64,000 bases of DNA from Pseudomonadota bacterium (lineage in GTDB: Archaea > Thermoplasmatota > SW-10-69-26 > JACQPN01 > JAJPHT01), in the NCBI GenBank assembly GCA_021325135.1, contig JAJPHT010000029.1, forward strand, positions 1 through 64,000. The letters are read 5' to 3'. Shown here piece after piece: positions 1-64,000 of the stretch. The notes beneath the pieces are model-generated. The model ran no database searches. It was not told the DNA's origin and saw nothing but the letters and a program-made list of their open reading frames with translations. Position 1 is the stretch's first letter; each line of letters begins with the position of its first letter. The position numbers and the translations under genes are program-made.

Positions 1-2
1 CC

Positions 3-107
3 GACGTTCCCTCCTCCACCCTCGCCGGCTTCTCCAACATGACCGGCATCCTGGCCTTCTGCGCGACGAAGAACCTCAGCGTGGGCGGCGCCTACCGCGT
101 CCGCTGA
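3..107 (+). CDS. 3' end of a CDS entering from the left edge (…DVPSSTLAGFSNMTGILAFCATKNLSVGGAYRVR*), function unknown
   Basis: Open frame with GC-rich third positions ending at TGA 105-107. Confidence 0.6.
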   Translation, partial: DVPSSTLAGFSNMTGILAFCATKNLSVGGAYRVR

Positions 108-268
108 ACCTCCCCTTCACGAAGCATCGGTTGGTCCCCGGCTGCGGATTGGGGTTCGCTCCCCTCCGCGGTCGTCCCCGCAGGCTTTGCATCCCCTGCG
201 GGAATGGTTCGCAAGATCGGTCCCAGTCTCCGGCGCTTTTCAGCGGGCGCCGGGGGAATTCTCGGTGT

Positions 269-709
269 TCACGGCCGCGCTTCGAGGATCTGCTTGAGGC
301 GCGCGAGGTCCTTCTGGTTGGCGCGGCGCATGGCGCTGGCCATGGCGGGGGCGGCGATCCGGGCGAAGCCTTGGGGCTCGCCGCGGTTGCGCAGGGTCAT
401 GCGCGTGGCGCCGTCACCTTCGGGGGTCCACGTGTAGGTGGTCTCCATGGGGAAGGGGCCTTCGGCGGTGCGCATGACGAGGCGCTCGCCCGGGGCGAAG
501 TCGGTGACCTCGTAGGTGTAGGCGAGGCGTCGTCCGAGGAAGCGGGCGGTGAACGCGATGCGCGAGCCGACGCGCAGCGGGGGTGGGGTCTCCCAGCGGG
601 CGGAGACGATGTTGACGTACCAGGCGGGGGCGTTCGCGGGGTCGGCGGCGTAGGCGGCCACCTCGGCGGGCGGGCGCGCGATCACGGTCTCGGTGAGGAC
701 GTCGACCAT
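269..709 (-). CDS. SRPBCC (START/polyketide cyclase-like) family protein
   Basis: IARPPAEVAAYAADPANAPAW N-terminal motif, C-terminal helix 'ANQKDLARLKQILE'; 6 nt downstream of ribH. Confidence 0.85.
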   Translation of the reverse strand: MVDVLTETVIARPPAEVAAYAADPANAPAWYVNIVSARWETPPPLRVGSRIAFTARFLGRRLAYTYEVTDFAPGERLVMRTAEGPFPMETTYTWTPEGDGATRMTLRNRGEPQGFARIAAPAMASAMRRANQKDLARLKQILEARP

Positions 710-715
710 GGGGCC

Positions 716-1123
716 TCAGATGCCGGCGAGGGCGCGGTGCGTCTTGACGACGCTCTCGACGGCGTGGCGGCCCACGTCGACGCGGGCCTCGGCCTGGAGG
801 CGCGTCATGCCGGGACCGGTGATGGCGAGGCCGACGGGCTTCTCGAACTCGACGGCGAGGTCGGCGGCCTTGCGGCTGCTGTGGCCGGCGACGATCTGGT
901 CATGGCCGGTCTCGCCTTGGATGACGCAGCCGATGACGACAACCGCATCCACATCCTTGCGCTTCAGGAGCTTCTTGATGGGGAGGCTCGTGTCGAAGAC
1001 GCCCGCCGTCCACACGACGGGGCCGTTCTCCTCGCCCAGGAACTCGGCGTGGGCCTTGGCGCGCTCCAGCATCCGGGAGGTGATATCGTAATTGAACTCG
1101 GCCACAACGTATGCGATCTTCAT
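716..1123 (-). CDS. ribH: 6,7-dimethyl-8-ribityllumazine synthase
   Basis: VVAEFNYDIT, DAVVVIGCVIQGETGHD, KPVGLAITGPGMT motifs. Confidence 0.95.
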   Translation of the reverse strand: MKIAYVVAEFNYDITSRMLERAKAHAEFLGEENGPVVWTAGVFDTSLPIKKLLKRKDVDAVVVIGCVIQGETGHDQIVAGHSSRKAADLAVEFEKPVGLAITGPGMTRLQAEARVDVGRHAVESVVKTHRALAGI

Positions 1124-1124
1124 G

Positions 1125-1718
1125 TCAATGCTTCCCTGCGTTGCTGGAGCCTGATAGCTTGCTGCCGGCCTCGCTGCGCGCGCTGCCGGGGTTGGCGGGG
1201 TCGGCGCCCTTGGGCGCGTCGTAGCGCGCCTGGAACGGGTTGACGCCGGGGCGCAGCTCGCCGGTGGGGCCCACGTCGGCGTAGCCTTGGCGCTGGCCCG
1301 TGCCGGCGCGGGGGGTCAGCGCGGTGGGACCCTTGAGGAGGGCCAGCGCGTTGAGGGCGTGCTCGCTGGCGCGGTTGGCGCAGAGCGCCTCCAGCTCCTT
1401 CGCGCTCTTGGCCTCGTCGAGGTGGACGAAGACCTCGACGATGTGCTTGCCCGCGTTGATCTGCGCCCACTGGAGGCCCATGCTGGCGACGTGCGCGCTC
1501 TGCTTGTCCACCGCCTCGGGGCCGGGCATGCCGCACGCGATGCAGACGTCGCAGCCCGCGTCGAGGAGGCGCTTGCACGCGACGGCGAGGTCCTTGATGC
1601 CGGGGACGGTGTAGCGCTCGATGCGCAGGCCCGTGGCGTTGGTCTGGAGCGTGCGCACGACGATGCCGCCCATGTCGACGGACGCGAAGGTGGTGTCCAC
1701 GACCCCGATGCGGCTCAC
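1125..1718 (-). CDS. ribC: archaeal riboflavin synthase with C-terminal extension
   Basis: IGVVDTTFA, RYTVPGIKDL, GMPG, HIVEVFVHLDE, GQRQG..DVGP motifs; operon context. Confidence 0.93.
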   Translation of the reverse strand: MSRIGVVDTTFASVDMGGIVVRTLQTNATGLRIERYTVPGIKDLAVACKRLLDAGCDVCIACGMPGPEAVDKQSAHVASMGLQWAQINAGKHIVEVFVHLDEAKSAKELEALCANRASEHALNALALLKGPTALTPRAGTGQRQGYADVGPTGELRPGVNPFQARYDAPKGADPANPGSARSEAGSKLSGSSNAGKH

Positions 1719-2167
1719 GGCGCGCCCTCCTTGCCCGTGGGGTCGTAGAGGTCGAGGATGCGCCGCACGATCTTCCTCGTGCCGTTGAGGTCGTGCTCGT
1801 CGAACCTGGGGCAGCGCTGCACCTCGACGTGGCCCATGCCGCGCTTGGCCAGCTCGGCCTTGATCTCCTCGGCGCGGTGGTAGTCGTCGTAGCCCAGGGC
1901 GATGACGTCGGGCTTCACGGCGGCGACGGTGGCGTACTGGTCGACGGGGCTGCCCAGGATGGCGCTGTCCACGGGCTTCAGCGCCGCGACGAGGGCGAGG
2001 CGCTGCTCCTGCGGGATGATGGGCTGGTGCTTGCGCTTCGCGACCATGACGTCCGTCGCGACGACGACCACCAGCTCATCGCCCATCTTCTTGGCCTCGG
2101 TGAGGTAGTGGACGTGGCCCAGGTGCAGCAGGTCGAAGACGCCGGCTGCCATCACGCGCTTGGCCAT
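1715..2167 (-). CDS. ribL: archaeal FAD synthase (cytidylyltransferase family)
   Basis: GVFDLLHLGHVHYL (HxGH), PDVIALGYD; between ribB and ribC; alternative GTG start at 2176. Confidence 0.9.
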   Translation of the reverse strand: MAKRVMAAGVFDLLHLGHVHYLTEAKKMGDELVVVVATDVMVAKRKHQPIIPQEQRLALVAALKPVDSAILGSPVDQYATVAAVKPDVIALGYDDYHRAEEIKAELAKRGMGHVEVQRCPRFDEHDLNGTRKIVRRILDLYDPTGKEGAP

Positions 2168-2172
2168 CGGGG

Positions 2173-2886
2173 TCACGCACGAGCGGTGGCCGCTTCAAGC
2201 TTGACCCAGGCCTGCTCGACGTCCTGGCCGTGGAGGAGGACGCCGCTGTGCTGGTCGGCCCAGCGCTGCGCGTCCGCGACGCGGCGCGCCTTGCCGTCGT
2301 CGGCGAGCATCTCGGCGCCCACGACGACGGGGGTGATGCCGGCGAGGCGCGCGAGGGCGACGGCGATCTCGGTGTGCCCCTTGCGGTCGTGGAGGAGGCG
2401 CGTGGCGCCGACGCAGAGGTGGACGTGGCCGGGCGCGCGGAAGGCCTTGCCGAAGGCGTCCAGCACGGCGGGCTGGGGCTCGACGAGGGCGCGGCGGGCG
2501 AGCTTGCCGAACTCGCCCACGGTGAGGGCGCGGTCGTTGTCGGTGATGCCGGTGAACGTCTGGCGGTGGTTGAGGGTGAGGCTGAAGCTGGAGCGCGTGT
2601 CGTAGCGGATGTCGTTGGGGATGAGGCGCTTGAGCACCGGGTGCCGACCGCTGTCCTCGGCGTAGAGGTCCTGGAGGAAGGGCAGCTCCAGCGCGGCGCC
2701 CACCCGGGGATCGACCGCGAGGAAGACGAGGCCGCCGGCATCCTGCCTCAGCGCGCGGATCTGCGCGGGCGTCGCGGTCTCGGCGGCGAAGAAGAGGTCG
2801 CACTCCTCCTCGCGGCCGTCGGCGTCGTAGAGGAGCACGGGTCGGCCCGCGCGGAGGTTCGCGCAGGCCTGGTCGAGGGTGGACAC
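2173..2886 (-). CDS. ribB: 3,4-dihydroxy-2-butanone-4-phosphate synthase
   Basis: YDADGREEECD, SSFSLTLNHR, TGITDNDRALT, FRAPGHV, GHTE, EML motifs. Confidence 0.95.
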   Translation of the reverse strand: MSTLDQACANLRAGRPVLLYDADGREEECDLFFAAETATPAQIRALRQDAGGLVFLAVDPRVGAALELPFLQDLYAEDSGRHPVLKRLIPNDIRYDTRSSFSLTLNHRQTFTGITDNDRALTVGEFGKLARRALVEPQPAVLDAFGKAFRAPGHVHLCVGATRLLHDRKGHTEIAVALARLAGITPVVVGAEMLADDGKARRVADAQRWADQHSGVLLHGQDVEQAWVKLEAATARA

Positions 2887-2940
2887 AAGGGGTCCAACCC
2901 CCGTTGGAGTTTCAAGGTTGGGTAATTACCCAAAAAGACG

Positions 2941-3135
2941 TTAGACGACGTCCTGCTGGAGGCGGTAGCGCGTGACGTAGCCCGCGATGCGGTTGCGCAT
3001 GGCCTTGCCCTGGATCTCGGCCAGTTCGTCCACGGCCTTCTTGTTGTGGTCGAAGTCGGCGGTGAAGCGGTCGGGGAAGCGCTCGACGAGCTCGATGGCG
3101 ACGCGCTTGATGTAGGTCGGACGGATGTTGCCCAT
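2941..3135 (-). CDS. rps17e: 30S ribosomal protein S17e
   Basis: [11 protein letters not shown]…FTADFDHNK…[10 protein letters not shown]. Confidence 0.96.
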
Positions 3136-3252
3136 GGGGTTCACCTGCCCGGGGGGCCGAGGCCCTGGCCTTTCCGCGCAGAAGTCCGCGCGGACGCTCC
3201 CGGTGCGAGCCGCCGAAGCCGGCCCGCCCTCATAAGCCCTTCGGGCGCGGGC

Positions 3253-3450
3253 TCACGCCCGCTTCAGCACCGGCATGCCCGTGGTGGGCACGATCTTCAC
3301 CGAGAAGCCGGGGGGCATGTCGGCGGGCGTGCCGCTCTTGGGCTCGCCGCGGCTGAAGAAGTAGATCGTCTGGTCGCGGCCGCCGTTGAGACGGACCTCG
3401 CGGCGGTAGAGCGTCCATTGCCCCTTGTCGGTCTGGTGATTGTAGACCAT
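3253..3450 (-). CDS. small (65 aa) hypothetical protein
   Basis: ATG 3450 preceded by GAGGAGGT Shine-Dalgarno-like sequence; protein-like sequence (QTIYFFS…TGMPVLKR). Confidence 0.8.
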   Translation of the reverse strand: MVYNHQTDKGQWTLYRREVRLNGGRDQTIYFFSRGEPKSGTPADMPPGFSVKIVPTTGMPVLKRA

Positions 3451-3535
3451 GACAGACCTCCTCAAGGGGGCAACGCCGCCGAGGGGTCCTAAGGATGCCG
3501 GAAAACGTCGGTCCGTCGGCGCCGGAACGAGGGGC

Positions 3536-4501
3536 CTATCCACCCAGCGCGGCCGCCACCATGAGGGGCAGGATCACCGTGGCGTCCCCCTCGACGTTGA
3601 CCAGGCGCGCGTCCTCCTTGACCTTGCCCCACGAGATGGCCTCCTCCAGGCGCGCGCCGCTGAGGCTGCCGTCGTGCTCCACCGCGGTCGTGACGTAGAC
3701 CGCGTAGTCGAGCCCGCCGCGGAACTGGCTCCACCAGATGACGTGGTGCTTGCTGATGCCGCCGCCCACCATGAGCGCGCCAAGCTCCTCCGCCTCGAAC
3801 GCCAGGTCGCTCAAGGCCTGCTCGTCGGCCAGGAGGTCGAAGCCGATGGCGCGGTCGTGCTGATAGCGCGACCAGACCTGGCTCCCCACGCTGCCGTCGG
3901 TGGGCCCCGGCACGAAGACGGGGACGTCCCGCTCGGCGCACGCGCGCAGGATGGAGCCCTCGCTGTGCGGCTCGCGCGCGAGGCGCAGCCCCAGCTCGCG
4001 CGTGAAGTCCTTCGTGCTCCACCGCTTGCGATCGGAGAACATCTCCGCGAGCCACGGCTGCAGGCGCTCCTCCAGGATCTCGCCGTAGCTCTCGTTGGGC
4101 ACCAGCACGTTGCCCAGCCGGTTGACCTCCTCGCGGTGCAGCATGCGGTCGTCCAGGTCGAAGCTGCCGTGGTAGTAGTCGCGCCACGTCCGCGCCAGGT
4201 CGTGGTCCAGCGTGCCGCACGTGGTCACGATGGCGTCCACCATGCCTTCGCGCACCATGCCGGCCAGCACGCCGCGGACCCCTGTTGCACACAGCGCCGC
4301 GGGGAAGGAGAGGATGCGCGTCACGTTCTCCGCGCGGTGCATGCGCCGGAGGATCTCCGCGCCCAGGGCCAGCTTCTTCGCGCTGAACGCGCTGGCCTCG
4401 CCCATCTGCGCGACGAGGTCCGCCGCGCCCATGCCCGGACGGATCGCCATGTCCTTGACCGGCGTGAGATGCGCGCGGACGCCCTTGGGGTCCCTGCTCA
4501 T
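3536..4501 (-). CDS. dys: deoxyhypusine synthase
   Basis: IVTTCGTLDHD, NRLGNVLVP, TDGSVG, GGGISKHH, DGSLSGA..EEAISWGK, EGDAT. Confidence 0.96.
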   Translation of the reverse strand: MSRDPKGVRAHLTPVKDMAIRPGMGAADLVAQMGEASAFSAKKLALGAEILRRMHRAENVTRILSFPAALCATGVRGVLAGMVREGMVDAIVTTCGTLDHDLARTWRDYYHGSFDLDDRMLHREEVNRLGNVLVPNESYGEILEERLQPWLAEMFSDRKRWSTKDFTRELGLRLAREPHSEGSILRACAERDVPVFVPGPTDGSVGSQVWSRYQHDRAIGFDLLADEQALSDLAFEAEELGALMVGGGISKHHVIWWSQFRGGLDYAVYVTTAVEHDGSLSGARLEEAISWGKVKEDARLVNVEGDATVILPLMVAAALGG

Positions 4502-4585
4502 GGGCCGCCCACCGCCCGTCCCCCGAAAAGGATTATCGATGCCCCGGCCGGAAGAGGGAATGCGCCCAGGCCTCCAGCGCCCCCC

Positions 4586-4912
4586 ATGGGAGCGACCCGA
4601 TTGGCCCTCTACCTGCTGGGCCTGCTCATCGTCGTCGTCGCCGCGTGGGTGTTCCTCACCCAGACGCCCTTCGGGCGCACGATCCCCGCGAGCCTCGCGC
4701 TCGTGCTGATCCTGCTGCTCGTGGGCATCGGCGTCATGGCGGCGGCCAACGGCATCAACGACACCCGCGTCACGCGCCGCGTCATGCGCCAGGGCACGGC
4801 CCCGTACCCGCCGCCCCCGGCGACCTACGAGCGCCGCGTCTACGACACGCGCTACGAGCCCGAGCCCCCCGTCGAGGGGGAGACCGTCGTGGACGAGCGA
4901 AGGTTCGACTGA
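4586..4912 (+). CDS. small two-TM membrane protein with Pro/Tyr-rich tail
   Basis: Two hydrophobic helices from ATG 4586; good codon bias; divergent from dys. Confidence 0.75.
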   Translation: MGATRLALYLLGLLIVVVAAWVFLTQTPFGRTIPASLALVLILLLVGIGVMAAANGINDTRVTRRVMRQGTAPYPPPPATYERRVYDTRYEPEPPVEGETVVDERRFD

Positions 4913-5365
4913 TCAGAGGCGACGCTGCGCAGGCACGAAGGAAATCTGCCCGCCGCCCTCGGCGCGGGCGACCTTCGCCTGGAAGACGTAGTGGTGCGGC
5001 ACGCGCATCTCGCGCCCCGTCCACCAGGGGCAGCGCGTGCAGCGGTAGCCCGTCTGCGCCGTGGCGCCCGTGAGCGTCCGGTTGGCGGTGCGCCGCAGCT
5101 TGGAATGGCACACGGGGCAGCGTTCCAGGTCGGGGGTGGGGCCGTCGCTGCGCGTGCGCACCGTGAGCCCCACGAGGCCGCTGCGCACTGCGAGCACGCG
5201 CACGCGCGCGGGCGTCACGGCCGCGCCGCGGCGCTTGAGCTGGCGGTTCACCAATTCGGCGAGGCGCGTCTGCGACGCCACGGTGCCCTCCTCCAGGATC
5301 ACCTTCACGAGGATGGCGACGACCTCCTCGTCCTTGAGGCGCTTGCGGGGCGCGGGCTCGGCCAC
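4913..5365 (-). CDS. hypothetical protein with helical N-terminus and C-terminal zinc ribbon
   Basis: CPVC…CTRC pairs; GTG start ~24 nt after a TATA-like GATAAG box. Confidence 0.75.
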   Translation of the reverse strand: MAEPAPRKRLKDEEVVAILVKVILEEGTVASQTRLAELVNRQLKRRGAAVTPARVRVLAVRSGLVGLTVRTRSDGPTPDLERCPVCHSKLRRTANRTLTGATAQTGYRCTRCPWWTGREMRVPHHYVFQAKVARAEGGGQISFVPAQRRL

Positions 5366-5403
5366 GAGGCCCCACGAGCCAGGCCGCTTATCGCCCTTGC
5401 GGA

Positions 5404-6183
5404 CTACGCCTTGACGTAGGGCAGCAGGTCGCCCCGCGTCACGATGCCGGCCACGCGCTCGCCGCGGAGCACCGGGAGGCACCCCACGTCCTCGCGCTTC
5501 ATGGTGCGCGCGGCCTCGGTCACCGTCGTCTCCGGGGCGCCCGTGGTGACGGCGCGCGTCATGATGTCCTCCACGAGGAAGCGCTGGAGAGCGGCGGGCT
5601 GGTGCTTGTCGGCGACGCTGTCCTTGAAGCGCGCGAGCCCCGTGGCGACGTCCATCTCGCCCACGACGCCCACGAGGCGCCCGCCCTCCAGCACCGGGAG
5701 GCGCTCGACGTGGTGATCCACCATCATGCGACGCGCGTGGATGACGCGGTCGCTGGGCGCCACGACGTGGAGCGTCTTCGTCATGACCTCCTCCAGCGTC
5801 CTCGTCGACTCGACGTGGGGGAGCAGGTCGCTGCACGTGACGACGCCCACGCACGTCGAGTCGTGGAGCACGGGGAGGAGGCCCGCGTCGTCCTCGGAGA
5901 GGAGCTGGCGCACCTGGACGATCTCGGTCTCGGGCCCCACGGTGGCGAAGCGCTTGCGCATGGCGGAAGAGACGTGGAGGTGGCTCGCGGGCACGCCGCG
6001 GTTCTTGATGGCGCCAAGCTCGTCGGCGACGTCGCCGTCCACCAGGAGGCCGATGACCGCGCCGCGCTCCAGGACGACGAGCTTGCTCACGCGGTGCTTC
6101 CGCATGGTCTCCAGCACCCAGTCGAGGCGCTCGTCCTTGTCCGTGGTGATGGGCGATCGCGTCATGACGTCCTTGGCTCGCAT
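5404..6183 (-). CDS. CBS-domain protein (four CBS repeats)
   Basis: Repeated VMT/IMT…LPVL…GVV/GIV motifs. Confidence 0.92.
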   Translation of the reverse strand: MRAKDVMTRSPITTDKDERLDWVLETMRKHRVSKLVVLERGAVIGLLVDGDVADELGAIKNRGVPASHLHVSSAMRKRFATVGPETEIVQVRQLLSEDDAGLLPVLHDSTCVGVVTCSDLLPHVESTRTLEEVMTKTLHVVAPSDRVIHARRMMVDHHVERLPVLEGGRLVGVVGEMDVATGLARFKDSVADKHQPAALQRFLVEDIMTRAVTTGAPETTVTEAARTMKREDVGCLPVLRGERVAGIVTRGDLLPYVKA

Positions 6184-6301
6184 CGGGCTCCCACGCCCAT
6201 GCCCCGCGAGCGTGCAAATAGGCTTGCGCCCGATCCCCACTTTCGTTCCACTCTCCCCAAAAGCCAAGCTGCGCGCCCCCGCTGCCCGCTCGGGAAGCAC
6301 C

Positions 6302-6811
6302 TTGAGCAGCGTCTACGAGCGCGAACTGAAAGGCATCCTCAGCGGCGACGAGGACGCCATCCGCCGCTCCACGAAGACCTGCTCCCCCGAGGAGGCCGCC
6401 TCCTACCTCAAGGCGCGCCACCGCCCCTTCCTCGTCGTGCGCGGCGCGGGCTCGCTGGGCGTCGACCTCGTCGCCCTGCGCGGCGACGTCAGCTTCCCCA
6501 TCGAGGTGAAGAGCGCCAGCGCCGACGTCATCCACTTCGCGGACGGCAGCAAGCGCAACCAGGACCAGGCGGACGCCATGCAGAAGGAGTGCAGCCGCGC
6601 CTCGGTCATCCCCCTCTACGCCTTCCGCAGGAAAGGCGTGCGCGGCGACTCGTGGCGCGTCCACACGCTCCCCACCGATAACCTCCCCCCGCGCATCGCG
6701 GTCCTCTACGACCGCATCCCCAAGGTGGAACGGACCGAGAAGGGCAACTACGTCCTGCGCTGGCAGAACGGACTGCCCCTCTCGAAGTTCGTCGAGTACC
6801 TCTGTGGATAG
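6302..6811 (+). CDS. hjc: archaeal Holliday junction resolvase (Hjc family)
   Basis: YERELK…VVRGAGS..DLVAL…IEVKS PD-(D/E)xK pattern; TTG start inferred. Confidence 0.85.
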   Translation: MSSVYERELKGILSGDEDAIRRSTKTCSPEEAASYLKARHRPFLVVRGAGSLGVDLVALRGDVSFPIEVKSASADVIHFADGSKRNQDQADAMQKECSRASVIPLYAFRRKGVRGDSWRVHTLPTDNLPPRIAVLYDRIPKVERTEKGNYVLRWQNGLPLSKFVEYLCG

Positions 6812-6899
6812 GGGGGTTTCAGGGGGCGCAGCCCCCTGACGTTTCGGTCGTCTGCTGGAACGGATATCACGTCAGGGGGCTGCGCCCCCCGAACCCCCC
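6811..6899. repeat. REP/REPIN-like inverted repeat with palindromic arms
   Basis: 6811-6841 is complementary to 6870-6899 apart from a one-base indel and a mismatch; each arm contains a GGGGGC-n3-GCCCCC palindrome. Confidence 0.85.
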
Positions 6900-6939
6900 G
6901 CGTTTGGCCGCGCTGCGGCGCGGCCGGACGCTTCACTGG

Positions 6940-7285
6940 CGCAGAAAGGCCGAGGACACGACGCTGCGGGGGCCGCCCTCCGACAACGAAAGCCCGGGTC
7001 TCGCTCCAGGACGACGCATCGTCCGGGGCCGGTCCCTGGTGGATCGGCTTGGCCTTCGCGGCACTTCGGCGAAGGTGCGATTTGGGGCTCGCTCAGATGA
7101 GGGGGGCTCGGAGCCTCGTGGCCCGCGTTTCTTGGGCGACGAGGGGCTCGCGCGTGTCCTCGCCCCTCTCTTGGCGCCTCCCAAGCAAATGCCTGTCGGC
7201 GCGCCGGTTCTGGGCCCGCCCGCCACGGCACGGGCCCGTCACGGCGACGGGCGCCGCCGAACGTGTTGAGTAGGACCTGCGAGAG
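6940..7285 (+). ncRNA. candidate large structured non-coding RNA (family unknown)
   Basis: Contiguous nested helices, long-range pairings, + strand G-U wobbles, no credible ORF in a ~560-bp convergent gap. Confidence 0.5.
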
Positions 7286-7369
7286 AGACCTTCCGGGCGC
7301 CTATCCTCCCCCGGGCGCCCGGCGGTTGGGAGGCGGGCGACCGCACGCCCGGCCCTCCGCCTTCCGCTC

Positions 7370-8314
7370 CTACGCGCCCTTCTGCTTCTTGACCGCGTTG
7401 TTCAGCGCGGGCAGCACCTTGTAGAGGTCCCCCACGATGCCGTAGTCGGCCATCTTGAAGATGGGCGCGTCCTTGTTGGTGTTGACGGCCACGATGAGCT
7501 TCGAGTTGCGGATGCCCGTCGTGTGCTGGATCTGGCCGCTGATGCCCGCGGCGATGTAGACCTTGGGCTTGACCTCCTTGCCGGAGAGGCCGATCCAGTA
7601 CTCGTCGGTGAGCCAGCCCAGGTCGGTGGCCAGGGGGCGGCTGCACCCGACCTGCCCGCCCAGGGTGGCGGCGAGGTCGAAGGCGAGCTTGAGGTCGTCC
7701 TTGGACTTGAAGCCGCGACCGGCGCCCACGACGATGGGTGCGGCCTCCAGGTTGACGCCGCTCTCCTTGCGCGGCTTCTTGGCGACGACCTTGACCTTGC
7801 TCTCGCGCACGTCGCCCGCGAGCTTGGCGACCTCGCCCTTGACGCTGGGGTTCGCCGGAAGCGGCTCGAAGAGGCGCGCGGGGAAGGTGGCGATGGCGAT
7901 GTCGGTCTGCGGGACCTCGGTGGCCAGCGTCTTGCCGCCCAGGAACATGCGCTCGAAGACGAGCTTGCCGTTCTCGCTGCGCGCCTTCTGCGCGAGGGTC
8001 ACGACGCCCGCGCGGAGCTTGACGCCCAGGCGCGGCGCGATCTCCTTGCCGCGGCGGCCGCCGCTGAGGAAGACCGCCTTGGCGTCCACCTGCTTGACCG
8101 CGTCCGCCAGCGCGTCGGTCATGGGGCCCGCCTGTATGTCCTTGAGGTTGGGCTGCTCCGCGACGAGCACCTTCGCGGCGCCGTGCTGGATGTAGGCCTG
8201 GGCGTCGCCCGCGCCGACGTGCAGCACGACGGGCGTCAAGCCAAGCTCCTTCGTCTTGGCGATGATCTCGAAGGCCTGGCGCGGCTCGGGGGCCCAGACG
8301 ATGGCGTTGGCCAT
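7370..8314 (-). CDS. etfA: electron transfer flavoprotein alpha subunit
   Basis: IVVGAGRG, VGCSRPL, IGLSG..VKPKVYIAAGISGQIQH, VNTNKDAPIF..ADYGIVGD. Confidence 0.96.
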   Translation of the reverse strand: MANAIVWAPEPRQAFEIIAKTKELGLTPVVLHVGAGDAQAYIQHGAAKVLVAEQPNLKDIQAGPMTDALADAVKQVDAKAVFLSGGRRGKEIAPRLGVKLRAGVVTLAQKARSENGKLVFERMFLGGKTLATEVPQTDIAIATFPARLFEPLPANPSVKGEVAKLAGDVRESKVKVVAKKPRKESGVNLEAAPIVVGAGRGFKSKDDLKLAFDLAATLGGQVGCSRPLATDLGWLTDEYWIGLSGKEVKPKVYIAAGISGQIQHTTGIRNSKLIVAVNTNKDAPIFKMADYGIVGDLYKVLPALNNAVKKQKGA

Positions 8315-9091
8315 TCAGATCACCCCTTCCTTCGCGAGGGCCTTGGCAAGCTCCTCGGCCGCCGCCTCCAGGTTGTCGTTGGGCAGCATGATGCCCTTGC
8401 GGTCGCTCTTGGGCGCCTCGCTCTTGGGGCGCGCGAGGGTGGGCTTGATCTCGCCCGCGCCCAGGTCCGCCGCGCTGAACGTCCGCTTGGGCTTGTTCTT
8501 CGCCTGGAGGATCTGCATGAGGGCCGGCAGGCGCGGCGTGTTGAGGCTCTCCAGCACGGTGATCACGGCGGGGAGCGCCACCTCGACCTCCTCGATGCCC
8601 TCGTCCACCTCGCGCTCGGCCTTGAGCGTCTTGCCCTCCAGGCGCAGGTTGTCGGTGACGTAGGCGACGAGGGGCCAGCCCAGCTCCTCCGCGACGCGGG
8701 GGCCCGTCTGCCCCGAGTGCGAGTCGAGGGACTCCTCGGCCGCGATGACGAGGTCCACGTTGCCCATCTTCTTGACCGCCAGGGCCAGCAGGCGCGCCTT
8801 CTCGGCGGTGTCGGTGTGGGCGAAGGCCGCGTCGGTGAGCATGACGGCCTCGTCGCACCCCATGGCCAGGACCTCCTTCACGGACTCTTCCAGCTTCGCG
8901 CCGCCCAGGGAGAGGGCGAAGACCTTGGTCCCCGCGTTCTTCTCCTTGAGCTGCACGGCCGCCTCCACGGCGTTCTTGTCGTAGTCCGACACCTTGAGGC
9001 CCGCGGCGCTGAGATCCGGCGCTCCGTTGGGACCGATGCGCACCGCCTCGACGTCGGGCGACTGCTTGACGAGCGTCACGATGTTGACCAT
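8315..9091 (-). CDS. etfB: electron transfer flavoprotein beta subunit
   Basis: IVTLVKQSPD, DKNAVEAAVQLKE, LAMGCDEA, LPAVITV…NTPR. Confidence 0.95.
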   Translation of the reverse strand: MVNIVTLVKQSPDVEAVRIGPNGAPDLSAAGLKVSDYDKNAVEAAVQLKEKNAGTKVFALSLGGAKLEESVKEVLAMGCDEAVMLTDAAFAHTDTAEKARLLALAVKKMGNVDLVIAAEESLDSHSGQTGPRVAEELGWPLVAYVTDNLRLEGKTLKAEREVDEGIEEVEVALPAVITVLESLNTPRLPALMQILQAKNKPKRTFSAADLGAGEIKPTLARPKSEAPKSDRKGIMLPNDNLEAAAEELAKALAKEGVI

Positions 9092-9354
9092 GAGGTGGCC
9101 TCAGGCCGCGCGAACCCTCGCCGGGGTAAAAAGGGTTCGGCCAAGAAGGGGGCCCGGGGGGCTCGACCCCCTCGCGCGTTTTCTCGGGGGAAACCGGCCC
9201 CCGCCAGGTCCGCGCCTGGCGGCCGCCGCGCGGGCTCGGGCGCCGGGCGGCCATTGATATCAAACCAAAAGAGGACGGGGCCAAATCCTTGAAACGCTCC
9301 TGCGCGCCGCGCGTGCTCGTCGGCTCCCGAGAGGGCGCCGAGGAGTGACCCAAG

Positions 9355-9579
9355 ATGCCAGAGGACACCAGCAACCGGGGCCTTGCCAACGCGGACGAGA
9401 AAACGCGAGAGCGCGTCGCCAAGGCCGGCGGCGAGGCCGTGAGCCAAGACCGCGAGCACATGAGCGAGATCGGCCAGAAGGGCGGCGAGGCGGTCAGCCA
9501 GGACCGCGAGCACATGGCCGAGATCGGCAAGAAGGGCGGAGAGGCCCGGGGCGGCAACCCGCAGCAGGAAGAGGAGTGA
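9355..9579 (+). CDS. KGG-repeat general stress protein (YciG/GsiB/Em-like)
   Basis: RGLANAD…AKAGG plus two 18-aa GGEAVSQDREHMxEIGxK repeats (9427-9534). Confidence 0.9.
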   Translation: MPEDTSNRGLANADEKTRERVAKAGGEAVSQDREHMSEIGQKGGEAVSQDREHMAEIGKKGGEARGGNPQQEEE

Positions 9580-9757
9580 ACGGACTGCCCCGGCGGGGCC
9601 GGGCCTCAGCGCCCGGCCACGCGCGCGGGCAGCGCTTCGGCGTCCGACGCTGCGAGGAGGAAGATCGGGGCAAGGCTCTCTCCACGCTGCCTTGGGCCGC
9701 GAGGGTGAAGCCGCCCGCGCGCCGCACCCTTGGCGACGCCCGAGTCCGAGGAGCCTA

Positions 9758-10408
9758 CTAACGCCCGGCCTGCGTCGTCGCGGCGCCCTGCGAGGAGACG
9801 ATCTCGCCGAAGGCCAAGGTGCCGGTGACCTTGTCGATGCGCACGTTGTAGACGTTGCCCTTCTGGGCGCCCTTCACGAAGATGGTGAAGCGGTCGCGCC
9901 GCGCGATGCCGTCGCCGCGCTTGCCGTTGTCCTCGATCATGACCTCGTAGGTCTTGCCCTCGACGACGGCCTCCTCGGGCTTGACCGCCGCCTTCTTGGC
10001 GGCGCCCTTGATGGGCCGGTGCGCGCCGCACGCGTCGCACTTCAGGATGGTGGTGCGCTCCTCCTTCATGAGGTGCGTGTCGGGGCGGCCGCACTCGCCG
10101 CAGATGACGTACGTCTCGACGTACTTCTCCAGGCGGCCCTGCAGGTTGTCGGGGCTGACCTTGGCCTGGAGCACGAGGCGGCCGTCCTCGTAGCTGCCCG
10201 CCGTGCCGACCTCGCGCAGGAGGATGGGCACCAGGTGGTCGCTGGGGCGGTTGAGCCGGTCGAGGACCTCGCTCATGTTGCGCACGATGGTCATCTTGCC
10301 TTCCTGCAGGACGTCCATCTGGGGCATCACGAAGCGCTCGCCGGTCCCCACCTTCTCGGGCACCTTCGCGCGGGCGCGCTTGAGGAACGCGGCGTAGTCG
10401 TCGGGCAT
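9758..10408 (-). CDS. eif2b: translation initiation factor 2 beta subunit with C-terminal TRAM domain
   Basis: GERFVMP, YVICGECGRPDT, CDACGA zinc ribbon; TRAM 'GKRGDGIAR…IFVKG'. Confidence 0.95.
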   Translation of the reverse strand: MPDDYAAFLKRARAKVPEKVGTGERFVMPQMDVLQEGKMTIVRNMSEVLDRLNRPSDHLVPILLREVGTAGSYEDGRLVLQAKVSPDNLQGRLEKYVETYVICGECGRPDTHLMKEERTTILKCDACGAHRPIKGAAKKAAVKPEEAVVEGKTYEVMIEDNGKRGDGIARRDRFTIFVKGAQKGNVYNVRIDKVTGTLAFGEIVSSQGAATTQAGR

Positions 10409-10485
10409 GAGGCGCCCACGGAGGGTCCGCGGGATAAAGCTTCGCTGTCGGTCCCGCTCTCTCGTCACATCTCGAGCCCTGGTCC

Positions 10486-10576
10486 GGGGGCTCCGCCCCG
10501 TTTGATCTCCGAATCTCAGAATCCCCGCCGGAGATTCGGCGATTCGGAGATTCGGGGACCCTGGGGCGGAGCCCCC
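10486..10576. repeat. REP/MITE-like inverted repeat with internal 8-nt tandem repeats
   Basis: GGGGGCTCCGCCCC (10486-10499) / GGGGCGGAGCCCCC (10563-10576); inner ATCTCCGA-type units face CGGAGATT units. Confidence 0.8.
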
Positions 10577-10609
10577 ACGAGACACCCGGGAAAAAGAGAA
10601 GGAAAGGGC

Positions 10610-11074
10610 TCACGCCAGCGTCGGGTCGCACGCCAGGACGACGACGCGCCCGTCGCGGGTCACCTGGGCGCACGCCGCGCCGGTGGAGTCGTGCGTCGTG
10701 CACGCCTGGACCTCGGTCAGGGGGATGCCCCAGGTGGGCGTGCAGACGTCGCCCGCGGAGAGGGAGGCGGCCGGCGGGCAGAGGATGGTCACGGGCTTGC
10801 CGGGGCCCACCCAGGCGTAGAGGCACTTCGTGGCGGGGTCCTGGCAGACGCCGAACGACTCGATGAGCGCGGCCGTGCACACGGGGGGCGCGCAGGTGGT
10901 CCGCGCCGAGGGGCCCAGGAAGAGCGTGACGCACTCGCCGGGCCCGATGCAGAGCGACACCGACTCGATGACGTTCGTGGTGCAGATCGGCAGGAGGGAG
11001 CCGCTGGCCTGCGCGGGCGCGGCGGGGAGAAGGACCAGGAGCAGGGGGACGACGAGGAGCGCGGGGGCACGCAT
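10610..11074 (-). CDS. secreted Cys-rich protein with three 4-Cys repeats
   Basis: Signal peptide MRAPALLVVPLLLVLLPAAPAQA; 12 Cys in the mature part. Confidence 0.75.
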   Translation of the reverse strand: MRAPALLVVPLLLVLLPAAPAQASGSLLPICTTNVIESVSLCIGPGECVTLFLGPSARTTCAPPVCTAALIESFGVCQDPATKCLYAWVGPGKPVTILCPPAASLSAGDVCTPTWGIPLTEVQACTTHDSTGAACAQVTRDGRVVVLACDPTLA

Positions 11075-11150
11075 GCGGCCCTGCCACCGCGCGGGGGCCT
11101 CTTGACGCCTCCCGCGGCGCAGCCGAAGCGCGGCAGCGGCTGCGCTGGAG

Positions 11151-11185
11151 GAGAAAGAGAATAAGAAAGGGCGCGAGGCGCGCCC
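11151..11185 (-). terminator. hairpin plus U-rich tract after the coiled-coil gene
   Basis: Minus strand reads GGGCGCG-cct-CGCGCCC followed by TTTCTTATTCTCTTTCTC. Confidence 0.55.
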
Positions 11186-11192
11186 CAAGGGA

Positions 11193-12092
11193 CTACAGCG
11201 AGATCTTGCCGCCAGCGAGGAGGGCCTTCATGGCGTCGTCGGCCTTGTCCTCGAGCTTGGCCTCGTCGAAGAGGTTCTCGCGGGCCTCCTTGTTGGCGCC
11301 CTGGATCTCGGCGCGGCGCTCGCCGTAGGCCTTGGCGCGCGCCTCGCGGAGCTTCTCGACCTCGCCGCGCAGGGACATGGCCTTCGTGTGGAACTCGTCG
11401 GCCTCCTTGCGCAGCGCGATGTAGCCCTGGTGCTTCTCGTCGCTCTTGGCGTCGAGGAACTTCAGCTGGTCGAGCACGGGCCCGATCTGGTCGTGGAGGG
11501 CCTGCCCCTCGTTGGAGAGCTCGACGACGCGCTTGTGGGCCTCGTCCGCCATGCGGAAGAGCTCGTCGATCTTCGCGTCGATGTCCTTGACGTCCGCGAG
11601 CAGCTTGGCCTCCTCGGCGTAGACGAGCTTGGCGGCCTCCATCTCCTTGCGCTTGGCCTTGATCTTGTCCAGGAGCTCGTTCTCCTTGGCCACCGTCATG
11701 ACGGTGGTCTCCTGGGTGCGCTCCATGGCCTTGATCTCGTTCTCCAGCGAGCGGATGAGCCCCGCGTTGCCGCCCGAGCCGTCCTTGCGCATCTTGCGCT
11801 TGTTCTCGATGAGGGCCTTCGCCTGGCGCTGGAACTCGTTGCGCTTCTCCTTCTCCTCGCGCGCCGCCGCGTTGCGGGCGTCGCGCTCGGTCTGGAGCCG
11901 GCGCATCTCGGAGACGAGCGTCTTCTTCTGCTCGTTGAGGGCGTCGCGCTCGTCGCGGGCCTCGCGGGCCTGGTCGTTGAGCTCGTTCCGGCGCTCGATG
12001 AGCCTCCGGAAGTCCTTCTCCGCGTTGCGGAGGTCGCCCTGGGGCTGGTTGTTCGCGCCGTCTTCCATCTGGGTGTTCGTCTGCTCGGTCAT
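11193..12092 (-). CDS. archaeal long coiled-coil protein (COG1340-like)
   Basis: Almost entirely E/K/R/A-rich helix; 'QETTVMT..KENEL', 'ADEAH', C-terminal 'GGKISL'. Confidence 0.8.
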   Translation of the reverse strand: MTEQTNTQMEDGANNQPQGDLRNAEKDFRRLIERRNELNDQAREARDERDALNEQKKTLVSEMRRLQTERDARNAAAREEKEKRNEFQRQAKALIENKRKMRKDGSGGNAGLIRSLENEIKAMERTQETTVMTVAKENELLDKIKAKRKEMEAAKLVYAEEAKLLADVKDIDAKIDELFRMADEAHKRVVELSNEGQALHDQIGPVLDQLKFLDAKSDEKHQGYIALRKEADEFHTKAMSLRGEVEKLREARAKAYGERRAEIQGANKEARENLFDEAKLEDKADDAMKALLAGGKISL

Positions 12093-12093
12093 G

Positions 12094-12822
12094 TCACGCC
12101 CTCCGTGCCTCGCTTGGGGCTTGGCCCTGAAGCATGGATTCGCCGGGGCTTTCGCGCGCCCTGGCCACGCGGTTCGCGATCTGTGCGGCGCACAGGCCCG
12201 CCACGGTGCCCGCGTCGACGTTGACGCAGAGCAGCGGGCTGCACGCCTGGAGCATGGTGAGGAGAGCGGCCTCGCCGCGGCCCCCCATGCCGTACCCGGT
12301 GGACACCGGGAGCCCGATGACCGGCCGATCGACGAGGCCGGCCACCACGGGACCCAGAGCGCCTTCGCGCCCCGCGGCCACGATGACGACGTCCGCCCAT
12401 TCGTTGGCGGCGTCCAATTCCGGAAAGAGCCTGTGGAGGCCCGCGACCCCCACGTCCGCGACGACGCGCGCCTCGCAGCCGAGCTCCTCGGCCACGATGC
12501 GCGCCTCCTGCGCGACGGGGACGTCCGCGGTGCCGGCGGCCAGGACGAGGACCCTGCCGCCCGTCCTGGGCGGCGACGATCCCTTCCGGGCCACGACGAG
12601 GAAGCGCGCTGCGTCCGAGTAGACGAGGTCCACGCCCTCCAGGCCGTCGAAGAGGGCCAGGCGCTCCGGGGCGAGGCGCGACACGAGGACGCGCTCCTTC
12701 TGCTCCGCGAACGCCCGCACGATGGCCACCAGGTGGTCGTCGCGCTTCCCCTCCGCGAGGACGACCTCGGGCATGCCCGTGCGGGCCTCCCGTGCCAGGT
12801 CGAGCTTCGCGAAGTCGGACAC
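12094..12822 (-). CDS. larB: nickel-pincer cofactor biosynthesis protein LarB (PurE-like)
   Basis: FAKLDLAREARTGMPEVVLAEGK, AGTADVPVAQEA, DVGVAGLHR, PVSTGYG, VNVDAG. Confidence 0.92.
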   Translation of the reverse strand: MSDFAKLDLAREARTGMPEVVLAEGKRDDHLVAIVRAFAEQKERVLVSRLAPERLALFDGLEGVDLVYSDAARFLVVARKGSSPPRTGGRVLVLAAGTADVPVAQEARIVAEELGCEARVVADVGVAGLHRLFPELDAANEWADVVIVAAGREGALGPVVAGLVDRPVIGLPVSTGYGMGGRGEAALLTMLQACSPLLCVNVDAGTVAGLCAAQIANRVARARESPGESMLQGQAPSEARRA

Positions 12823-12867
12823 CCTCAAGAAAAGCCTCTCCGGGGGTAGCCGGGCTATCCCCCCCTC

Positions 12868-12925
12868 AGTTATAAGCATTTGGGCGGCCCCGAGTCTGCG
12901 GCAAGGCCGCAAAAGGTATTTGTCC
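12868..12925. promoter_or_regulatory. divergent promoter region (TATA-like boxes) between larB and the B12-binding gene
   Basis: TTATAAG at 12870-12876 and AAAAGG-TATTTG ~24 nt before ATG 12946 in otherwise GC-rich DNA. Confidence 0.5.
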
Positions 12926-12945
12926 GCCTCGGGGCTCGCGCGGCC

Positions 12946-13353
12946 ATGACGGAGCGGAAGATCCGGGTCCTGGTCGCCAAGCCGGGATTGGATGGTCACG
13001 ACCGCGGCGCGAAGGTCATCGCCCGCGCGCTGCGCGACGCCGGCATGGAGGTCATCTACACGGGGCTCCGCCAGACGCCCGAGCAGGTGGCCGAGGCCGC
13101 GGTGCAGGAGGACGTGGACGTGGTCGCGCTCTCGCTTCTCTCGGGCGCCCACATGACGCTCATGCCCAGGGTGGTGGAGCTTCTCCGCCAGAAGGACGCC
13201 TCGGACATCGTGGTCCTGGGCGGCGGCGTGATCCCGCCCGACGACGCGGCGGAGCTGAAGAAGCGCGGCGTGCGCGAGATCTTCGGCCCCGGCACGCCCA
13301 CCGACGTCATCGTGGACTACGTGCGGAAGGCCGCCGCCGCGCGCGCGGCGTGA
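12946..13353 (+). CDS. cobalamin-binding domain protein (acyl-CoA mutase small subunit)
   Basis: [12 protein letters not shown] (DxHxxG), SLLSGAH, GGVIP, IFGPGT. Confidence 0.95.
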
Positions 13354-14279
13354 TGGCGATGCTCCCCCGCGAGGGCGCCGCGCTGGCCGAGAGGGTCCTC
13401 CAGGGGGACCGCCGCGCCGTGGCGCGCGCCATCACCCTCGTGGAATCGCGGGACCCTGAGGGGCGCGCGCTCATGGCGGCGCTCTACCCGCGCACGGGGC
13501 GCGCCGCGGTCGTGGGCGTGACGGGGCCTCCCGGCTCGGGGAAGAGCACGCTGGTGGATCGCCTCATCGAGCACCACCGCAAGGCGGGGCGCACCGTGGG
13601 CGTCATCGCGGTGGACCCCAGCAGCCCCTTCACGGGGGGCGCGCTCCTGGGCGATCGCGTGCGCATGGAGAAGCGCGCGACGGACCCCGACGTCTTCATC
13701 CGCAGCATGGCCACCCGCGGGCACCTGGGCGGGCTCTCCCGCGCGGCGGCGGACGCGGCGCGCATCCTCGACGCGTCGAGCAAGGACGTCGTCCTCGTGG
13801 AGACGGTGGGCGTCGGCCAGGCCGAGGTCGACGTCGTGCGTCTCGCGGAGACGGTGCTCGTCGTCGCCGTGCCCGGCATGGGCGACGAGATCCAGAACAT
13901 CAAGGCGGGCCTCATGGAGATCGGCGACGTGTTCGTCGTCAACAAGGCCGACCGCGAAGGCGCGGACCGCACCGTCGCGGAGCTTCAGGCGTGGCTGGAG
14001 CACTCGGCCGCGGGGTGGTCGCCCCCGGTCGTGCGCACCGTGGCCGCCACGGGGCAGGGCGTCGAGGAGCTGGCGGGCGAGATCGGGAAGCACCGCGAGT
14101 GGCTCCTCGCGCACGGGGGCATGGAGGCCAAGCGCCGCCAGCAGGCCGAGGCGGAGCTGCTGGACGCCGCGGGCGAGGCCGCCGTGCGCGCCGCGCGGGC
14201 GAGCCCGCGATATCAAAAGGCCGTGGAGGCCGTGGCGCGCCGCGAGGCGGACCCCTACACGGCGCTGGGCGAGCTGTAG
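13353..14279 (+). CDS. meaB: methylmalonyl-CoA mutase-associated GTPase
   Basis: GPPGSGKST, VDPSSPFTGGALLGDRVRM, ETVGVGQ, KAGLMEI..VNKAD. Confidence 0.95.
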   Translation: MAMLPREGAALAERVLQGDRRAVARAITLVESRDPEGRALMAALYPRTGRAAVVGVTGPPGSGKSTLVDRLIEHHRKAGRTVGVIAVDPSSPFTGGALLGDRVRMEKRATDPDVFIRSMATRGHLGGLSRAAADAARILDASSKDVVLVETVGVGQAEVDVVRLAETVLVVAVPGMGDEIQNIKAGLMEIGDVFVVNKADREGADRTVAELQAWLEHSAAGWSPPVVRTVAATGQGVEELAGEIGKHREWLLAHGGMEAKRRQQAEAELLDAAGEAAVRAARASPRYQKAVEAVARREADPYTALGEL

Positions 14280-15387
14280 GTCCAGCGCTCGGCGCCGGTC
14301 CAGTTGAGGGCGAGCCCCACGAGGACGCCCGCCGCCGCGGCGGCCAGGGCGGACGCGCCCAGGGCGAGGAGGCCCGCGTCGCAGGCGAGGTACGCGGCGG
14401 TGGAGGCCAGCGTCACGACGTGCCAGCGGGCGAGGCGCGAGAGGAAGGGGCGCGACGCGCGGCGGTCGCGGAAGGTGAGCGCGTCGTTCCACGCGAAGTT
14501 CCACAGCACGGCGATCTCCCGCGCCGCGAGGCTCGCCGCCAGGGCGAGAAGCGCGCCCGCGCCGGCGAGCCAGCGCTGCGCCAGCGCGAGGGGCGCGAGG
14601 TTGACGAGGACGCCCGAGAGGCCCACGAGGGCGAAGCGCGCGAAGCGGCGGTTGCGCGGCTCGCGGCGCGCCAGCGAGGCGAGGTGCGCGAGGTAGGCGC
14701 CCACCACGCGGCCGCCCAGCTTGGAGGCGCCCGAGGCGCGCGGCGCGAAGCGGAAGGGGACCTCGACGACGCGGCGCGGCTGCGCGGCCACGAGCAGCTC
14801 CAGGAGGATCTTGTAGCCGCGCGGGCTCATGCGCTCCAGCGGAGGCAGCGACGAGGCGCGCGCGAGGAAGAAGCCCGACATGGGGTCGCGCAGGCGCGCG
14901 CGGCGCACGGTGGGCAGCGCGAGGCGCGCGAGAAGCGTCGCGCCCCCGGAGGCGACGAGGCGCGCGCGGGAGAGCCCATCGTCCTCGCCGCCCGCGACGC
15001 GGCGGGACGCGATGGCGACGTCCGCCTCGGTGGAGGCCGCGGCGTCCAGGAGCAGCGGCAGCGCCTCGGGCGGGTGCTGGCCGTCGGCGTCCATGACGGC
15101 GACGAACTCGCCCCGCGCGGCGCGCAGGCCCGCCATGACGGCGGTGGCGAGGCCCCGCTCGCCCACGCGGCGCAGGACGCGGACGCAGGGGTCGCGCGCG
15201 GCGCGGCGCTCCGCCACACGCCAGGTGCCGTCGGGCGAATCGTCGTCACCACGACGACCTCGTGCGGGACGTCCGCCAGCGCGACGCCGATGCGGTCGAG
15301 CACGTCGCCCAGCCCTTCGGCCTCGTTGTAGGTGGGCAGGATGACGGAGAGGCGCGGCGGAGCCTGCCGGGTAGATGGATGTCCCAA
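14255..15387 (-). pseudogene. GT2 polyprenol-phosphate glycosyltransferase fused to a GtrA domain, interrupted by a 1-nt deletion (pseudogene or assembly error)
   Basis: SVILPTYNEA…HEVVVV in one frame; DDDSPDGT, MDADGQHPP, DPMSGFF, GYKILLE and GtrA 'RFALVG…WNFAWNDALTF' in another; junction at ~15248. Confidence 0.85.
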
Positions 15388-15511
15388 CAGCGCCCCCGAA
15401 GCCTCGCCCATGCGCGGGCGAAGGGATGGGCCTCACATGAAGAGCGCGCTGGCGCTCGCTCCAGGCTGCATCGGAGCAATTCTCTCATAGGCCTCGCGCG
15501 CATGCGCGCGC

Positions 15512-16144
15512 GTGCGAGCCCTGCTGCTCTCGGACGCCGGCGGCGCATCCCTGGTGAGCGCCGCCGTCGCCGCGCTGGTGGTGATCTTCCTCACGCTCCC
15601 TATGGTCTTCCTCCTGGCGGAGCACGCCCAGCGCCGGCGCCAGCGGAGCCCGAGCGCCGAGGCGATCCTCGTGGCGAAGCCCAAGCCCGCGCGTGGCCCC
15701 AAGGGGATCGAGATCGTCTCCTCGGCGACGCTCCCCCACGACTTCGAGGACGAGCCGCTGCCCCGCACCCTGGGCCACGTGCCGCCCGACGCCGTGGTGC
15801 AAGGCCCCCTGGAGTTCGGCGGCCACCTCCAGGTGGGCGAGCGCGCCGTCGTGCGCGGCGGCATCGTGGCGCGCGGCAGCGTGGCCCTGGCGCCGGACGC
15901 GGTGGTGGAGGGCCCCGTGGAGACGGGCGGCCACCTGCACGTCGGGCGCTCGGCGCGCATCGTCGGCGCGGCCCGCGCCGCGGGGGACGTCCGGTGCCGC
16001 GCGTTCGCGCGCGTGGGCGGCGTCGCGGCGGGGGGCCGCCTCGTCCTCATGGAGGGCGCGGCAGTGGAAGGGGGGCTGGAGGCCTCAGAGGTCGAGCGCC
16101 CGCTCCAGCCCGATCGCGATCTTGCGGGCCTGCCCCTCGCCTGA
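15512..16144 (+). CDS. membrane-anchored bactofilin-like (polymer-forming cytoskeletal) beta-helix protein
   Basis: N-terminal TM, then ~17-aa repeats VVQGPL..GGHLQVG / VVRGGI..RGSVAL / VVEGPV..GGHLHVG. Confidence 0.7.
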   Translation: MRALLLSDAGGASLVSAAVAALVVIFLTLPMVFLLAEHAQRRRQRSPSAEAILVAKPKPARGPKGIEIVSSATLPHDFEDEPLPRTLGHVPPDAVVQGPLEFGGHLQVGERAVVRGGIVARGSVALAPDAVVEGPVETGGHLHVGRSARIVGAARAAGDVRCRAFARVGGVAAGGRLVLMEGAAVEGGLEASEVERPLQPDRDLAGLPLA

Positions 16145-17008
16145 GGGCGCGTCCCCGCGCGCGACGCGCAGCGAGCGCCCCGCGGCGGCGGGAGCCAGGA
16201 GGCGCGCGCCCTGCATGACCTCGATGTCGCCCGTGGCCTCGATGCCGAAGGGCACTCGCGCGCCGGCCTCGACGCGCACGTCGCCCGTCACGCGCAGCAC
16301 GGCCTCGCGCCGCAGCAGGGGGGCCGTTCCGCTGGCGCGGACGACGATGGGCCCCGCGAGGCGAAGCTCCCCCTCGAAGGAGGCGTCGTCGGGGATGGCC
16401 AAGGGGCCGGCGGGCGCGCGCGCCGCGGGCGTCGCCACGGAGTCTCGCGCGCGGATGCGCCCCTGCACGAGGGCGCCGGGCTCCAGGCGCAGGGTGCGCG
16501 CCTCGGCGCCGCGCTCGACGCGCGCGCGGGCCTGCACGTGGAGCGCGCGCCCGCAGGCGACGCGGCCGCGAACGCGCGCGCCCTCGCCCACCTCCACGTC
16601 GTGGAGCGCCTGCACGTCCCCCTCCAGCGCGCAGCCCGCGTGGAGGCGCGCGGAGGCGCACGTCACGTCGGCGCGCAGCGAGGCGCCAGGAGCCATCTCG
16701 AAATCGCCCGCGACCTCCAGGCGCGCGGGGTCCACCGGGACGGCGAGGCGCTCGGAGAGGCGCAGGATGGTGGCGCGCGCGGCGTCGCGGCGCGGGTGGA
16801 GGCGCGTCTCCAGCGAGACCTCGTAGCCGGCGTCCGCGAGCGCGCGGGCGAGGCGCTCCGCCTCCGCGGGCGGCAGCGTGGTCTCTGCCACGGGCTCCGT
16901 GCGCGCGAGCACGCGCACGCGGCCGGGAAGGGAGAGCGCGCCGTGGAGCACGATCCCCGAAGGAAGATCCGTCCACGCCTCGCTCCTGGCGTCTTCCGTG
17001 CCTGACAC
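16085..17008 (-). CDS. soluble bactofilin-like beta-helix repeat protein
   Basis: Repeats LEGDVQALHDVEVGEGARVRGRV, LVQGRIRA, VTGDVRVEAGARV..GIEATGDIEV; start codon uncertain. Confidence 0.6.
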   Translation of the reverse strand: MSGTEDARSEAWTDLPSGIVLHGALSLPGRVRVLARTEPVAETTLPPAEAERLARALADAGYEVSLETRLHPRRDAARATILRLSERLAVPVDPARLEVAGDFEMAPGASLRADVTCASARLHAGCALEGDVQALHDVEVGEGARVRGRVACGRALHVQARARVERGAEARTLRLEPGALVQGRIRARDSVATPAARAPAGPLAIPDDASFEGELRLAGPIVVRASGTAPLLRREAVLRVTGDVRVEAGARVPFGIEATGDIEVMQGARLLAPAAAGRSLRVARGDAPSGEGQARKIAIGLERALDL

Positions 17009-17134
17009 TCTGGCTTCCCCGACCGTGCTCGAGGGCGGGAACGATAAGGAGATCGTCCCCGCACCCTCTTGGGGCCACGGCGGGTTGGCGAAGAGGATTT
17101 GTCCTGGACGACGTTTCGGGGCCGGGGAAGCTCC

Positions 17135-18772
17135 ATGCTCAAGGCGGTCGCGACGCTGGCCCTCCTCCTGGGGGCCTCCATCCTGGCCCCCGCGCCCGTC
17201 GCGCAGGCCGCGACGCTGGTGGTGGGCCCGTCCGGCTTCCCCGACCTGGCCTCCGCCCTGGCCGCCGCGAAGGCGGGGGACGAGATCGTGGTCTCGCCCG
17301 GCGCCTACGCCGGCGGCGAGAGCGTCGACCTGGCGGGGCTCACGGTGCGCGCCGCGCAGCCCTCCGCTCCGCCCGTGCTCGCCGCGCCCGCCGGGGGTTT
17401 CGCGCTGCGCGTCGCGGCGCCTGGCGTCACGCTCCAGGGGCTTCGCCTGGCGGGCGGCTCCCCCGGCCTCCTGGCGGACCACGCCGACGGGCTCCGCATT
17501 CTTGACGTCACGAGCGAGGGCGCCGCCACCAACGGCGTCGAGGCGCGCTTCAGCGCGAACCTCACCGTGGAGAACCTCGTCGCCACGGGCGCGGGCGTCA
17601 ACGGTCTGCGCCTCGCGTCGAGCCCCCACGCCGCGATATCGTCGTCCCGCTTCGCGGGGGACCGCCGCGGCGTCCACGTCTACGCCTCGCCCGACCTCGC
17701 GGCCACGGGCCTCAACGCGTCGGGCAACGCGGAGGACGGCATCGTCGTTGAGTCCTCCCCGGGCGCGCGCCTCTCCGGGATCGACGCCACGGGCGGCGTC
17801 GTGGGCGTGTGGGCCTTCGCCTCGCCCGGCGCCCTGCTGGACCGCATCCACGTCTGGAACGTCTCGGGGGACGCGCTCGTTCTCGAAGGCGCCTCGGGCG
17901 ACGTCGCCTCCAACCTCACCCTCACCGGCGCGGGCGTCAACGCGCTGCGCGTCCGCAACGCCACGGGCCCCAGCGTCTCGGACGCCACGCTGGCGGGCTC
18001 GTTGCGTGGCCTCCACGTGGAGACCTCGTCCTCGGTCGCCGTGGCCCGCGCGCGCGTCTCGTCCTCCTCGGAGCACGGCGCGGTGCTGGAGGGCGTGGAC
18101 GGCGCGACCCTCCAGAACGTCACCGTCGAGGGCGCGCGCCGCGCCTTCTGGGTCATCGGCTCCTCGGGCGTGCGCCTCGTCGACGTGGCCGCGCGCAACG
18201 CCACCGAGGACCTGCTCAACGCCACGGGCTCGCCGGGCATCGTCGCGCAGCGCAGCGCGTTCGTCACGTCGGCCGGCAACGGCGTGCGCCTCCTGGACAG
18301 CCCCGGCTTCACGCTCAGCGACGGCGCCATCCTGGACACGCGCTGCGACGTCTTCTTCGAGGGCTCCTCCGCGGGCGCCAGCGCCGCGCGCAGCACGCTC
18401 ATGAGCACGAACCGCCCCGCTGCGCTCTCCACGGACCTCCCCGCGGGCTCCCTCGTCGCGTGCGACAAGGCTGCCCAGCAGCTCGCACGGGCCCAGTCGC
18501 TCTCCGGCGCCTCGTGCGACGCCACGCGCTGGCACTTCGTCGTCACCGGCATCGCCGACGGCTCCGCGCCCGGCTCCGTGGAGGTGGTCTGGAACGACGG
18601 CTCCTCTGCCCTCGCGACGCTCGCGGGCACGCCCGGCTCCACGGCGCACTACGAGACGACGCAGCACCTCTTCGGCGCCGTGGACCGCGCCAGCGCGCTG
18701 CTTCCCGCCTCGTGGAGCGGCAACTTCAACCTCAGCTCCGCGCCCAGCGGATGCGGCGGAGCGCGGGCATGA
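17135..18772 (+). CDS. secreted right-handed parallel beta-helix (NosD/pectin-lyase-like) protein
   Basis: Signal peptide; 'LASALAAAKAGDEIVVSPGAY' cap; ~22-aa G-x-x-V/L repeats; small C-terminal WHFV…FNLS domain. Confidence 0.85.
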   Translation: MLKAVATLALLLGASILAPAPVAQAATLVVGPSGFPDLASALAAAKAGDEIVVSPGAYAGGESVDLAGLTVRAAQPSAPPVLAAPAGGFALRVAAPGVTLQGLRLAGGSPGLLADHADGLRILDVTSEGAATNGVEARFSANLTVENLVATGAGVNGLRLASSPHAAISSSRFAGDRRGVHVYASPDLAATGLNASGNAEDGIVVESSPGARLSGIDATGGVVGVWAFASPGALLDRIHVWNVSGDALVLEGASGDVASNLTLTGAGVNALRVRNATGPSVSDATLAGSLRGLHVETSSSVAVARARVSSSSEHGAVLEGVDGATLQNVTVEGARRAFWVIGSSGVRLVDVAARNATEDLLNATGSPGIVAQRSAFVTSAGNGVRLLDSPGFTLSDGAILDTRCDVFFEGSSAGASAARSTLMSTNRPAALSTDLPAGSLVACDKAAQQLARAQSLSGASCDATRWHFVVTGIADGSAPGSVEVVWNDGSSALATLAGTPGSTAHYETTQHLFGAVDRASALLPASWSGNFNLSSAPSGCGGARA

Positions 18773-21309
18773 GGGCCCAGGCCCTCGCCGTCCTGGCCCT
18801 GCTGCTCGCGCCGGGCGTCGCGCAGGCCGCGCCCGCGTGGTACGAGCGCGGCCTCGACACGCTCTTCGCGCAGCTTGGCGACGCGAGCGCGGACGCCATC
18901 GACGAGACGCCCGCGCCCATCGACCACGGCGACGTGTGGGCCTGGACCGGCGACAACGGCAAGGCGCTGGACGCCCTCGCGCTCTCCGACGCCAAGGGCT
19001 CGCCCCGCGCCGAGGCGCTGGCCTCCTTCCTGGCCGCCGCGTCCGAGGGGCCCATCCTCTTCAAGCGCCGCTTCCAGCCCGCGCCCCTGGCCCTCGTCCA
19101 GAACGACAGCGCGGGCTTCGAGCTTTCCAACCACCTGATCACGCTGCGCGGCGCGTGGGCCGACGCCCGCGTCGCCGCGGTGGTGGAGTACCACGACGGC
19201 CGCGACAAGACCATGGCCGCCTTCGGCCCCGGCGCGCTGCGCGTCGGCGGCTCGTGGATCGACCTCGCGCCGTTGCTCGCGGGGGGCGAGGCGCGCCTGG
19301 CGCCCGACGCCTCGTGGGGCGAGATAGCATTCCGCTACGAAGGGCAGGGCCTCCTGGCGGAGGAGACGTGGCGCCTGGACGGCCAGCCCCGCGTCCTCCA
19401 CGGGCTGCGCGTCCTCCAGGCGCCTCCGGGGCTCGACGCGGCGCGCCTCGTCGTCGCCTCGCTGGACGTCCATGCGGGAGAGTCCTCCGCCTCGTATGGG
19501 CAGGTGGCGCTGGCGGGCGCGCCCCTCGCGCCGCTGGACGGCGTGGAGGTGGCTCCCGCGGGCTCGCCGTGGGCGCTGCTGGCAGACCCGGGCCGCACCG
19601 ACGAGTTCGCCTCGGGGCTCCTGCTGCGCTTCGGCCCTTCGCTCCTGGGCTCCAACGCCACCGCGCTGCGGCCCGACGGGCGCGCGCGGGGGCTCGCCGA
19701 CGAGTACCCGCTTGCGGCGCCGGGCGCGGTCTCCGAGGGCGCGGCGCTCCTGGACGGCGTGCTCACCGAGCGGCCGGAGGCCTACTCCGCCATTGCTCGG
19801 GACCTGGAGTCGCCGCGCCTCGCGGGCGTGGACCCCGCCTTGACCTACGAGATCGGCGAGACGGCGCTGGGCGCCGCGGACTACGCGCGCGCGACGGGCA
19901 ACGCGACGCTCCTTGCGCGCGCCGCCGAGTGGCTGCGCGGGTACGCCGAGCGCGACGAGCGCGGCACGCAGGCGCGCAGCCTCGCCGCGGCCGCCCTCGC
20001 CTCGCTGCGCCTCGCGGACGCCACCGGGGACACGTCCTGGCTCGCGCAGGCCGAGGGCATGGGCCGCCTGCTGGAACGATATCAGGAGCGCGCGGGCGGC
20101 GTGCGCAGCGACCCCGAGGGGCGCGCGTTCGTGGACTCCACCGCCATGGCCATCCGCGCGTGGGGCGAGCTGGCGGCGCGCGATCCCTCCTTCGCCGCGC
20201 CCCTGGCCCGCGCCGTGGCCTCCCTCCACGCGGGCCCCCAGGGGGTCTCGATCCCGCAGGACGACGGGGGCCCCGACGAGACGGACCAGTGGACGTTCAA
20301 GAGCGGCCTCCTCCTCCAGGCGGCCCCGTTCCTTCCGGACGACGTCAGGTGGGCCGCGCGGGAGCGGGCGTGGGCCTCGACGCGCGACTTCGCGTCCGCC
20401 GAGGTGCGCACCAGCGTCTTCAGCGCGGAGACCAACAGCGAGACGCAGGCGTGGGCCCTGCTCGGCCTCCTCGTGGACGAGCAGCGCGGCGATCTCCCTG
20501 GCGTCCCCGACGCCGAAGGCTCGTGGGGGCTTGCGCGCCCCGGCGACGGCAGCCTCCTCCTCTCGCCCCCCTGGCCCGACGCGCGCCTGTGGGTCGACCC
20601 TGGCTGGGCCTCGTGGGCGCCGCGCGAGGCGGGCCCCCTGGGCACCACGAGCTATCGATCCGACGGCGGCGCCATCGCGCTCTGGCCCGCGCGCCACGAG
20701 GACCTCCCCGCCGGCCTCGCTGCGCTGGCGTTCCCCGGCCTCGACGCGCCGCGCCCGCCGGCCGCGCTCCTGGCGGGCCTGCCCGTGGGCGTCGCGTGGG
20801 CGTGGCAGGACGGCGCCTGGCGCGCGTGGGTCCCCGGAGGCCCCTCGGAGCTTGCCCTGGTGCGGCCCGGCGACGTGGTGCTCGCGTGGCTCGACGCGCC
20901 CGCCGCCCGCGAGGTCCCCGATCTTCCGGCTCCGGCGGCGGCCCCGGGCGTCACGCCCCCCTTCCTCGTGTGGGGTGCCCTTCCGCAGCGCGCGGGCGCC
21001 GTGGAGGCCTTCGTCGCGGGCCAGGTTGTCGCGCGCACGGAGGCGGACGCCCAGGGCGCCTACTCCCTGAAGCTGGACGTGCCCGCGGGCGCGCTCGTGG
21101 AGGTGCGCAGCGCGGGGGCCGCGGGTGATGTCATTGCGCAGCCTGGCGGCGCGGCGCGGCTGGACCTCCAGGCCGTGGCGCCCGAGCCCGTCTTCCCGTG
21201 GCTGTGGGGCCTCGCCTTGGTGGTCGTGCTCGCGGCGGCGGGCCTGGTCCTCGTCTGGAGGGCGCGTCAGGAGGACGGCGACGGGTCCAACGCGGGGCCG
21301 CCCACGTAG
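18769..21309 (+). CDS. secreted, C-terminally anchored protein with six-hairpin glycosidase-like helices
   Basis: Signal peptide; WTGDNGKAL, YARATGNATLLARA, LADATGDTSWLAQA, FVDSTAMA, NSETQAW; C-terminal TM; ATGA overlap with the upstream gene. Confidence 0.7.
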   Translation: MRAQALAVLALLLAPGVAQAAPAWYERGLDTLFAQLGDASADAIDETPAPIDHGDVWAWTGDNGKALDALALSDAKGSPRAEALASFLAAASEGPILFKRRFQPAPLALVQNDSAGFELSNHLITLRGAWADARVAAVVEYHDGRDKTMAAFGPGALRVGGSWIDLAPLLAGGEARLAPDASWGEIAFRYEGQGLLAEETWRLDGQPRVLHGLRVLQAPPGLDAARLVVASLDVHAGESSASYGQVALAGAPLAPLDGVEVAPAGSPWALLADPGRTDEFASGLLLRFGPSLLGSNATALRPDGRARGLADEYPLAAPGAVSEGAALLDGVLTERPEAYSAIARDLESPRLAGVDPALTYEIGETALGAADYARATGNATLLARAAEWLRGYAERDERGTQARSLAAAALASLRLADATGDTSWLAQAEGMGRLLERYQERAGGVRSDPEGRAFVDSTAMAIRAWGELAARDPSFAAPLARAVASLHAGPQGVSIPQDDGGPDETDQWTFKSGLLLQAAPFLPDDVRWAARERAWASTRDFASAEVRTSVFSAETNSETQAWALLGLLVDEQRGDLPGVPDAEGSWGLARPGDGSLLLSPPWPDARLWVDPGWASWAPREAGPLGTTSYRSDGGAIALWPARHEDLPAGLAALAFPGLDAPRPPAALLAGLPVGVAWAWQDGAWRAWVPGGPSELALVRPGDVVLAWLDAPAAREVPDLPAPAAAPGVTPPFLVWGALPQRAGAVEAFVAGQVVARTEADAQGAYSLKLDVPAGALVEVRSAGAAGDVIAQPGGAARLDLQAVAPEPVFPWLWGLALVVVLAAAGLVLVWRARQEDGDGSNAGPPT

Positions 21310-22391
21310 GAGAACGTCGCCTCGACGCGCTCCCGCTCGTGGGGCGGGAAGCTCGCGACGAGGACGCGAAGCTCCAGGGGCCGCTGGAGCGAGAGCTGCT
21401 CGTAGGCTCCCGGCATGGCGCCCGCGCCCAGGCCCACGTCCTCGGGTCCCACCGTGGCCTCGCGCACCGCGTGCTGCCGGTCGGGGACCTTCCACCCCGC
21501 GTCCTCGTAGAGCTTCACCATGTCCACCTCGATGGTGCGGTTGGTCACGAGGACGCGCCGCGACGCGAAGTCGCCAAAGCGCAGCAGCGCCTCGGAGGGC
21601 TGGTCGGGCGCGGTGGGCCGCTCTGAGAAGAGGATGAGCACCTGCGTCTTGCCGTACACGTCCTCCAGGCTCACGCCCACGATGGTCCGCGGGCCCACGG
21701 CGTGGTCCGAGCGCGTGCCGTTTCCGAGCTCCACCCGGAACGTCCGGGGGAAGTCGATGCGCTGGCGCAGCGCGACCATGGACCAGTCCTCGGGGCCGCC
21801 CTCGGCCTTGGTCCGATTGATATCAAGGTCCAGCGAGAGATGCGCGGCGCCGTCGCGCCCGTCGATGGCGAAGCGGTCGCTGCCGTGCAGCACGATCTCG
21901 GGGACCCAGCCGTAGGGGAGGGAGTAGGGCGCGATCATGCTGGGGATCCACGAGGCGAAGCCGGGGTTGAGCGCGCTGGGGCGGTCGCCCGGGGGGTCGG
22001 CGCGGGCGAGGTCGCTCTCCCCGCGGACGGCGCGCCCGTGGGCGTCGGTCACGACGACGCGGAAGCCCACGCCCTCCGGGATGCCGGTCCATGGCGGGGT
22101 CGTCAGGTCGAACGTCGCGTTGCCGCCGGGGGGCACGGTGCCGGGGCCCGACGCGTTCCACGAGAAGGGGTTGAGGAGCGCGTTGGCGGGCGTCGTGAAC
22201 ACGGGCGAGACGGGCAAGGGGCCCGGGTTGTCCACGCGCACCTGGAGGCTTGTCACGCGCGCGCTCCACGAGGGATCGCCCACCGCGAGCACCGAGAGGC
22301 CGACCTCCTGCGCGCCCGCGCTCATGGCCAGCGCCGCGGCCAGGGCGCCCCCCGCCAGCGAAAGGAGCACCAGGAGCAGGGCGGGCCTCAC
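21267..22391 (-). CDS. secreted or N-anchored hypothetical protein (beta-rich)
   Basis: GTGA overlap with the GT-C gene; hydrophobic N-terminus; 'NPGFASW' carbohydrate-binding-like motif. Confidence 0.7.
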   Translation of the reverse strand: MRPALLLVLLSLAGGALAAALAMSAGAQEVGLSVLAVGDPSWSARVTSLQVRVDNPGPLPVSPVFTTPANALLNPFSWNASGPGTVPPGGNATFDLTTPPWTGIPEGVGFRVVVTDAHGRAVRGESDLARADPPGDRPSALNPGFASWIPSMIAPYSLPYGWVPEIVLHGSDRFAIDGRDGAAHLSLDLDINRTKAEGGPEDWSMVALRQRIDFPRTFRVELGNGTRSDHAVGPRTIVGVSLEDVYGKTQVLILFSERPTAPDQPSEALLRFGDFASRRVLVTNRTIEVDMVKLYEDAGWKVPDRQHAVREATVGPEDVGLGAGAMPGAYEQLSLQRPLELRVLVASFPPHERERVEATFSYVGGPALDPSPSS

Positions 22392-23641
22392 GGGGGGTCC
22401 TCCGGCGCGTCGAGCCACTCGGGGGGCAGCGTCGCGAGGAGCGCCACCAAGGCGACGGGGTAGAACATCTCGTAGTAGTTCTGGAGCGCGCGGGGCGCGA
22501 AGGTGAGCACGGGGGCGGGCGCGATCCAGAGCGCTTCGCGCATGCGGCGGAAGAAGAGGGCGTAGAGCCCCACGAGGCACGCCAGCGCGGAGAGGGCAAG
22601 GCCCGCCAGCAGCAGGCGCGGGGCGTAGGCGGCTCCGGTGTAGAAGAAGACGGTGAGCCCCTGGGAGAGGGGCACCAGCGAGTCGCCTCCGAGCCCCAGG
22701 GGGGTGAGCACGCCGGAGAGCCACGCCTTGGGGTCCCAGAGGAGGTAGAGCGCGTTGGGGAGCGTGAAGGCGGCCGCCGCGTAGCTGGCGTGGCGCGCGA
22801 CGTGGAGGAGGCGCTCGCGGCGCGGCAGATCCGGGGCCTCCATCCAGAGGCGCACGAGAAGGAAGGGCGCGATGAACCACACCGTCTGCTTCACGGCGCA
22901 CGAGAGGCCGAACATCACCATGGCGAGGCCGGGCCGCTCGCGCCAGAGGATCATGGCCGCCACGAGGAAGAAGACGAACACGACGTCGAAGCCCGAGAGG
23001 CAGAAGGCCAGGAAGAAGGAGGAGAGGAAGAGCACGCCCAGGGCCAGGAGGCGCAGGGGGCGCGGAGTCCGCAGGAAGACGAGCCCCAGGAGCGCCAGGA
23101 GGACGCCCGCCGAGACGACGCGCATGTCGGGCAGCCCCAGCGCTACGAAGGGGAGGTAGAAGAGGAACGAGAGCGCGGGGTAGTTGAGCGACGTGACGAG
23201 GCCGCCGGAGGTCGTGGGCGTCTGGACGTAGTACGGGACGCTGAACGCCTCGTAGCCCCCCGCCAGCGTCGCCGAGTACGGGTCGCGCCCCTGGAGGGCG
23301 AGGCGCGCGGATTCGTGGACGAAGAGGAGCGCGTCGGAGGTGTATTTCTGGGTGACCACCGCGATCATGACGGCGGAGTAGAACGCCAACGCGCCGCAGA
23401 GGGCCAGGAAGCCCACGCGGTCCCAGCGCGCGTGGTCCACGTCCAGCGCGCTTAGCACCAGGAAGAGGAGCCCCCCGCCGTAGAGGAACGCGAGCCCCAC
23501 CTGCACCCAGAGGTGCTCATGGATCCGGCCCACCCACCACACCTCGAACCCCAGGCGCAGCAGCACGATGCCCAGGACGAGGCACCCCGCGCGGGCGAGC
23601 CAGGCGCGCGCCGCCCGGCGCGGGGTGGAAGCCTCCTCCAT
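22388..23641 (-). CDS. GT-C fold multi-TM glycosyltransferase (GT87/DUF2029-like)
   Basis: TSDALL…LLxGRDPY-like loop, YPALSFL, GFD, CAVKQT motifs among many TM helices. Confidence 0.8.
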   Translation of the reverse strand: MEEASTPRRAARAWLARAGCLVLGIVLLRLGFEVWWVGRIHEHLWVQVGLAFLYGGGLLFLVLSALDVDHARWDRVGFLALCGALAFYSAVMIAVVTQKYTSDALLFVHESARLALQGRDPYSATLAGGYEAFSVPYYVQTPTTSGGLVTSLNYPALSFLFYLPFVALGLPDMRVVSAGVLLALLGLVFLRTPRPLRLLALGVLFLSSFFLAFCLSGFDVVFVFFLVAAMILWRERPGLAMVMFGLSCAVKQTVWFIAPFLLVRLWMEAPDLPRRERLLHVARHASYAAAAFTLPNALYLLWDPKAWLSGVLTPLGLGGDSLVPLSQGLTVFFYTGAAYAPRLLLAGLALSALACLVGLYALFFRRMREALWIAPAPVLTFAPRALQNYYEMFYPVALVALLATLPPEWLDAPEDPP

Positions 23642-23773
23642 GGCCGCCGGACCCCGTCTGTCCGGTCAAAGGCCTTGCGCCTACGGGCTCGTCGGGGACG
23701 TTAGCAGCAGACCGGCTGCGCGGGGCCAGGCCAAGGCGGGGGTTCAAGAGCCCCCGAGAGCGTAGGGGCCCCC

Positions 23774-24955
23774 ATGCGCGCCCTCGTGGCCCTGCTCGTC
23801 CTGGCCCTCCTGCTCCCCCTGCCCGCGCGAGCGGGCAGCGCCGACGCTCCCCCCGGCTGGACGCCGGGCGACTTCGTGGTGCTCCACGGCACCACCACGC
23901 TCTCCAATGGGGCCACGACGGACATCGTCACCAACACCACCGTCGTGGGCGCGGACGCCATCGAGGTGGGGGGCGTCGTCTACGACGCCGTCAAGAGCGT
24001 GCAGCGCGCGCAGGTGTGGACCAACTCCTCCACGGGAACGTCCAGCAAGCACTCGTGGACGAACACCACGACGTGGGTCCGCGCCAGCGACCGCGCGCTG
24101 ATCCGCACCGCGTCCCTCTCGGGCACGGGCTCGACCACCACCATCACCTACGATCCGCCCTGCCTCTCGCTGCGCTACCCCCTCGCGGTGGGCGACCAGT
24201 GGGCCGTGGACTGCGCGAAGACGACGGTGGGCCCCACGGGCCAGTCCACCTCCGGGACGGACCACTCCAACGCCACGGTCCTCCGCGAGGAGCAGGTCAC
24301 CGTGGCCGCGGGCACGTTCGACGCATTCGTGGTGGAGAGCGTCACCCCGCAGGGCTCGAAGCTGGACACGTGGTTCGCCCCCTCCACGTGCGCCGCCGTG
24401 AAGATCGTCTCGACCTCGGGTGCGACCGTCTTCACCTACGAGATGACCGCCTACGCATGCGCGGACCCCACGCCCCCCGCCACGGGCGGGACCTCGGCGC
24501 CGCCCGTCAACGCGACGACCAACGCGACCAACGCGACTGCGCCGACGCCGCCCGCCAACGTCACGGAGAACGCCACCGCCGAGCCCAACGCCACGACACC
24601 CGCGCCGGACGTCAACGCCACCACCAACGGGACGACCGAGCCCCCGGCGGACACCACCCCCGAGGCGACGCCCACGCCGACGGAGCCCACGCCCGCGGAG
24701 ACCACGCCCACGCCGGAGGTCACCCCCGTCGCGTCCCCGACGCCGGTCTCCTCCTCGCCCCTCCCCTCCACGGAGACCTCGTCGACGTCGGCCAGCCCGC
24801 CTCCGGCCTCCACGACGCCGGGGGCCGTGCAGGCCGCGGCGGTGTCCCCCAGCCCGGCGCCCTCGTCGAGCGGCGGCGACCAGATCCCGGCCCCGGGGGC
24901 CGCCCTCGCGCTGGCCGCCGTGGGTCTGCTCGCCCTCGCCCTGCGCCGCAGGTAG
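23774..24955 (+). CDS. cell-surface glycoprotein with Thr/Pro-rich stalk and PGF-CTERM-like sorting signal
   Basis: Signal peptide; 'EEQVTVAAGTFDAF' motif; many N-x-T sequons; C-terminus IPAPG-TM-RRR. Confidence 0.85.
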   Translation: MRALVALLVLALLLPLPARAGSADAPPGWTPGDFVVLHGTTTLSNGATTDIVTNTTVVGADAIEVGGVVYDAVKSVQRAQVWTNSSTGTSSKHSWTNTTTWVRASDRALIRTASLSGTGSTTTITYDPPCLSLRYPLAVGDQWAVDCAKTTVGPTGQSTSGTDHSNATVLREEQVTVAAGTFDAFVVESVTPQGSKLDTWFAPSTCAAVKIVSTSGATVFTYEMTAYACADPTPPATGGTSAPPVNATTNATNATAPTPPANVTENATAEPNATTPAPDVNATTNGTTEPPADTTPEATPTPTEPTPAETTPTPEVTPVASPTPVSSSPLPSTETSSTSASPPPASTTPGAVQAAAVSPSPAPSSSGGDQIPAPGAALALAAVGLLALALRRR

Positions 24956-25023
24956 GGGGAGAGGCGGAAGCTTCCATGGAAAGCTAAACACCCTGGCCGC
25001 CCGATGGGGATCGAAGGCAAACC

Positions 25024-25590
25024 ATGGCCCTCGGAACCATCGTCGCCATCGTGGTCCTCGCCGCGATCGCGCTCTTCGCGCTCTACGTGATCAGCGCGCG
25101 CAACCGGATCATCCGCTTCGACAACAGCATCGACAACGCGTGGGCGCAGATCGACGTGCAGCTGAAGCGCCGCGCGGACCTCATCCCCAACCTCGTCGAG
25201 ACCGTGAAGGGGTACGCCGCCCACGAGAAGGGCGTGCTCGAAGGCGTCACCGCGGCCCGCGCGGGGCTCGTCAACGCCAAGAGCCCCGAGGAGGCCAACG
25301 CCGCCAACAACGTGCTCACCCAGGCGCTGGGCCGCCTCTTCGCCGTCGCCGAGGCGTACCCGCAGCTGAAGGCCAACGAGAACTTCCTCCAGCTCCAGGA
25401 TGAGCTGACGCACACGGAGAACAAGGTCTCCTTCGCGCGCCAGTTCTACAACGACGAGGTGCTGCGCTACAACAACGCCGTCACCACGTTCCCCGGCACC
25501 CTCTTCGCGGGCAGCCTGGGCAAGACCAAGCGCGGCATGCTGGAGATCCCCGCCCCGGACCGCGAGGTCCCCAAGGTCAAGTTCTCGTGA
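25024..25590 (+). CDS. lemA: LemA family protein
   Basis: WAQIDVQLKRRADLIPNLV, EAYPQLKANENF, ENKVSFARQFYN, FP. Confidence 0.96.
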   Translation: MALGTIVAIVVLAAIALFALYVISARNRIIRFDNSIDNAWAQIDVQLKRRADLIPNLVETVKGYAAHEKGVLEGVTAARAGLVNAKSPEEANAANNVLTQALGRLFAVAEAYPQLKANENFLQLQDELTHTENKVSFARQFYNDEVLRYNNAVTTFPGTLFAGSLGKTKRGMLEIPAPDREVPKVKFS

Positions 25591-25596
25591 GGCAGA

Positions 25597-26502
25597 ATGC
25601 CCGACGCGCACGAGAAGGTCAGCTTCCCCGAGCAGATCGCCCGCAACAAGCGGCAGACCGTCGTCGTGGAGGGGATCATGCTCCTGATCCTCTTCGCCGT
25701 GGTCTACCTGGTGGGCGCGATCCTCGGCACGCCGCCCGTCGTCACCGGCGTCCTCGCCGCGCTGGTCTCGCTCCTCTACGTGGGGTTCACCTACGCCAAC
25801 GCCACCAGCACCGTGCTCCTGGCCGCCGAGGCGCGCCCCGCCAACCCGGCCGTGCGCGAGGAGAAGCTGCTGCAATACAAGGTCGAGGAGATGGCGCTGG
25901 CCGCGGGCCTGCCCGTCCCCCAGGTCTACGTCCAGGACAGCCGCGACATCAACGCCTTCGCCACGGGCCTCGCGCCCGAGAAGTCGGTGATCTGCGTCAC
26001 GCGGGGCGCCATCGAGCAGCTCTCGCAGGAGGAGCTTGAAGGCGTCATCGGCCACGAGATGAGCCACGTCGCCAACTACGACGTGCGCCTCGCCACGGTG
26101 ACCATCGGCGTCGTGGGCGCCATCGCGATGCTCGCCGAGATCGGCCTGCGGATGCTCTGGTGGCGCGGCGGAGGGCGCGACCGCAAGGTCAACCCCGCGC
26201 TCCTCGTCGTGGCCCTCGCCGCGCTGATCCTCGCCCCGCTGGTGTCGCGCCTCGTGTACCTCATGCTCTCGCGCCGCCGCGAGTACCTCGCCGACGCGAC
26301 GGGCGTCAAGCTCACGCGCAACCCGCAGGGGCTCGCCGACGCGCTGGAGAAGATCAAGGGCGACCTCCCCGACGACCCCAAGGGGAGCCGCACCGCGGCG
26401 GGCCTCTACATCGCCAACCCGTGGAACCACCTCTCCGTGAGCAGCGTGTGGTCCACCCACCCGCCCCTGGACGAGCGCATCCGCCGCCTCCGGGCGATGT
26501 AG
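25597..26502 (+). CDS. htpX: M48 family zinc metalloprotease HtpX
   Basis: NAFATG, HEMSH (HExxH), SRRREYLAD, STHPP..ERI. Confidence 0.95.
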   Translation: MPDAHEKVSFPEQIARNKRQTVVVEGIMLLILFAVVYLVGAILGTPPVVTGVLAALVSLLYVGFTYANATSTVLLAAEARPANPAVREEKLLQYKVEEMALAAGLPVPQVYVQDSRDINAFATGLAPEKSVICVTRGAIEQLSQEELEGVIGHEMSHVANYDVRLATVTIGVVGAIAMLAEIGLRMLWWRGGGRDRKVNPALLVVALAALILAPLVSRLVYLMLSRRREYLADATGVKLTRNPQGLADALEKIKGDLPDDPKGSRTAAGLYIANPWNHLSVSSVWSTHPPLDERIRRLRAM

Positions 26503-26558
26503 CGCGGGCAGGAGGGCAGGCGCGGGCAGAAGAGGCCGGAGGCCCCAAGGGGGAGCCC

Positions 26559-27017
26559 ATGAAAGCCATGAGCCCCCAGGAGACGACGGAGTTCGTGCGC
26601 CACAACCGCTTCGGCGTCCTCTCCCTCGCCCGCGACGGGCAGGCCTACGGCCTGCCGCTCTACTACGGCTTCGACGGGCGCGACCTCTACTTCCAGACGC
26701 GGGCCGGGCTCAAGGACCGGTACGCGACGGAGACGACGGAGGCGTGCTTCACCATCGTCCGCGTGGTCAACCTCGACGACTGGGCCAGCGTGCAGGTGTT
26801 CGGCCGCCTGGAGCGCCTCGGCGCCGACATCCCCTCCCACGCGCTCCTGAGCGTGCCCCTGCCCCCCGGCTGGGGCGAGTCCGCCGACGGCGAGCCCGCG
26901 CGCCCCGCCAGCGGCGTCGTCGTGCACCGCCTCGCGCCCCAGCGCGTCAGCGGACGCTACAGCGAGAACGCGCCCATGAGCGCCGAGGAGCGCGAGATCG
27001 CCTTCGGCGGCATGTAG
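26559..27017 (+). CDS. pyridoxamine 5'-phosphate oxidase-like (FMN-binding split barrel) protein
   Basis: GVLSLARDGQAYGLPLYY, WASVQVFG, VSGR. Confidence 0.85.
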   Translation: MKAMSPQETTEFVRHNRFGVLSLARDGQAYGLPLYYGFDGRDLYFQTRAGLKDRYATETTEACFTIVRVVNLDDWASVQVFGRLERLGADIPSHALLSVPLPPGWGESADGEPARPASGVVVHRLAPQRVSGRYSENAPMSAEEREIAFGGM

Positions 27018-27061
27018 GCCGACGCCAAAGGCTCATCAGGGGCCCCCCGCCTCCCGCCGCC

Positions 27062-27844
27062 GTGGCGAACCTCGTCACCCTCGCCGACGCCGTGCTCGCC
27101 GTCATCCCCGCCGCCGTCGTCTTCTTCGCGGCCTACGGGCGCTACGACGGCATGTTCCGCGACAACGTCGTGTTCCTCTACTTCATCGGCGGGCTCCTGG
27201 TGGGGGGCCTCCTGGGCATCGTGAGCCTCTTCGCGCTGGGCATCGCGGCGCCGGTGTTCACGGTGCTGATCATCGCCCTCTTCTTCCCCATCACCGTCGT
27301 CCTGGGCATCAACCGGCGCAAGTGGCAGGGGGAGCGGCACGCCGTGTTCAACGGGGGCGCCCTGGGCCTGGGCGCGGCGGTCATGGTCTCCCTCTCGCTC
27401 CTCTACCGCCTCTCGCTCAACCTGCGCGCGCAGGCCGTCGACGAGCTGCATCTCACGGCCGTGAACGGCACGTTCCTCCCCGAGGACGAGAGCGCCATCG
27501 GCTCCTTCGTCAACCAGCACTTCTGGACCGCGACGACGCTCTCGCAGGCGCTCCTCCTCGCGGCCTCGTTCGCGGGCCTCCTCTTCGGGCTGGGCCTCCT
27601 GGCGGGCGACGGCGTGCGCCGCCGCCGGGCCATCCCCACCGCGCTCGTGGGCACGGCGATCCTGCTGCCCGTCGCGGTCTTCCTGGAGGAGTTCGTCAAC
27701 AGCCGCGCGTGGCTCTGGATCGCGCTCATGGTCGCCTACGGCGCCATCTTCGGCGCGCTGGCGGAGCGGCGCCTCTTCATCGAGGGCGTCAGCGAGGACG
27801 ACCGCAAGGCGCTGCGCCGGCGCCGCCGCGCCGCGCAGGAATGA
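27062..27844 (+). CDS. multi-pass membrane protein (PrsW-like N-terminus, function unknown)
   Basis: About seven hydrophobic helices; GTG start ~25 nt after a promoter-like box. Confidence 0.75.
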   Translation: MANLVTLADAVLAVIPAAVVFFAAYGRYDGMFRDNVVFLYFIGGLLVGGLLGIVSLFALGIAAPVFTVLIIALFFPITVVLGINRRKWQGERHAVFNGGALGLGAAVMVSLSLLYRLSLNLRAQAVDELHLTAVNGTFLPEDESAIGSFVNQHFWTATTLSQALLLAASFAGLLFGLGLLAGDGVRRRRAIPTALVGTAILLPVAVFLEEFVNSRAWLWIALMVAYGAIFGALAERRLFIEGVSEDDRKALRRRRRAAQE

Positions 27845-27923
27845 CGCTCCGCTGGAGCAATCTTGTGAAATCCCTTGCGGCGGGCGACTCCTATATGTCT
27901 CCCGATGCCCTGCGCGCTCGCAG

Positions 27924-29231
27924 GTGTCCGGCTTGAGCAAGAAGACCCTTCTCGTGGCGTGCGCGGTCGCGGTGGCCGCGTCCTTCGCCGTCCTCGCCCC
28001 CCTGGCGAGCGCCATCGTCACGCCCACGTTCACGATCTCCCCTGGCCCCATCACGCTCAACGGCGTCAGCAACGCCGGAGAGCCCAGCATCGGCGCGGAC
28101 CTCGCCACGGGCGCCTTCCTGTTCGAGGCCTCGGCGACGACGTACAAGATCGTCATCTCCGGCGGCAGCGCGACGTGGACCAGCGCCGCGCGCCCCGTGA
28201 CGACGCCCAACCTCGACCCCATCCTGGCCACCGACCCCGCGACGGGCCGCACGTGGGCGGGCGGGCTGGACGGCTCGTGCAGCATCCTGTCGTACACCGA
28301 CGACGACGGCGCCTCGTGGACGCCCGTGGCGAACTCGTGCTCGGGCACCATCGACCACGAGACCATCGGCGCGGGCCCGTGGCACAACGGCGTCGGGCCC
28401 GCCGGCGCCACGTCCAGCCGCGCCGTCTACTACTGCGCCCAGGAGAGCCGCGACGCGTGCGCGGTGAGCCTGGACGGCGGCCTCACCTTCGCGCCTCCCC
28501 TCGTGGTGAACGGCGCGTGCGGCAGCCTCCACGGCCACGTGAAGGTCTCCTCCTTCGGCGTCGCGTTCCTGCCCAACGACCACTGCGGCGGGCCCGCGGG
28601 CGGCGCCATCAACGTCGCCAACGGCCTCGCGTGGAACAGCTACACCATCTCGGGCTCGTGCGCCGCGACCACCTTCGACCCCAGCGTCGGCACCACCGAC
28701 TCGGGCTGGGTCTACGAGGCGTGGCAGGGGTGCGACAACCACATGCACGTCGCCCTGAGCAAGGACAACGCGACGACGTGGATCAACGCCACCGACCTCT
28801 CCACCAGCATCAGCCCCTCGGTGCTCATCGGCACCATGCCCGCCGTGGTCGCGGGCGTCGACAACCGCGCGGCGGTGGCCTACCTGGGCTCCACCACCGG
28901 CGGGAACGGCTTCACCTCCAGCTTCGCGGGCACGTGGGACCTCTACGTCTCCTACACCTACGATGGCGGCCACTCGTGGACCACCGTCAAGGTCACGTCG
29001 GACCCCGTGCAGCGCGGCTGGATCTGCGCGGGCGGCATCACGGGCTGCTCGGGCCCGGGCCGCAACTTGCTGGACTTCATCGACGCCACGGCGGACGCCA
29101 GCGGCAACGTCGTCGTCGCGTTCGCCGACGGCTGCATCAACGTCTGCGCGGGCGCCACGGGCACCAGCGCGCAGTCCACCAGCGCGTGGGCCACCATCGC
29201 CGCGCAGACCGGCGGCACGCCCCTGCGATAA
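27924..29231 (+). CDS. secreted BNR/Asp-box beta-propeller (sialidase-like) protein, paralog 1
   Basis: Signal peptide; Asp-boxes TDDDGASW, SLDGGLTF, SKDNATTW, TYDGGHSW; paired Cys. Confidence 0.85.
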   Translation: MSGLSKKTLLVACAVAVAASFAVLAPLASAIVTPTFTISPGPITLNGVSNAGEPSIGADLATGAFLFEASATTYKIVISGGSATWTSAARPVTTPNLDPILATDPATGRTWAGGLDGSCSILSYTDDDGASWTPVANSCSGTIDHETIGAGPWHNGVGPAGATSSRAVYYCAQESRDACAVSLDGGLTFAPPLVVNGACGSLHGHVKVSSFGVAFLPNDHCGGPAGGAINVANGLAWNSYTISGSCAATTFDPSVGTTDSGWVYEAWQGCDNHMHVALSKDNATTWINATDLSTSISPSVLIGTMPAVVAGVDNRAAVAYLGSTTGGNGFTSSFAGTWDLYVSYTYDGGHSWTTVKVTSDPVQRGWICAGGITGCSGPGRNLLDFIDATADASGNVVVAFADGCINVCAGATGTSAQSTSAWATIAAQTGGTPLR

Positions 29232-29351
29232 TCCGCAGCCGAATCGCTGCACGTGAAGCGGTTAGGGCCGCCTCCCTGGAGCTTTCCTGTGAAAGGCTCC
29301 AGGGAGCGCGGCTCCATTAAGCCACGAAGCGCGCTCACGGGCTGGAACCTC

Positions 29352-30659
29352 ATGCGCGCGAACTCCTTCCTGCTCCTGGCGGCCGTCCTCGCGGGCGCCG
29401 CCTTCGTCCTCGCCCCCATGGCGAGCGCCATCGTCACGCCGACGTTCACCGTCTACGCGGCGCCCAGCTCCCTCTTCAACGCCAACGGGGCCGGCGAGCC
29501 CAGCGTGGGCGACAACTGGCTCACCGGGAACCTCCTCTACCAGTCGGGCCCCGAGACGTACAAGATCGTCCTCTCCGGCGGCAGCGCCGCGTGGAGCGAC
29601 GTCACGCCCCTCAACTCCGTCATCAACATCGACCCCATCCTCGCCACCGACAGCGCCGTGGGCCGCACGTGGGCCGGCGGCCTCGACGGCTCGTGCAGCG
29701 TGCTCTCGGTCTCCACCAACGACGGCGCGAGCTGGACGCCCATGGGCAACCCCTGCTCGGGCACCATCGACCACGAGACCATCGGCGGCGGCCCCTGGCT
29801 GAACAACGTGCCGCCCACCGGCGCCACCGCCACCCGCGCGACCTACTACTGCGCGCAGACCTCCTCGGACACCTGCGCCACGAGCCTCAACGGCGGCCTC
29901 GCCTTCGGCGCCCCCGTCCCCGTGCTGGGCTCCTGCGGCAGCCTCCACGGCCACGTGAAGGTCTCCTCCCTGGGCATCGCCTTCCTGCCCAACGGCAACT
30001 GCGGCAACAACGGCACGCAGATCGGCGGCGGCATCACCATCAACAACGGCCTGACGTGGAACAGCTACGTGATCCCCAACGCGGGCGAGCCCCCGAGCCT
30101 CGACGTCTTCGACCCCAGCGTCGGCACCACCGACTCGGGCTGGGTCTACCAGGCGTGGCAGGGCTCGGACAACCACATGCACGTGGCCCTCAGCAAGACC
30201 AACGGCTCCACGTGGATCAACATGAGCGACCTCTCGTCCACCACGAGCCCCGCGGTCCTCAGCGCCACCATGCCCGCCGTCGTCGCGCGCGCGGACAACA
30301 ACGCCGCCGTCGCCTACCTGGGCACGACCAACTCCGGCAACGCGTTCGCGTCCAGCTTCAGCGGCACCTGGGACCTCTACGTCTCGTTCACCTACGACGG
30401 CGGCCACTCGTGGACCACCGTGAAGGTCACGTCGGACCCCGTGCAGCGCGGGTGGATCTGCGCCCAGGGCACGGGCTGCAGCGGCGGCCGCAACCTGCTG
30501 GACTTCATCGACGCCACCACCGACGCGAACGGCAACGTCGTCGTCGCCTTCGCGGACGGCTGCATCAACACCTGCGCCGGCCCCTCCGGCACCAAGGCGC
30601 AGTCCACCAGCGAGTGGGCCACCATCGCGGTGCAGACCGGCGGCACGCCGCTGAAGTAG
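29352..30659 (+). CDS. secreted BNR/Asp-box beta-propeller (sialidase-like) protein, paralog 2
   Basis: Colinear with paralog 1; STNDGASW, SLNGGLAF, SKTNGSTW, TYDGGHSW. Confidence 0.85.
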   Translation: MRANSFLLLAAVLAGAAFVLAPMASAIVTPTFTVYAAPSSLFNANGAGEPSVGDNWLTGNLLYQSGPETYKIVLSGGSAAWSDVTPLNSVINIDPILATDSAVGRTWAGGLDGSCSVLSVSTNDGASWTPMGNPCSGTIDHETIGGGPWLNNVPPTGATATRATYYCAQTSSDTCATSLNGGLAFGAPVPVLGSCGSLHGHVKVSSLGIAFLPNGNCGNNGTQIGGGITINNGLTWNSYVIPNAGEPPSLDVFDPSVGTTDSGWVYQAWQGSDNHMHVALSKTNGSTWINMSDLSSTTSPAVLSATMPAVVARADNNAAVAYLGTTNSGNAFASSFSGTWDLYVSFTYDGGHSWTTVKVTSDPVQRGWICAQGTGCSGGRNLLDFIDATTDANGNVVVAFADGCINTCAGPSGTKAQSTSEWATIAVQTGGTPLK

Positions 30660-30667
30660 GCCGTTCC

Positions 30668-30706
30668 GGAGCGCCGGCGCGGCTGGCGCTCCCCATCCTC
30701 TTTTTT
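30668..30706 (+). terminator. intrinsic-terminator-like hairpin plus T-tract
   Basis: GGAGCGCCGGC-gcg-GCTGGCGCTCC, then TTTTTT at 30701-30706, just after the stop at 30659. Confidence 0.6.
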
Positions 30707-30720
30707 CTCGTCCTTCCGGC

Positions 30721-30873
30721 TCAGCAGCGCGGGTCCTTGCCGCACCGCTGGCACGTGAACGCGTGGATGTCCAGGTGCCCTGGCCGCTCGTGGCAGAAGA
30801 GCGAGCCTCGCGCGCCGCAGCAGTCGCAGTCGCGCACCTCCTGGCAGAAGGGCGCCCAGACGGGAAGGGCCAC
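30721..30873 (-). CDS. 50-aa zinc-finger microprotein
   Basis: CDCCG…CQRCG; GTG start ~24 nt after TTGAAG. Confidence 0.55.
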   Translation of the reverse strand: MALPVWAPFCQEVRDCDCCGARGSLFCHERPGHLDIHAFTCQRCGKDPRC

Positions 30874-30980
30874 GATCCAGGAAACACCGCCCGCACGCTT
30901 CAACGCGCCGGGGGCGCTTCCGGTCGAAAAGCCAGGGCAGGCCACGGTGAGTTCTTGTAACGCTGGTCCCTTCGCGCGTC

Positions 30981-31130
30981 GTGCTCCCCGCGGGATCCGG
31001 CTCCTTGCTGTTCGCGCTGCTTCTTCTGGCCGTCCTCGCCATCGTGGCGGCCGCAGGCGTGGGCGCCTTCCTCAGGCTCGTCCGCGCGCGCCGAAGCCTC
31101 CAGCGCGAGCGCGAAGAGGGCGAGCGATAG
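30981..31130 (+). CDS. 49-aa single-TM microprotein (not in ORF track)
   Basis: VLPAGSGSLLFALLLLAVLAIVAAAGVGAFLRLVRARRSLQREREEGER*; TTGTAA ~20 nt upstream. Confidence 0.5.
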   Translation: MLPAGSGSLLFALLLLAVLAIVAAAGVGAFLRLVRARRSLQREREEGER

Positions 31131-31196
31131 ACGGCACGGAGCGCGAGGAGGACCCAGCCCCGGCCCGGGTCCCCCTCGGCCCGTTTGCGTTGGGCC

Positions 31197-32096
31197 TCAG
31201 AGGTCTTCGAGCACGAAGCGCGCGATGTCCGTGGGGAACGTCGCGACCTTGGCGCCGGCCTTCTTGAACGCCGCCATCTTGGACTCTGCGGTGCCCATGC
31301 CGCGGCTCACGATGGCGCCCGCGTGGCCCATGCGCTTGCCCTCGGGCGCGGCGCGGCCCGCGATGTAGGCGTACACGGGCTTCTTGACGTGCTTGCGCAC
31401 GTAGTCCGCCGCCATCTCCTCCGCGGTGCCGCCGATCTCGCCCACGAGGACGATGGCCTCGGTGGCGGGGTCGCTGTTGAAGATCGCCAGCGCGTCGAGG
31501 AAGTTCGTGCCGTTGACGGGGTCGCCGCCCAGGCCCAGGACGCCGCTCTGGCCCACGCCGTTCTCGCTGAGCGCGTTCACGATCTCGTAGGTGAGCGTGC
31601 CGCTGCGCGACGCGATGCCGACGTTGCCGGGCTTGAAGATCTTGTTGGGCAGGATGCCGATCTTGCACTTCTCGCGCGGGTTCGCCATGCCGGGGCAGTT
31701 GGGGCCCAGCACGCGCGCGCCCTTGAGGCGGGCGTACCACACGAAGTCCATGGCGTCGTGGAAGGGGATGTGCTCCGTGATGACGACGACGTCCTGGATG
31801 CCCGCGTCGATGGCCTCCAGCACGGCGTCCTTGGCGAACTTCGCGGGCACGTAGACGACGCTGGCGTTGGCGCCGGTCTTCTCCACGGCGTCGAAGCAGC
31901 TGTCGAACACGGGCAGGCCGTTGACCTTCTCGCCCGCCTTGCCCGGCGTCACGCCGCCCACGACCTTCGTGCCGAAGTCCAGCATCTGCTGGGAGTGGAA
32001 CGTGCCCTGGTGGCCCGTGATGCCCTGGACGATGACCTTGGTGCTCCGGCCGATGGGGAAGCCCTGGGCCTTCTGCACCTGCACGGCGGCCGCCAT
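31197..32096 (-). CDS. sucD: succinyl-CoA synthetase alpha subunit
   Basis: VQGITG, GVTPGK, GPNCPG, SRSGTLTYE, GEIGG, MGHAGA. Confidence 0.97.
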   Translation of the reverse strand: MAAAVQVQKAQGFPIGRSTKVIVQGITGHQGTFHSQQMLDFGTKVVGGVTPGKAGEKVNGLPVFDSCFDAVEKTGANASVVYVPAKFAKDAVLEAIDAGIQDVVVITEHIPFHDAMDFVWYARLKGARVLGPNCPGMANPREKCKIGILPNKIFKPGNVGIASRSGTLTYEIVNALSENGVGQSGVLGLGGDPVNGTNFLDALAIFNSDPATEAIVLVGEIGGTAEEMAADYVRKHVKKPVYAYIAGRAAPEGKRMGHAGAIVSRGMGTAESKMAAFKKAGAKVATFPTDIARFVLEDL

Positions 32097-32097
32097 C

Positions 32098-32526
32098 TCA
32101 GCGACCCCCGCGCTTGGCGGACTTCTTGGCCTTCTTCGCGGCCTTCTTGCCCTTCTTCGCGGGCGCCTTCCTGGCGGCCTTCTTCGCCTTCCGGGGCGCG
32201 GCGCGCTTGGCCTTCTTGGCGGGGCCCTTCTTCGCGGCCTTCGCCTTCTTGGCCGTCTTCTTCTTGGGGGCGACCTTCTTGGCGACCTTGGTGGCGGCGC
32301 GGGCGGCGGCCTCGCGCACCTTGGTCTCCGCCTTCTGCTCCGCCTCGCGCGCGGCCTCCGCCGTCTTCTCGGCGACGACGCGGGCCTCCTGCGCGGCGGC
32401 CTCGGCGGCCTTCTTCATCTCGGCGCTGGCGGCCTCGGCGACCTTCACGGCCATCTCGGCGGCGGCGTCCTTGAGGGCCTTCGCGGCCTCGCTGATCGTG
32501 TGGGGCTTGCTCTGCGGGGTCTCCAT
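32098..32526 (-). CDS. Ala/Glu/Lys helical protein with histone H1-like Lys/Ala/Pro tail
   Basis: ATG 32526 fills the sucC-sucD gap with 2-nt and 1-nt spacers; tail KKVAPKKKTAKKAKAAKK…. Confidence 0.85.
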   Translation of the reverse strand: METPQSKPHTISEAAKALKDAAAEMAVKVAEAASAEMKKAAEAAAQEARVVAEKTAEAAREAEQKAETKVREAAARAATKVAKKVAPKKKTAKKAKAAKKGPAKKAKRAAPRKAKKAARKAPAKKGKKAAKKAKKSAKRGGR

Positions 32527-32528
32527 GC

Positions 32529-33812
32529 TCAGCGGCCTCCCTTCTTGGCCTTCTTCGCGGGCTTCGCCTTCTTGGCGGTCTTCTTCCTGGGCGCGGCGCG
32601 CTTCGCGGCCTTGGCCTTCTTCGCGCGCTTCGCGGGCATCGCCGCCTCGGGGACCTCCACCTTGTAGGTGAGGGGCGGGAGCGGCTGGTTGGCGAGGACG
32701 CGGCGCTCGATCTCGACGGTGAGCTTCGCGGCCTCCTGCAGCGTGTTGGTGGTGTAGAGGCCGGCCTCCTTGAGGATGGCGCGCGCCTCCTCCTCGTTCA
32801 CGCCCTTGATGCGCGTGACGATGGGGAAGGGGATCTTCTCCTGGTCGAGCACCATCTTGAGCCCCTTGGCGACGGTGTCGCTCTTGGTGATGCCGCCGAA
32901 GAGGTTGAGCATCATGACGGTGGGCTCGGCCTTCTTCATGAGCAGCACGCACTCGCGGACCTTCTCCGCGTTGTCGGTGCCGCCCAAGTCCAGGAAGATG
33001 CCCGGCTCGCCGCCGTAGTGCTTGATGGCGTCGAGGGTCGCCATGGTGAGGCCGGCGCCGTTGGCGATGATGCCGATCTTCCCGTTGAGCTGGATGAAGG
33101 CGATGCCCTTCTGCTCGGCCTCCCACTCCAGGGGCGTCTTCTCCTCCTTGGGCTCCTCGAAGTCCGCGTGGCGCCACGCGGCATCGTCGTCGAGGATGAC
33201 CTTGGCGTCGGCCGCGAGGACCTTGCCCTGGGGCGTGACCGCGAGGGGGTTGATCTCCAGGAGCTCGGCGTCCATGCCGCGGAAGGCGGTGACGAGCTTC
33301 GCGAGGATGCTCTCCACCTGCTTGCGCGCCTCGGGCGCGAGCCTGCTGCCCTGGAAGAGGGCGCGGGCGTGGAAGGGCTGGAAGCCGGTGACGGGGTGGA
33401 CGTGGACGCGCTTGATCTTCTCGTCGGGGACGCTCTCGATCTCGACGCCGCCCTCCTCGCTGTAGAGGATGAGGAGCGTGCGCGTCGCGCGGTCCAGCGA
33501 GACGCTGGCGTAGAGCTCCTTGGCGAAGTCGAGCTTCTCCACGAGGAAGACCTTCTCGACCTTGAGCCCCTTGATGTCCATGCCCAGGACCTGGCGCGTC
33601 TTGGCGACGGCCTGCTCCCAGGTGTCCGCGAACTGGATGCCGCCGGCCTTGCCGCGGCCGCCGACGAGGACCTGCGCCTTGATGACGAGGGGGTACTTGA
33701 GCTGGCCCTTCACGCGCTCCAGCTCGTCCATGGAGGAGACGACGACGCCCGAGGGGGTCGGGATGCCGAACCGCTCGAACACCTGCCGCCCCTGGTATTC
33801 GTAGAGCTTCAC
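32529..33812 (-). CDS. sucC: succinyl-CoA synthetase beta subunit with Lys-rich C-terminal tail
   Basis: KLYEYQG, KAQVLVGGRGKAGG, GGVEIE, EINPL, NGAGLTMAT.D, FLDLGG, FGGIT. Confidence 0.96.
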   Translation of the reverse strand: MKLYEYQGRQVFERFGIPTPSGVVVSSMDELERVKGQLKYPLVIKAQVLVGGRGKAGGIQFADTWEQAVAKTRQVLGMDIKGLKVEKVFLVEKLDFAKELYASVSLDRATRTLLILYSEEGGVEIESVPDEKIKRVHVHPVTGFQPFHARALFQGSRLAPEARKQVESILAKLVTAFRGMDAELLEINPLAVTPQGKVLAADAKVILDDDAAWRHADFEEPKEEKTPLEWEAEQKGIAFIQLNGKIGIIANGAGLTMATLDAIKHYGGEPGIFLDLGGTDNAEKVRECVLLMKKAEPTVMMLNLFGGITKSDTVAKGLKMVLDQEKIPFPIVTRIKGVNEEEARAILKEAGLYTTNTLQEAAKLTVEIERRVLANQPLPPLTYKVEVPEAAMPAKRAKKAKAAKRAAPRKKTAKKAKPAKKAKKGGR

Positions 33813-34086
33813 CGGGGATCCACCTGGGGCGCGGGAACCCACCCCGGCATAAAAAGGGATTGGGCGGCGTGGCCTTGCGGCGCGCCGCCGCGGCGCCTAC
33901 GCGCCGGAGGTCCAGCGCCCGCGCTGGCCGGCCTCGCCGCAGATCGAAAATTGGACGCGAGTGTTCAGGGTCGAGACGCCAGGGCCCCGAGAGAATCGAC
34001 CACGCTGCAGGGAAAAGCCTGCGCCCCGTTATCTTCCCGGGGGGCGCTGGAGGGTCCGGCCCTTCGTGGCCGGGAGAACCAACACC

Positions 34087-34428
34087 ATGAGCACCCTCCG
34101 CATCGCCCTCGCCCTTTCGATCTGCCTCGCCCTGCCCTTCCTGCTGCCCGAGGCCGCGGCGTCCAGCTGCACGGCCACCTCGGGCCACTCGTGCACGTTC
34201 ACGTGCGCCCTGGGCGACTTCATCCACGTCTCGGGCTCGCGCACGGGCTTCGGCTCCATCGGCGTGAGCGCGGAGTGCGGCGGCGCCAGCGCGGACTGCC
34301 TCGCCACGAACTTCGACGCGACGTGCTCGGGCTCCAGCCTGACGCCCGCCACCAGCGCGGCCGTGGGCACGTGCAGCACGTACACCACCGACTCGACGGC
34401 GACCTGCTGGACCTCGCCCCTTCCGTAG
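34087..34428 (+). CDS. small secreted Cys-rich protein
   Basis: Signal peptide ending AAA; 8 Cys in ~88 mature residues. Confidence 0.75.
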   Translation: MSTLRIALALSICLALPFLLPEAAASSCTATSGHSCTFTCALGDFIHVSGSRTGFGSIGVSAECGGASADCLATNFDATCSGSSLTPATSAAVGTCSTYTTDSTATCWTSPLP

Positions 34429-34551
34429 GGCGAAAGAGTCCTCATCACCGCCCACCCCGGGGCATCCACGCCGAAGAACGACGTTTGGGATGGGATGCAC
34501 GATGGGGCGCGGGGCCCCGGGGCGGGCGGTGGATGAGAGGGAAGGCCGGCC

Positions 34552-34785
34552 TCAGCCGGCGTAGGACTTCTCCTGCTCGGCGCGCAGGACGCTGATCTCC
34601 AGCATGGCCTGGTTCACGTCGCGCTCGAACTCGCGGCGCGCGAGGGCCAGGACGCTGTTGCGGAACGCCTCGGTCATGGCGTAGCGCGGGCAGAGGAACT
34701 CGCCCGGCTCGGGGGCCATGCCCAGCGCGCAGGTCGAGCCCTTGCGCTGGGCGCAGTTGTCGCAGCTTGCGATCAGGATTGCCAT
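34552..34785 (-). CDS. 77-aa protein with N-terminal 4-Cys metal site and C-terminal helix
   Basis: CDNC…C…CP; GGGGAGAG upstream of ATG; strong codon bias. Confidence 0.75.
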   Translation of the reverse strand: MAILIASCDNCAQRKGSTCALGMAPEPGEFLCPRYAMTEAFRNSVLALARREFERDVNQAMLEISVLRAEQEKSYAG

Positions 34786-35050
34786 TGCCAGTCTCTCCCC
34801 GGATGGGAGGGCCCCGTGCAGGTCGCGGCGCGCACACGCCGGGTGTCCGACCCGCGGAGGTTCCCCTTCGGTCGCCGCCCCGTTCCACGGGACGGCAGCA
34901 CCGGATGGCGCGGGAACCTCGCTTAACGCTTCGCTTCTCGGCCTGCTCATGAACCCCCTCGTTGCCAGGCGGGCTCGTTGCGGCCGTTCCCTGGGGGAGC
35001 GCCGCACCGCTGCGGGAAGCCCTTATGCCGGGGCCGCGAATGGGCAAGAC

Positions 35051-36304
35051 GTGGACGGGCTCGACCTGCTGCGCCGCGTGTGGCGACCGGGCGAGCCCGC
35101 GGCCTTCCTCGACGGGCCCTCCCCCTTCGTGGGCGTCGCACCCTCGGCGGCGCTCTGCGTGCGCGAGGGCCGCGTATGGCGCCGCGAGGGCGCCGCGTGG
35201 CGCGACGCCGGCGAGACGCCCTGGGACGCGATGCGCGCCTTCCTGCGCGGCGGCCTGCGCACCGTGGCGCTCCTCTCCTACGACGCGGGCCGCCTCGTGG
35301 AGCGCCTTCCTTCCCTGGCGCGCGACGACACGGCGCTGCCCCAGGTCGTGCTGCTGCGCTTCGACGCGGGCTGGGTGGGCGGCGAGCTTCGCGGCGACGA
35401 GGGCGCGCTGGCCGAGCGCGCGAAGGGCGATCCCCTGCCCCTCCCCCGCGGCGCGGTGGGCCCCGTGGAGCCTTCGATGCCCCGCGAGGCGTTCGAGGCC
35501 ATGGTGCGCCGCGCCCAGGAGCGCGTCCGCGAGGGCGACGTCTTCCAGGTGAACCTCAGCCACCGCCTGGAGGCCGACTGCACGCTCCACCCGCTGGACC
35601 TCTTCGCGCGCCTCTCGCGGGCGAACCCGGCCCCCTTCCGCGCCTTCCTCCAGACGGGCCCGCTGCCGGGCGATCCCGAGGGGTTCCACGTGGTGAGCGC
35701 GAGCCCGGAGCGCCTCGTCCGCGTGGAGGCCGGCCGCGTGGAGGCGCGCCCCATCGCCGGCACGCGCCGCCGCGGCGCGACCCCGGAGGAGGACGCGGCC
35801 CTGGCGGCGGAGCTGGCCTCCGACGGCAAGGAGCGCGCGGAGCACGCCATGATGGTGGACCTGGCGCGGAACGACCTGGGCCGCGTCGCGCGCTTCGGCA
35901 GCGTCCGCGTGCCGCGCTTCTCCGCCGTGGAGACGTACCGCACCGTCCACCACCTGGTGAGCACCGTGGAGGGCGCCCTCGCGCCGGGCCGCGACGCGGT
36001 GGACGTGCTGCGGGCCCTCTTCCCGGGCGGCACCATCACCGGGGCGCCCAAGGTGCGCGCCATGGAGGTCATCGAGGAATTGGAGCCCGTGCGGCGCGGC
36101 GTCTACACGGGGAGCCTCGGCTGGATCGCGCCGGGGGGCGACATGGACCTCAACATCCTCATCCGGACCCTCCTGGTGAAGCGGGGCCGCGTGCACCTCC
36201 AGGTGGGGGCGGGGATCGTGGAGGAGAGCGATCCCGCCCGCGAGTGGGAGGAGACCCTCGCCAAGGCCCAGGGCGTGCTCCTGGCGCTGGGGGCCGCGCC
36301 GTGA
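35051..36304 (+). CDS. pabB: aminodeoxychorismate synthase component I (anthranilate synthase I family)
   Basis: GDVFQVNLS, SASPER, PIAGT, KERAEHAMMVDLARND, PGGTITGAPK, NILIRT. Confidence 0.85.
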   Translation: MDGLDLLRRVWRPGEPAAFLDGPSPFVGVAPSAALCVREGRVWRREGAAWRDAGETPWDAMRAFLRGGLRTVALLSYDAGRLVERLPSLARDDTALPQVVLLRFDAGWVGGELRGDEGALAERAKGDPLPLPRGAVGPVEPSMPREAFEAMVRRAQERVREGDVFQVNLSHRLEADCTLHPLDLFARLSRANPAPFRAFLQTGPLPGDPEGFHVVSASPERLVRVEAGRVEARPIAGTRRRGATPEEDAALAAELASDGKERAEHAMMVDLARNDLGRVARFGSVRVPRFSAVETYRTVHHLVSTVEGALAPGRDAVDVLRALFPGGTITGAPKVRAMEVIEELEPVRRGVYTGSLGWIAPGGDMDLNILIRTLLVKRGRVHLQVGAGIVEESDPAREWEETLAKAQGVLLALGAAP

Positions 36305-37122
36305 GCCTGGTCCACCTCAACGGCTCGCTGGTCCCGGCGGAGGAGGCGCGCGTCAGCGTGCACGACCGGGGCTTCCTCCTTGGCGATGGCCTCTTCGAGA
36401 CGCTGCGCGCCCACTCGGGAAGGCCCGCGTTCCTGGGGGAGCACCTGGCGCGGCTGCGGCACGGGTGCGAGGCGATGCGCTTGCCGTTCCCGGAGGATCT
36501 GCCCTCCCGGGTCGCGGCGACGCTGGAGGCCAACCGCGCGGGGGACTGCGCGGTGCGCGTCACCCTCACGCGGGGCCCCGGAGGGAGGGGCGCCTCGCCG
36601 CGCGGCGCGGGCCCGCCCACCGTGCTCGTCGCCCTCTCGCCCATCCCCTACGAGGAGGCCCTCTACGCGCGGGGCCTGGGGGCCATCGTCTCCCGGGTGC
36701 CGCGGGGCCCGGCGGCGGTGAAGACCACGAGCTACGCGGCCAGCGTGCTGGCGCGGATCGAGGCCGACGAGGCGGGCGCGGACGAGGCCCTCTTCCAGGA
36801 CGAGGCGGGGCGCCTGCTGGAGGCCACCCAGGCGACCCTCTTCGCGGTCCGCGACGGCGCGCTCCTCACCCCGCCGCTGGGGCCCATCCTGCCCGGCGTC
36901 ACGCGGGCGAAGCTGCTGGCCCTCGCCCCGCACGCGGGCCTTCGCCCCGTGGAGGCGCCCCTCACCCGGGACGACCTGCTCGCGGCCGACGAGGCGATGC
37001 TCTGCGCCAGCGTGCTGGAGGTGGCGCCCCTCGCCTCGCTGGACGGCAAGCCGCTGCGCCGCGGCCCCTTCGCGCAGACGCTCCGCGCGCTCTATCGGCT
37101 CCAGGCGACGAGCAGCGGGTGA
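36301..37122 (+). CDS. pabC: class IV aminotransferase / 4-amino-4-deoxychorismate lyase
   Basis: DRGFLLGDGLFETLR, HLARL, KTTSY, ILPGVTR, ADE; GTGA overlap with pabB. Confidence 0.82.
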   Translation: MSLVHLNGSLVPAEEARVSVHDRGFLLGDGLFETLRAHSGRPAFLGEHLARLRHGCEAMRLPFPEDLPSRVAATLEANRAGDCAVRVTLTRGPGGRGASPRGAGPPTVLVALSPIPYEEALYARGLGAIVSRVPRGPAAVKTTSYAASVLARIEADEAGADEALFQDEAGRLLEATQATLFAVRDGALLTPPLGPILPGVTRAKLLALAPHAGLRPVEAPLTRDDLLAADEAMLCASVLEVAPLASLDGKPLRRGPFAQTLRALYRLQATSSG

Positions 37123-37182
37123 AATGCACAAACCGTCACCCTCATCAAGGTGGCACGACGACTGGCCCGCGGGCGCAAGCCC

Positions 37183-37356
37183 ATGGTGGGATCGCACACG
37201 CAACCGATGCAGAGCCAGCTTTTCCTGGAGCGCCGCTTCCAGCTGCCTTCCGACGCGCCGCGCAAGCTCGTCGAGGACATCGAGTCCTACAGCGCCTTCG
37301 TCGAGATGCAATCGCGCATGACGGGACCTGCGTCCTGGTACCAGCGATTGGCCTGA
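37183..37356 (+). CDS. small hypothetical protein (57 aa)
   Basis: Protein-like composition and GC3 bias; start uncertain (37183 or 37207). Confidence 0.5.
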   Translation: MVGSHTQPMQSQLFLERRFQLPSDAPRKLVEDIESYSAFVEMQSRMTGPASWYQRLA

Positions 37357-37358
37357 CG

Positions 37359-37387
37359 CGGGGGTTCGGGGGGCCGCCGCCCCCTGA
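37359..37387. repeat. single REP-like palindrome related to the 6811-6899 element
   Basis: CGGGGGTTCGGGGGGCCGCCGCCCCCTGA closely matches the reverse complement of 6872-6900; lies just after a stop codon. Confidence 0.6.
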
Positions 37388-37461
37388 GACCCGCTCTCTC
37401 TCGATCCAACGGTCGCCGTACTACGAAGGACAAACCCTTCGGCGTGCGAAGAAGCGAGCGG

Positions 37462-38010
37462 ATGAAAGCAAGCTCCCTCCTCGCGGTCGGGTCCGTGGTC
37501 CTTCTGACGTTGGCGACTGGCGCGCAGGCCTCCGGCGGTCCGGCCCCGGACGCCCCGGCTCCAAGCGTGTGGGTGAGCGAGCAGGCGGATTCGGGTCCGA
37601 CGACCACGATCCAGGGCTGCTCCGTCTACGTGCACGCCGATCACGTTCCCGCGGCGTCGGGACAGGTCTCGGTCGTGTGGCGCTCCCAGGGGCCTGGAAA
37701 CCCGGAGTTCGCGAATGCGACGTGGACCGGGACGCCCGAGGCCGACGGCCACGGCTTCTCGGTGCTGTTTGGCCCGGTCGCGATCCCAAACGCCCAGGAG
37801 CAGCAGAAGGCTCCGATGATGGCCTTCGCCGTCCTGGAATGGAACGCGGGCCCGGGCAGCGACGTGCAGGTCGAGTTCAGCCCGGACTTCACCCCCTTGT
37901 GCCAGACCACGGCGAGCGTGCCGTTCTTCCCGTCGCCCCTGGCCCTGGGCTTCGCCGTGGCGGGGAGCGCGGGCGTGGCCGGCGTCGCGCTCTTCGCGCG
38001 CCGGAAGTAG
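37462..38010 (+). CDS. secreted protein with VPFFP-TM-RRK C-terminal sorting signal
   Basis: Signal peptide; C-terminus VPFFPSPLALGFAVAGSAGVAGVALFARRK. Confidence 0.8.
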   Translation: MKASSLLAVGSVVLLTLATGAQASGGPAPDAPAPSVWVSEQADSGPTTTIQGCSVYVHADHVPAASGQVSVVWRSQGPGNPEFANATWTGTPEADGHGFSVLFGPVAIPNAQEQQKAPMMAFAVLEWNAGPGSDVQVEFSPDFTPLCQTTASVPFFPSPLALGFAVAGSAGVAGVALFARRK

Positions 38011-38026
38011 GTCGCGGGATGGGCGC

Positions 38027-41000
38027 CTAGGGGAGGATGCCCGGCGTGTACGTCGCGGTCGACGTGGCCGTCTCCGTGTCGCCGCCGTAGCTCCCCTCCA
38101 GCGTGGCCGTCGCGTGGATGACGTGCGTGCCGGGGAGGTTCATGACGACGGCGTCGACGGGGAGCGGGAACATGGCGGAGCCGTCGTCGCGCGTCGTGGC
38201 GGTGAGTTGGTGCAGCGGGACCTCGGGGCCTCCCGGCGAAGGCTGCCAGCCGATCTGGACGTCCACGTCGTGGTGCGCCAGCGCGCCGAAGGGGGGGTCG
38301 CGCAGCGTGACGAAGCCCAGCCCGCGCGTGGGGGTCTCCAGGTAGGCCCACGCGACGGCGGTGAGGCGATCGTCCACGACCAGCGTGGCGTTGCGCTCGG
38401 AGACGACGCCGTCCTGGTCCGTGACGCGCAGCGTGACGACGTGGGGGCCCACGGTGGCGAACGTCCACGAGACGTTGGCCCCCTTGGCCTGCGCCTGGAA
38501 GCCGTCCGAGGGGTCGAAGTCCCAGGCGTAGGAGAGCTTGCGCGAGTCGCCGTCGGGGTCCGCGGAGCCCCAGCCGGAGAACGGGGCCGCGACGGTGACG
38601 TTGGCGGAGGCTGGAAGTGTTAGCGAGACGACGGGGGGCGCGTTCACGGCCAGCGAGACGTTGAGCGTCTGCGAGGCGTTGAGCGTGCCGTCGCTGGCGA
38701 CCACCGTGAGCGTGTGGCTCCCCGCCTGCGCGGGGGTGGAGGCCCACACCAGCGTCGCGCCCGAGAAGGAGACGCCGGGGGGCGCGTCGGGGCTGCTGAA
38801 CGTGAGGGGGTCGGAGTCGGGGTCGTTGGCCGCGAGGGGCACGCGGAGCGTGGCGCCCGCGCGGCCCGCCTGGTCGGGCAGCGGCGCCAGCGTCGGCGCG
38901 CGGTCCGCGTCGTCGATGACCAGGGTGGCGTCGGCGCTGGCGGTGAGGTTGCCGTCGTTCGCGCGGAACGTGACCACGTAGGTCCCCGCCTGGAGGTAGG
39001 TGGGCGTCCAGCGCAGCACGCGCGCGTTGGGGTCGAACGAGGCGCCCGCCGGAAGGTGCGTCGCCGAGTAGGCGAGCGCGTCGCCGTCGGGGTCCGTCGC
39101 CGCCACCTGGAGCTGGAGGGGCTGCATCTCGCGGCCGCGCGCCGCGGGGATGGGCGAGAAGGCGGGCGCGCGGTCGAGGTCCGCGACGCGCAGCGCGACG
39201 ACGTTCTGCGTCAGGTTGTGGCCGTCCCACGCCTGGAGGGTGAGGTTGTAGGTCCCCGCCTGCGTGTAGTCGGGCGTCCACGAGAACTGCGCCGTGCCGT
39301 TGCCCAGGTCCGAGAAGCGCGCGCCCACGGGGTTCCCCGAGTCGAAGAGCGACACGCGGTCGCCGTCCACGTCGGAGCCGCGCGCCAGGAACGATAGCAC
39401 GGAGCCCTCGCTGGCGGCGAGAGGGCCCTCGATGGAGAGGAGCGGGGGCGCGTTGCGGTGCCCCACGGTGAGGTTGATCGCCTCCGCGTCGGAGAGGAAC
39501 CCGTCGCTGGCCGCGAAGGTCACGGGGCCGTACGCACCCTCCTGCGTGAAGTCGGGCGTCCACGAGAAGCTTCCCGACGCCGTGTCGAAGGTGGCGCCTT
39601 CGGGAAGCCCCGTCGCGGAGAAGGTGACGTTGTCCTGGTCGGGGTCCGCGGCGGAGAGGCGGAACGCGAGGCGCTCGCCCTCGCCCACGACGCGGTCGCC
39701 AATGGGGGAGAGCACCGGCGCGGCGTCGGACACGTCGAACGCCCGCGTCGTGGCGCCGGTCCATCCGTCGGAGTCGGTGACGGTGAGCGTCGCGCTGGCG
39801 GGGCCGGGCGCGGCGAAGGCGTGCGACGCCTGCGCGCCGGTGGCGGTGGCGCCGTCGCTGAACGTCCACGCCCACGAGACGATCGCGCGGCCGCCGCTCT
39901 GTGAGGCGTCCGCGAACGCCATGGGCTTGCCCCACGAGGCGCCCTGGAGGGTGAAGCCCGCCGTGGGCGGGCAGACGCGCGCGGTGGGAATGCTATCGAC
40001 GTAGCAGCTCACGTCCACGGCGTTGCCGCTGCCCTGGTCCGCGATCTTGCCCAGGATGGCGGCGCGCGAGTAGACGCCCCAGTCGTTCTCGCGCGCGTCC
40101 ACGCTGGCGCCGCGGACGCCGGGCCCCAGCGCGAGCGCGGTCGTCCCGCGCAGGAGGTTCGCGGAGAGGCGCGCCGCGGACGCGCCATCGAGGCTCACCG
40201 CGGTGGAGGCGCCGCTGACGACGTAGTTCTCCAGGAGGACGGGCGAGCCGCCGCGCAGCGCGATGGGGCGGTCGGTGGAGGAGAAGACGAGGCCCGTGAG
40301 CGCGCCGCCCGCGGAGAGGTCGGCGTCGACGCCGCGCTCGAAGCGCAGGAGGCTGTCGTGCTCCATGACGAGGTTGGCGCCGCGCGCGTACACGGCGAGG
40401 GGCGCCACGCCCGTGCTGGCGGAGGGCTGGAAGATGTTGCCCGAGACGTTCACGTCGTCGGCGTAGGCGCGCACGATGGCCGCGTCCAGGGGCGAGGCGC
40501 TGGAGTTGGCCGCGATCTTCGCGAAGCTGTCGCGCACCGTCGCGCCGTCGCCCTCCAGGAGGTACGCGCTGGAGGGGCTCGCGGCGCCCATGGTCACGGA
40601 GTTGCCGTCCGCCACGAGGCGATGCGCGGCGGGGGCGACGTGGACGCCCACGACGCCGCAGGGCGCGTGCGCGCAGGTGCCGTCGACGCCGCGGCTCGCG
40701 GGGAGCCCCGAGACGTCGTTTCCGTCGAGGAGCACGTCGTCGCCCCCCGCCACGTCGATGCCGTAGGTCATCCAGCGGCTTGCCAGGGGGCCGGGCTGCG
40801 CGCCGTTCGCGCGCAGGACGTTGTGGCGCGCGACGTCGCGGTCGCCGGTGATCAAGAGGAGCGCGGGTCCGACGCTGGCGCCCGCGCTCTGGTCGGTGGC
40901 GGTGAGGTTGGGGTTCTGGAGGACGAGGCCGCGGAGCGTCGCGTCGGGCGCGAGCATCCGCACCAGGGAGAGGCCGTCCGCGCGCCCGTCCACCACCGCG

Positions 41001-41848
41001 TCGCTTCGATCCTGGCACGCCGCGCCGCCGGGGCCCGTCGCGCAGACGGTGAGGCCCTTGGTGACGTCGAAGCCGGCGTAGACGCCGGGCGCGAGGAGGA
41101 CGGTGGCGCCCGCGGCGGCGCACCCGATGGCCTCCTGCGGGTCGGGGTGCGCGGGCTCGGCGCAGGTGTCTAGCACGGCGGGCACGACGCGGATGGCGGC
41201 GGCCTGCACGGCGAGGTCGTCCACGTAGAGGGGCGCGCCCTGGGGCCACGCGGCGCCGCCGGAGACGACGCTGGTGAGGGAGAGCGAGAGGAGCGTGGCG
41301 CCGGGGTTCGCGGCCGCGAAGGCGGCGAGGCTCTGCGAAGGGCCGCCCGCGCACGGGGCGAACGCGGCGGAGGCATCGAGGGCGCGCTGCGCGTAGGCGG
41401 GCGTGAATGGGAGCGCGCCGGCGCCGTCCACGAGGCAGGCATCCGCGGCGCCGTCGCCGTCGAGGTCCACGTGGAGGGTCTCCGCGAGGGCCATGCCGCG
41501 GGAGGGGTTGGGGGCCTCGTACCAGTAGGAGAGGCCCGTGATGGACGCGAGGTCCGCAGGCTGCGCGAGGTACGCGCGCGCCTCGCCCAGGGAGCCGGAG
41601 GGCTGCGGCGCGGCGCCGGCCTTCCCGAGGTCCACGGACTGCTGGCCGCCGTGCGCGACGGGCGAGGTCTGCGCCCCGTCGAGGAGAAGCTCGAAGCCGT
41701 TGGCGCGGGAGGGCGAGCCTTCGAGGCCCGGGTTCTGCAGCGTCTGCACGCTGGGCGCGGGGGGAGAGACGGCGCCCGCGGGGAGCGCGACGCCAGCGGC
41801 AAGGAGGGCCGCGACGACGAGCAGGGTGCGGAGAGCCGTCTGCGCCAT
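38027..41848 (-). CDS. large secreted protein: beta-helix + PKD + four putative Ig (cadherin-like) domains + PKD
   Basis: Signal peptide; QEAIGCAAAGATVLLAPGVY; DARENDWG; SWAWTFSDG; repeated DPDGD/DPDQD…LPxGA.FD…WTPDY/F; YAWDFD. Confidence 0.88.
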   Translation of the reverse strand: MAQTALRTLLVVAALLAAGVALPAGAVSPPAPSVQTLQNPGLEGSPSRANGFELLLDGAQTSPVAHGGQQSVDLGKAGAAPQPSGSLGEARAYLAQPADLASITGLSYWYEAPNPSRGMALAETLHVDLDGDGAADACLVDGAGALPFTPAYAQRALDASAAFAPCAGGPSQSLAAFAAANPGATLLSLSLTSVVSGGAAWPQGAPLYVDDLAVQAAAIRVVPAVLDTCAEPAHPDPQEAIGCAAAGATVLLAPGVYAGFDVTKGLTVCATGPGGAACQDRSDAVVDGRADGLSLVRMLAPDATLRGLVLQNPNLTATDQSAGASVGPALLLITGDRDVARHNVLRANGAQPGPLASRWMTYGIDVAGGDDVLLDGNDVSGLPASRGVDGTCAHAPCGVVGVHVAPAAHRLVADGNSVTMGAASPSSAYLLEGDGATVRDSFAKIAANSSASPLDAAIVRAYADDVNVSGNIFQPSASTGVAPLAVYARGANLVMEHDSLLRFERGVDADLSAGGALTGLVFSSTDRPIALRGGSPVLLENYVVSGASTAVSLDGASAARLSANLLRGTTALALGPGVRGASVDARENDWGVYSRAAILGKIADQGSGNAVDVSCYVDSIPTARVCPPTAGFTLQGASWGKPMAFADASQSGGRAIVSWAWTFSDGATATGAQASHAFAAPGPASATLTVTDSDGWTGATTRAFDVSDAAPVLSPIGDRVVGEGERLAFRLSAADPDQDNVTFSATGLPEGATFDTASGSFSWTPDFTQEGAYGPVTFAASDGFLSDAEAINLTVGHRNAPPLLSIEGPLAASEGSVLSFLARGSDVDGDRVSLFDSGNPVGARFSDLGNGTAQFSWTPDYTQAGTYNLTLQAWDGHNLTQNVVALRVADLDRAPAFSPIPAARGREMQPLQLQVAATDPDGDALAYSATHLPAGASFDPNARVLRWTPTYLQAGTYVVTFRANDGNLTASADATLVIDDADRAPTLAPLPDQAGRAGATLRVPLAANDPDSDPLTFSSPDAPPGVSFSGATLVWASTPAQAGSHTLTVVASDGTLNASQTLNVSLAVNAPPVVSLTLPASANVTVAAPFSGWGSADPDGDSRKLSYAWDFDPSDGFQAQAKGANVSWTFATVGPHVVTLRVTDQDGVVSERNATLVVDDRLTAVAWAYLETPTRGLGFVTLRDPPFGALAHHDVDVQIGWQPSPGGPEVPLHQLTATTRDDGSAMFPLPVDAVVMNLPGTHVIHATATLEGSYGGDTETATSTATYTPGILP

Positions 41849-41935
41849 GGGCCAGCCTCGCGGGCGGAACGGGAGCGGGAGCGGGGGTCACCTTTCCGCC
41901 TCACCGGCGGGGGTGACCCCCAAGGGGTTACCCGA

Positions 41936-44900
41936 TCAGGGCGGGGACGCCGGGGGGACGTCGGGCGTGGGCACGTCAGGCGAGGGGACGTCCGGCACCG
42001 AGGGCGCGCCGGGGCCGATCACGATGGTGACCGCGCTGGTGGCCGTGGAGAGGCCCGCCGCGTTGGTCGCCGTCGCCTGGAGCTGGTGCATGCCGGCCAT
42101 CATGCCGGTGGTGTCCAGCGTGCAGGAGAAGCCGTCCGCCACCGTCGAGTCCACGCAGACGACCTGGCCGTCCACGGCGAACGACACCGAGAGGACGGGC
42201 GCGCCGTCGTCGGTGGCCGCGACGTCCATGGGCACCTGCTCGCCGGCGACGTAGGCGCCGCCGATGGGGCCCGCGAACGTGGGGTCCTGGAAGCTGGCCG
42301 TGGGGGGCGTCGTGTCGACCTTGACGACGCGCGCGGGGGCGGCCGTCTCAACGTTGCCCGCGTTGTCCACGCTGAACGCCTGGATGGTGTGCGTGCCGTC
42401 GCCCAGGCTGCCGGTGATGCGGCTGCTGCCGGGGACGTTGGTGGACTTGCCGTCGACGACCAGCACGGTGCGCGCGAGGCCGCTGGGGCCCGCGTCGCTG
42501 CGGTCCACCGTGTAGCTCACGGGGGCGGACTGCCACGAGCCGGAGTCGGGGCTGAGGGTCAGCGTCGTGGTGGGCGCCTCGGCGTCCACGAGGGTCGTCG
42601 CGTTGGCGAAGGAGGTCGCGCCGTCGGCGTCCGTGACCATGACGCCCACGGTGACGGGGCCGTCGTCGGTCGCGGCGACCAGGAGGCGCGCGCCGTCGGG
42701 CGAGGCCGCGTAGGTCGCGCCGTCGGTGGTGAACAGGAACGACGCGCTGGAGAGCGCGCCGTCGGGGTCCACGCTGCCGGTGGCGTCGAAGGCGACGACG
42801 CCCGGGCCCGCGGCCGCGGGGGCGACGATCTTCGCGCTGGGCGCGACGTTGTCCACGTGGAAGCCCGCCGTGTGCGTGACGGTCGCGCCGCCGTTGTCCT
42901 GGATGGTCAGCGTCACCACGTAGTCGCCCAGCATCGTGGGCTTGTAGGACACCGAGGTCGCGTTGGCGCCCTGCTGGCCCATGCCGGTCACCGAGTGGTC
43001 GGGGAGCTCCACGGACCACGAGCGCGAGACGACGTAGCCGTCGGGGTCGTGGGACGCGTCGGCGAAGGCCAGCGTCGTGAGGCGCGTGACGCCGCTCGTG
43101 GGCGTCGCGGTGAAGGCCGCGGTGGGGAAGACGTTGTCCAGGCCGAAGCTGGGCGAGGACGCCGCCTCGACGAAGGTGCCCGCGTCGCTCACGGCCTTCA
43201 CGTTGTAGGAGCCGCTGTGCGCGAGGAGCGCCGAGAGGTCCGAGGGCGTGAGGCTGAAGGAGACGCTGCCGCCGGGCGTGGCCACGCTGCGCGAGCAGGA
43301 GCCGCACACGACGTAGGCGGGGTCGGTCGCGCTCACGAGGCGCACGTTCACCGTCTCCAGGACGCGGCTCGCGGTGGAGAGCGTCGCGGTGAGCACGGGG
43401 AAGCTGTTGCTGCTGGCCGCGCAGGTGCTCCCGGAGGAGGCCGCGGGGCACGAGAGCGTCAGCGTCGCGGGCGAGGCCAGCGAGGCGCCCAGCGTCGTCG
43501 CCAGGGGCAGGGGCGTGAACTGGTAGTCCATGGCGTCGGCGACGCTCCAGCCGGCCACGGCGTTGCGCGCGGGGCTGTAGTAGCCGCTGCTGGGCTCGCT
43601 GGAGGTGCCGTACACCGTGGTGTAGACGGAGTCGGGCGTCTGCTGGACGAAGGCCCACGGGACGGGGGCGGGGTCGCCGCCCGCGGCGTTGTGGAACTTC
43701 GCGGGGTCCGCCACCACGAGGACGTGGTCGGAGACGGAGCCGTCCGCCGCGAGGACGTGGTAGACGTTCGCGGGCTGCGACGTGAAGACGTCCGTGCCGT
43801 AGGGGGGCAGGCCGCTGGTGGGCGAGCCGCCGGGCGCGAAGGTGCCCTCCAGCGCGCGCTGGTCGAGAAGCTCGAAGAGCACGTTGGGCGAGGCGGCCAC
43901 GTCGACGGACTTGGGGGAGATGCCCGTGTAGTCCATGGAGGAGATGTCGTACACATACGCGCTCTTGCCGCCCGCGAGGGGCGTCAGGAGCTGGTGGACC
44001 TGCTGCGCGTCGCCGACGACCGAGTTGGCGGGCTGGATGAAGACCGAGTAGCCGTCGCTGAGGTCCGTGCGCGTGGAGACGCCCTGCTGGAGCGTCGCGC
44101 CGCTCAAGACCACGGAGTCCAGCTGAACGTGGGGCTGGGCCGAGGGGTGCGAGGGCTGGCTCTCGCCGTAGGACGTGCCGTAGTAGAGGTTGAAGAAGAA
44201 CTCGTTGAGGCTCTTGCCCTGGAGCTGGTTGCCGAAGTCCATGCAGTAGTGGTGCCAGGCCGCGTCGGCGGGCAGGTCGATGCCGCCGTAGCCGGGCTGC
44301 GTGGAGTGGGCGTCGCCCGCGCCCCAGACGTTCGTCTGGAGGTAGAAGTGGTCCATGACGCCGGCCGCGTCGTAGAAGCGCGCGTCGAAGCACGCCTTCA
44401 CCGAGGGGCCGCCGACCCACGCGCTCTGCGCGGTGGGGGCGCTGAGGTACTGGCCGAAGATGAGGTCCTTGCCGTCGTCCGCGGCGTTGTACTCGATGTC
44501 GACGTAGGCGCCGTTGGAGCCGTCCTCGTAGCCCACGTGGTGGAAGGAGGCGGGGAGCGTGGCGCCGGGCGCGGGGGTCGAGCCGCTCTGGTCGACGACG
44601 TCGGGCTTGTTGAGGATGAGGTGCCAGGGGGCGATGGCGGTCTTGAAGCCGCTCGCGCCGGGCTGGTCGACGCTCTCGTAGCCGCCGTCGCTGTGGCCAA
44701 GCTCGAAGCCGGCGTTGAGGAGGGGGTTCCCGGGCTGGACGAGGCCGGTGGGCTCGCCGTCCACGGTGAAGATGGGGGAGAAGCCCTCGTCGGCGAGGTC
44801 CGCGTCCTTCCAGTCGCCCTGGGCGGCGGCCGCGTTGGCCGCGAGGCTGAAGGAGCCCGAGGGGCAGATGCCGTCGGAGCCGCAGAGGTACTGGCCGTTG

Positions 44901-45352
44901 GCGTCGTCGACGGCGGAGAGGGTGAACGTCACGCCGTCGAAGGGGCCGGCGAAGGAGAGGAGGCTCGCCGGCACGCGCACGGTGCCCGTGCTGGCGGGCG
45001 CGTCCAGGTGGACGTGCGTGGTGTAGATCAGGTCGATGGCGGGGGCGGGCGCGTCGGGGTTGCTGCCGCCGTCGCCGTGGATGCTGTTGAGGTCCACGAC
45101 GTAGTCGGTGACGGGGAAGGGGGCGCCCGAGCCGTCGTGCAGCTCGAAGTCGAAGACGAAGAGGCCACCCACGGAGCTCATGACAACGCCGGCGTTGCCG
45201 GCGACCGCCTGGCGGGGGAAGGCCAGGACGACGAGGTTGTCGGCCCCGCCGGGGGAGTTGTCGGCGGAGACGGCGGCGAGGGGAGCGAGGGCGGCCAGAA
45301 GGGTCGCGGCCAGAAGGGCGGCGAACGCGCGCGTGCGGGACGAGCTTGACAA
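41936..45352 (-). CDS. large secreted protein with unknown N-terminal region, PKD domains and C-terminal Ig-like domains
   Basis: Signal peptide; NAGFE; DASHDPDG, GSVDPDG; SVDNAGNVE; Big-like 'V.F.VDG…H.L.ATATNAAG'; PDVP-repeat tail. Confidence 0.88.
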   Translation of the reverse strand: MSSSSRTRAFAALLAATLLAALAPLAAVSADNSPGGADNLVVLAFPRQAVAGNAGVVMSSVGGLFVFDFELHDGSGAPFPVTDYVVDLNSIHGDGGSNPDAPAPAIDLIYTTHVHLDAPASTGTVRVPASLLSFAGPFDGVTFTLSAVDDANGQYLCGSDGICPSGSFSLAANAAAAQGDWKDADLADEGFSPIFTVDGEPTGLVQPGNPLLNAGFELGHSDGGYESVDQPGASGFKTAIAPWHLILNKPDVVDQSGSTPAPGATLPASFHHVGYEDGSNGAYVDIEYNAADDGKDLIFGQYLSAPTAQSAWVGGPSVKACFDARFYDAAGVMDHFYLQTNVWGAGDAHSTQPGYGGIDLPADAAWHHYCMDFGNQLQGKSLNEFFFNLYYGTSYGESQPSHPSAQPHVQLDSVVLSGATLQQGVSTRTDLSDGYSVFIQPANSVVGDAQQVHQLLTPLAGGKSAYVYDISSMDYTGISPKSVDVAASPNVLFELLDQRALEGTFAPGGSPTSGLPPYGTDVFTSQPANVYHVLAADGSVSDHVLVVADPAKFHNAAGGDPAPVPWAFVQQTPDSVYTTVYGTSSEPSSGYYSPARNAVAGWSVADAMDYQFTPLPLATTLGASLASPATLTLSCPAASSGSTCAASSNSFPVLTATLSTASRVLETVNVRLVSATDPAYVVCGSCSRSVATPGGSVSFSLTPSDLSALLAHSGSYNVKAVSDAGTFVEAASSPSFGLDNVFPTAAFTATPTSGVTRLTTLAFADASHDPDGYVVSRSWSVELPDHSVTGMGQQGANATSVSYKPTMLGDYVVTLTIQDNGGATVTHTAGFHVDNVAPSAKIVAPAAAGPGVVAFDATGSVDPDGALSSASFLFTTDGATYAASPDGARLLVAATDDGPVTVGVMVTDADGATSFANATTLVDAEAPTTTLTLSPDSGSWQSAPVSYTVDRSDAGPSGLARTVLVVDGKSTNVPGSSRITGSLGDGTHTIQAFSVDNAGNVETAAPARVVKVDTTPPTASFQDPTFAGPIGGAYVAGEQVPMDVAATDDGAPVLSVSFAVDGQVVCVDSTVADGFSCTLDTTGMMAGMHQLQATATNAAGLSTATSAVTIVIGPGAPSVPDVPSPDVPTPDVPPASPP

Positions 45353-45523
45353 GGGGAAGCCTCCGGTGCTTGCTTCTGGCCGCCTGCAAGCCAGGGCCCT
45401 TCAAGGCCTTTCTCAGGAAACCCTAGGTGGTTACACCCTTTTGGCTGCGCAGGGGCAAGACCCAAGGGGGGTCGGCCCGGCGTTCCGGAAGCTTTTCCCA
45501 CCCGGGGGCCCGAGGGGCGGCGC

Positions 45524-45811
45524 ATGGCCCCCCGCGTCGACGCGCGCTACCTGCCGGGCCTCCTGGCGACCGCGGGGAGGGCCATCTCCCGCCACCCGGC
45601 CGCCTCGGGCGTCGTGGCCCGGGTCCGCACCGCCCGCACGCCGGAGGACCTGGCGCGCATCCTCTCGCCCCTGGACTTGAGCCTCGCTCCCCCGGCGCGC
45701 CAGCTCGTGGAGGATGCCCTCGCCGGCGGCCCGCGCTGGAAGGCCGCCCACGCGGCCCTCGTGCGCAGCGCGGAGCAGTCGCTGGCGGAGCGTTTCTGGC
45801 CGGGGTCTTGA
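45524..45811 (+). CDS. small hypothetical protein
   Basis: ATG ~25 nt after AAGCTTTTCC; helical protein-like sequence. Confidence 0.6.
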   Translation: MAPRVDARYLPGLLATAGRAISRHPAASGVVARVRTARTPEDLARILSPLDLSLAPPARQLVEDALAGGPRWKAAHAALVRSAEQSLAERFWPGS

Positions 45812-45817
45812 GGGGGC

Positions 45818-46978
45818 TCAGCGGCTCGCGGGCAGCCCGATGCTCTTCGCGATGACCATGCGCTGGACCTCGCTGGAGCCCTCGCCGATCTCGCAGAGCT
45901 TGATGTCGCGCCAGTGGCGCTCCACGGGGTAGTCCGTGGTGTAGCCGTTGCCGCCGAGGACCTGGATGCACTCGGTGGCGGCGCGCATGGCGGCCTCGCT
46001 GGCGTAGAGCTTGCCCATGCTGGCGGCGCTGCTGAAGTCGCGCCCCTGGTCCTTCAGCCACGCGGCGCGCAGCAGGAGAAGGCGCGCGGCGTCAAGCTCC
46101 GTCGCCATGGTGGCGAGCTTGAACTGGATGGCCTGGAAGCTGCCGATGGGCTTCCCGAACTGCTGGCGCTCCTTGGCGTAGGCCAGCGCGGTCTCGTAGG
46201 CGCCCTGCGCCATGCCCAGCGCCAGCGAGCCGATGGCGATGCGGCCCGCGTCCAGCGTCTTCATGGCGCCGGTGAACCCCTTGCCGAGGCCCGCGGGGCC
46301 GCCGAGAAGCTGCGAGTCGGGGACCCAGCAGTCGTCCAGGAAGACCTGCGACGTGGCGCTGCCGTGGAGGCCCAGCTTGTGCTCCAGCTTGCCCAGCGTG
46401 AGCCCCTTGGTGCCCTTCTCGACGACGAAGGCGCTGATGCCCTTGGCGCCGGCGGCGGGGTCCGTCTTCGCCATGATGGTGAACGTGCTCGCGAAGTGGC
46501 CGTTGGTGAGGAACACCTTCTGGCCGTTGAGCTTCCACCCGTCGCCCTCCCGCGTGGCGATGGTGCGCAGCGAGGCCGCGTCGCTGCCGCTGGTGGGCTC
46601 GGTCAGGCCCCAGCCGCCCCAGTGCTCGCCGCTGGCCAGCTTCGGAAGATAACGCTGCTTCTGCTCGTGCGTCCCCATGATGTTGATGTGGGACGAGCCG
46701 AGGCCGCAGTGCGCGGCGAACGTGATGCCCACGCTGCCGTTCACCCGCGAGAGCTCCTGGATGGCGAGGTTGTAGCTGATGGCGTCGAGCCCCGTGCCGC
46801 CGTACTCCGTGGGGATCGTCATGCCGGCGAGGCCAAGCTCGGCGGCCTTCTTGAGCACGGAGGAGGTCCAGACGCCCTTCTCCTCGATGAGGTCGATCTC
46901 GGGCGCGACCTCCTTCTCGGCGAACTCGCGGACCATCTTCTGGATGGCCTTCTGGTCCTCAGTGAGCTCGAACTCCAT
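45818..46978 (-). CDS. acyl-CoA dehydrogenase
   Basis: LTEPTSGSD, LNGQKVFLTNG, KLGLHGS, RQQFGKPI..FQAIQ, QVLGGNGY, IGEGSSEVQR. Confidence 0.96.
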   Translation of the reverse strand: MEFELTEDQKAIQKMVREFAEKEVAPEIDLIEEKGVWTSSVLKKAAELGLAGMTIPTEYGGTGLDAISYNLAIQELSRVNGSVGITFAAHCGLGSSHINIMGTHEQKQRYLPKLASGEHWGGWGLTEPTSGSDAASLRTIATREGDGWKLNGQKVFLTNGHFASTFTIMAKTDPAAGAKGISAFVVEKGTKGLTLGKLEHKLGLHGSATSQVFLDDCWVPDSQLLGGPAGLGKGFTGAMKTLDAGRIAIGSLALGMAQGAYETALAYAKERQQFGKPIGSFQAIQFKLATMATELDAARLLLLRAAWLKDQGRDFSSAASMGKLYASEAAMRAATECIQVLGGNGYTTDYPVERHWRDIKLCEIGEGSSEVQRMVIAKSIGLPASR

Positions 46979-47276
46979 GGCTTCGCGAAGCTGGGCGGGG
47001 GTCAAAAAGGTTCTCGCGATCCGGGGCGCGGACCCGTCTCTTGGCCCACGCTGGCCCCTCGGGCTTGCCTTGGCACGGCCGGGTCCGGCCATGCGGTGCG
47101 CCACCCCTTTGGGTGTGGCTCCTCAGCCTAAGGGCGCTCGGCCCGAGCCCTCACCGGCTTCGATCCCCTCGCGATTGAGAAGCGACCTCCAAGAAACTCC
47201 GCTGCTGTTATCTTCTTGATCGGCGTTGGGGCCAGCGGGTTGTTTGTCGCTCCCTTTGGTGGACGGTGAAACCTTC

Positions 47277-48017
47277 ATGGCTTACAGTTTCCTTCCTCGC
47301 CTCATGGCCGCCTTCGCGATTCTCGCCACGCTGGGCGGCGTCGCGTTGCCCGCCCAGGCGGCCCTCGTCTACTCGCCTTGCCTCTCGTACCTGGACCAGG
47401 GCGTTGCGCCGCGCGCCGCGTCCCCCTCCCCCACCGCGCGCTGCCTGGGCGACACGCAACCCGGCAGCGCCGGCACGGCGCCCATTCCCGACGATGAGTA
47501 TCTCGACGCGGCAAGCGGCATCGTCTACCGCTCAACGCCCACGGGCCTGGAGCCCATCGGCGCCGGCGTCGAGCAGGAGGGCTACGTCGAGCTGCAGACC
47601 TCCTCCGACCTGGACTACTCATGCTCCAGCACCGTCCCCGTGGACGGCTCCCCCTGCGTCTCCTCCGACGTCTGCGGCCACGTCTGCGAGACCGTCCGCG
47701 TCGCGCTCGTGGGCTGCCACCGCGTGAGCCTCGAAGTGACCTTCGTTCCGGCCGTCACGAACTACAACAACGAGGAGACGGTCACGCACGACTATCCGCC
47801 CGGCTGCGCGGCGTCGCCCTTCCTCCCCGTCCCGGAGATCCATTGGGCGGGCCAAGGAAGCCAGGCCGTGACCTCCATCGACGACGCCTGGGACGCCGCG
47901 CCGCCCGGAAACTTGTGCCATCACGCGAACGACAGAGGGGTCCCGTTGACGGTCCAGACGGAAATCCTCGTGGACGGCGTTCGACACGGACTTACGGAAT
48001 TGACTCTGTGCCGGTGA
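47277..48017 (+). CDS. secreted Cys-rich hypothetical protein
   Basis: Signal peptide ending AQA; 10 Cys in the mature part. Confidence 0.72.
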   Translation: MAYSFLPRLMAAFAILATLGGVALPAQAALVYSPCLSYLDQGVAPRAASPSPTARCLGDTQPGSAGTAPIPDDEYLDAASGIVYRSTPTGLEPIGAGVEQEGYVELQTSSDLDYSCSSTVPVDGSPCVSSDVCGHVCETVRVALVGCHRVSLEVTFVPAVTNYNNEETVTHDYPPGCAASPFLPVPEIHWAGQGSQAVTSIDDAWDAAPPGNLCHHANDRGVPLTVQTEILVDGVRHGLTELTLCR

Positions 48018-48021
48018 CTCC

Positions 48022-48597
48022 ATGCGCTCTCTCGTCGTGCTCCTCGCGCTGCTCCTCCTCCTGCCCTTCGTCCAGGCGGGCACGCAGGCGGAGCCCGAGA
48101 TCATGGACAGCCCGCCCGTGCTGGATGCGGCGTATGGGGCGACCCGCGGGGACACGACCCTGGACGCCCCGGAAATCGACCTGGTTGCCGCCTGGTTCAG
48201 CGCGAACGACACGACCGTGGGCGTCACCTGGCAGGTCGTCAACGAGTCCCACCGGCTCCAAGAACGCGAAGTGCAAGGGTTCGGCATGACGTTCCTGTGC
48301 GGAGCAACGCACCTCTACGCCGAGGCCGACCTGGGGGGCCCGTATCGCTCGCCGATCGGCCTGATCACAGGATGGAATGACATCGCGCCCGTGACCGTTG
48401 AGGGCGACTTCATCCACGCGGAGTTCCCCCGCTCGGCGTTCGATGCGTACTCTTGCACGGTGTTGACGCACACGCTCGCGAGCAGCATCCTCGCCATCAG
48501 CACGACGAACCCCAACTTCTGGAGCGGCGGCGGGAACCTCTGGTGGCGCGACCGCGCGCCCGACGTCGGCTTCGGGCGCGACTTCGCGCTGACGTAG
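48022..48597 (+). CDS. secreted hypothetical protein
   Basis: Signal peptide; PEIMD…IDLVAAWF…DRAPDVGFGRDF. Confidence 0.75.
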   Translation: MRSLVVLLALLLLLPFVQAGTQAEPEIMDSPPVLDAAYGATRGDTTLDAPEIDLVAAWFSANDTTVGVTWQVVNESHRLQEREVQGFGMTFLCGATHLYAEADLGGPYRSPIGLITGWNDIAPVTVEGDFIHAEFPRSAFDAYSCTVLTHTLASSILAISTTNPNFWSGGGNLWWRDRAPDVGFGRDFALT

Positions 48598-48639
48598 CCC
48601 ACCGAAACGCTCATCCCGGCCCGCAATGTCGGCGTCCCT

Positions 48640-49563
48640 GTGGAGCCGGCCATCGTCGCGCGGGGGCTCGTGAAGCACTACGGCGACGTGGAGGCGGTGC
48701 GCGGCATCGACTTCGAGGTGCCCACGGGGACCGTGTTCGGCTTCCTGGGGCCCAACGGCGCGGGGAAGTCGACGACCATCCGCATGATCCACGGTCTCGC
48801 GCCGCGCACGGCGGGGCGCCTTGACGTGCTGGGGATGGACATCGCGACGCATGGGCGCCAGATCAAGAGGCGCATCGGCGTGGTCCCCCAGGAGAACAAC
48901 CTGGACAACGACATGACCACCCGCGAGAACCTGCTGGTCTTCGGGCGCTTCTTCGACATCACCGGCGCGCGGCTTCGCGACCGCGTCGACGAGCTTCTGG
49001 CCTACGTGCATCTCACGGAGAAGGCGGACGCGCGGGCGGAGGACCTCTCGGGCGGCATGAAGCGACGGTTGCACATCGCGCGCGCCCTGGTCAACGATCC
49101 TGAGCTTCTCATCCTGGATGAGCCCACGACCGGGCTCGACCCGCAGAGCCGCGCCCTCCTCTGGGAGCGCATCCGCGCGCTGCGCCGCGAGGGGCGCACC
49201 ATCCTCCTGACCACGCACTACATGGACGAGGCCGAGAAGCTCAGCGACGACGTGGCCATCATCGACGGGGGGCGCATCATCGAGCGCGGCGCGCCCGCGG
49301 CGCTGGTGCGCAAGCACGTCGGGCGCGAGGTGCTGGAGGTGCGCATGCCCGCGCAGGGCGACGCGAGGGTGCTGGCGCGCGCGGGGAGCGCCGCGCTCCA
49401 CCACGAGCGCGTGGGGGACGAGCTTCGCCTTTTCGGCGAGAAGGGGGAGCCCCTGCTGGAGCACGTCCACGCCGCGGGCGTCGAGCCGGAGGGGCACGTC
49501 GTCCGGCGGGCGACGCTGGAGGACGTGTTCTTGAAGCTCACCGGCCGCGGGCTGAACGATTGA
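48640..49563 (+). CDS. ABC-2/NodI-DrrA-type exporter ATP-binding subunit
   Basis: GPNGAGKST, LSGGM, LILDEPTTGLD, TTHYMDEA, TLEDVFLKLTG. Confidence 0.95.
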   Translation: MEPAIVARGLVKHYGDVEAVRGIDFEVPTGTVFGFLGPNGAGKSTTIRMIHGLAPRTAGRLDVLGMDIATHGRQIKRRIGVVPQENNLDNDMTTRENLLVFGRFFDITGARLRDRVDELLAYVHLTEKADARAEDLSGGMKRRLHIARALVNDPELLILDEPTTGLDPQSRALLWERIRALRREGRTILLTTHYMDEAEKLSDDVAIIDGGRIIERGAPAALVRKHVGREVLEVRMPAQGDARVLARAGSAALHHERVGDELRLFGEKGEPLLEHVHAAGVEPEGHVVRRATLEDVFLKLTGRGLND

Positions 49564-49693
49564 GCGCGTCCGGCAAAGCCCCTCAAAGTTCCCGGCAAAG
49601 CGCCTCAGGAAAGGACATCTAACCTCGCACGACGTGGGGCACCATCCTCCAGGCCAGCGCGGCTGGACGGAGGTCACCGGAGGCTCCGCCCCC

Positions 49694-52600
49694 ATGTCCA
49701 GGAAGCTACTGATCCTGCTCCTCGTCTCGTTGACGCTCTCTGCTGTCGCGTATGCGGCCATCCCCTCGGGGCGGTCGCAGACGCTCCCGGCGGCCGGCCA
49801 CTTTGAAGGCATGCCGGCCAACCCCGGCTTCCTCCCCGCAGGCGCGGTGGAGAAGGTCGACGCGCGCACCCAGGACTCCAAGACCTACGACCTGCCCAAC
49901 GGGCAGCGCCTGACGATCGTCTCCCAGAGCCCGCTGCACTACAAGGCCGCGGACGGCTCGTGGGCCGACATCGACTCGACGCTCCTCCCCACCGCCAACG
50001 GGTTCGAGGACGCGAAGAACCTCATGCGCACCACGGTGGGCCTCGACGGCTCCGTGACCATCGTGGCCCCCCTGGGCTCCCTCGCCCAGGCGCCCCTCCA
50101 GATGGCCACGCGCACGTCCGCCGGCGTCGTCCTGGGCTCCATCCCCGCCGCGGCGCCCGTCGTCTCCGTCTCCGGCGCCGTCGCCACCGCCGCGGGCCTC
50201 TACCCCTCCGGCAACGGCCTGACCACCGTCGAGCGCGGCGTCGTCCGCCACGACCTCGTGCTCGCCGCGGCCCCCGCGCTCCAGCACCCCGCCGGCTCCG
50301 TCCTGGCGGTCGAGGAGACGCTCACCGTCCCCGCGGGCCTCCTCCCCTACGCCGAGGGCAAGCTCCAGGTGGCCGACTTCGTCACCTCCGGCGGCATCGT
50401 CTTCAAGACCGCCGACGGCAAGGAGGCGTTCACCATCCTGCCCGCGACCGCCCGCGACGCCAGCGTCGCCACCGGCCTCGTGGACCCGCAGAACCCCGGC
50501 TTCGTGACCGCCCAGCTGCGCCTTACGCACGCCCTGACCGGCTACGTCCTCTCCACGGAGATCCCCGCCGACTGGCTCTACGCCTCGGGCCGCGCGTTCC
50601 CCGTCACCATCGACCCCGACACCGCCCTCTACTCCGACGTCTACGAGGCCATCGGCCTCGTGCAGCACCACCAGCTGCTCGGCAACCTCGGCTGCCCCCA
50701 GGCGCAGTGCAACTACATCGAGGTGGGCGACGACCAGGACGACTCGGCGTATTCGTTCTCGTGCTTCTGCTATCCCGACACGCAGTACCGCACGATCCTG
50801 CGCGAGTCCCTCGCCCCGCCTTCGATCCCCAACACGGCCTACAAGATCAACTACGTGAAGAGCTGGTACAACCAGAACCTCCAGTCCGGCAACGTCGGCA
50901 CCATCAACCTCTACTTCGACTCCGTGGACAGCTGGGACCCCAACCTCGTGAACTGGGGCAACCAGCCCACCACGTCGACGCTGCTGGGCAGCTACACCCA
51001 CAACACCGGCAACCAGCAGAACTGGTGGGAGTTCGCCGACTGGTCCTCCACGGGCGTCACCACCCTGCAGGGCGAGGTCAACAGCCTCTACGACAGCTCG
51101 ACCTTCATGAAGGGCGACAACCAGATCTCCTACACGATGAAGGCCGCCCAGGAGGGCCGCGTCGACAGCAACGACTGGGTCAGCTACTGGCGCACCGGCA
51201 GCGGCGCGCCCCTCATCGAGATCGGCTACTCCTACGACAGCACGGCGCCCACGACGCAGTCCAGCATTGCCAGCGGCGCGAGCCAGATCAACGCTCCCTG
51301 GTACGTGAGCACCGCCCCCCAGGTCATCCTCTCGTGCAGCGACTCCGAGTCGGGCTGCTCCCAGACGCAGTACAGCCTCAACGGCGGCAGCTGGACCACC
51401 TACTCGGGCCAGTTCTCCGTCACGGCGCAGGGCACCAACACGATCCTCTACAAGTCCAAGGACCACATCGGCAACTGGGAGTCCCAGAAGTCGATGACCG
51501 TCCAGTGGGACAACGTCGCGCCCGTGACGACCCTCAGCCTCTCGGGCACGCTGGGCTCCAACTCGTGGTACACCTCCAGCGTGACCGCGACGCTGAGCGC
51601 CTCCGACGCGACCTCGGGCGTGAAGACGATCACGTACACGCTTGACGGCGGCGCCGCCACGACCTACACCACCCCCATCACCATCGGCTCGGACGGCACG
51701 CACACGCTCCAGTACTGGAGCAGCGACAACGCGGGCAACTTCGACTCGACGCGCACGGCCACCATCAAGGTGGACCGCACCGCGCCCACCGCGTCGCAGA
51801 CCAACTCGTGCGCCGTGGGCTACTTCGGGACGTGGTGCCGCGGCTCCGTGAGCCTCACCGGCTCCGCCTCCGACGCCACCTCGGGCGTCGCCAGCGGCTC
51901 CCCCGTGTGCAAGCTCGACAACGTCGCCGTCTCGTGCTCCACCAGCGCCAGCTCCGAAGGCTCGCACACGTGGACCGTGACCGCGACGGACAACGCGGGC
52001 CTCTCGTCGACCCCCGCCAGCGCGAGCTTCGGCGTCGACACCGTGGCCCCCTCCACCACCAACAGCGTGGGCTCGGGCGCGGTCCTGGGCAGCAACGGCT
52101 GGTACCGCTCCAGCGTGGTCATCACGCTGGCGGGCTCCGACGCCACCTCCGGCGTCATGAAGACGATGTACCAGCTCAACGGCGGCGCGTGGACGCAGTA
52201 CTCCTCCCCCATCACCATCTCGGGCCAGGGGACCAACACGCTGAACTACTACAGCCTCGACAACGCCAACAACCAGGAGTCGCAGAAGACCGCCTCGTTC
52301 AAGATCGACACCGGCAACCCCAGCACGACGGCCTCGCCCTCGGGCACCGTCGGCTCCGCCGGCTGGTACCACAGCGCGGTCACCGTGACGCTCGCCGCGT
52401 CTGACGCCACCTCCGGCGTCTCGGGCACGTTCTACCGCATCGCGGGCGGCTCGCAGCAGACCTACGCCACGCCCTTCTCGGTGAGCGCCGAGGGCACGAC
52501 CAACGTCGACTACTGGTCCACCGACCAGGCCGGCAACACCGAGTCGACCCACACGCTCCCCGTGAAGATCGACACCGTGCCCCCGACCACCGCCATCACG

Positions 52601-55600
52601 CTGGGCGGCACCATCGGCGGCAACAGCTACTTCACGACGCCCGTCCACGTGACGCTCTCGGGCAGCGACGCCACCTCCGGCGTCGCCTCCTCGTGGTACC
52701 GCCTCAACGGCGGCGCGTGGACGCAGTACTCCGCGCCCTTCGACGTCAACAACCAGGGCTCGACGACCATCGACTACTACTCCATCGACGTGTCGGGCAT
52801 CTCGGAGACGCCGCAGACGCGCACGTTCCTGGAGGACACCTCCAAGCCCGTCACCACCGCCTCGACGTCCTGCCCCGCGGGCATGGGCGGCTCGTGGTGC
52901 CGCGGCGCGGTCACCGTGACGCTCGCCGCCACGGACGCGACCTCGGGCCTGCAGTCCACCAGCTACCGCGTCAACGGCGGCGCCGTCCAGACCTACTCGG
53001 CGCCCATCTCCGTGAGCGCGGAGGGCTCGACGAGCATCGACTACTGGTCCACGGACAACGCCGGCAACGTGGAGCCGACCCACACGACCACCGTGCAGAT
53101 CGACACGCAGGCGCCCACCACGGTCGCCTCCAAGACCGGCACGCTGGGCAACAACGGCTGGTACACCGGCGACGTGACCGTGACCCTCTCGGCCACGGAC
53201 CCCGCGCCGGGCAGCGGCGTCGCGTCGACGCTCTACAAGGTCAACGGCGGTACGCAGCAGACGTACGCCTCGCCCTTCCCCGTCTCGGCGGAGGGCTCCA
53301 ACACCGTGACCTACTGGTCGACCGACGCGGCGGGCAACGTGGAGTCCCAGAAGACGCTCACGTTCTCCATCGACAAGTCGAACCCCGTCACGACCTCCGG
53401 CGCGGCCCCCGCCGCGAACGGCAAGAACGGCTGGTACACCGGCGTCACGGTGGTCTACAGCGTGAGCTGCGCGGACTCCGTGTCCGGCTGCCAGCGCAGC
53501 GAGTACTCCGTCGACGGCGGCGCGTGGCAGCCCTATGACGCCGCCAACAAGCCGCAGTCCACGCAGGACGGCACGCACACCTTCGACTCCCGCTCCTTCG
53601 ACAACGCGGGCCGGGAAGGGGACGCCGCGCGCCTCACCGTGAAGATCGACAGCACGCAGCCCACCACCACGCTCGCGTCGTCCTGCACCATGGGCAACGC
53701 GGGCTGGTGCGTCGGCCCCGCCACGCTCACCGCCACGGTCACCGACCCCGTGAGCGGCGCGGGCGCCATCAGCTACGGCACGTCCAGCACGGGCCCGTGG
53801 ACCCCCTACGACCCCGCCAACAAGCCCGTCGTCTCCGCCAACGGCCAGTACACCTACTGGGCGCGCGGCGAAGACCAGGCCGGCAACGCGGCGCTGGCGA
53901 GCAACGCGTTCAAGATCGACGTGACGGGCCCCAACGCCGTCGCGACGGTCGTGTCCGGCACGACGGGCACCAACGGCTGGTACGTCAGCAGCGTCGTCGT
54001 GGCGCTCAACGCCAACGACAACACCGCCACGACGGAGAGCGGCACGGCGTCGGTCCAGTACCGCACGAGCCCCACCGCCGCGTTCACCACCGTCGCCCCC
54101 GGCACGCAGATCACGCTGAGCGCGAACGGCGCGACCGCCCTCGAGCTGCGCGGCGTCGACGTCGCCGGCAACGTGGGCTCGTCCATCACGGTGACGTACA
54201 AGATCGACACCGACATGCCCACGGTAAGCGCCAGCTTCACCACCACGCCGCCCGCGAGCGGCTGGTGGAGCGCCTGCCCGAGCCCCGTGCTCACCGGCAC
54301 GGACCCCACGAGCGGCGTCGCGGCCATGTTCTACCGCCTCGACGGCGGCGTGTGGGTCCAGTACAGCGGCCCCATCGCGGCCATCTGCCAGACGGGCATC
54401 CACACCATGGACGCCTACGCCAAGGACAACGCGGGCAACGTCGGCTCCACCGTCACGACCACCATCAAGGTGGACCGCAACCCGCCCACGTGCAGCGAGA
54501 CGCTGGTCACCGGCACGCCCGGGCAGAACGGCTGGTACACGTCCGCGGCGACCGTCCGCGTCGACGCCTCCGACGGCGCCGGCGAGAGCGGCCTCCAGGG
54601 CACGTGGTACACCGTCACGACCGATGGCACCCAGACCGTCGTCTCCCAGGTCATCACGCCTGGCAACACGTTCAGCATGAGCAGCCAGGGCACCAACGTC
54701 GTGACGTGCCAGGCGAAGGACGTCGCCGGCAACACCGGCAACGGCCCCTCGCTCACGGTGCCCATCGACACCACCGTCCCGACGATCTCCATCAGCGTGG
54801 CGCCCCTGCCCATCCAGACGGGCTGGATCCACGGCTGCGCGAACGCCACCTTCAGCGCGTCCGACGCGGTGAGCGGCGTGGCGAACGTCTTCTGGAAGCT
54901 GGACGGCGGCGCGTTCACGACGGGCGCCTTCCCCATGGTCTGCGCCCCCGGCACGCACACGGTGAACGCCTACTCGCAGGACCGCGCGGGCCTCGTCTCC
55001 ACGACGGCGACCGCGACGTTCAAGCTGGACAACGACCCGCCCTCGTGCACCGTCGCCCTGACGACGCAGCCCAACGGCCTCAACGGCTGGTACGTGTCGG
55101 ACCCCCAGTTCGCGCTGGGCGCCTCCGACCCGGCGGGCGGCAGCGGCGTCTCGGACCTGCAGTACACCATCGCGACGGGCGGCCAGATCACGAAGCCGTG
55201 GACCTCGGTGGCCGTCACCGGCGCCACGGTGACGCTGACCGCCGAGGGCAGCAACGTGATCTCGTGCCAGTCGCACGACGCGGCCGGCTGGGACAGCCCC
55301 ATCCTCACGGCCTCCGCCAAGCTCGACACCGTTGCGCCCGCGTCCACCGCGACGCCCAGCGGCCAGATGGGCCAGAGCGGCTGGTACGTGACCTGCCCCA
55401 CCGTCACCCTCGCGGCGACGGATGCCACGAGCGGCGTCAACCGCATCGTCTACAACGTCGACGGCTCCGTGCAGGTGACCTACTCCGCGCCCTTCCAGGT
55501 GTGCGGCGACGGCACGCACACGGTCCAGTACTACGCGTTCGACAACGCGGGCAACCAGGAGACCACGCGCACGCTGAGCCTCAAGGTGGACACCCACGCG

Positions 55601-57373
55601 CCGACGACGACCGAGACGTCCATCGTGGGCGTCCAGGGCGACAACGGCTGGTGGCAGTCCAGCGTCTCCGTGACGCTGGCGTGCGCCGACGGCTCGGGCT
55701 CGGGCTGCGCGACGATCTTCTGGCAGATCGACAACGCCGGCTGGCAGAGCTCCAGCCCCGGCGCCTCCAGCGTCGTCGTCAGCATCGTGGGCGATGGCAC
55801 GCACACGCTGAGCTACTACAGCGTGGACGTCGCCGGCAACCGCGAGACGACGCACGTCGACCCGCCCTACCCCATCGACACCACGGTGCCGCACACGGCG
55901 AGCGCCTACGCGGGCAAGGTGGGCGGCTCCGGCTGGTACACGGGCCCCGTCACGGTCTACCTGAATGCGACGGACGCGACCAGCGGCCCGCGCGCGGTGG
56001 AGTACAAGCTCAACCGCGGCCCGATCGTCCAGGTCCAGGGCGACCACGCGGTCGTCCCGGTGAGCGCCGACGGATCGTACACCATCCAGTACCACGCCAT
56101 CGACTTCGCCGGCAACAGCGAGCCCTGGAGCGCCGAGGAGAGCTGGCGCATCGACCAGACGCCGCCCACGTCCACGCCGGAGATCTCCGGCAACGCGGGC
56201 GCCAACGGCTGGTGGCACACCGCGAGCGTGACGCTGATCTGCTTCGACGACGGCAGCGGGTGCAAGACCACCCACTACCGCGTCAACGGCGGCGTCTGGA
56301 AGACCTACGCCGCGCCCATCGCCCTCCCCGAGGGCCACGACACCGTGGAGTTCTACTCCGACGACGTCGCGGGCAACGTGGAGTCGACCCTGACGCTGCA
56401 CGTCGACGTGGACAACACGCCGCCGCGCACCGCCACGCCGCCGGTCTACCTCGGCCCCACCGCGACCGACTCGCAGAACCGCCTGGTCATCGGCCCCAAG
56501 ACGGCGATCCAGCTCTCGGCGAGCGACTCGCTCTCGCTGGTCGACGTGATCACGTACAAGATCAACGGCGTCCAGCAGCCCGCGCTCGCCAACGGCGGGT
56601 CGTTCTACCTGAGCGGCCCCAGCGGCGAGTACAACATCAGCATCTCCGCCCTCGACCGCGCGGGCAACGCCGAGGCCGAGTTCAGCATCAAGCAGCAGTT
56701 CGACTCGACGCCCCCCGCGACGAACATCACGAAGCCCATGGCCAACTCGGTCACGGTGGACGACGTCATCGCGTCGTTCAACGTGCCCCCCTACGTCGAG
56801 GCCGGCCCCGCCCACGACCCCTTCAACGGGGTCAAGGACGTGACCCCCGCGACGCTCATGGACTTCGCCATCGTCGCGCGCCACGTGAACGTGACCGTCA
56901 CCGCCACCGACAACATGGTGCACGTGGTCAAGGTGGAGTTCTACCTGGACACGGACCCGACCCTGGGCCCCGCGACCCCGCGCTGGACCCAGACCACGGG
57001 CAACGCCGGCACGTACTACTGGCCCTGGGACACGTCGTCGGAGACGCTGGGCAACCACGTCATCTACGTCAAGTCCTACGACGAGGTCGCCAACAACGTG
57101 ACCGTCACGCGCAACGTGAAGGTCGTCTCGGTGGCGCCCACGGCCGACAACACGCAGACGCCGCCCGTCTCGCAGAACCTCGCGACGTTCGTCACCAAGA
57201 TGAACGTCTGCACGCCCCAGAACTGGGAGAGCCAGGCCACCCTCCTGGGCCAGACCATCGCGGACTGCGTCGTGCGGGCCGCCAGCGACATCAACGCCTC
57301 GACCTCCGCCAGCGCGCCGCCCACCCAGGAGGGCGCGGCGCCCAGCGGCTCGGGCGGGAGGCCCGGCCAGTAG
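49694..57373 (+). CDS. giant (2559 aa) secreted protein: Rhs/WapA-like N-terminal head + DNRLRE-like domain + ~20 tandem OmpL47-type Ig-like repeats
   Basis: Signal peptide; SKTY…PLHYK…W..ID; WL…RAFPVTIDP; VNWGNQP; repeats DxxxP…G.NGWY…DATSGV…Y..NGG…D.AGN.E. Confidence 0.92.
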   Translation: MSRKLLILLLVSLTLSAVAYAAIPSGRSQTLPAAGHFEGMPANPGFLPAGAVEKVDARTQDSKTYDLPNGQRLTIVSQSPLHYKAADGSWADIDSTLLPTANGFEDAKNLMRTTVGLDGSVTIVAPLGSLAQAPLQMATRTSAGVVLGSIPAAAPVVSVSGAVATAAGLYPSGNGLTTVERGVVRHDLVLAAAPALQHPAGSVLAVEETLTVPAGLLPYAEGKLQVADFVTSGGIVFKTADGKEAFTILPATARDASVATGLVDPQNPGFVTAQLRLTHALTGYVLSTEIPADWLYASGRAFPVTIDPDTALYSDVYEAIGLVQHHQLLGNLGCPQAQCNYIEVGDDQDDSAYSFSCFCYPDTQYRTILRESLAPPSIPNTAYKINYVKSWYNQNLQSGNVGTINLYFDSVDSWDPNLVNWGNQPTTSTLLGSYTHNTGNQQNWWEFADWSSTGVTTLQGEVNSLYDSSTFMKGDNQISYTMKAAQEGRVDSNDWVSYWRTGSGAPLIEIGYSYDSTAPTTQSSIASGASQINAPWYVSTAPQVILSCSDSESGCSQTQYSLNGGSWTTYSGQFSVTAQGTNTILYKSKDHIGNWESQKSMTVQWDNVAPVTTLSLSGTLGSNSWYTSSVTATLSASDATSGVKTITYTLDGGAATTYTTPITIGSDGTHTLQYWSSDNAGNFDSTRTATIKVDRTAPTASQTNSCAVGYFGTWCRGSVSLTGSASDATSGVASGSPVCKLDNVAVSCSTSASSEGSHTWTVTATDNAGLSSTPASASFGVDTVAPSTTNSVGSGAVLGSNGWYRSSVVITLAGSDATSGVMKTMYQLNGGAWTQYSSPITISGQGTNTLNYYSLDNANNQESQKTASFKIDTGNPSTTASPSGTVGSAGWYHSAVTVTLAASDATSGVSGTFYRIAGGSQQTYATPFSVSAEGTTNVDYWSTDQAGNTESTHTLPVKIDTVPPTTAITLGGTIGGNSYFTTPVHVTLSGSDATSGVASSWYRLNGGAWTQYSAPFDVNNQGSTTIDYYSIDVSGISETPQTRTFLEDTSKPVTTASTSCPAGMGGSWCRGAVTVTLAATDATSGLQSTSYRVNGGAVQTYSAPISVSAEGSTSIDYWSTDNAGNVEPTHTTTVQIDTQAPTTVASKTGTLGNNGWYTGDVTVTLSATDPAPGSGVASTLYKVNGGTQQTYASPFPVSAEGSNTVTYWSTDAAGNVESQKTLTFSIDKSNPVTTSGAAPAANGKNGWYTGVTVVYSVSCADSVSGCQRSEYSVDGGAWQPYDAANKPQSTQDGTHTFDSRSFDNAGREGDAARLTVKIDSTQPTTTLASSCTMGNAGWCVGPATLTATVTDPVSGAGAISYGTSSTGPWTPYDPANKPVVSANGQYTYWARGEDQAGNAALASNAFKIDVTGPNAVATVVSGTTGTNGWYVSSVVVALNANDNTATTESGTASVQYRTSPTAAFTTVAPGTQITLSANGATALELRGVDVAGNVGSSITVTYKIDTDMPTVSASFTTTPPASGWWSACPSPVLTGTDPTSGVAAMFYRLDGGVWVQYSGPIAAICQTGIHTMDAYAKDNAGNVGSTVTTTIKVDRNPPTCSETLVTGTPGQNGWYTSAATVRVDASDGAGESGLQGTWYTVTTDGTQTVVSQVITPGNTFSMSSQGTNVVTCQAKDVAGNTGNGPSLTVPIDTTVPTISISVAPLPIQTGWIHGCANATFSASDAVSGVANVFWKLDGGAFTTGAFPMVCAPGTHTVNAYSQDRAGLVSTTATATFKLDNDPPSCTVALTTQPNGLNGWYVSDPQFALGASDPAGGSGVSDLQYTIATGGQITKPWTSVAVTGATVTLTAEGSNVISCQSHDAAGWDSPILTASAKLDTVAPASTATPSGQMGQSGWYVTCPTVTLAATDATSGVNRIVYNVDGSVQVTYSAPFQVCGDGTHTVQYYAFDNAGNQETTRTLSLKVDTHAPTTTETSIVGVQGDNGWWQSSVSVTLACADGSGSGCATIFWQIDNAGWQSSSPGASSVVVSIVGDGTHTLSYYSVDVAGNRETTHVDPPYPIDTTVPHTASAYAGKVGGSGWYTGPVTVYLNATDATSGPRAVEYKLNRGPIVQVQGDHAVVPVSADGSYTIQYHAIDFAGNSEPWSAEESWRIDQTPPTSTPEISGNAGANGWWHTASVTLICFDDGSGCKTTHYRVNGGVWKTYAAPIALPEGHDTVEFYSDDVAGNVESTLTLHVDVDNTPPRTATPPVYLGPTATDSQNRLVIGPKTAIQLSASDSLSLVDVITYKINGVQQPALANGGSFYLSGPSGEYNISISALDRAGNAEAEFSIKQQFDSTPPATNITKPMANSVTVDDVIASFNVPPYVEAGPAHDPFNGVKDVTPATLMDFAIVARHVNVTVTATDNMVHVVKVEFYLDTDPTLGPATPRWTQTTGNAGTYYWPWDTSSETLGNHVIYVKSYDEVANNVTVTRNVKVVSVAPTADNTQTPPVSQNLATFVTKMNVCTPQNWESQATLLGQTIADCVVRAASDINASTSASAPPTQEGAAPSGSGGRPGQ
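51236..56700 (+). repeat. array of 20 diverged ~85-100-aa Ig-like coding repeats
   Basis: 20 successive D-x-x-x-P anchors from DSTAP to DNTPP. Confidence 0.85.
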
Positions 57374-57405
57374 GCGATCGATGAGAGACGTGACGAGGTG
57401 ATGTC

Positions 57406-60400
57406 ATGAAGGAGTCCCGCGCCCTCGCCTTGGCCTTCGCGAGCCTGCTCGTCCTCCCCGCCGTCCTCGTGGCGCACGCCGCCGCGGCGGACCCGGGGAA
57501 CGAGGCCATCCTCGCGTTCGACCACCAGGTCGGCTATCACCTCGGCGCGACGGGCGACCTCATGCGGCTGGAGGCCAGCGTCGTCGTGGCGCAGGCACCC
57601 GGCACGCAGTGGGAGATGCGCATCCTGGACCCCCAGGGCGCCATCCGGGCGCGGGACTCCTTCGTGGGCGCGAGCTTCAGCGCCAACCTCTCCCTCCAGC
57701 TCCACGAGGGCGACCTCGCCGGCGCGTGGCGCGGCGAGGTGCGCCGCTTCGACGCCAGCGCGTCGGCGTGGGTCGTCTCCGGCGCCGTCGTGACCGGCGT
57801 CGACTTCGTCCCCCTCCCGGGGACCCCCTCCCTCTTCGCCAGCGCGGCGGACAACCGCGTCGACCTCGCCTGGTCGAGCACGGTGAACCCGCCCGCCTCC
57901 TACGAGGTCGAGATGTCCGAGGACGCGGACTTCACCCTCGTCCCTCCCCAGTTCCACCTCTACGACTCGCCCAGCACGGCCACCGAGTTCGTCGCCTCCT
58001 TCGGGACGACGTACCACGTCCGCGTCCGCGTGCGCGACCTCTACAACGGCTATGGCCCCTGGAACGCGACCACCGTGCGCACCGACCCCGCCGTGGGCAC
58101 CGTCGGCTTCGACCGCGGCGCGTACATCGTGGGTCCCGCGGGCGGCGACCAGCTCGTCGCGCGCCTGCGCGCACTGGGGGACGCGGACACCATCTGGCGC
58201 CTCCAGGTCAAGGACTCCACCGGCGCCCTGCGCTACGAGGGCACCACCACGGGCTCGCTGGCGGCCAACCTCACCGGCGTCGTGACGCTCACCGCGGCCG
58301 ACCCGCGCGGCGCGTGGACCGCCGAGGTCTCCAGCCGCAAGGCCGCGACCTCGTGGAGCCTGTGGAACAGCAGCGCGACCACCGTCGCGGACACCGTGCC
58401 CCCCGCCCCGCCCTCGCTGGTCGTCTCCGCCCACGGCCAGCAGGTCAGCGCGACGTGGCTCCCCCAGGGGGGCACGGGCTCCCTGCGCTACGACGCGCAG
58501 CTCGCCGCCGACCCCTCCTTCACCTCGCCCCTGGTGAGCCTCCCCTCCACCACGCAGCAGACGCTCGCCTACGCGGGCGCGTGGGCCACGACGTACTACG
58601 TGCGCGTGCGCACCCTGGACGCCTACGGCGCCGTGGGCCCGTGGTCGACGCAGCAGGCCGCCACCGACGCCGAGCCGCTGCCAGACCTGGTCATCGGCCC
58701 GCACTCCGTGTGGCTCTACCCCGAGACGCCCTACGAGGGCTCGACGGGCAGCCTGCGCGTGCTCGTGGAGAACCGCGGCACGCTCGCGGCCAACGGCGCG
58801 CAGGTCGCGGCCACGCTCAACGGCGCGCCCGCGGGCTCCGCCACCGTCACCATCCCGGCGGGCGGCAGCCAGATCGTCGCGATCCCCCTCTCCTTCCCCG
58901 CCCGCGGCGCGGCGCAGATCGTCGCCACCGCGGACCCCGCCAACGCCATCCGCGAGCTGGCGGAGACCAACAACGCGGGCTCGCTCTCCCTCACCGTGGA
59001 GAAGCCGCCGGTGAACCTCGTCATCGCGCCGGCGGACGTCGTCGTGTCGCCCGCCGTGCCCACGGCGCTCCAGCCGGCGACCGTCACGGTCACGGTGCAC
59101 AACGTGGGCACCGAGCAGTCGGGCCCCGCGCAGGTGCAGCTCCTCGCGGGCGAGACGGTGCTCCTCGACGCCAGCGTGAACGTGGCGCCCGGCGGGAGCA
59201 GCACGCTCTCCGCCACGTGGACGCCCGCAGTCGCCGGTGCTATCACGCTCCTGGCGCGCGCCGACCCCACCAACGCCATCCGCGAGACCACCGAGAACGA
59301 CAACGTCGCCACGCGCTCCGTCACCGTGGGGTCGAGGCCCGACCTCGTCCTGGAGCAGTACGCCCTCGCGCCCACCGGCACCACGGTGGGCTCCCGCGTC
59401 GACGTCACGATGCGCGTGAGGAACGGCGGCGACTTCGCCACGCCCGCCACCACCGTGGACCTCACCAGCACGTCGCCCACCGGGCAGAAGACCCTGGTGC
59501 AGACGCTCCAGGTGCCCGCGCTCCAGCCCGGCGGCTTCGCGCCCCTCGCGGGCGCCTTCACGCCCACCGCGGCGGGCACGTGGTCGCTGGACGCGGCCGT
59601 CGACCCCGCCGACGCCATCGCGGAGACCTCCGAGGCCAACAACCGCGCCTGCGCCTCCGCCACCTTCACCACCGCGCCCCTGGCGGACGTCTCCGTCGCG
59701 CTGGGCTCCGTGGACGCGCTCCTGCACGGCAAGGGCGCCCGCGCGCAGGTCACCGTCACCAACGGCGGCACCGCGCCCGCGCAGAACGTCCACCTGGCGC
59801 TGCGCCTGAAGGACCCCGCGCGCCCGGACCTGGCCGGCATCGACCTGGGCAGCCAGGACATCGGCCTCCTGGCGCCTGGCGAGGGGCAGCAGGTCTCCTT
59901 CGCCTTCACGCCGCAGCGCGTGCTGGGCTTCCCCGAGGCGGCCGACCTCGTCGTCGAGGCCTCCACCACGAGCCCCGAGGCGAGCCTCGCGGACGACAGC
60001 GCCAGCACGCACGTCGTCGTGCGCGCGCCCGACCTCGTCGTGACGATGCCCTCGCAGATCAGCATCCTGGGCATCGAGAGCCCCGCGCAGGGCATCCACC
60101 GCCCGCCCACCTACGCCACCATCGAGAACATCGGCAACGCGCGGGCGGAGGCCATCACGCTCTCCTTCTCGCAGTCCACCGGCACGAAGACGTGGACGCT
60201 GGGCACCGACGGCCTCACGCCCTCGGGCCTCGCGCCGGGCGAGAGCGTCACCCTCGCGCTCCCCCACGTGGACGCCGACTCGCCGGGCTTCTGGCCCGCC
60301 GTCTTCCAGGCGGACGTCACGCGCGCCAGTGCCGCGGCCTCCGGCCCCGTGGCCGACGCCGAGCCCGCCCTGGGCGTCGAGCCCGACCTGCTGCGCGGCG

Positions 60401-63400
60401 ACAACTCGCTCCAGCCCATCTTCGTCCTGCCCGGCCTCCACGTCAGCGTCGAGCCCGAGGCCGAGCGCTACGATCAGCCCGCGTTCCCCTTGGGCTCCGA
60501 AGCTTACCTGGTGGTCGACGCCTTCGGCGCCAACGCCGCGAGCTACCTCGCCAACGCGCCCAGCGTGACCTCGGCCCACGGCCAGTCGTGGAGCGCCTCG
60601 CCCCTGCAAGCTGGCGTCAACGACGTGCGCGGCGTGCTGGGCGACGACCTCGACCCCGCGCTGGCGGGCCTCACGGCCCACCGCGTCTTCCGTCTGGGCA
60701 TCCCCACCTCCAGCGACTTCTACCGCGCCAACTGCATCGGCACCACGAGCCAGGGCTGCTGGGACGAGCCCCTCGCCGGGTGGACGCGCAAGGTGCAGGG
60801 CGACGTGCCCGGCGTGGGCACCGGCTTCGCGTATGATATCACGGTGAAGGCCACGAACGCCGCGACCGGCGACGCCATGACGGACCACACGCAGCCCGTC
60901 GTCATCTGGGAGGGCGTCATGTTCCGCCTCCACACCGACACCGTCGTCGTCCAGCAGGACGGCCGCTCCGGCGAGCTTCCCGCCGACGTGATCGCAGTCA
61001 AGGACGGCGCCCTGTGCGAGCCCAACGACCTGTGGGCCGTCTTCAGCTGGCTCTACCGCTGCAAGGGCACCTTCGACACCGTGCGCCTCACCGACGCGCA
61101 CACGGGCGTCGACCTGGGCTTCACTGTGAACTGGCCCGAGACGGGCAAGCTCGACCTCAAGGCGCCCTCCAACTTCGACCAGTTCCCCCTGGACGTGCGC
61201 TTGAGCTACGGCGACCGCGCGGTCTCGCCCGAGTTCACGCTCATCCGCAGCGGCCCCGCGCTCCAGACGAACCCCGACGGCAGCGCGCAGGACCTCCTGG
61301 GCGGCCCCGCCTCCCTCCAGCCCGGCGGCCTCCACGTGCTCTCGCTCAACGTCGTCGCGCTGGGCTACTCCCCCGAGGAGATCCACAACGCCATCGTGCG
61401 GCTCTGCTATCCTTCGACGCTGGAGGTGTGGGACGAGCGCGGCCACGGCGACTGGTGGGGCGGCGGCGCGCCCGACGCGGCGGCCCTCGTCAACGGCGCG
61501 GGCCAGACGCCCTGCCCCACGGGCTTCTCGGCGGCCTACCGCACCATGCCGCTCACCAGGAACGCGGTCACGCCCTTCTCCTTCGTCGCGCGCACCAGCG
61601 CCGCCACCGGCAGCACCGTGCGCGTCGTCGCCGACCTCTTCGACGAGAACGGCGTGGCGCCCTCGGGCCGCACCACGGCGCAGGTGCACGTCGACCAGAC
61701 GCTCAACGTCGGCCCCGCCGCCACGAGCCTCGCCACCGACCAGTACCTCCGCGCGCTGAAGGCCCGCGTGGCCCTCGCGCAGGCCGGAGCCCGCGCCGCG
61801 CTCTACGACAACGACAAGCGCTTCGTCAACATGACGTGGGACATCGGCACGGGCGCCGTGGACCTGGCGCTGGGCGCGCTGTTCCACAAGTACGGCGACT
61901 ACTTCTTCGACGAGGTCACCAAGGTCAACAAGGGCCTCCTCAACCGCGCCGTGGGCACGCTCTTCCCCATGGGCCAGGAGCTTCTCGTGGACAAGACCGT
62001 GGAGGTCTTCATCGAGACGCTCACCGCCGACGACGGGGGCAGCAAGGTCGCCAGCGGCTCGGGCGCCGCGGCCGCCGGCACGCCCGCGCAGAAGGCCGTC
62101 GACAAGATCGCCAGCGACTACCTCGACCACGTCGCGCGCGGCGACTTCGCGCCTGGCAAGACGTTCACGCCCGCCAGCGCGCGCGACCTCGTCTACAAGC
62201 TCGACGTCGCGCAGAACGTCTACGAGGCCTCGCTGGTGAAGGATGCGCGCTGGGCCATGCCCACCTTCGGCTGCTTCATGCCCGAGGTCTCGCCCCCCCA
62301 GCCCGGCCAGCTTCGCGACGAGGCGCTGCTGGGCGACCAGACCATCTGCCACAACGTGGAGATGCACCCCCTGGCCAGCGAGCCGCTGCGCTACCCCAAC
62401 CTCCTGGGCTACTACCACGCCAACCAGATGGTGATCATGAACTCGGACTGGATCAAGAAGACCCAGGACGCGTTGAGCTACCTCAGCCTGGGCCTCTCGC
62501 TGATCTCCATCGTGGCGCCGCCCGTCGCGGCCGCCGCGGGCGTCGCGGACGTGACGAGCCTCGCCGCGGACGCCGCCGTGCTGGGTGCCAAGACCAGCTT
62601 CTACCGCAACGGCGTGCTGGCCTACCCCGTGAGCCAGGCGAGCGTCGGGAGCATCTTCGAGGACGCCACGTTCAACCCGCACTGCTGCACGGCGCACCTC
62701 TCCGGCGCCGTGAGCGCGGGCGCTGAGCAGAGCTTCACGCTGGCCAACGAGAACGGCACGACGCAGATGAACGCGAGCCTTCTCGTGGCGCCGGGCGATC
62801 CGCTGCCCACGCTGGAGGCCGTCACCGCCTCGGGCGTCGTGCTCAACGCCTCCGTCAACGTCACGGACAACGGCACGCTGCTCTCCATCCAGATCCCCAC
62901 GGACGTGGCGGGCAACACGACGCTGCGCATCCGCGGCAACTCCTCCGCCGACCCGCAGCCCTACACCATCGCGGTGGGCAGCGCGCTGCGCGACGAGGTG
63001 CGCTTCGCGCGCCTCAACTTCACCGCGGGCGGGGTCCCCGTCACCGTGACCGACGTGACGGCGCAGGTCAACGGCGTCACCGCCGACGTGAGCCAGGTCC
63101 CCGGCGGCATGCTGGAGGTGCGCGCGACGCAGGGCGCCACGCTCCACGTCACCGCCAGCGCGCCCGGCTACGCGCCCCTGGACGCCACGCGCGTCGTGCA
63201 GCTCCCCGACCGCTTCGGCAACGTCGACCTGGCCCTGACGCCCCTCGTGAGCGCGCCCGCCGTCCTCACAGCCGCGCTCACCCCCGGCGCCACGGGGCAC
63301 GTTGCCGTCGCCCTCACCAACCCCACGAGCGGCGCGCAGACGTACTCGCTGAGCGTCACGGGCCTGCCCCACGCCATCGCCATCTCGGCCGCGCCCAAGA

Positions 63401-64000
63401 CGCTCGCCGCGGGCGCCTCGGGCTCCATCGACCTCGCGCTGACGCCCGGCGCGCGCATCCTGCCGGGCCAGCTTCGCGGCGACGTGGCGTTCCTCGACGC
63501 CGCGGGCCACGAGATCCGGCGCATCCCGCTCCTGGCCACCGTCACGGGCCCCTTCCCCACGCTGCGCGGGGTCCCCCGCGAGGTGGACGCCATCGCGGGC
63601 AGCGTCGTGAGCACGAGCGTCACGCTGCGCAACGCCGGCAACGCCCAGATCACCGGCATCCAGGCCGCCTGGAAGGGCCCCTCTTGGATCACCGTCGTGG
63701 GCGCGCCCCTCACGCTGGCCGCCGGCGCCGAGGCCACGCTCACGCTGGTCGCGACGCCGCCCGCCAACGCCGCGGCGGGCGTCCTCAACACGAACCTCTC
63801 CATCACGTCCATGAACGCCTTCGAGGCCAACGCCACCTTCGACGTGCACGTCTTCGCTTCGGCGAGCTCGCTGCCGCAGATCCGCGCGACGGGCGGCGAC
63901 GTGGACGGCGACGGCGTGCCCGACGCCGTGCTCGCCGAGGGGCGCGGCTCCAGCGCCTACGTCGGGCTGAGGGACGCCTCGGGCGACGAGGTCGGCGTCG
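57406..64000 (+). CDS. giant secreted protein, partial (>2190 aa, no stop in window): 2x(beta domain+FN3), CARDB/DUF11-like repeats, internal helical module, further Ig-like domains
   Basis: GAGGTG before ATG 57406; signal peptide MKESRALALAFASLLVLPAVLVAHAAA; TYxVRVR FN3 motifs; three DP.(N/D)AI.E..E.(N/D)N CARDB motifs; open to the window end; missed by the ORF track. Confidence 0.9.
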   Translation, partial: MKESRALALAFASLLVLPAVLVAHAAAADPGNEAILAFDHQVGYHLGATGDLMRLEASVVVAQAPGTQWEMRILDPQGAIRARDSFVGASFSANLSLQLHEGDLAGAWRGEVRRFDASASAWVVSGAVVTGVDFVPLPGTPSLFASAADNRVDLAWSSTVNPPASYEVEMSEDADFTLVPPQFHLYDSPSTATEFVASFGTTYHVRVRVRDLYNGYGPWNATTVRTDPAVGTVGFDRGAYIVGPAGGDQLVARLRALGDADTIWRLQVKDSTGALRYEGTTTGSLAANLTGVVTLTAADPRGAWTAEVSSRKAATSWSLWNSSATTVADTVPPAPPSLVVSAHGQQVSATWLPQGGTGSLRYDAQLAADPSFTSPLVSLPSTTQQTLAYAGAWATTYYVRVRTLDAYGAVGPWSTQQAATDAEPLPDLVIGPHSVWLYPETPYEGSTGSLRVLVENRGTLAANGAQVAATLNGAPAGSATVTIPAGGSQIVAIPLSFPARGAAQIVATADPANAIRELAETNNAGSLSLTVEKPPVNLVIAPADVVVSPAVPTALQPATVTVTVHNVGTEQSGPAQVQLLAGETVLLDASVNVAPGGSSTLSATWTPAVAGAITLLARADPTNAIRETTENDNVATRSVTVGSRPDLVLEQYALAPTGTTVGSRVDVTMRVRNGGDFATPATTVDLTSTSPTGQKTLVQTLQVPALQPGGFAPLAGAFTPTAAGTWSLDAAVDPADAIAETSEANNRACASATFTTAPLADVSVALGSVDALLHGKGARAQVTVTNGGTAPAQNVHLALRLKDPARPDLAGIDLGSQDIGLLAPGEGQQVSFAFTPQRVLGFPEAADLVVEASTTSPEASLADDSASTHVVVRAPDLVVTMPSQISILGIESPAQGIHRPPTYATIENIGNARAEAITLSFSQSTGTKTWTLGTDGLTPSGLAPGESVTLALPHVDADSPGFWPAVFQADVTRASAAASGPVADAEPALGVEPDLLRGDNSLQPIFVLPGLHVSVEPEAERYDQPAFPLGSEAYLVVDAFGANAASYLANAPSVTSAHGQSWSASPLQAGVNDVRGVLGDDLDPALAGLTAHRVFRLGIPTSSDFYRANCIGTTSQGCWDEPLAGWTRKVQGDVPGVGTGFAYDITVKATNAATGDAMTDHTQPVVIWEGVMFRLHTDTVVVQQDGRSGELPADVIAVKDGALCEPNDLWAVFSWLYRCKGTFDTVRLTDAHTGVDLGFTVNWPETGKLDLKAPSNFDQFPLDVRLSYGDRAVSPEFTLIRSGPALQTNPDGSAQDLLGGPASLQPGGLHVLSLNVVALGYSPEEIHNAIVRLCYPSTLEVWDERGHGDWWGGGAPDAAALVNGAGQTPCPTGFSAAYRTMPLTRNAVTPFSFVARTSAATGSTVRVVADLFDENGVAPSGRTTAQVHVDQTLNVGPAATSLATDQYLRALKARVALAQAGARAALYDNDKRFVNMTWDIGTGAVDLALGALFHKYGDYFFDEVTKVNKGLLNRAVGTLFPMGQELLVDKTVEVFIETLTADDGGSKVASGSGAAAAGTPAQKAVDKIASDYLDHVARGDFAPGKTFTPASARDLVYKLDVAQNVYEASLVKDARWAMPTFGCFMPEVSPPQPGQLRDEALLGDQTICHNVEMHPLASEPLRYPNLLGYYHANQMVIMNSDWIKKTQDALSYLSLGLSLISIVAPPVAAAAGVADVTSLAADAAVLGAKTSFYRNGVLAYPVSQASVGSIFEDATFNPHCCTAHLSGAVSAGAEQSFTLANENGTTQMNASLLVAPGDPLPTLEAVTASGVVLNASVNVTDNGTLLSIQIPTDVAGNTTLRIRGNSSADPQPYTIAVGSALRDEVRFARLNFTAGGVPVTVTDVTAQVNGVTADVSQVPGGMLEVRATQGATLHVTASAPGYAPLDATRVVQLPDRFGNVDLALTPLVSAPAVLTAALTPGATGHVAVALTNPTSGAQTYSLSVTGLPHAIAISAAPKTLAAGASGSIDLALTPGARILPGQLRGDVAFLDAAGHEIRRIPLLATVTGPFPTLRGVPREVDAIAGSVVSTSVTLRNAGNAQITGIQAAWKGPSWITVVGAPLTLAAGAEATLTLVATPPANAAAGVLNTNLSITSMNAFEANATFDVHVFASASSLPQIRATGGDVDGDGVPDAVLAEGRGSSAYVGLRDASGDEVGV

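Follow-up and report, generated by a model that had tools for sequence, protein, structure and literature searches.

Results

The window analyzed here is a 64,000-nt stretch of DNA from an uncultured Thermoplasmatota archaeon, with a G+C content of ~70% throughout. Within it, two convergent genes, a hjc-like gene on the + strand and etfA on the − strand, flank a gap of 558 bp (6812-7369), in keeping with the ~560 bp given in the initial annotation of this DNA. Coordinates of all features are listed in Table 1. The hjc-like gene is atypical, as its Hjc-type resolvase domain is confined to residues 197-313 and it has an ~190-aa N-terminal extension without Pfam match. Throughout, G000 is the window's own genome, G001 to G004 are other species of the same genus, all of them MAGs from soil and groundwater, and L051, L066, and L073 are metagenome contigs.

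Table 1. Features of the gap between the hjc-like gene and etfA, with the flanking genes
Feature	Position	Strand	Basis or remark
hjc-like gene, 361 aa	5726..6811	+	ORF list; Pfam PF01870, E 7e-9
High-copy palindromic REPIN/MITE-like repeat, ~120 nt	6812..6931		Between hjc-like stop codon and RNA
Conserved core of the RNA	6943..7170	+	Common to all relatives
P1, 5' strand, GG-C-CGAGGACACG	6948..6960	+	Partner 7153-7166
P2, 5' strand, GGGCCGCCCUC	6970..6980	+	Partner 7099-7109
Near-invariant core: CGACAA, P3 5' strand CGA-nA-GCCC, GGGUC	6981..7000	+	Invariant columns
Variable three-hairpin domain	7001..7080	+	Per-species folds
Closing stem of the variable domain	7001-7004 with 7077-7080	+	
P4, invariant CGCA tetraloop	7009-7024	+	Always first hairpin of the variable domain
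P5	7027-7049	+	Per-species folds
P5b	7052-7076	+	Per-species folds
UUUGGGG, P3 3' strand GGGGCUCG, CUCAGAU	7081..7098	+	Nearly invariant
P2, 3' strand, GAGGGGGGCUC	7099..7109	+	Partner 6970-6980
P6, side hairpin between P2 and P1	7111..7149	+	Length differs between species
P1, 3' strand, CGUGUCCUCG-CC-CC	7153..7166	+	Partner 6948-6960
Moderately conserved 3' tail, GGCGC ... UGCAAAU ... UCGC	7167..7210	+	Alignment
Lineage-specific 3' region	7211..7369	+	Common to L073 and, in part, G003 only
etfA	7370..8314	−	Pfam ETF_alpha and ETF matches
etfB	8315-9091		Next to etfA

As assessed by BLAST against the 3.77-Mb assembly to which the window belongs, the gap consists of two separate parts, a high-copy repeat and a single-copy remainder. 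The repeat matches at least 45 loci in its own genome with 84-95% identity, many of them also in reverse, and it is built from two inverted arms of 31 nt (6812-6842 and 6869-6899). Each arm is self-complementary, and a second small hairpin is found at 6900-6931. Weaker copies occur in G002-G004. At the equivalent junction in L073, where a homolog of the hjc-like gene (78% identical at the DNA level) also lies 5' of the RNA, the repeat is missing. It is unrelated to the RNA described below and is not part of it.

G000 and each relative have a single copy of the RNA core, as assessed both by BLAST and by searches with a covariance model (R1). This model finds one match per genome in all five species of the genus (151-199 bits), and a metagenome scan revealed further copies on L051, L066, and L073 (133-199 bits over the five species and three contigs); another contig, L067, is the same as that of the G003 locus. 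In pairwise comparison, the six distinct lineages are 63-74% identical. A MITE or REPIN identity of the core is rejected, since the core is single-copy and the multi-copy part is the repeat alone; the high copy number that could have exposed the RNA proposed initially as a MITE is thus a property of its neighbor.

Outside the genus, our searches relied on prefilters and exact motifs, which a very divergent relative could escape. Within that scope, neither the remaining 16 genomes of the class nor ~130 further genomes of the phylum yielded the RNA, and there was no match in virus, phage, or plasmid collections. When 185,579 species genomes, a set that may leave out the window's own genome, were scanned for exact motifs, the four same-genus relatives were returned together with chance matches, mostly in Actinomycetota. 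A two-block pattern allowing two mismatches gave noise alone in 400 genomes of the phylum, and its matches without mismatch across the class were limited to the genus. A 30-nt sequence profile (R2) run on 150 genomes of the phylum found coding look-alikes alone. A 22-nt match on metagenome contig L053 was rejected as chance. R1 matches elsewhere in the family and class were rejected as chance hairpins, the best of them, in G012, lying in sequence that looks coding and folds with a z-score of +0.52. We found no description of this RNA in the literature.

In the fold common to the relatives, P1, a 12-bp outer closing helix, encloses the 11-bp helix P2. The central A:U pair of P1 is replaced by C:G in G002 and by G:C in G001, i.e. 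by two independent compensatory changes. In P2, three adjacent positions covary between U:A and C:G, in differing combinations. On the + strand, P1 has G-U pairs in G002 and the G004 type, and P2 has two that are conserved. Read on the − strand, such pairs would become A-C mismatches, which places the RNA on the + strand, as already argued from G-T pairs in the initial annotation. Inside P2 is an invariant asymmetric internal loop, CGACAA (6981-6986) opposite CUCAGAU (7092-7098), followed by the short helix P3, in which CGA-nA-GCCC pairs with GGGGCUCG. Variation within 6981-7000 is limited to bulge positions 6990 and 6992, and 19 of 30 columns of the 7081-7098 region are invariant across seven sequences.

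The invariant GGGUC and UUUGG border a domain that varies between species. Its first hairpin, P4, has a different stem sequence in each of the six lineages, with compensatory changes in five of six pairs, a test that is somewhat biased as P4 was found via a search for its loop. The G004 type is without one of P5 and P5b. In P6, three of the four modelled pairs show compensatory changes. The 3' tail, which in G000 includes a CUUGG/CCAAG hairpin with a CGCCUC loop, is probably part of the RNA, judging from its conservation in the alignment. The lineage-specific region that follows includes a palindromic CCUCCC/GGGAGG hairpin (7298-7335), which is kept in L073 despite a different convergent gene there; this region may belong to the transcript or act as a terminator. 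As a side observation, CGCCUCCCAA (7175-7184), which covers most of the tail-hairpin loop and part of its 3' stem, is a perfect 10-nt complement of UUGGGAGGCG (7326-7335), which also pairs locally with CCUCCC in the palindromic hairpin.

This fold keeps some of the helices first proposed for the locus and redraws others. The 10-nt segment CGAGGACACG (6951-6960) is indeed a perfect complement of CGTGTCCTCG (7153-7162), and the pair covaries in the relatives; it is the outer closing helix P1 and not a pseudoknot. The hairpins at 7003-7029, 7029-7047, and 7052-7076 are also real, with counterparts that covary. On the other hand, the bases assigned to a hairpin at 7084-7117 are the 3' strands of P3 and P2, and those assigned to a hairpin with a pseudoknotted loop at 7141-7168 are the 3' strands of P6 and P1. 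Two further helices were dropped: in CGGGTC/GGCCCG, GGCCCG falls within an insertion in P6 that is found in G000 only, and in CCGACA/TGTCGG, the 3' side is conserved at TCG only. A hairpin at 7234-7252 lies outside the shared core, in the region common only to L073 and partly to G003. An alternative partner for the 5' segment, CGTGTT (CGUGUU in the RNA, 7262-7267), is also outside the shared core and is not conserved, which removes the grounds for the two-state switch that had been envisaged. What stands is therefore the identification of a new structured RNA. Its size and about half of its helices had to be revised, as the conserved core spans 6943-7170, perhaps extending to ~7210, instead of the ~350 nt (6940-7285) first put forward, and the first 120 nt of the gap are repeat.

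To quantify the support for this structure, we compared the modelled pairs with slid and shuffled controls. Paired cells amount to 90.4%, vs 34-50% in slid controls. Changes on both sides were seen in 14 of 41 modelled pairs, vs 1-6 in slid and 7.6 ± 1.6 in shuffled controls, and none of 500 shuffles reached the observed count; these counts come from six distinct sequences of one genus, in an alignment fitted to the model. Covariation among homologs, proposed at the outset as a check, is thus present above both kinds of control. The folding energies say less. Relative to dinucleotide shuffles, the z-score is −0.93 on the + strand and −2.32 on the − strand for 6940-7285, so that the 'almost continuously paired' appearance of this segment is at chance level for 70% G+C. 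The core alone scores −2.57, and two relatives score −1.11 and −1.77. Single-sequence folding is therefore weakly better than shuffles and not convincing by itself. Given such weak z-scores at 70% G+C, the case for structure rests on the comparison between species, on the strength of which we consider it highly probable that this is a real structured RNA gene.

A protein-coding gene was rejected. Indels of 2, 3, and 4 nt shift the conserved blocks between frames across species, and no reading frame is open in all species over the RNA region. Moreover, GC3 is 0.58-0.79 in this region vs 0.84-0.98 in the flanking genes, and ORFs in the gap have no Pfam match.

Searches for known RNAs were equally negative. 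Rfam 15 at gathering scores returned no match in the whole window, so the novelty claimed initially is retained. In a permissive scan of 6700-7450 (E up to 10), matches to the core were at chance level (E ≥ 0.48), and hairpin-type miRNA matches fell on the neighboring repeat. ARAGORN found no tRNA or tmRNA in the same interval, and these scans bear out the earlier remark that signatures of RNase P, SRP, and tRNA are missing. An RNase P or SRP identity is rejected for a second reason, which is that both RNAs are encoded on other contigs. The sole RF00373 match in the genome is at G000:C34:57542-57927 (68.5 bits, E 1e-18) and has CR-I GAGGAAAGUCC and CR-V ACAGAAC...GGGCUUA, and SRP RNA (RF01857) is at C5:41268-41527 (99.9 bits). 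In passing, this RNase P RNA (L018:1501-1886) scores below the Rfam gathering score of 84 despite its canonical motifs, and standard annotation would miss it in this lineage.

Guide RNAs were considered as well. A box C/D sRNA has C (RUGAUGA) and D (CUGA) boxes at both ends with guides of 10-12 nt; here there is one D-like/C-like pair alone, with ~110 nt of structure in between and no spacer of guide length. An H/ACA sRNA has a pseudouridylation pocket and an ACA box 3' of the lower stem, and no ACA is conserved 3' of P1. Both identities were rejected.

The genomic context of the RNA was then compared between lineages. In every lineage, the stop codon of a same-strand upstream gene lies 4-35 nt before the RNA, with the repeat inserted into this junction in G000. 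As this upstream gene, G002 has uppS, G001 and G003 have an enoyl-CoA hydratase gene, the G004 type has a MEDS-domain gene, and L073 and G000 have the hjc-like gene. Downstream of the RNA, four of six lineages (G002, G003, the G004 type, and L073) carry a PAC2-family gene in convergent orientation, whereas G000 carries etfA and G001 another, unnamed gene. The flanking genes thus differ between lineages while the RNA persists. Four different upstream genes within one genus (window, L034, L037, L044, and L073) make the 5' junction look like a rearrangement hot spot. This distribution suggests that the RNA is a stable unit beside a housekeeping PAC2 gene, the upstream junction having been rearranged repeatedly. 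A riboswitch was rejected, as no lineage has a same-strand gene downstream.

Upstream of the RNA, the lineages share neither an AT-rich box nor any other motif. A scan for bacterial-type promoters and terminators yielded no promoter-like site on the + or the − strand, and gave no useful result for the + strand. With no conserved promoter and no room for one, we infer that the RNA derives from read-through of the upstream gene, followed by trimming. Most likely, transcription would read through from whichever gene lies upstream, and trimming of the transcript would leave a stable RNA that P1 protects.

In other genera, R1 gave no match in the regions downstream of PAC2. In G008, which belongs to the same family and another genus, a 307-nt gap between a same-strand gene and a convergent PAC2 corresponds in position to the RNA locus. 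It contains a promoter-like AAAACTTAAG, a P1-like stem (GGAGGACGCG / CGC-U-GUCCACC) around one small hairpin, and a CUUGG/CCAAG hairpin resembling that of the G000 tail. This element (L119:1205-1330) might represent a minimal form related to the RNA, but it scores just 10.9 bits with R1, has a folding z-score of +0.28, and is present in no other genome.

The invariant internal loop resembles a known protein-binding motif. Beside P2, CGA (6981-6983) opposite GAU (7096-7098) could form tandem G-A/A-G pairs, and CCGA opposite GAUGA has the same letters as box D and box C. In a kink-turn (k-turn), tandem G:A pairs come after a short bulge, usually of 3 nt (PMC6298567), and many archaeal RNAs have k-turn sites to which L7Ae binds (PMC5539422). 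The potential for invariant tandem G-A/A-G pairs beside a regular helix is shared with L7Ae k-turn RNAs, i.e. box C/D and H/ACA sRNAs and the l7ae 5'-UTR. Unlike in those, however, there are unpaired bases on both strands (CAA and CUCA), three of them (CAA) being extra bases on the strand expected to be without a bulge, and in one species, G002, the adenine at 2b that is due to pair with G is replaced by U (CAGUUGAG). By these sequence features, the loop could be a k-turn only of a non-canonical kind. The RNA also differs from L7Ae-bound guide sRNAs in that it has no guide regions, ACA box, or second C/D pair.

Because the invariant loop can form tandem G-A/A-G pairs and the CGCA tetraloop is invariant as well, the model suggests that together they would make up a protein-binding or tertiary-contact core. 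By analogy, the RNA may possibly be part of a small RNA-protein particle with L7Ae as a possible partner. We offer this as a lead only, and protein binding is a conjecture because the loop departs from the k-turn and G002 alters a key adenine.

Discussion

The combination of conservation that has been relocated between gene neighborhoods, compensatory changes in at least five helices, no coding signal, and no Rfam match points to an undescribed, + strand, structured non-coding RNA of ~230-270 nt, found in a single genus. As to how it is made and what it does, we lean, with modest confidence, toward one joint account: an RNA gene whose product would be a stable, protein-bound RNA cut from upstream read-through transcripts. 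Taken separately, the mechanism in this account commands much lower confidence than the existence of the gene.

The constant position directly 3' of a same-strand gene, usually facing a convergent gene, would also suit a cis-acting 3'-UTR module that serves the upstream gene by terminating transcription, by blocking 3' exonucleases, or by insulating the convergent genes from each other. We hold this to be unlikely. A generic module would be expected at many genes, whereas there is one copy per genome, found behind four unrelated genes; the ~60 invariant nucleotides and the conserved tetraloop far exceed what a terminator needs, and there is no conserved T-run.

Strictly invariant unpaired nucleotides between covarying helices raise the question of catalysis. 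On the modelled structure, the RNA might be the catalytic or scaffolding core of an as yet undescribed archaeal RNA-protein particle or ribozyme, a speculative reading to which we give little weight; it could, for example, excise itself, with an active site made of the CGACAA/CUCAGAU loop, P3, and the CGCA tetraloop. The narrower proposal of a self-processing ribozyme, with the invariant loops as its catalytic core, which cuts the RNA from the upstream mRNA near its own 5' end, would be in line with a start 4-35 nt after the stop codon and no conserved promoter. HDV-type ribozymes, which cleave at their own 5' end, form a double pseudoknot, and the fold found here is nested. In addition, no self-cleaving Rfam family matches at E up to 10, CAGAUGAG is unlike the hammerhead CUGAUGA core, and the GAAA of G000 is not conserved. 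We judge self-cleavage quite improbable.

Because the upstream neighbor has changed at least three times in the genus, exactly at the 5' edge of the RNA, and a mobile palindromic repeat was inserted at the same junction in G000, one might see in this element the relic or cargo of a mobile element, or a transcribed recombination or attachment site. It is single-copy in every genome, however, with no integrase, transposase, or reverse transcriptase among the flanking ORFs scanned and no viral, phage, or plasmid matches. In four of six lineages it is linked to PAC2, a housekeeping gene, and its G-U pattern indicates selection on RNA, not DNA. We judge a mobile origin improbable.

A highly divergent version of a known RNA (RNase P, SRP, or an H/ACA or C/D guide) is very improbable. 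The 5' motif GAAAGGCC-GAGGAC, in a long-range helix, is loosely like CR-I/P4 of RNase P, and CCGA opposite GAUGA is reminiscent of boxes D and C, but bona fide RNase P and SRP RNAs are encoded elsewhere in the genome, and there is no Rfam match, no ACA box after P1, and no second C/D pair or guide-length spacer. Equally hard to credit is a small protein gene, or neutral sequence kept by recent common ancestry: in G000 and G002, ORFs of 97-121 aa do span this stretch on both strands, but their frames are not conserved, their GC3 is flat, and they have no Pfam match, and the element was kept while flanking DNA was replaced, with substitutions that are compensatory.

The preferred reading, an RNA gene with a stable, protein-bound product trimmed from read-through transcripts, has partial parallels. 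The RNA resembles the raiA motif RNA, OLE, ROOL, and GOLLD (PMC11109978, PMC12286853) in being free-standing, intergenic, and a few hundred nt long, with many covarying helices that surround unpaired nucleotides which do not vary, and in having neither coding potential nor an assigned function. Unlike these, it is archaeal and not bacterial, shares no sequence or structure match with them in Rfam, and has a far narrower range, one genus; it is also smaller than OLE, ROOL, and GOLLD. Archaeal RNase P RNA (RF00373) is likewise multi-domain and of similar size, with a purine-rich 5' motif, here GAAAGNCC, leading into a long-range helix. In contrast to RNase P RNA, the helices here are nested, with no P4-type pseudoknot and no match to RF00373.

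Small RNAs processed from 3' UTRs offer another comparison, as the RNA directly follows a same-strand stop codon without a recognizable promoter of its own. In bacteria and archaea, 3' UTR-derived sRNAs normally stay with one parent gene; here, by contrast, the RNA sequence is kept while the parent gene changes.

New, in this context, means that the RNA matches no described RNA family, and nothing more. Practical value is limited, the RNA being known from one uncultured genus of a little-studied soil lineage and offering no functional lead. To our knowledge, hardly any multi-helix RNAs have been described from archaea apart from rRNA, tRNA, RNase P, SRP, and guide sRNAs. An RNA of ~250 nt with an invariant core and at least five covarying helices is therefore a target in the search for a new RNA-protein particle or ribozyme, and its history in this genus indicates that an RNA gene can stay intact amid reshuffled neighboring genes.
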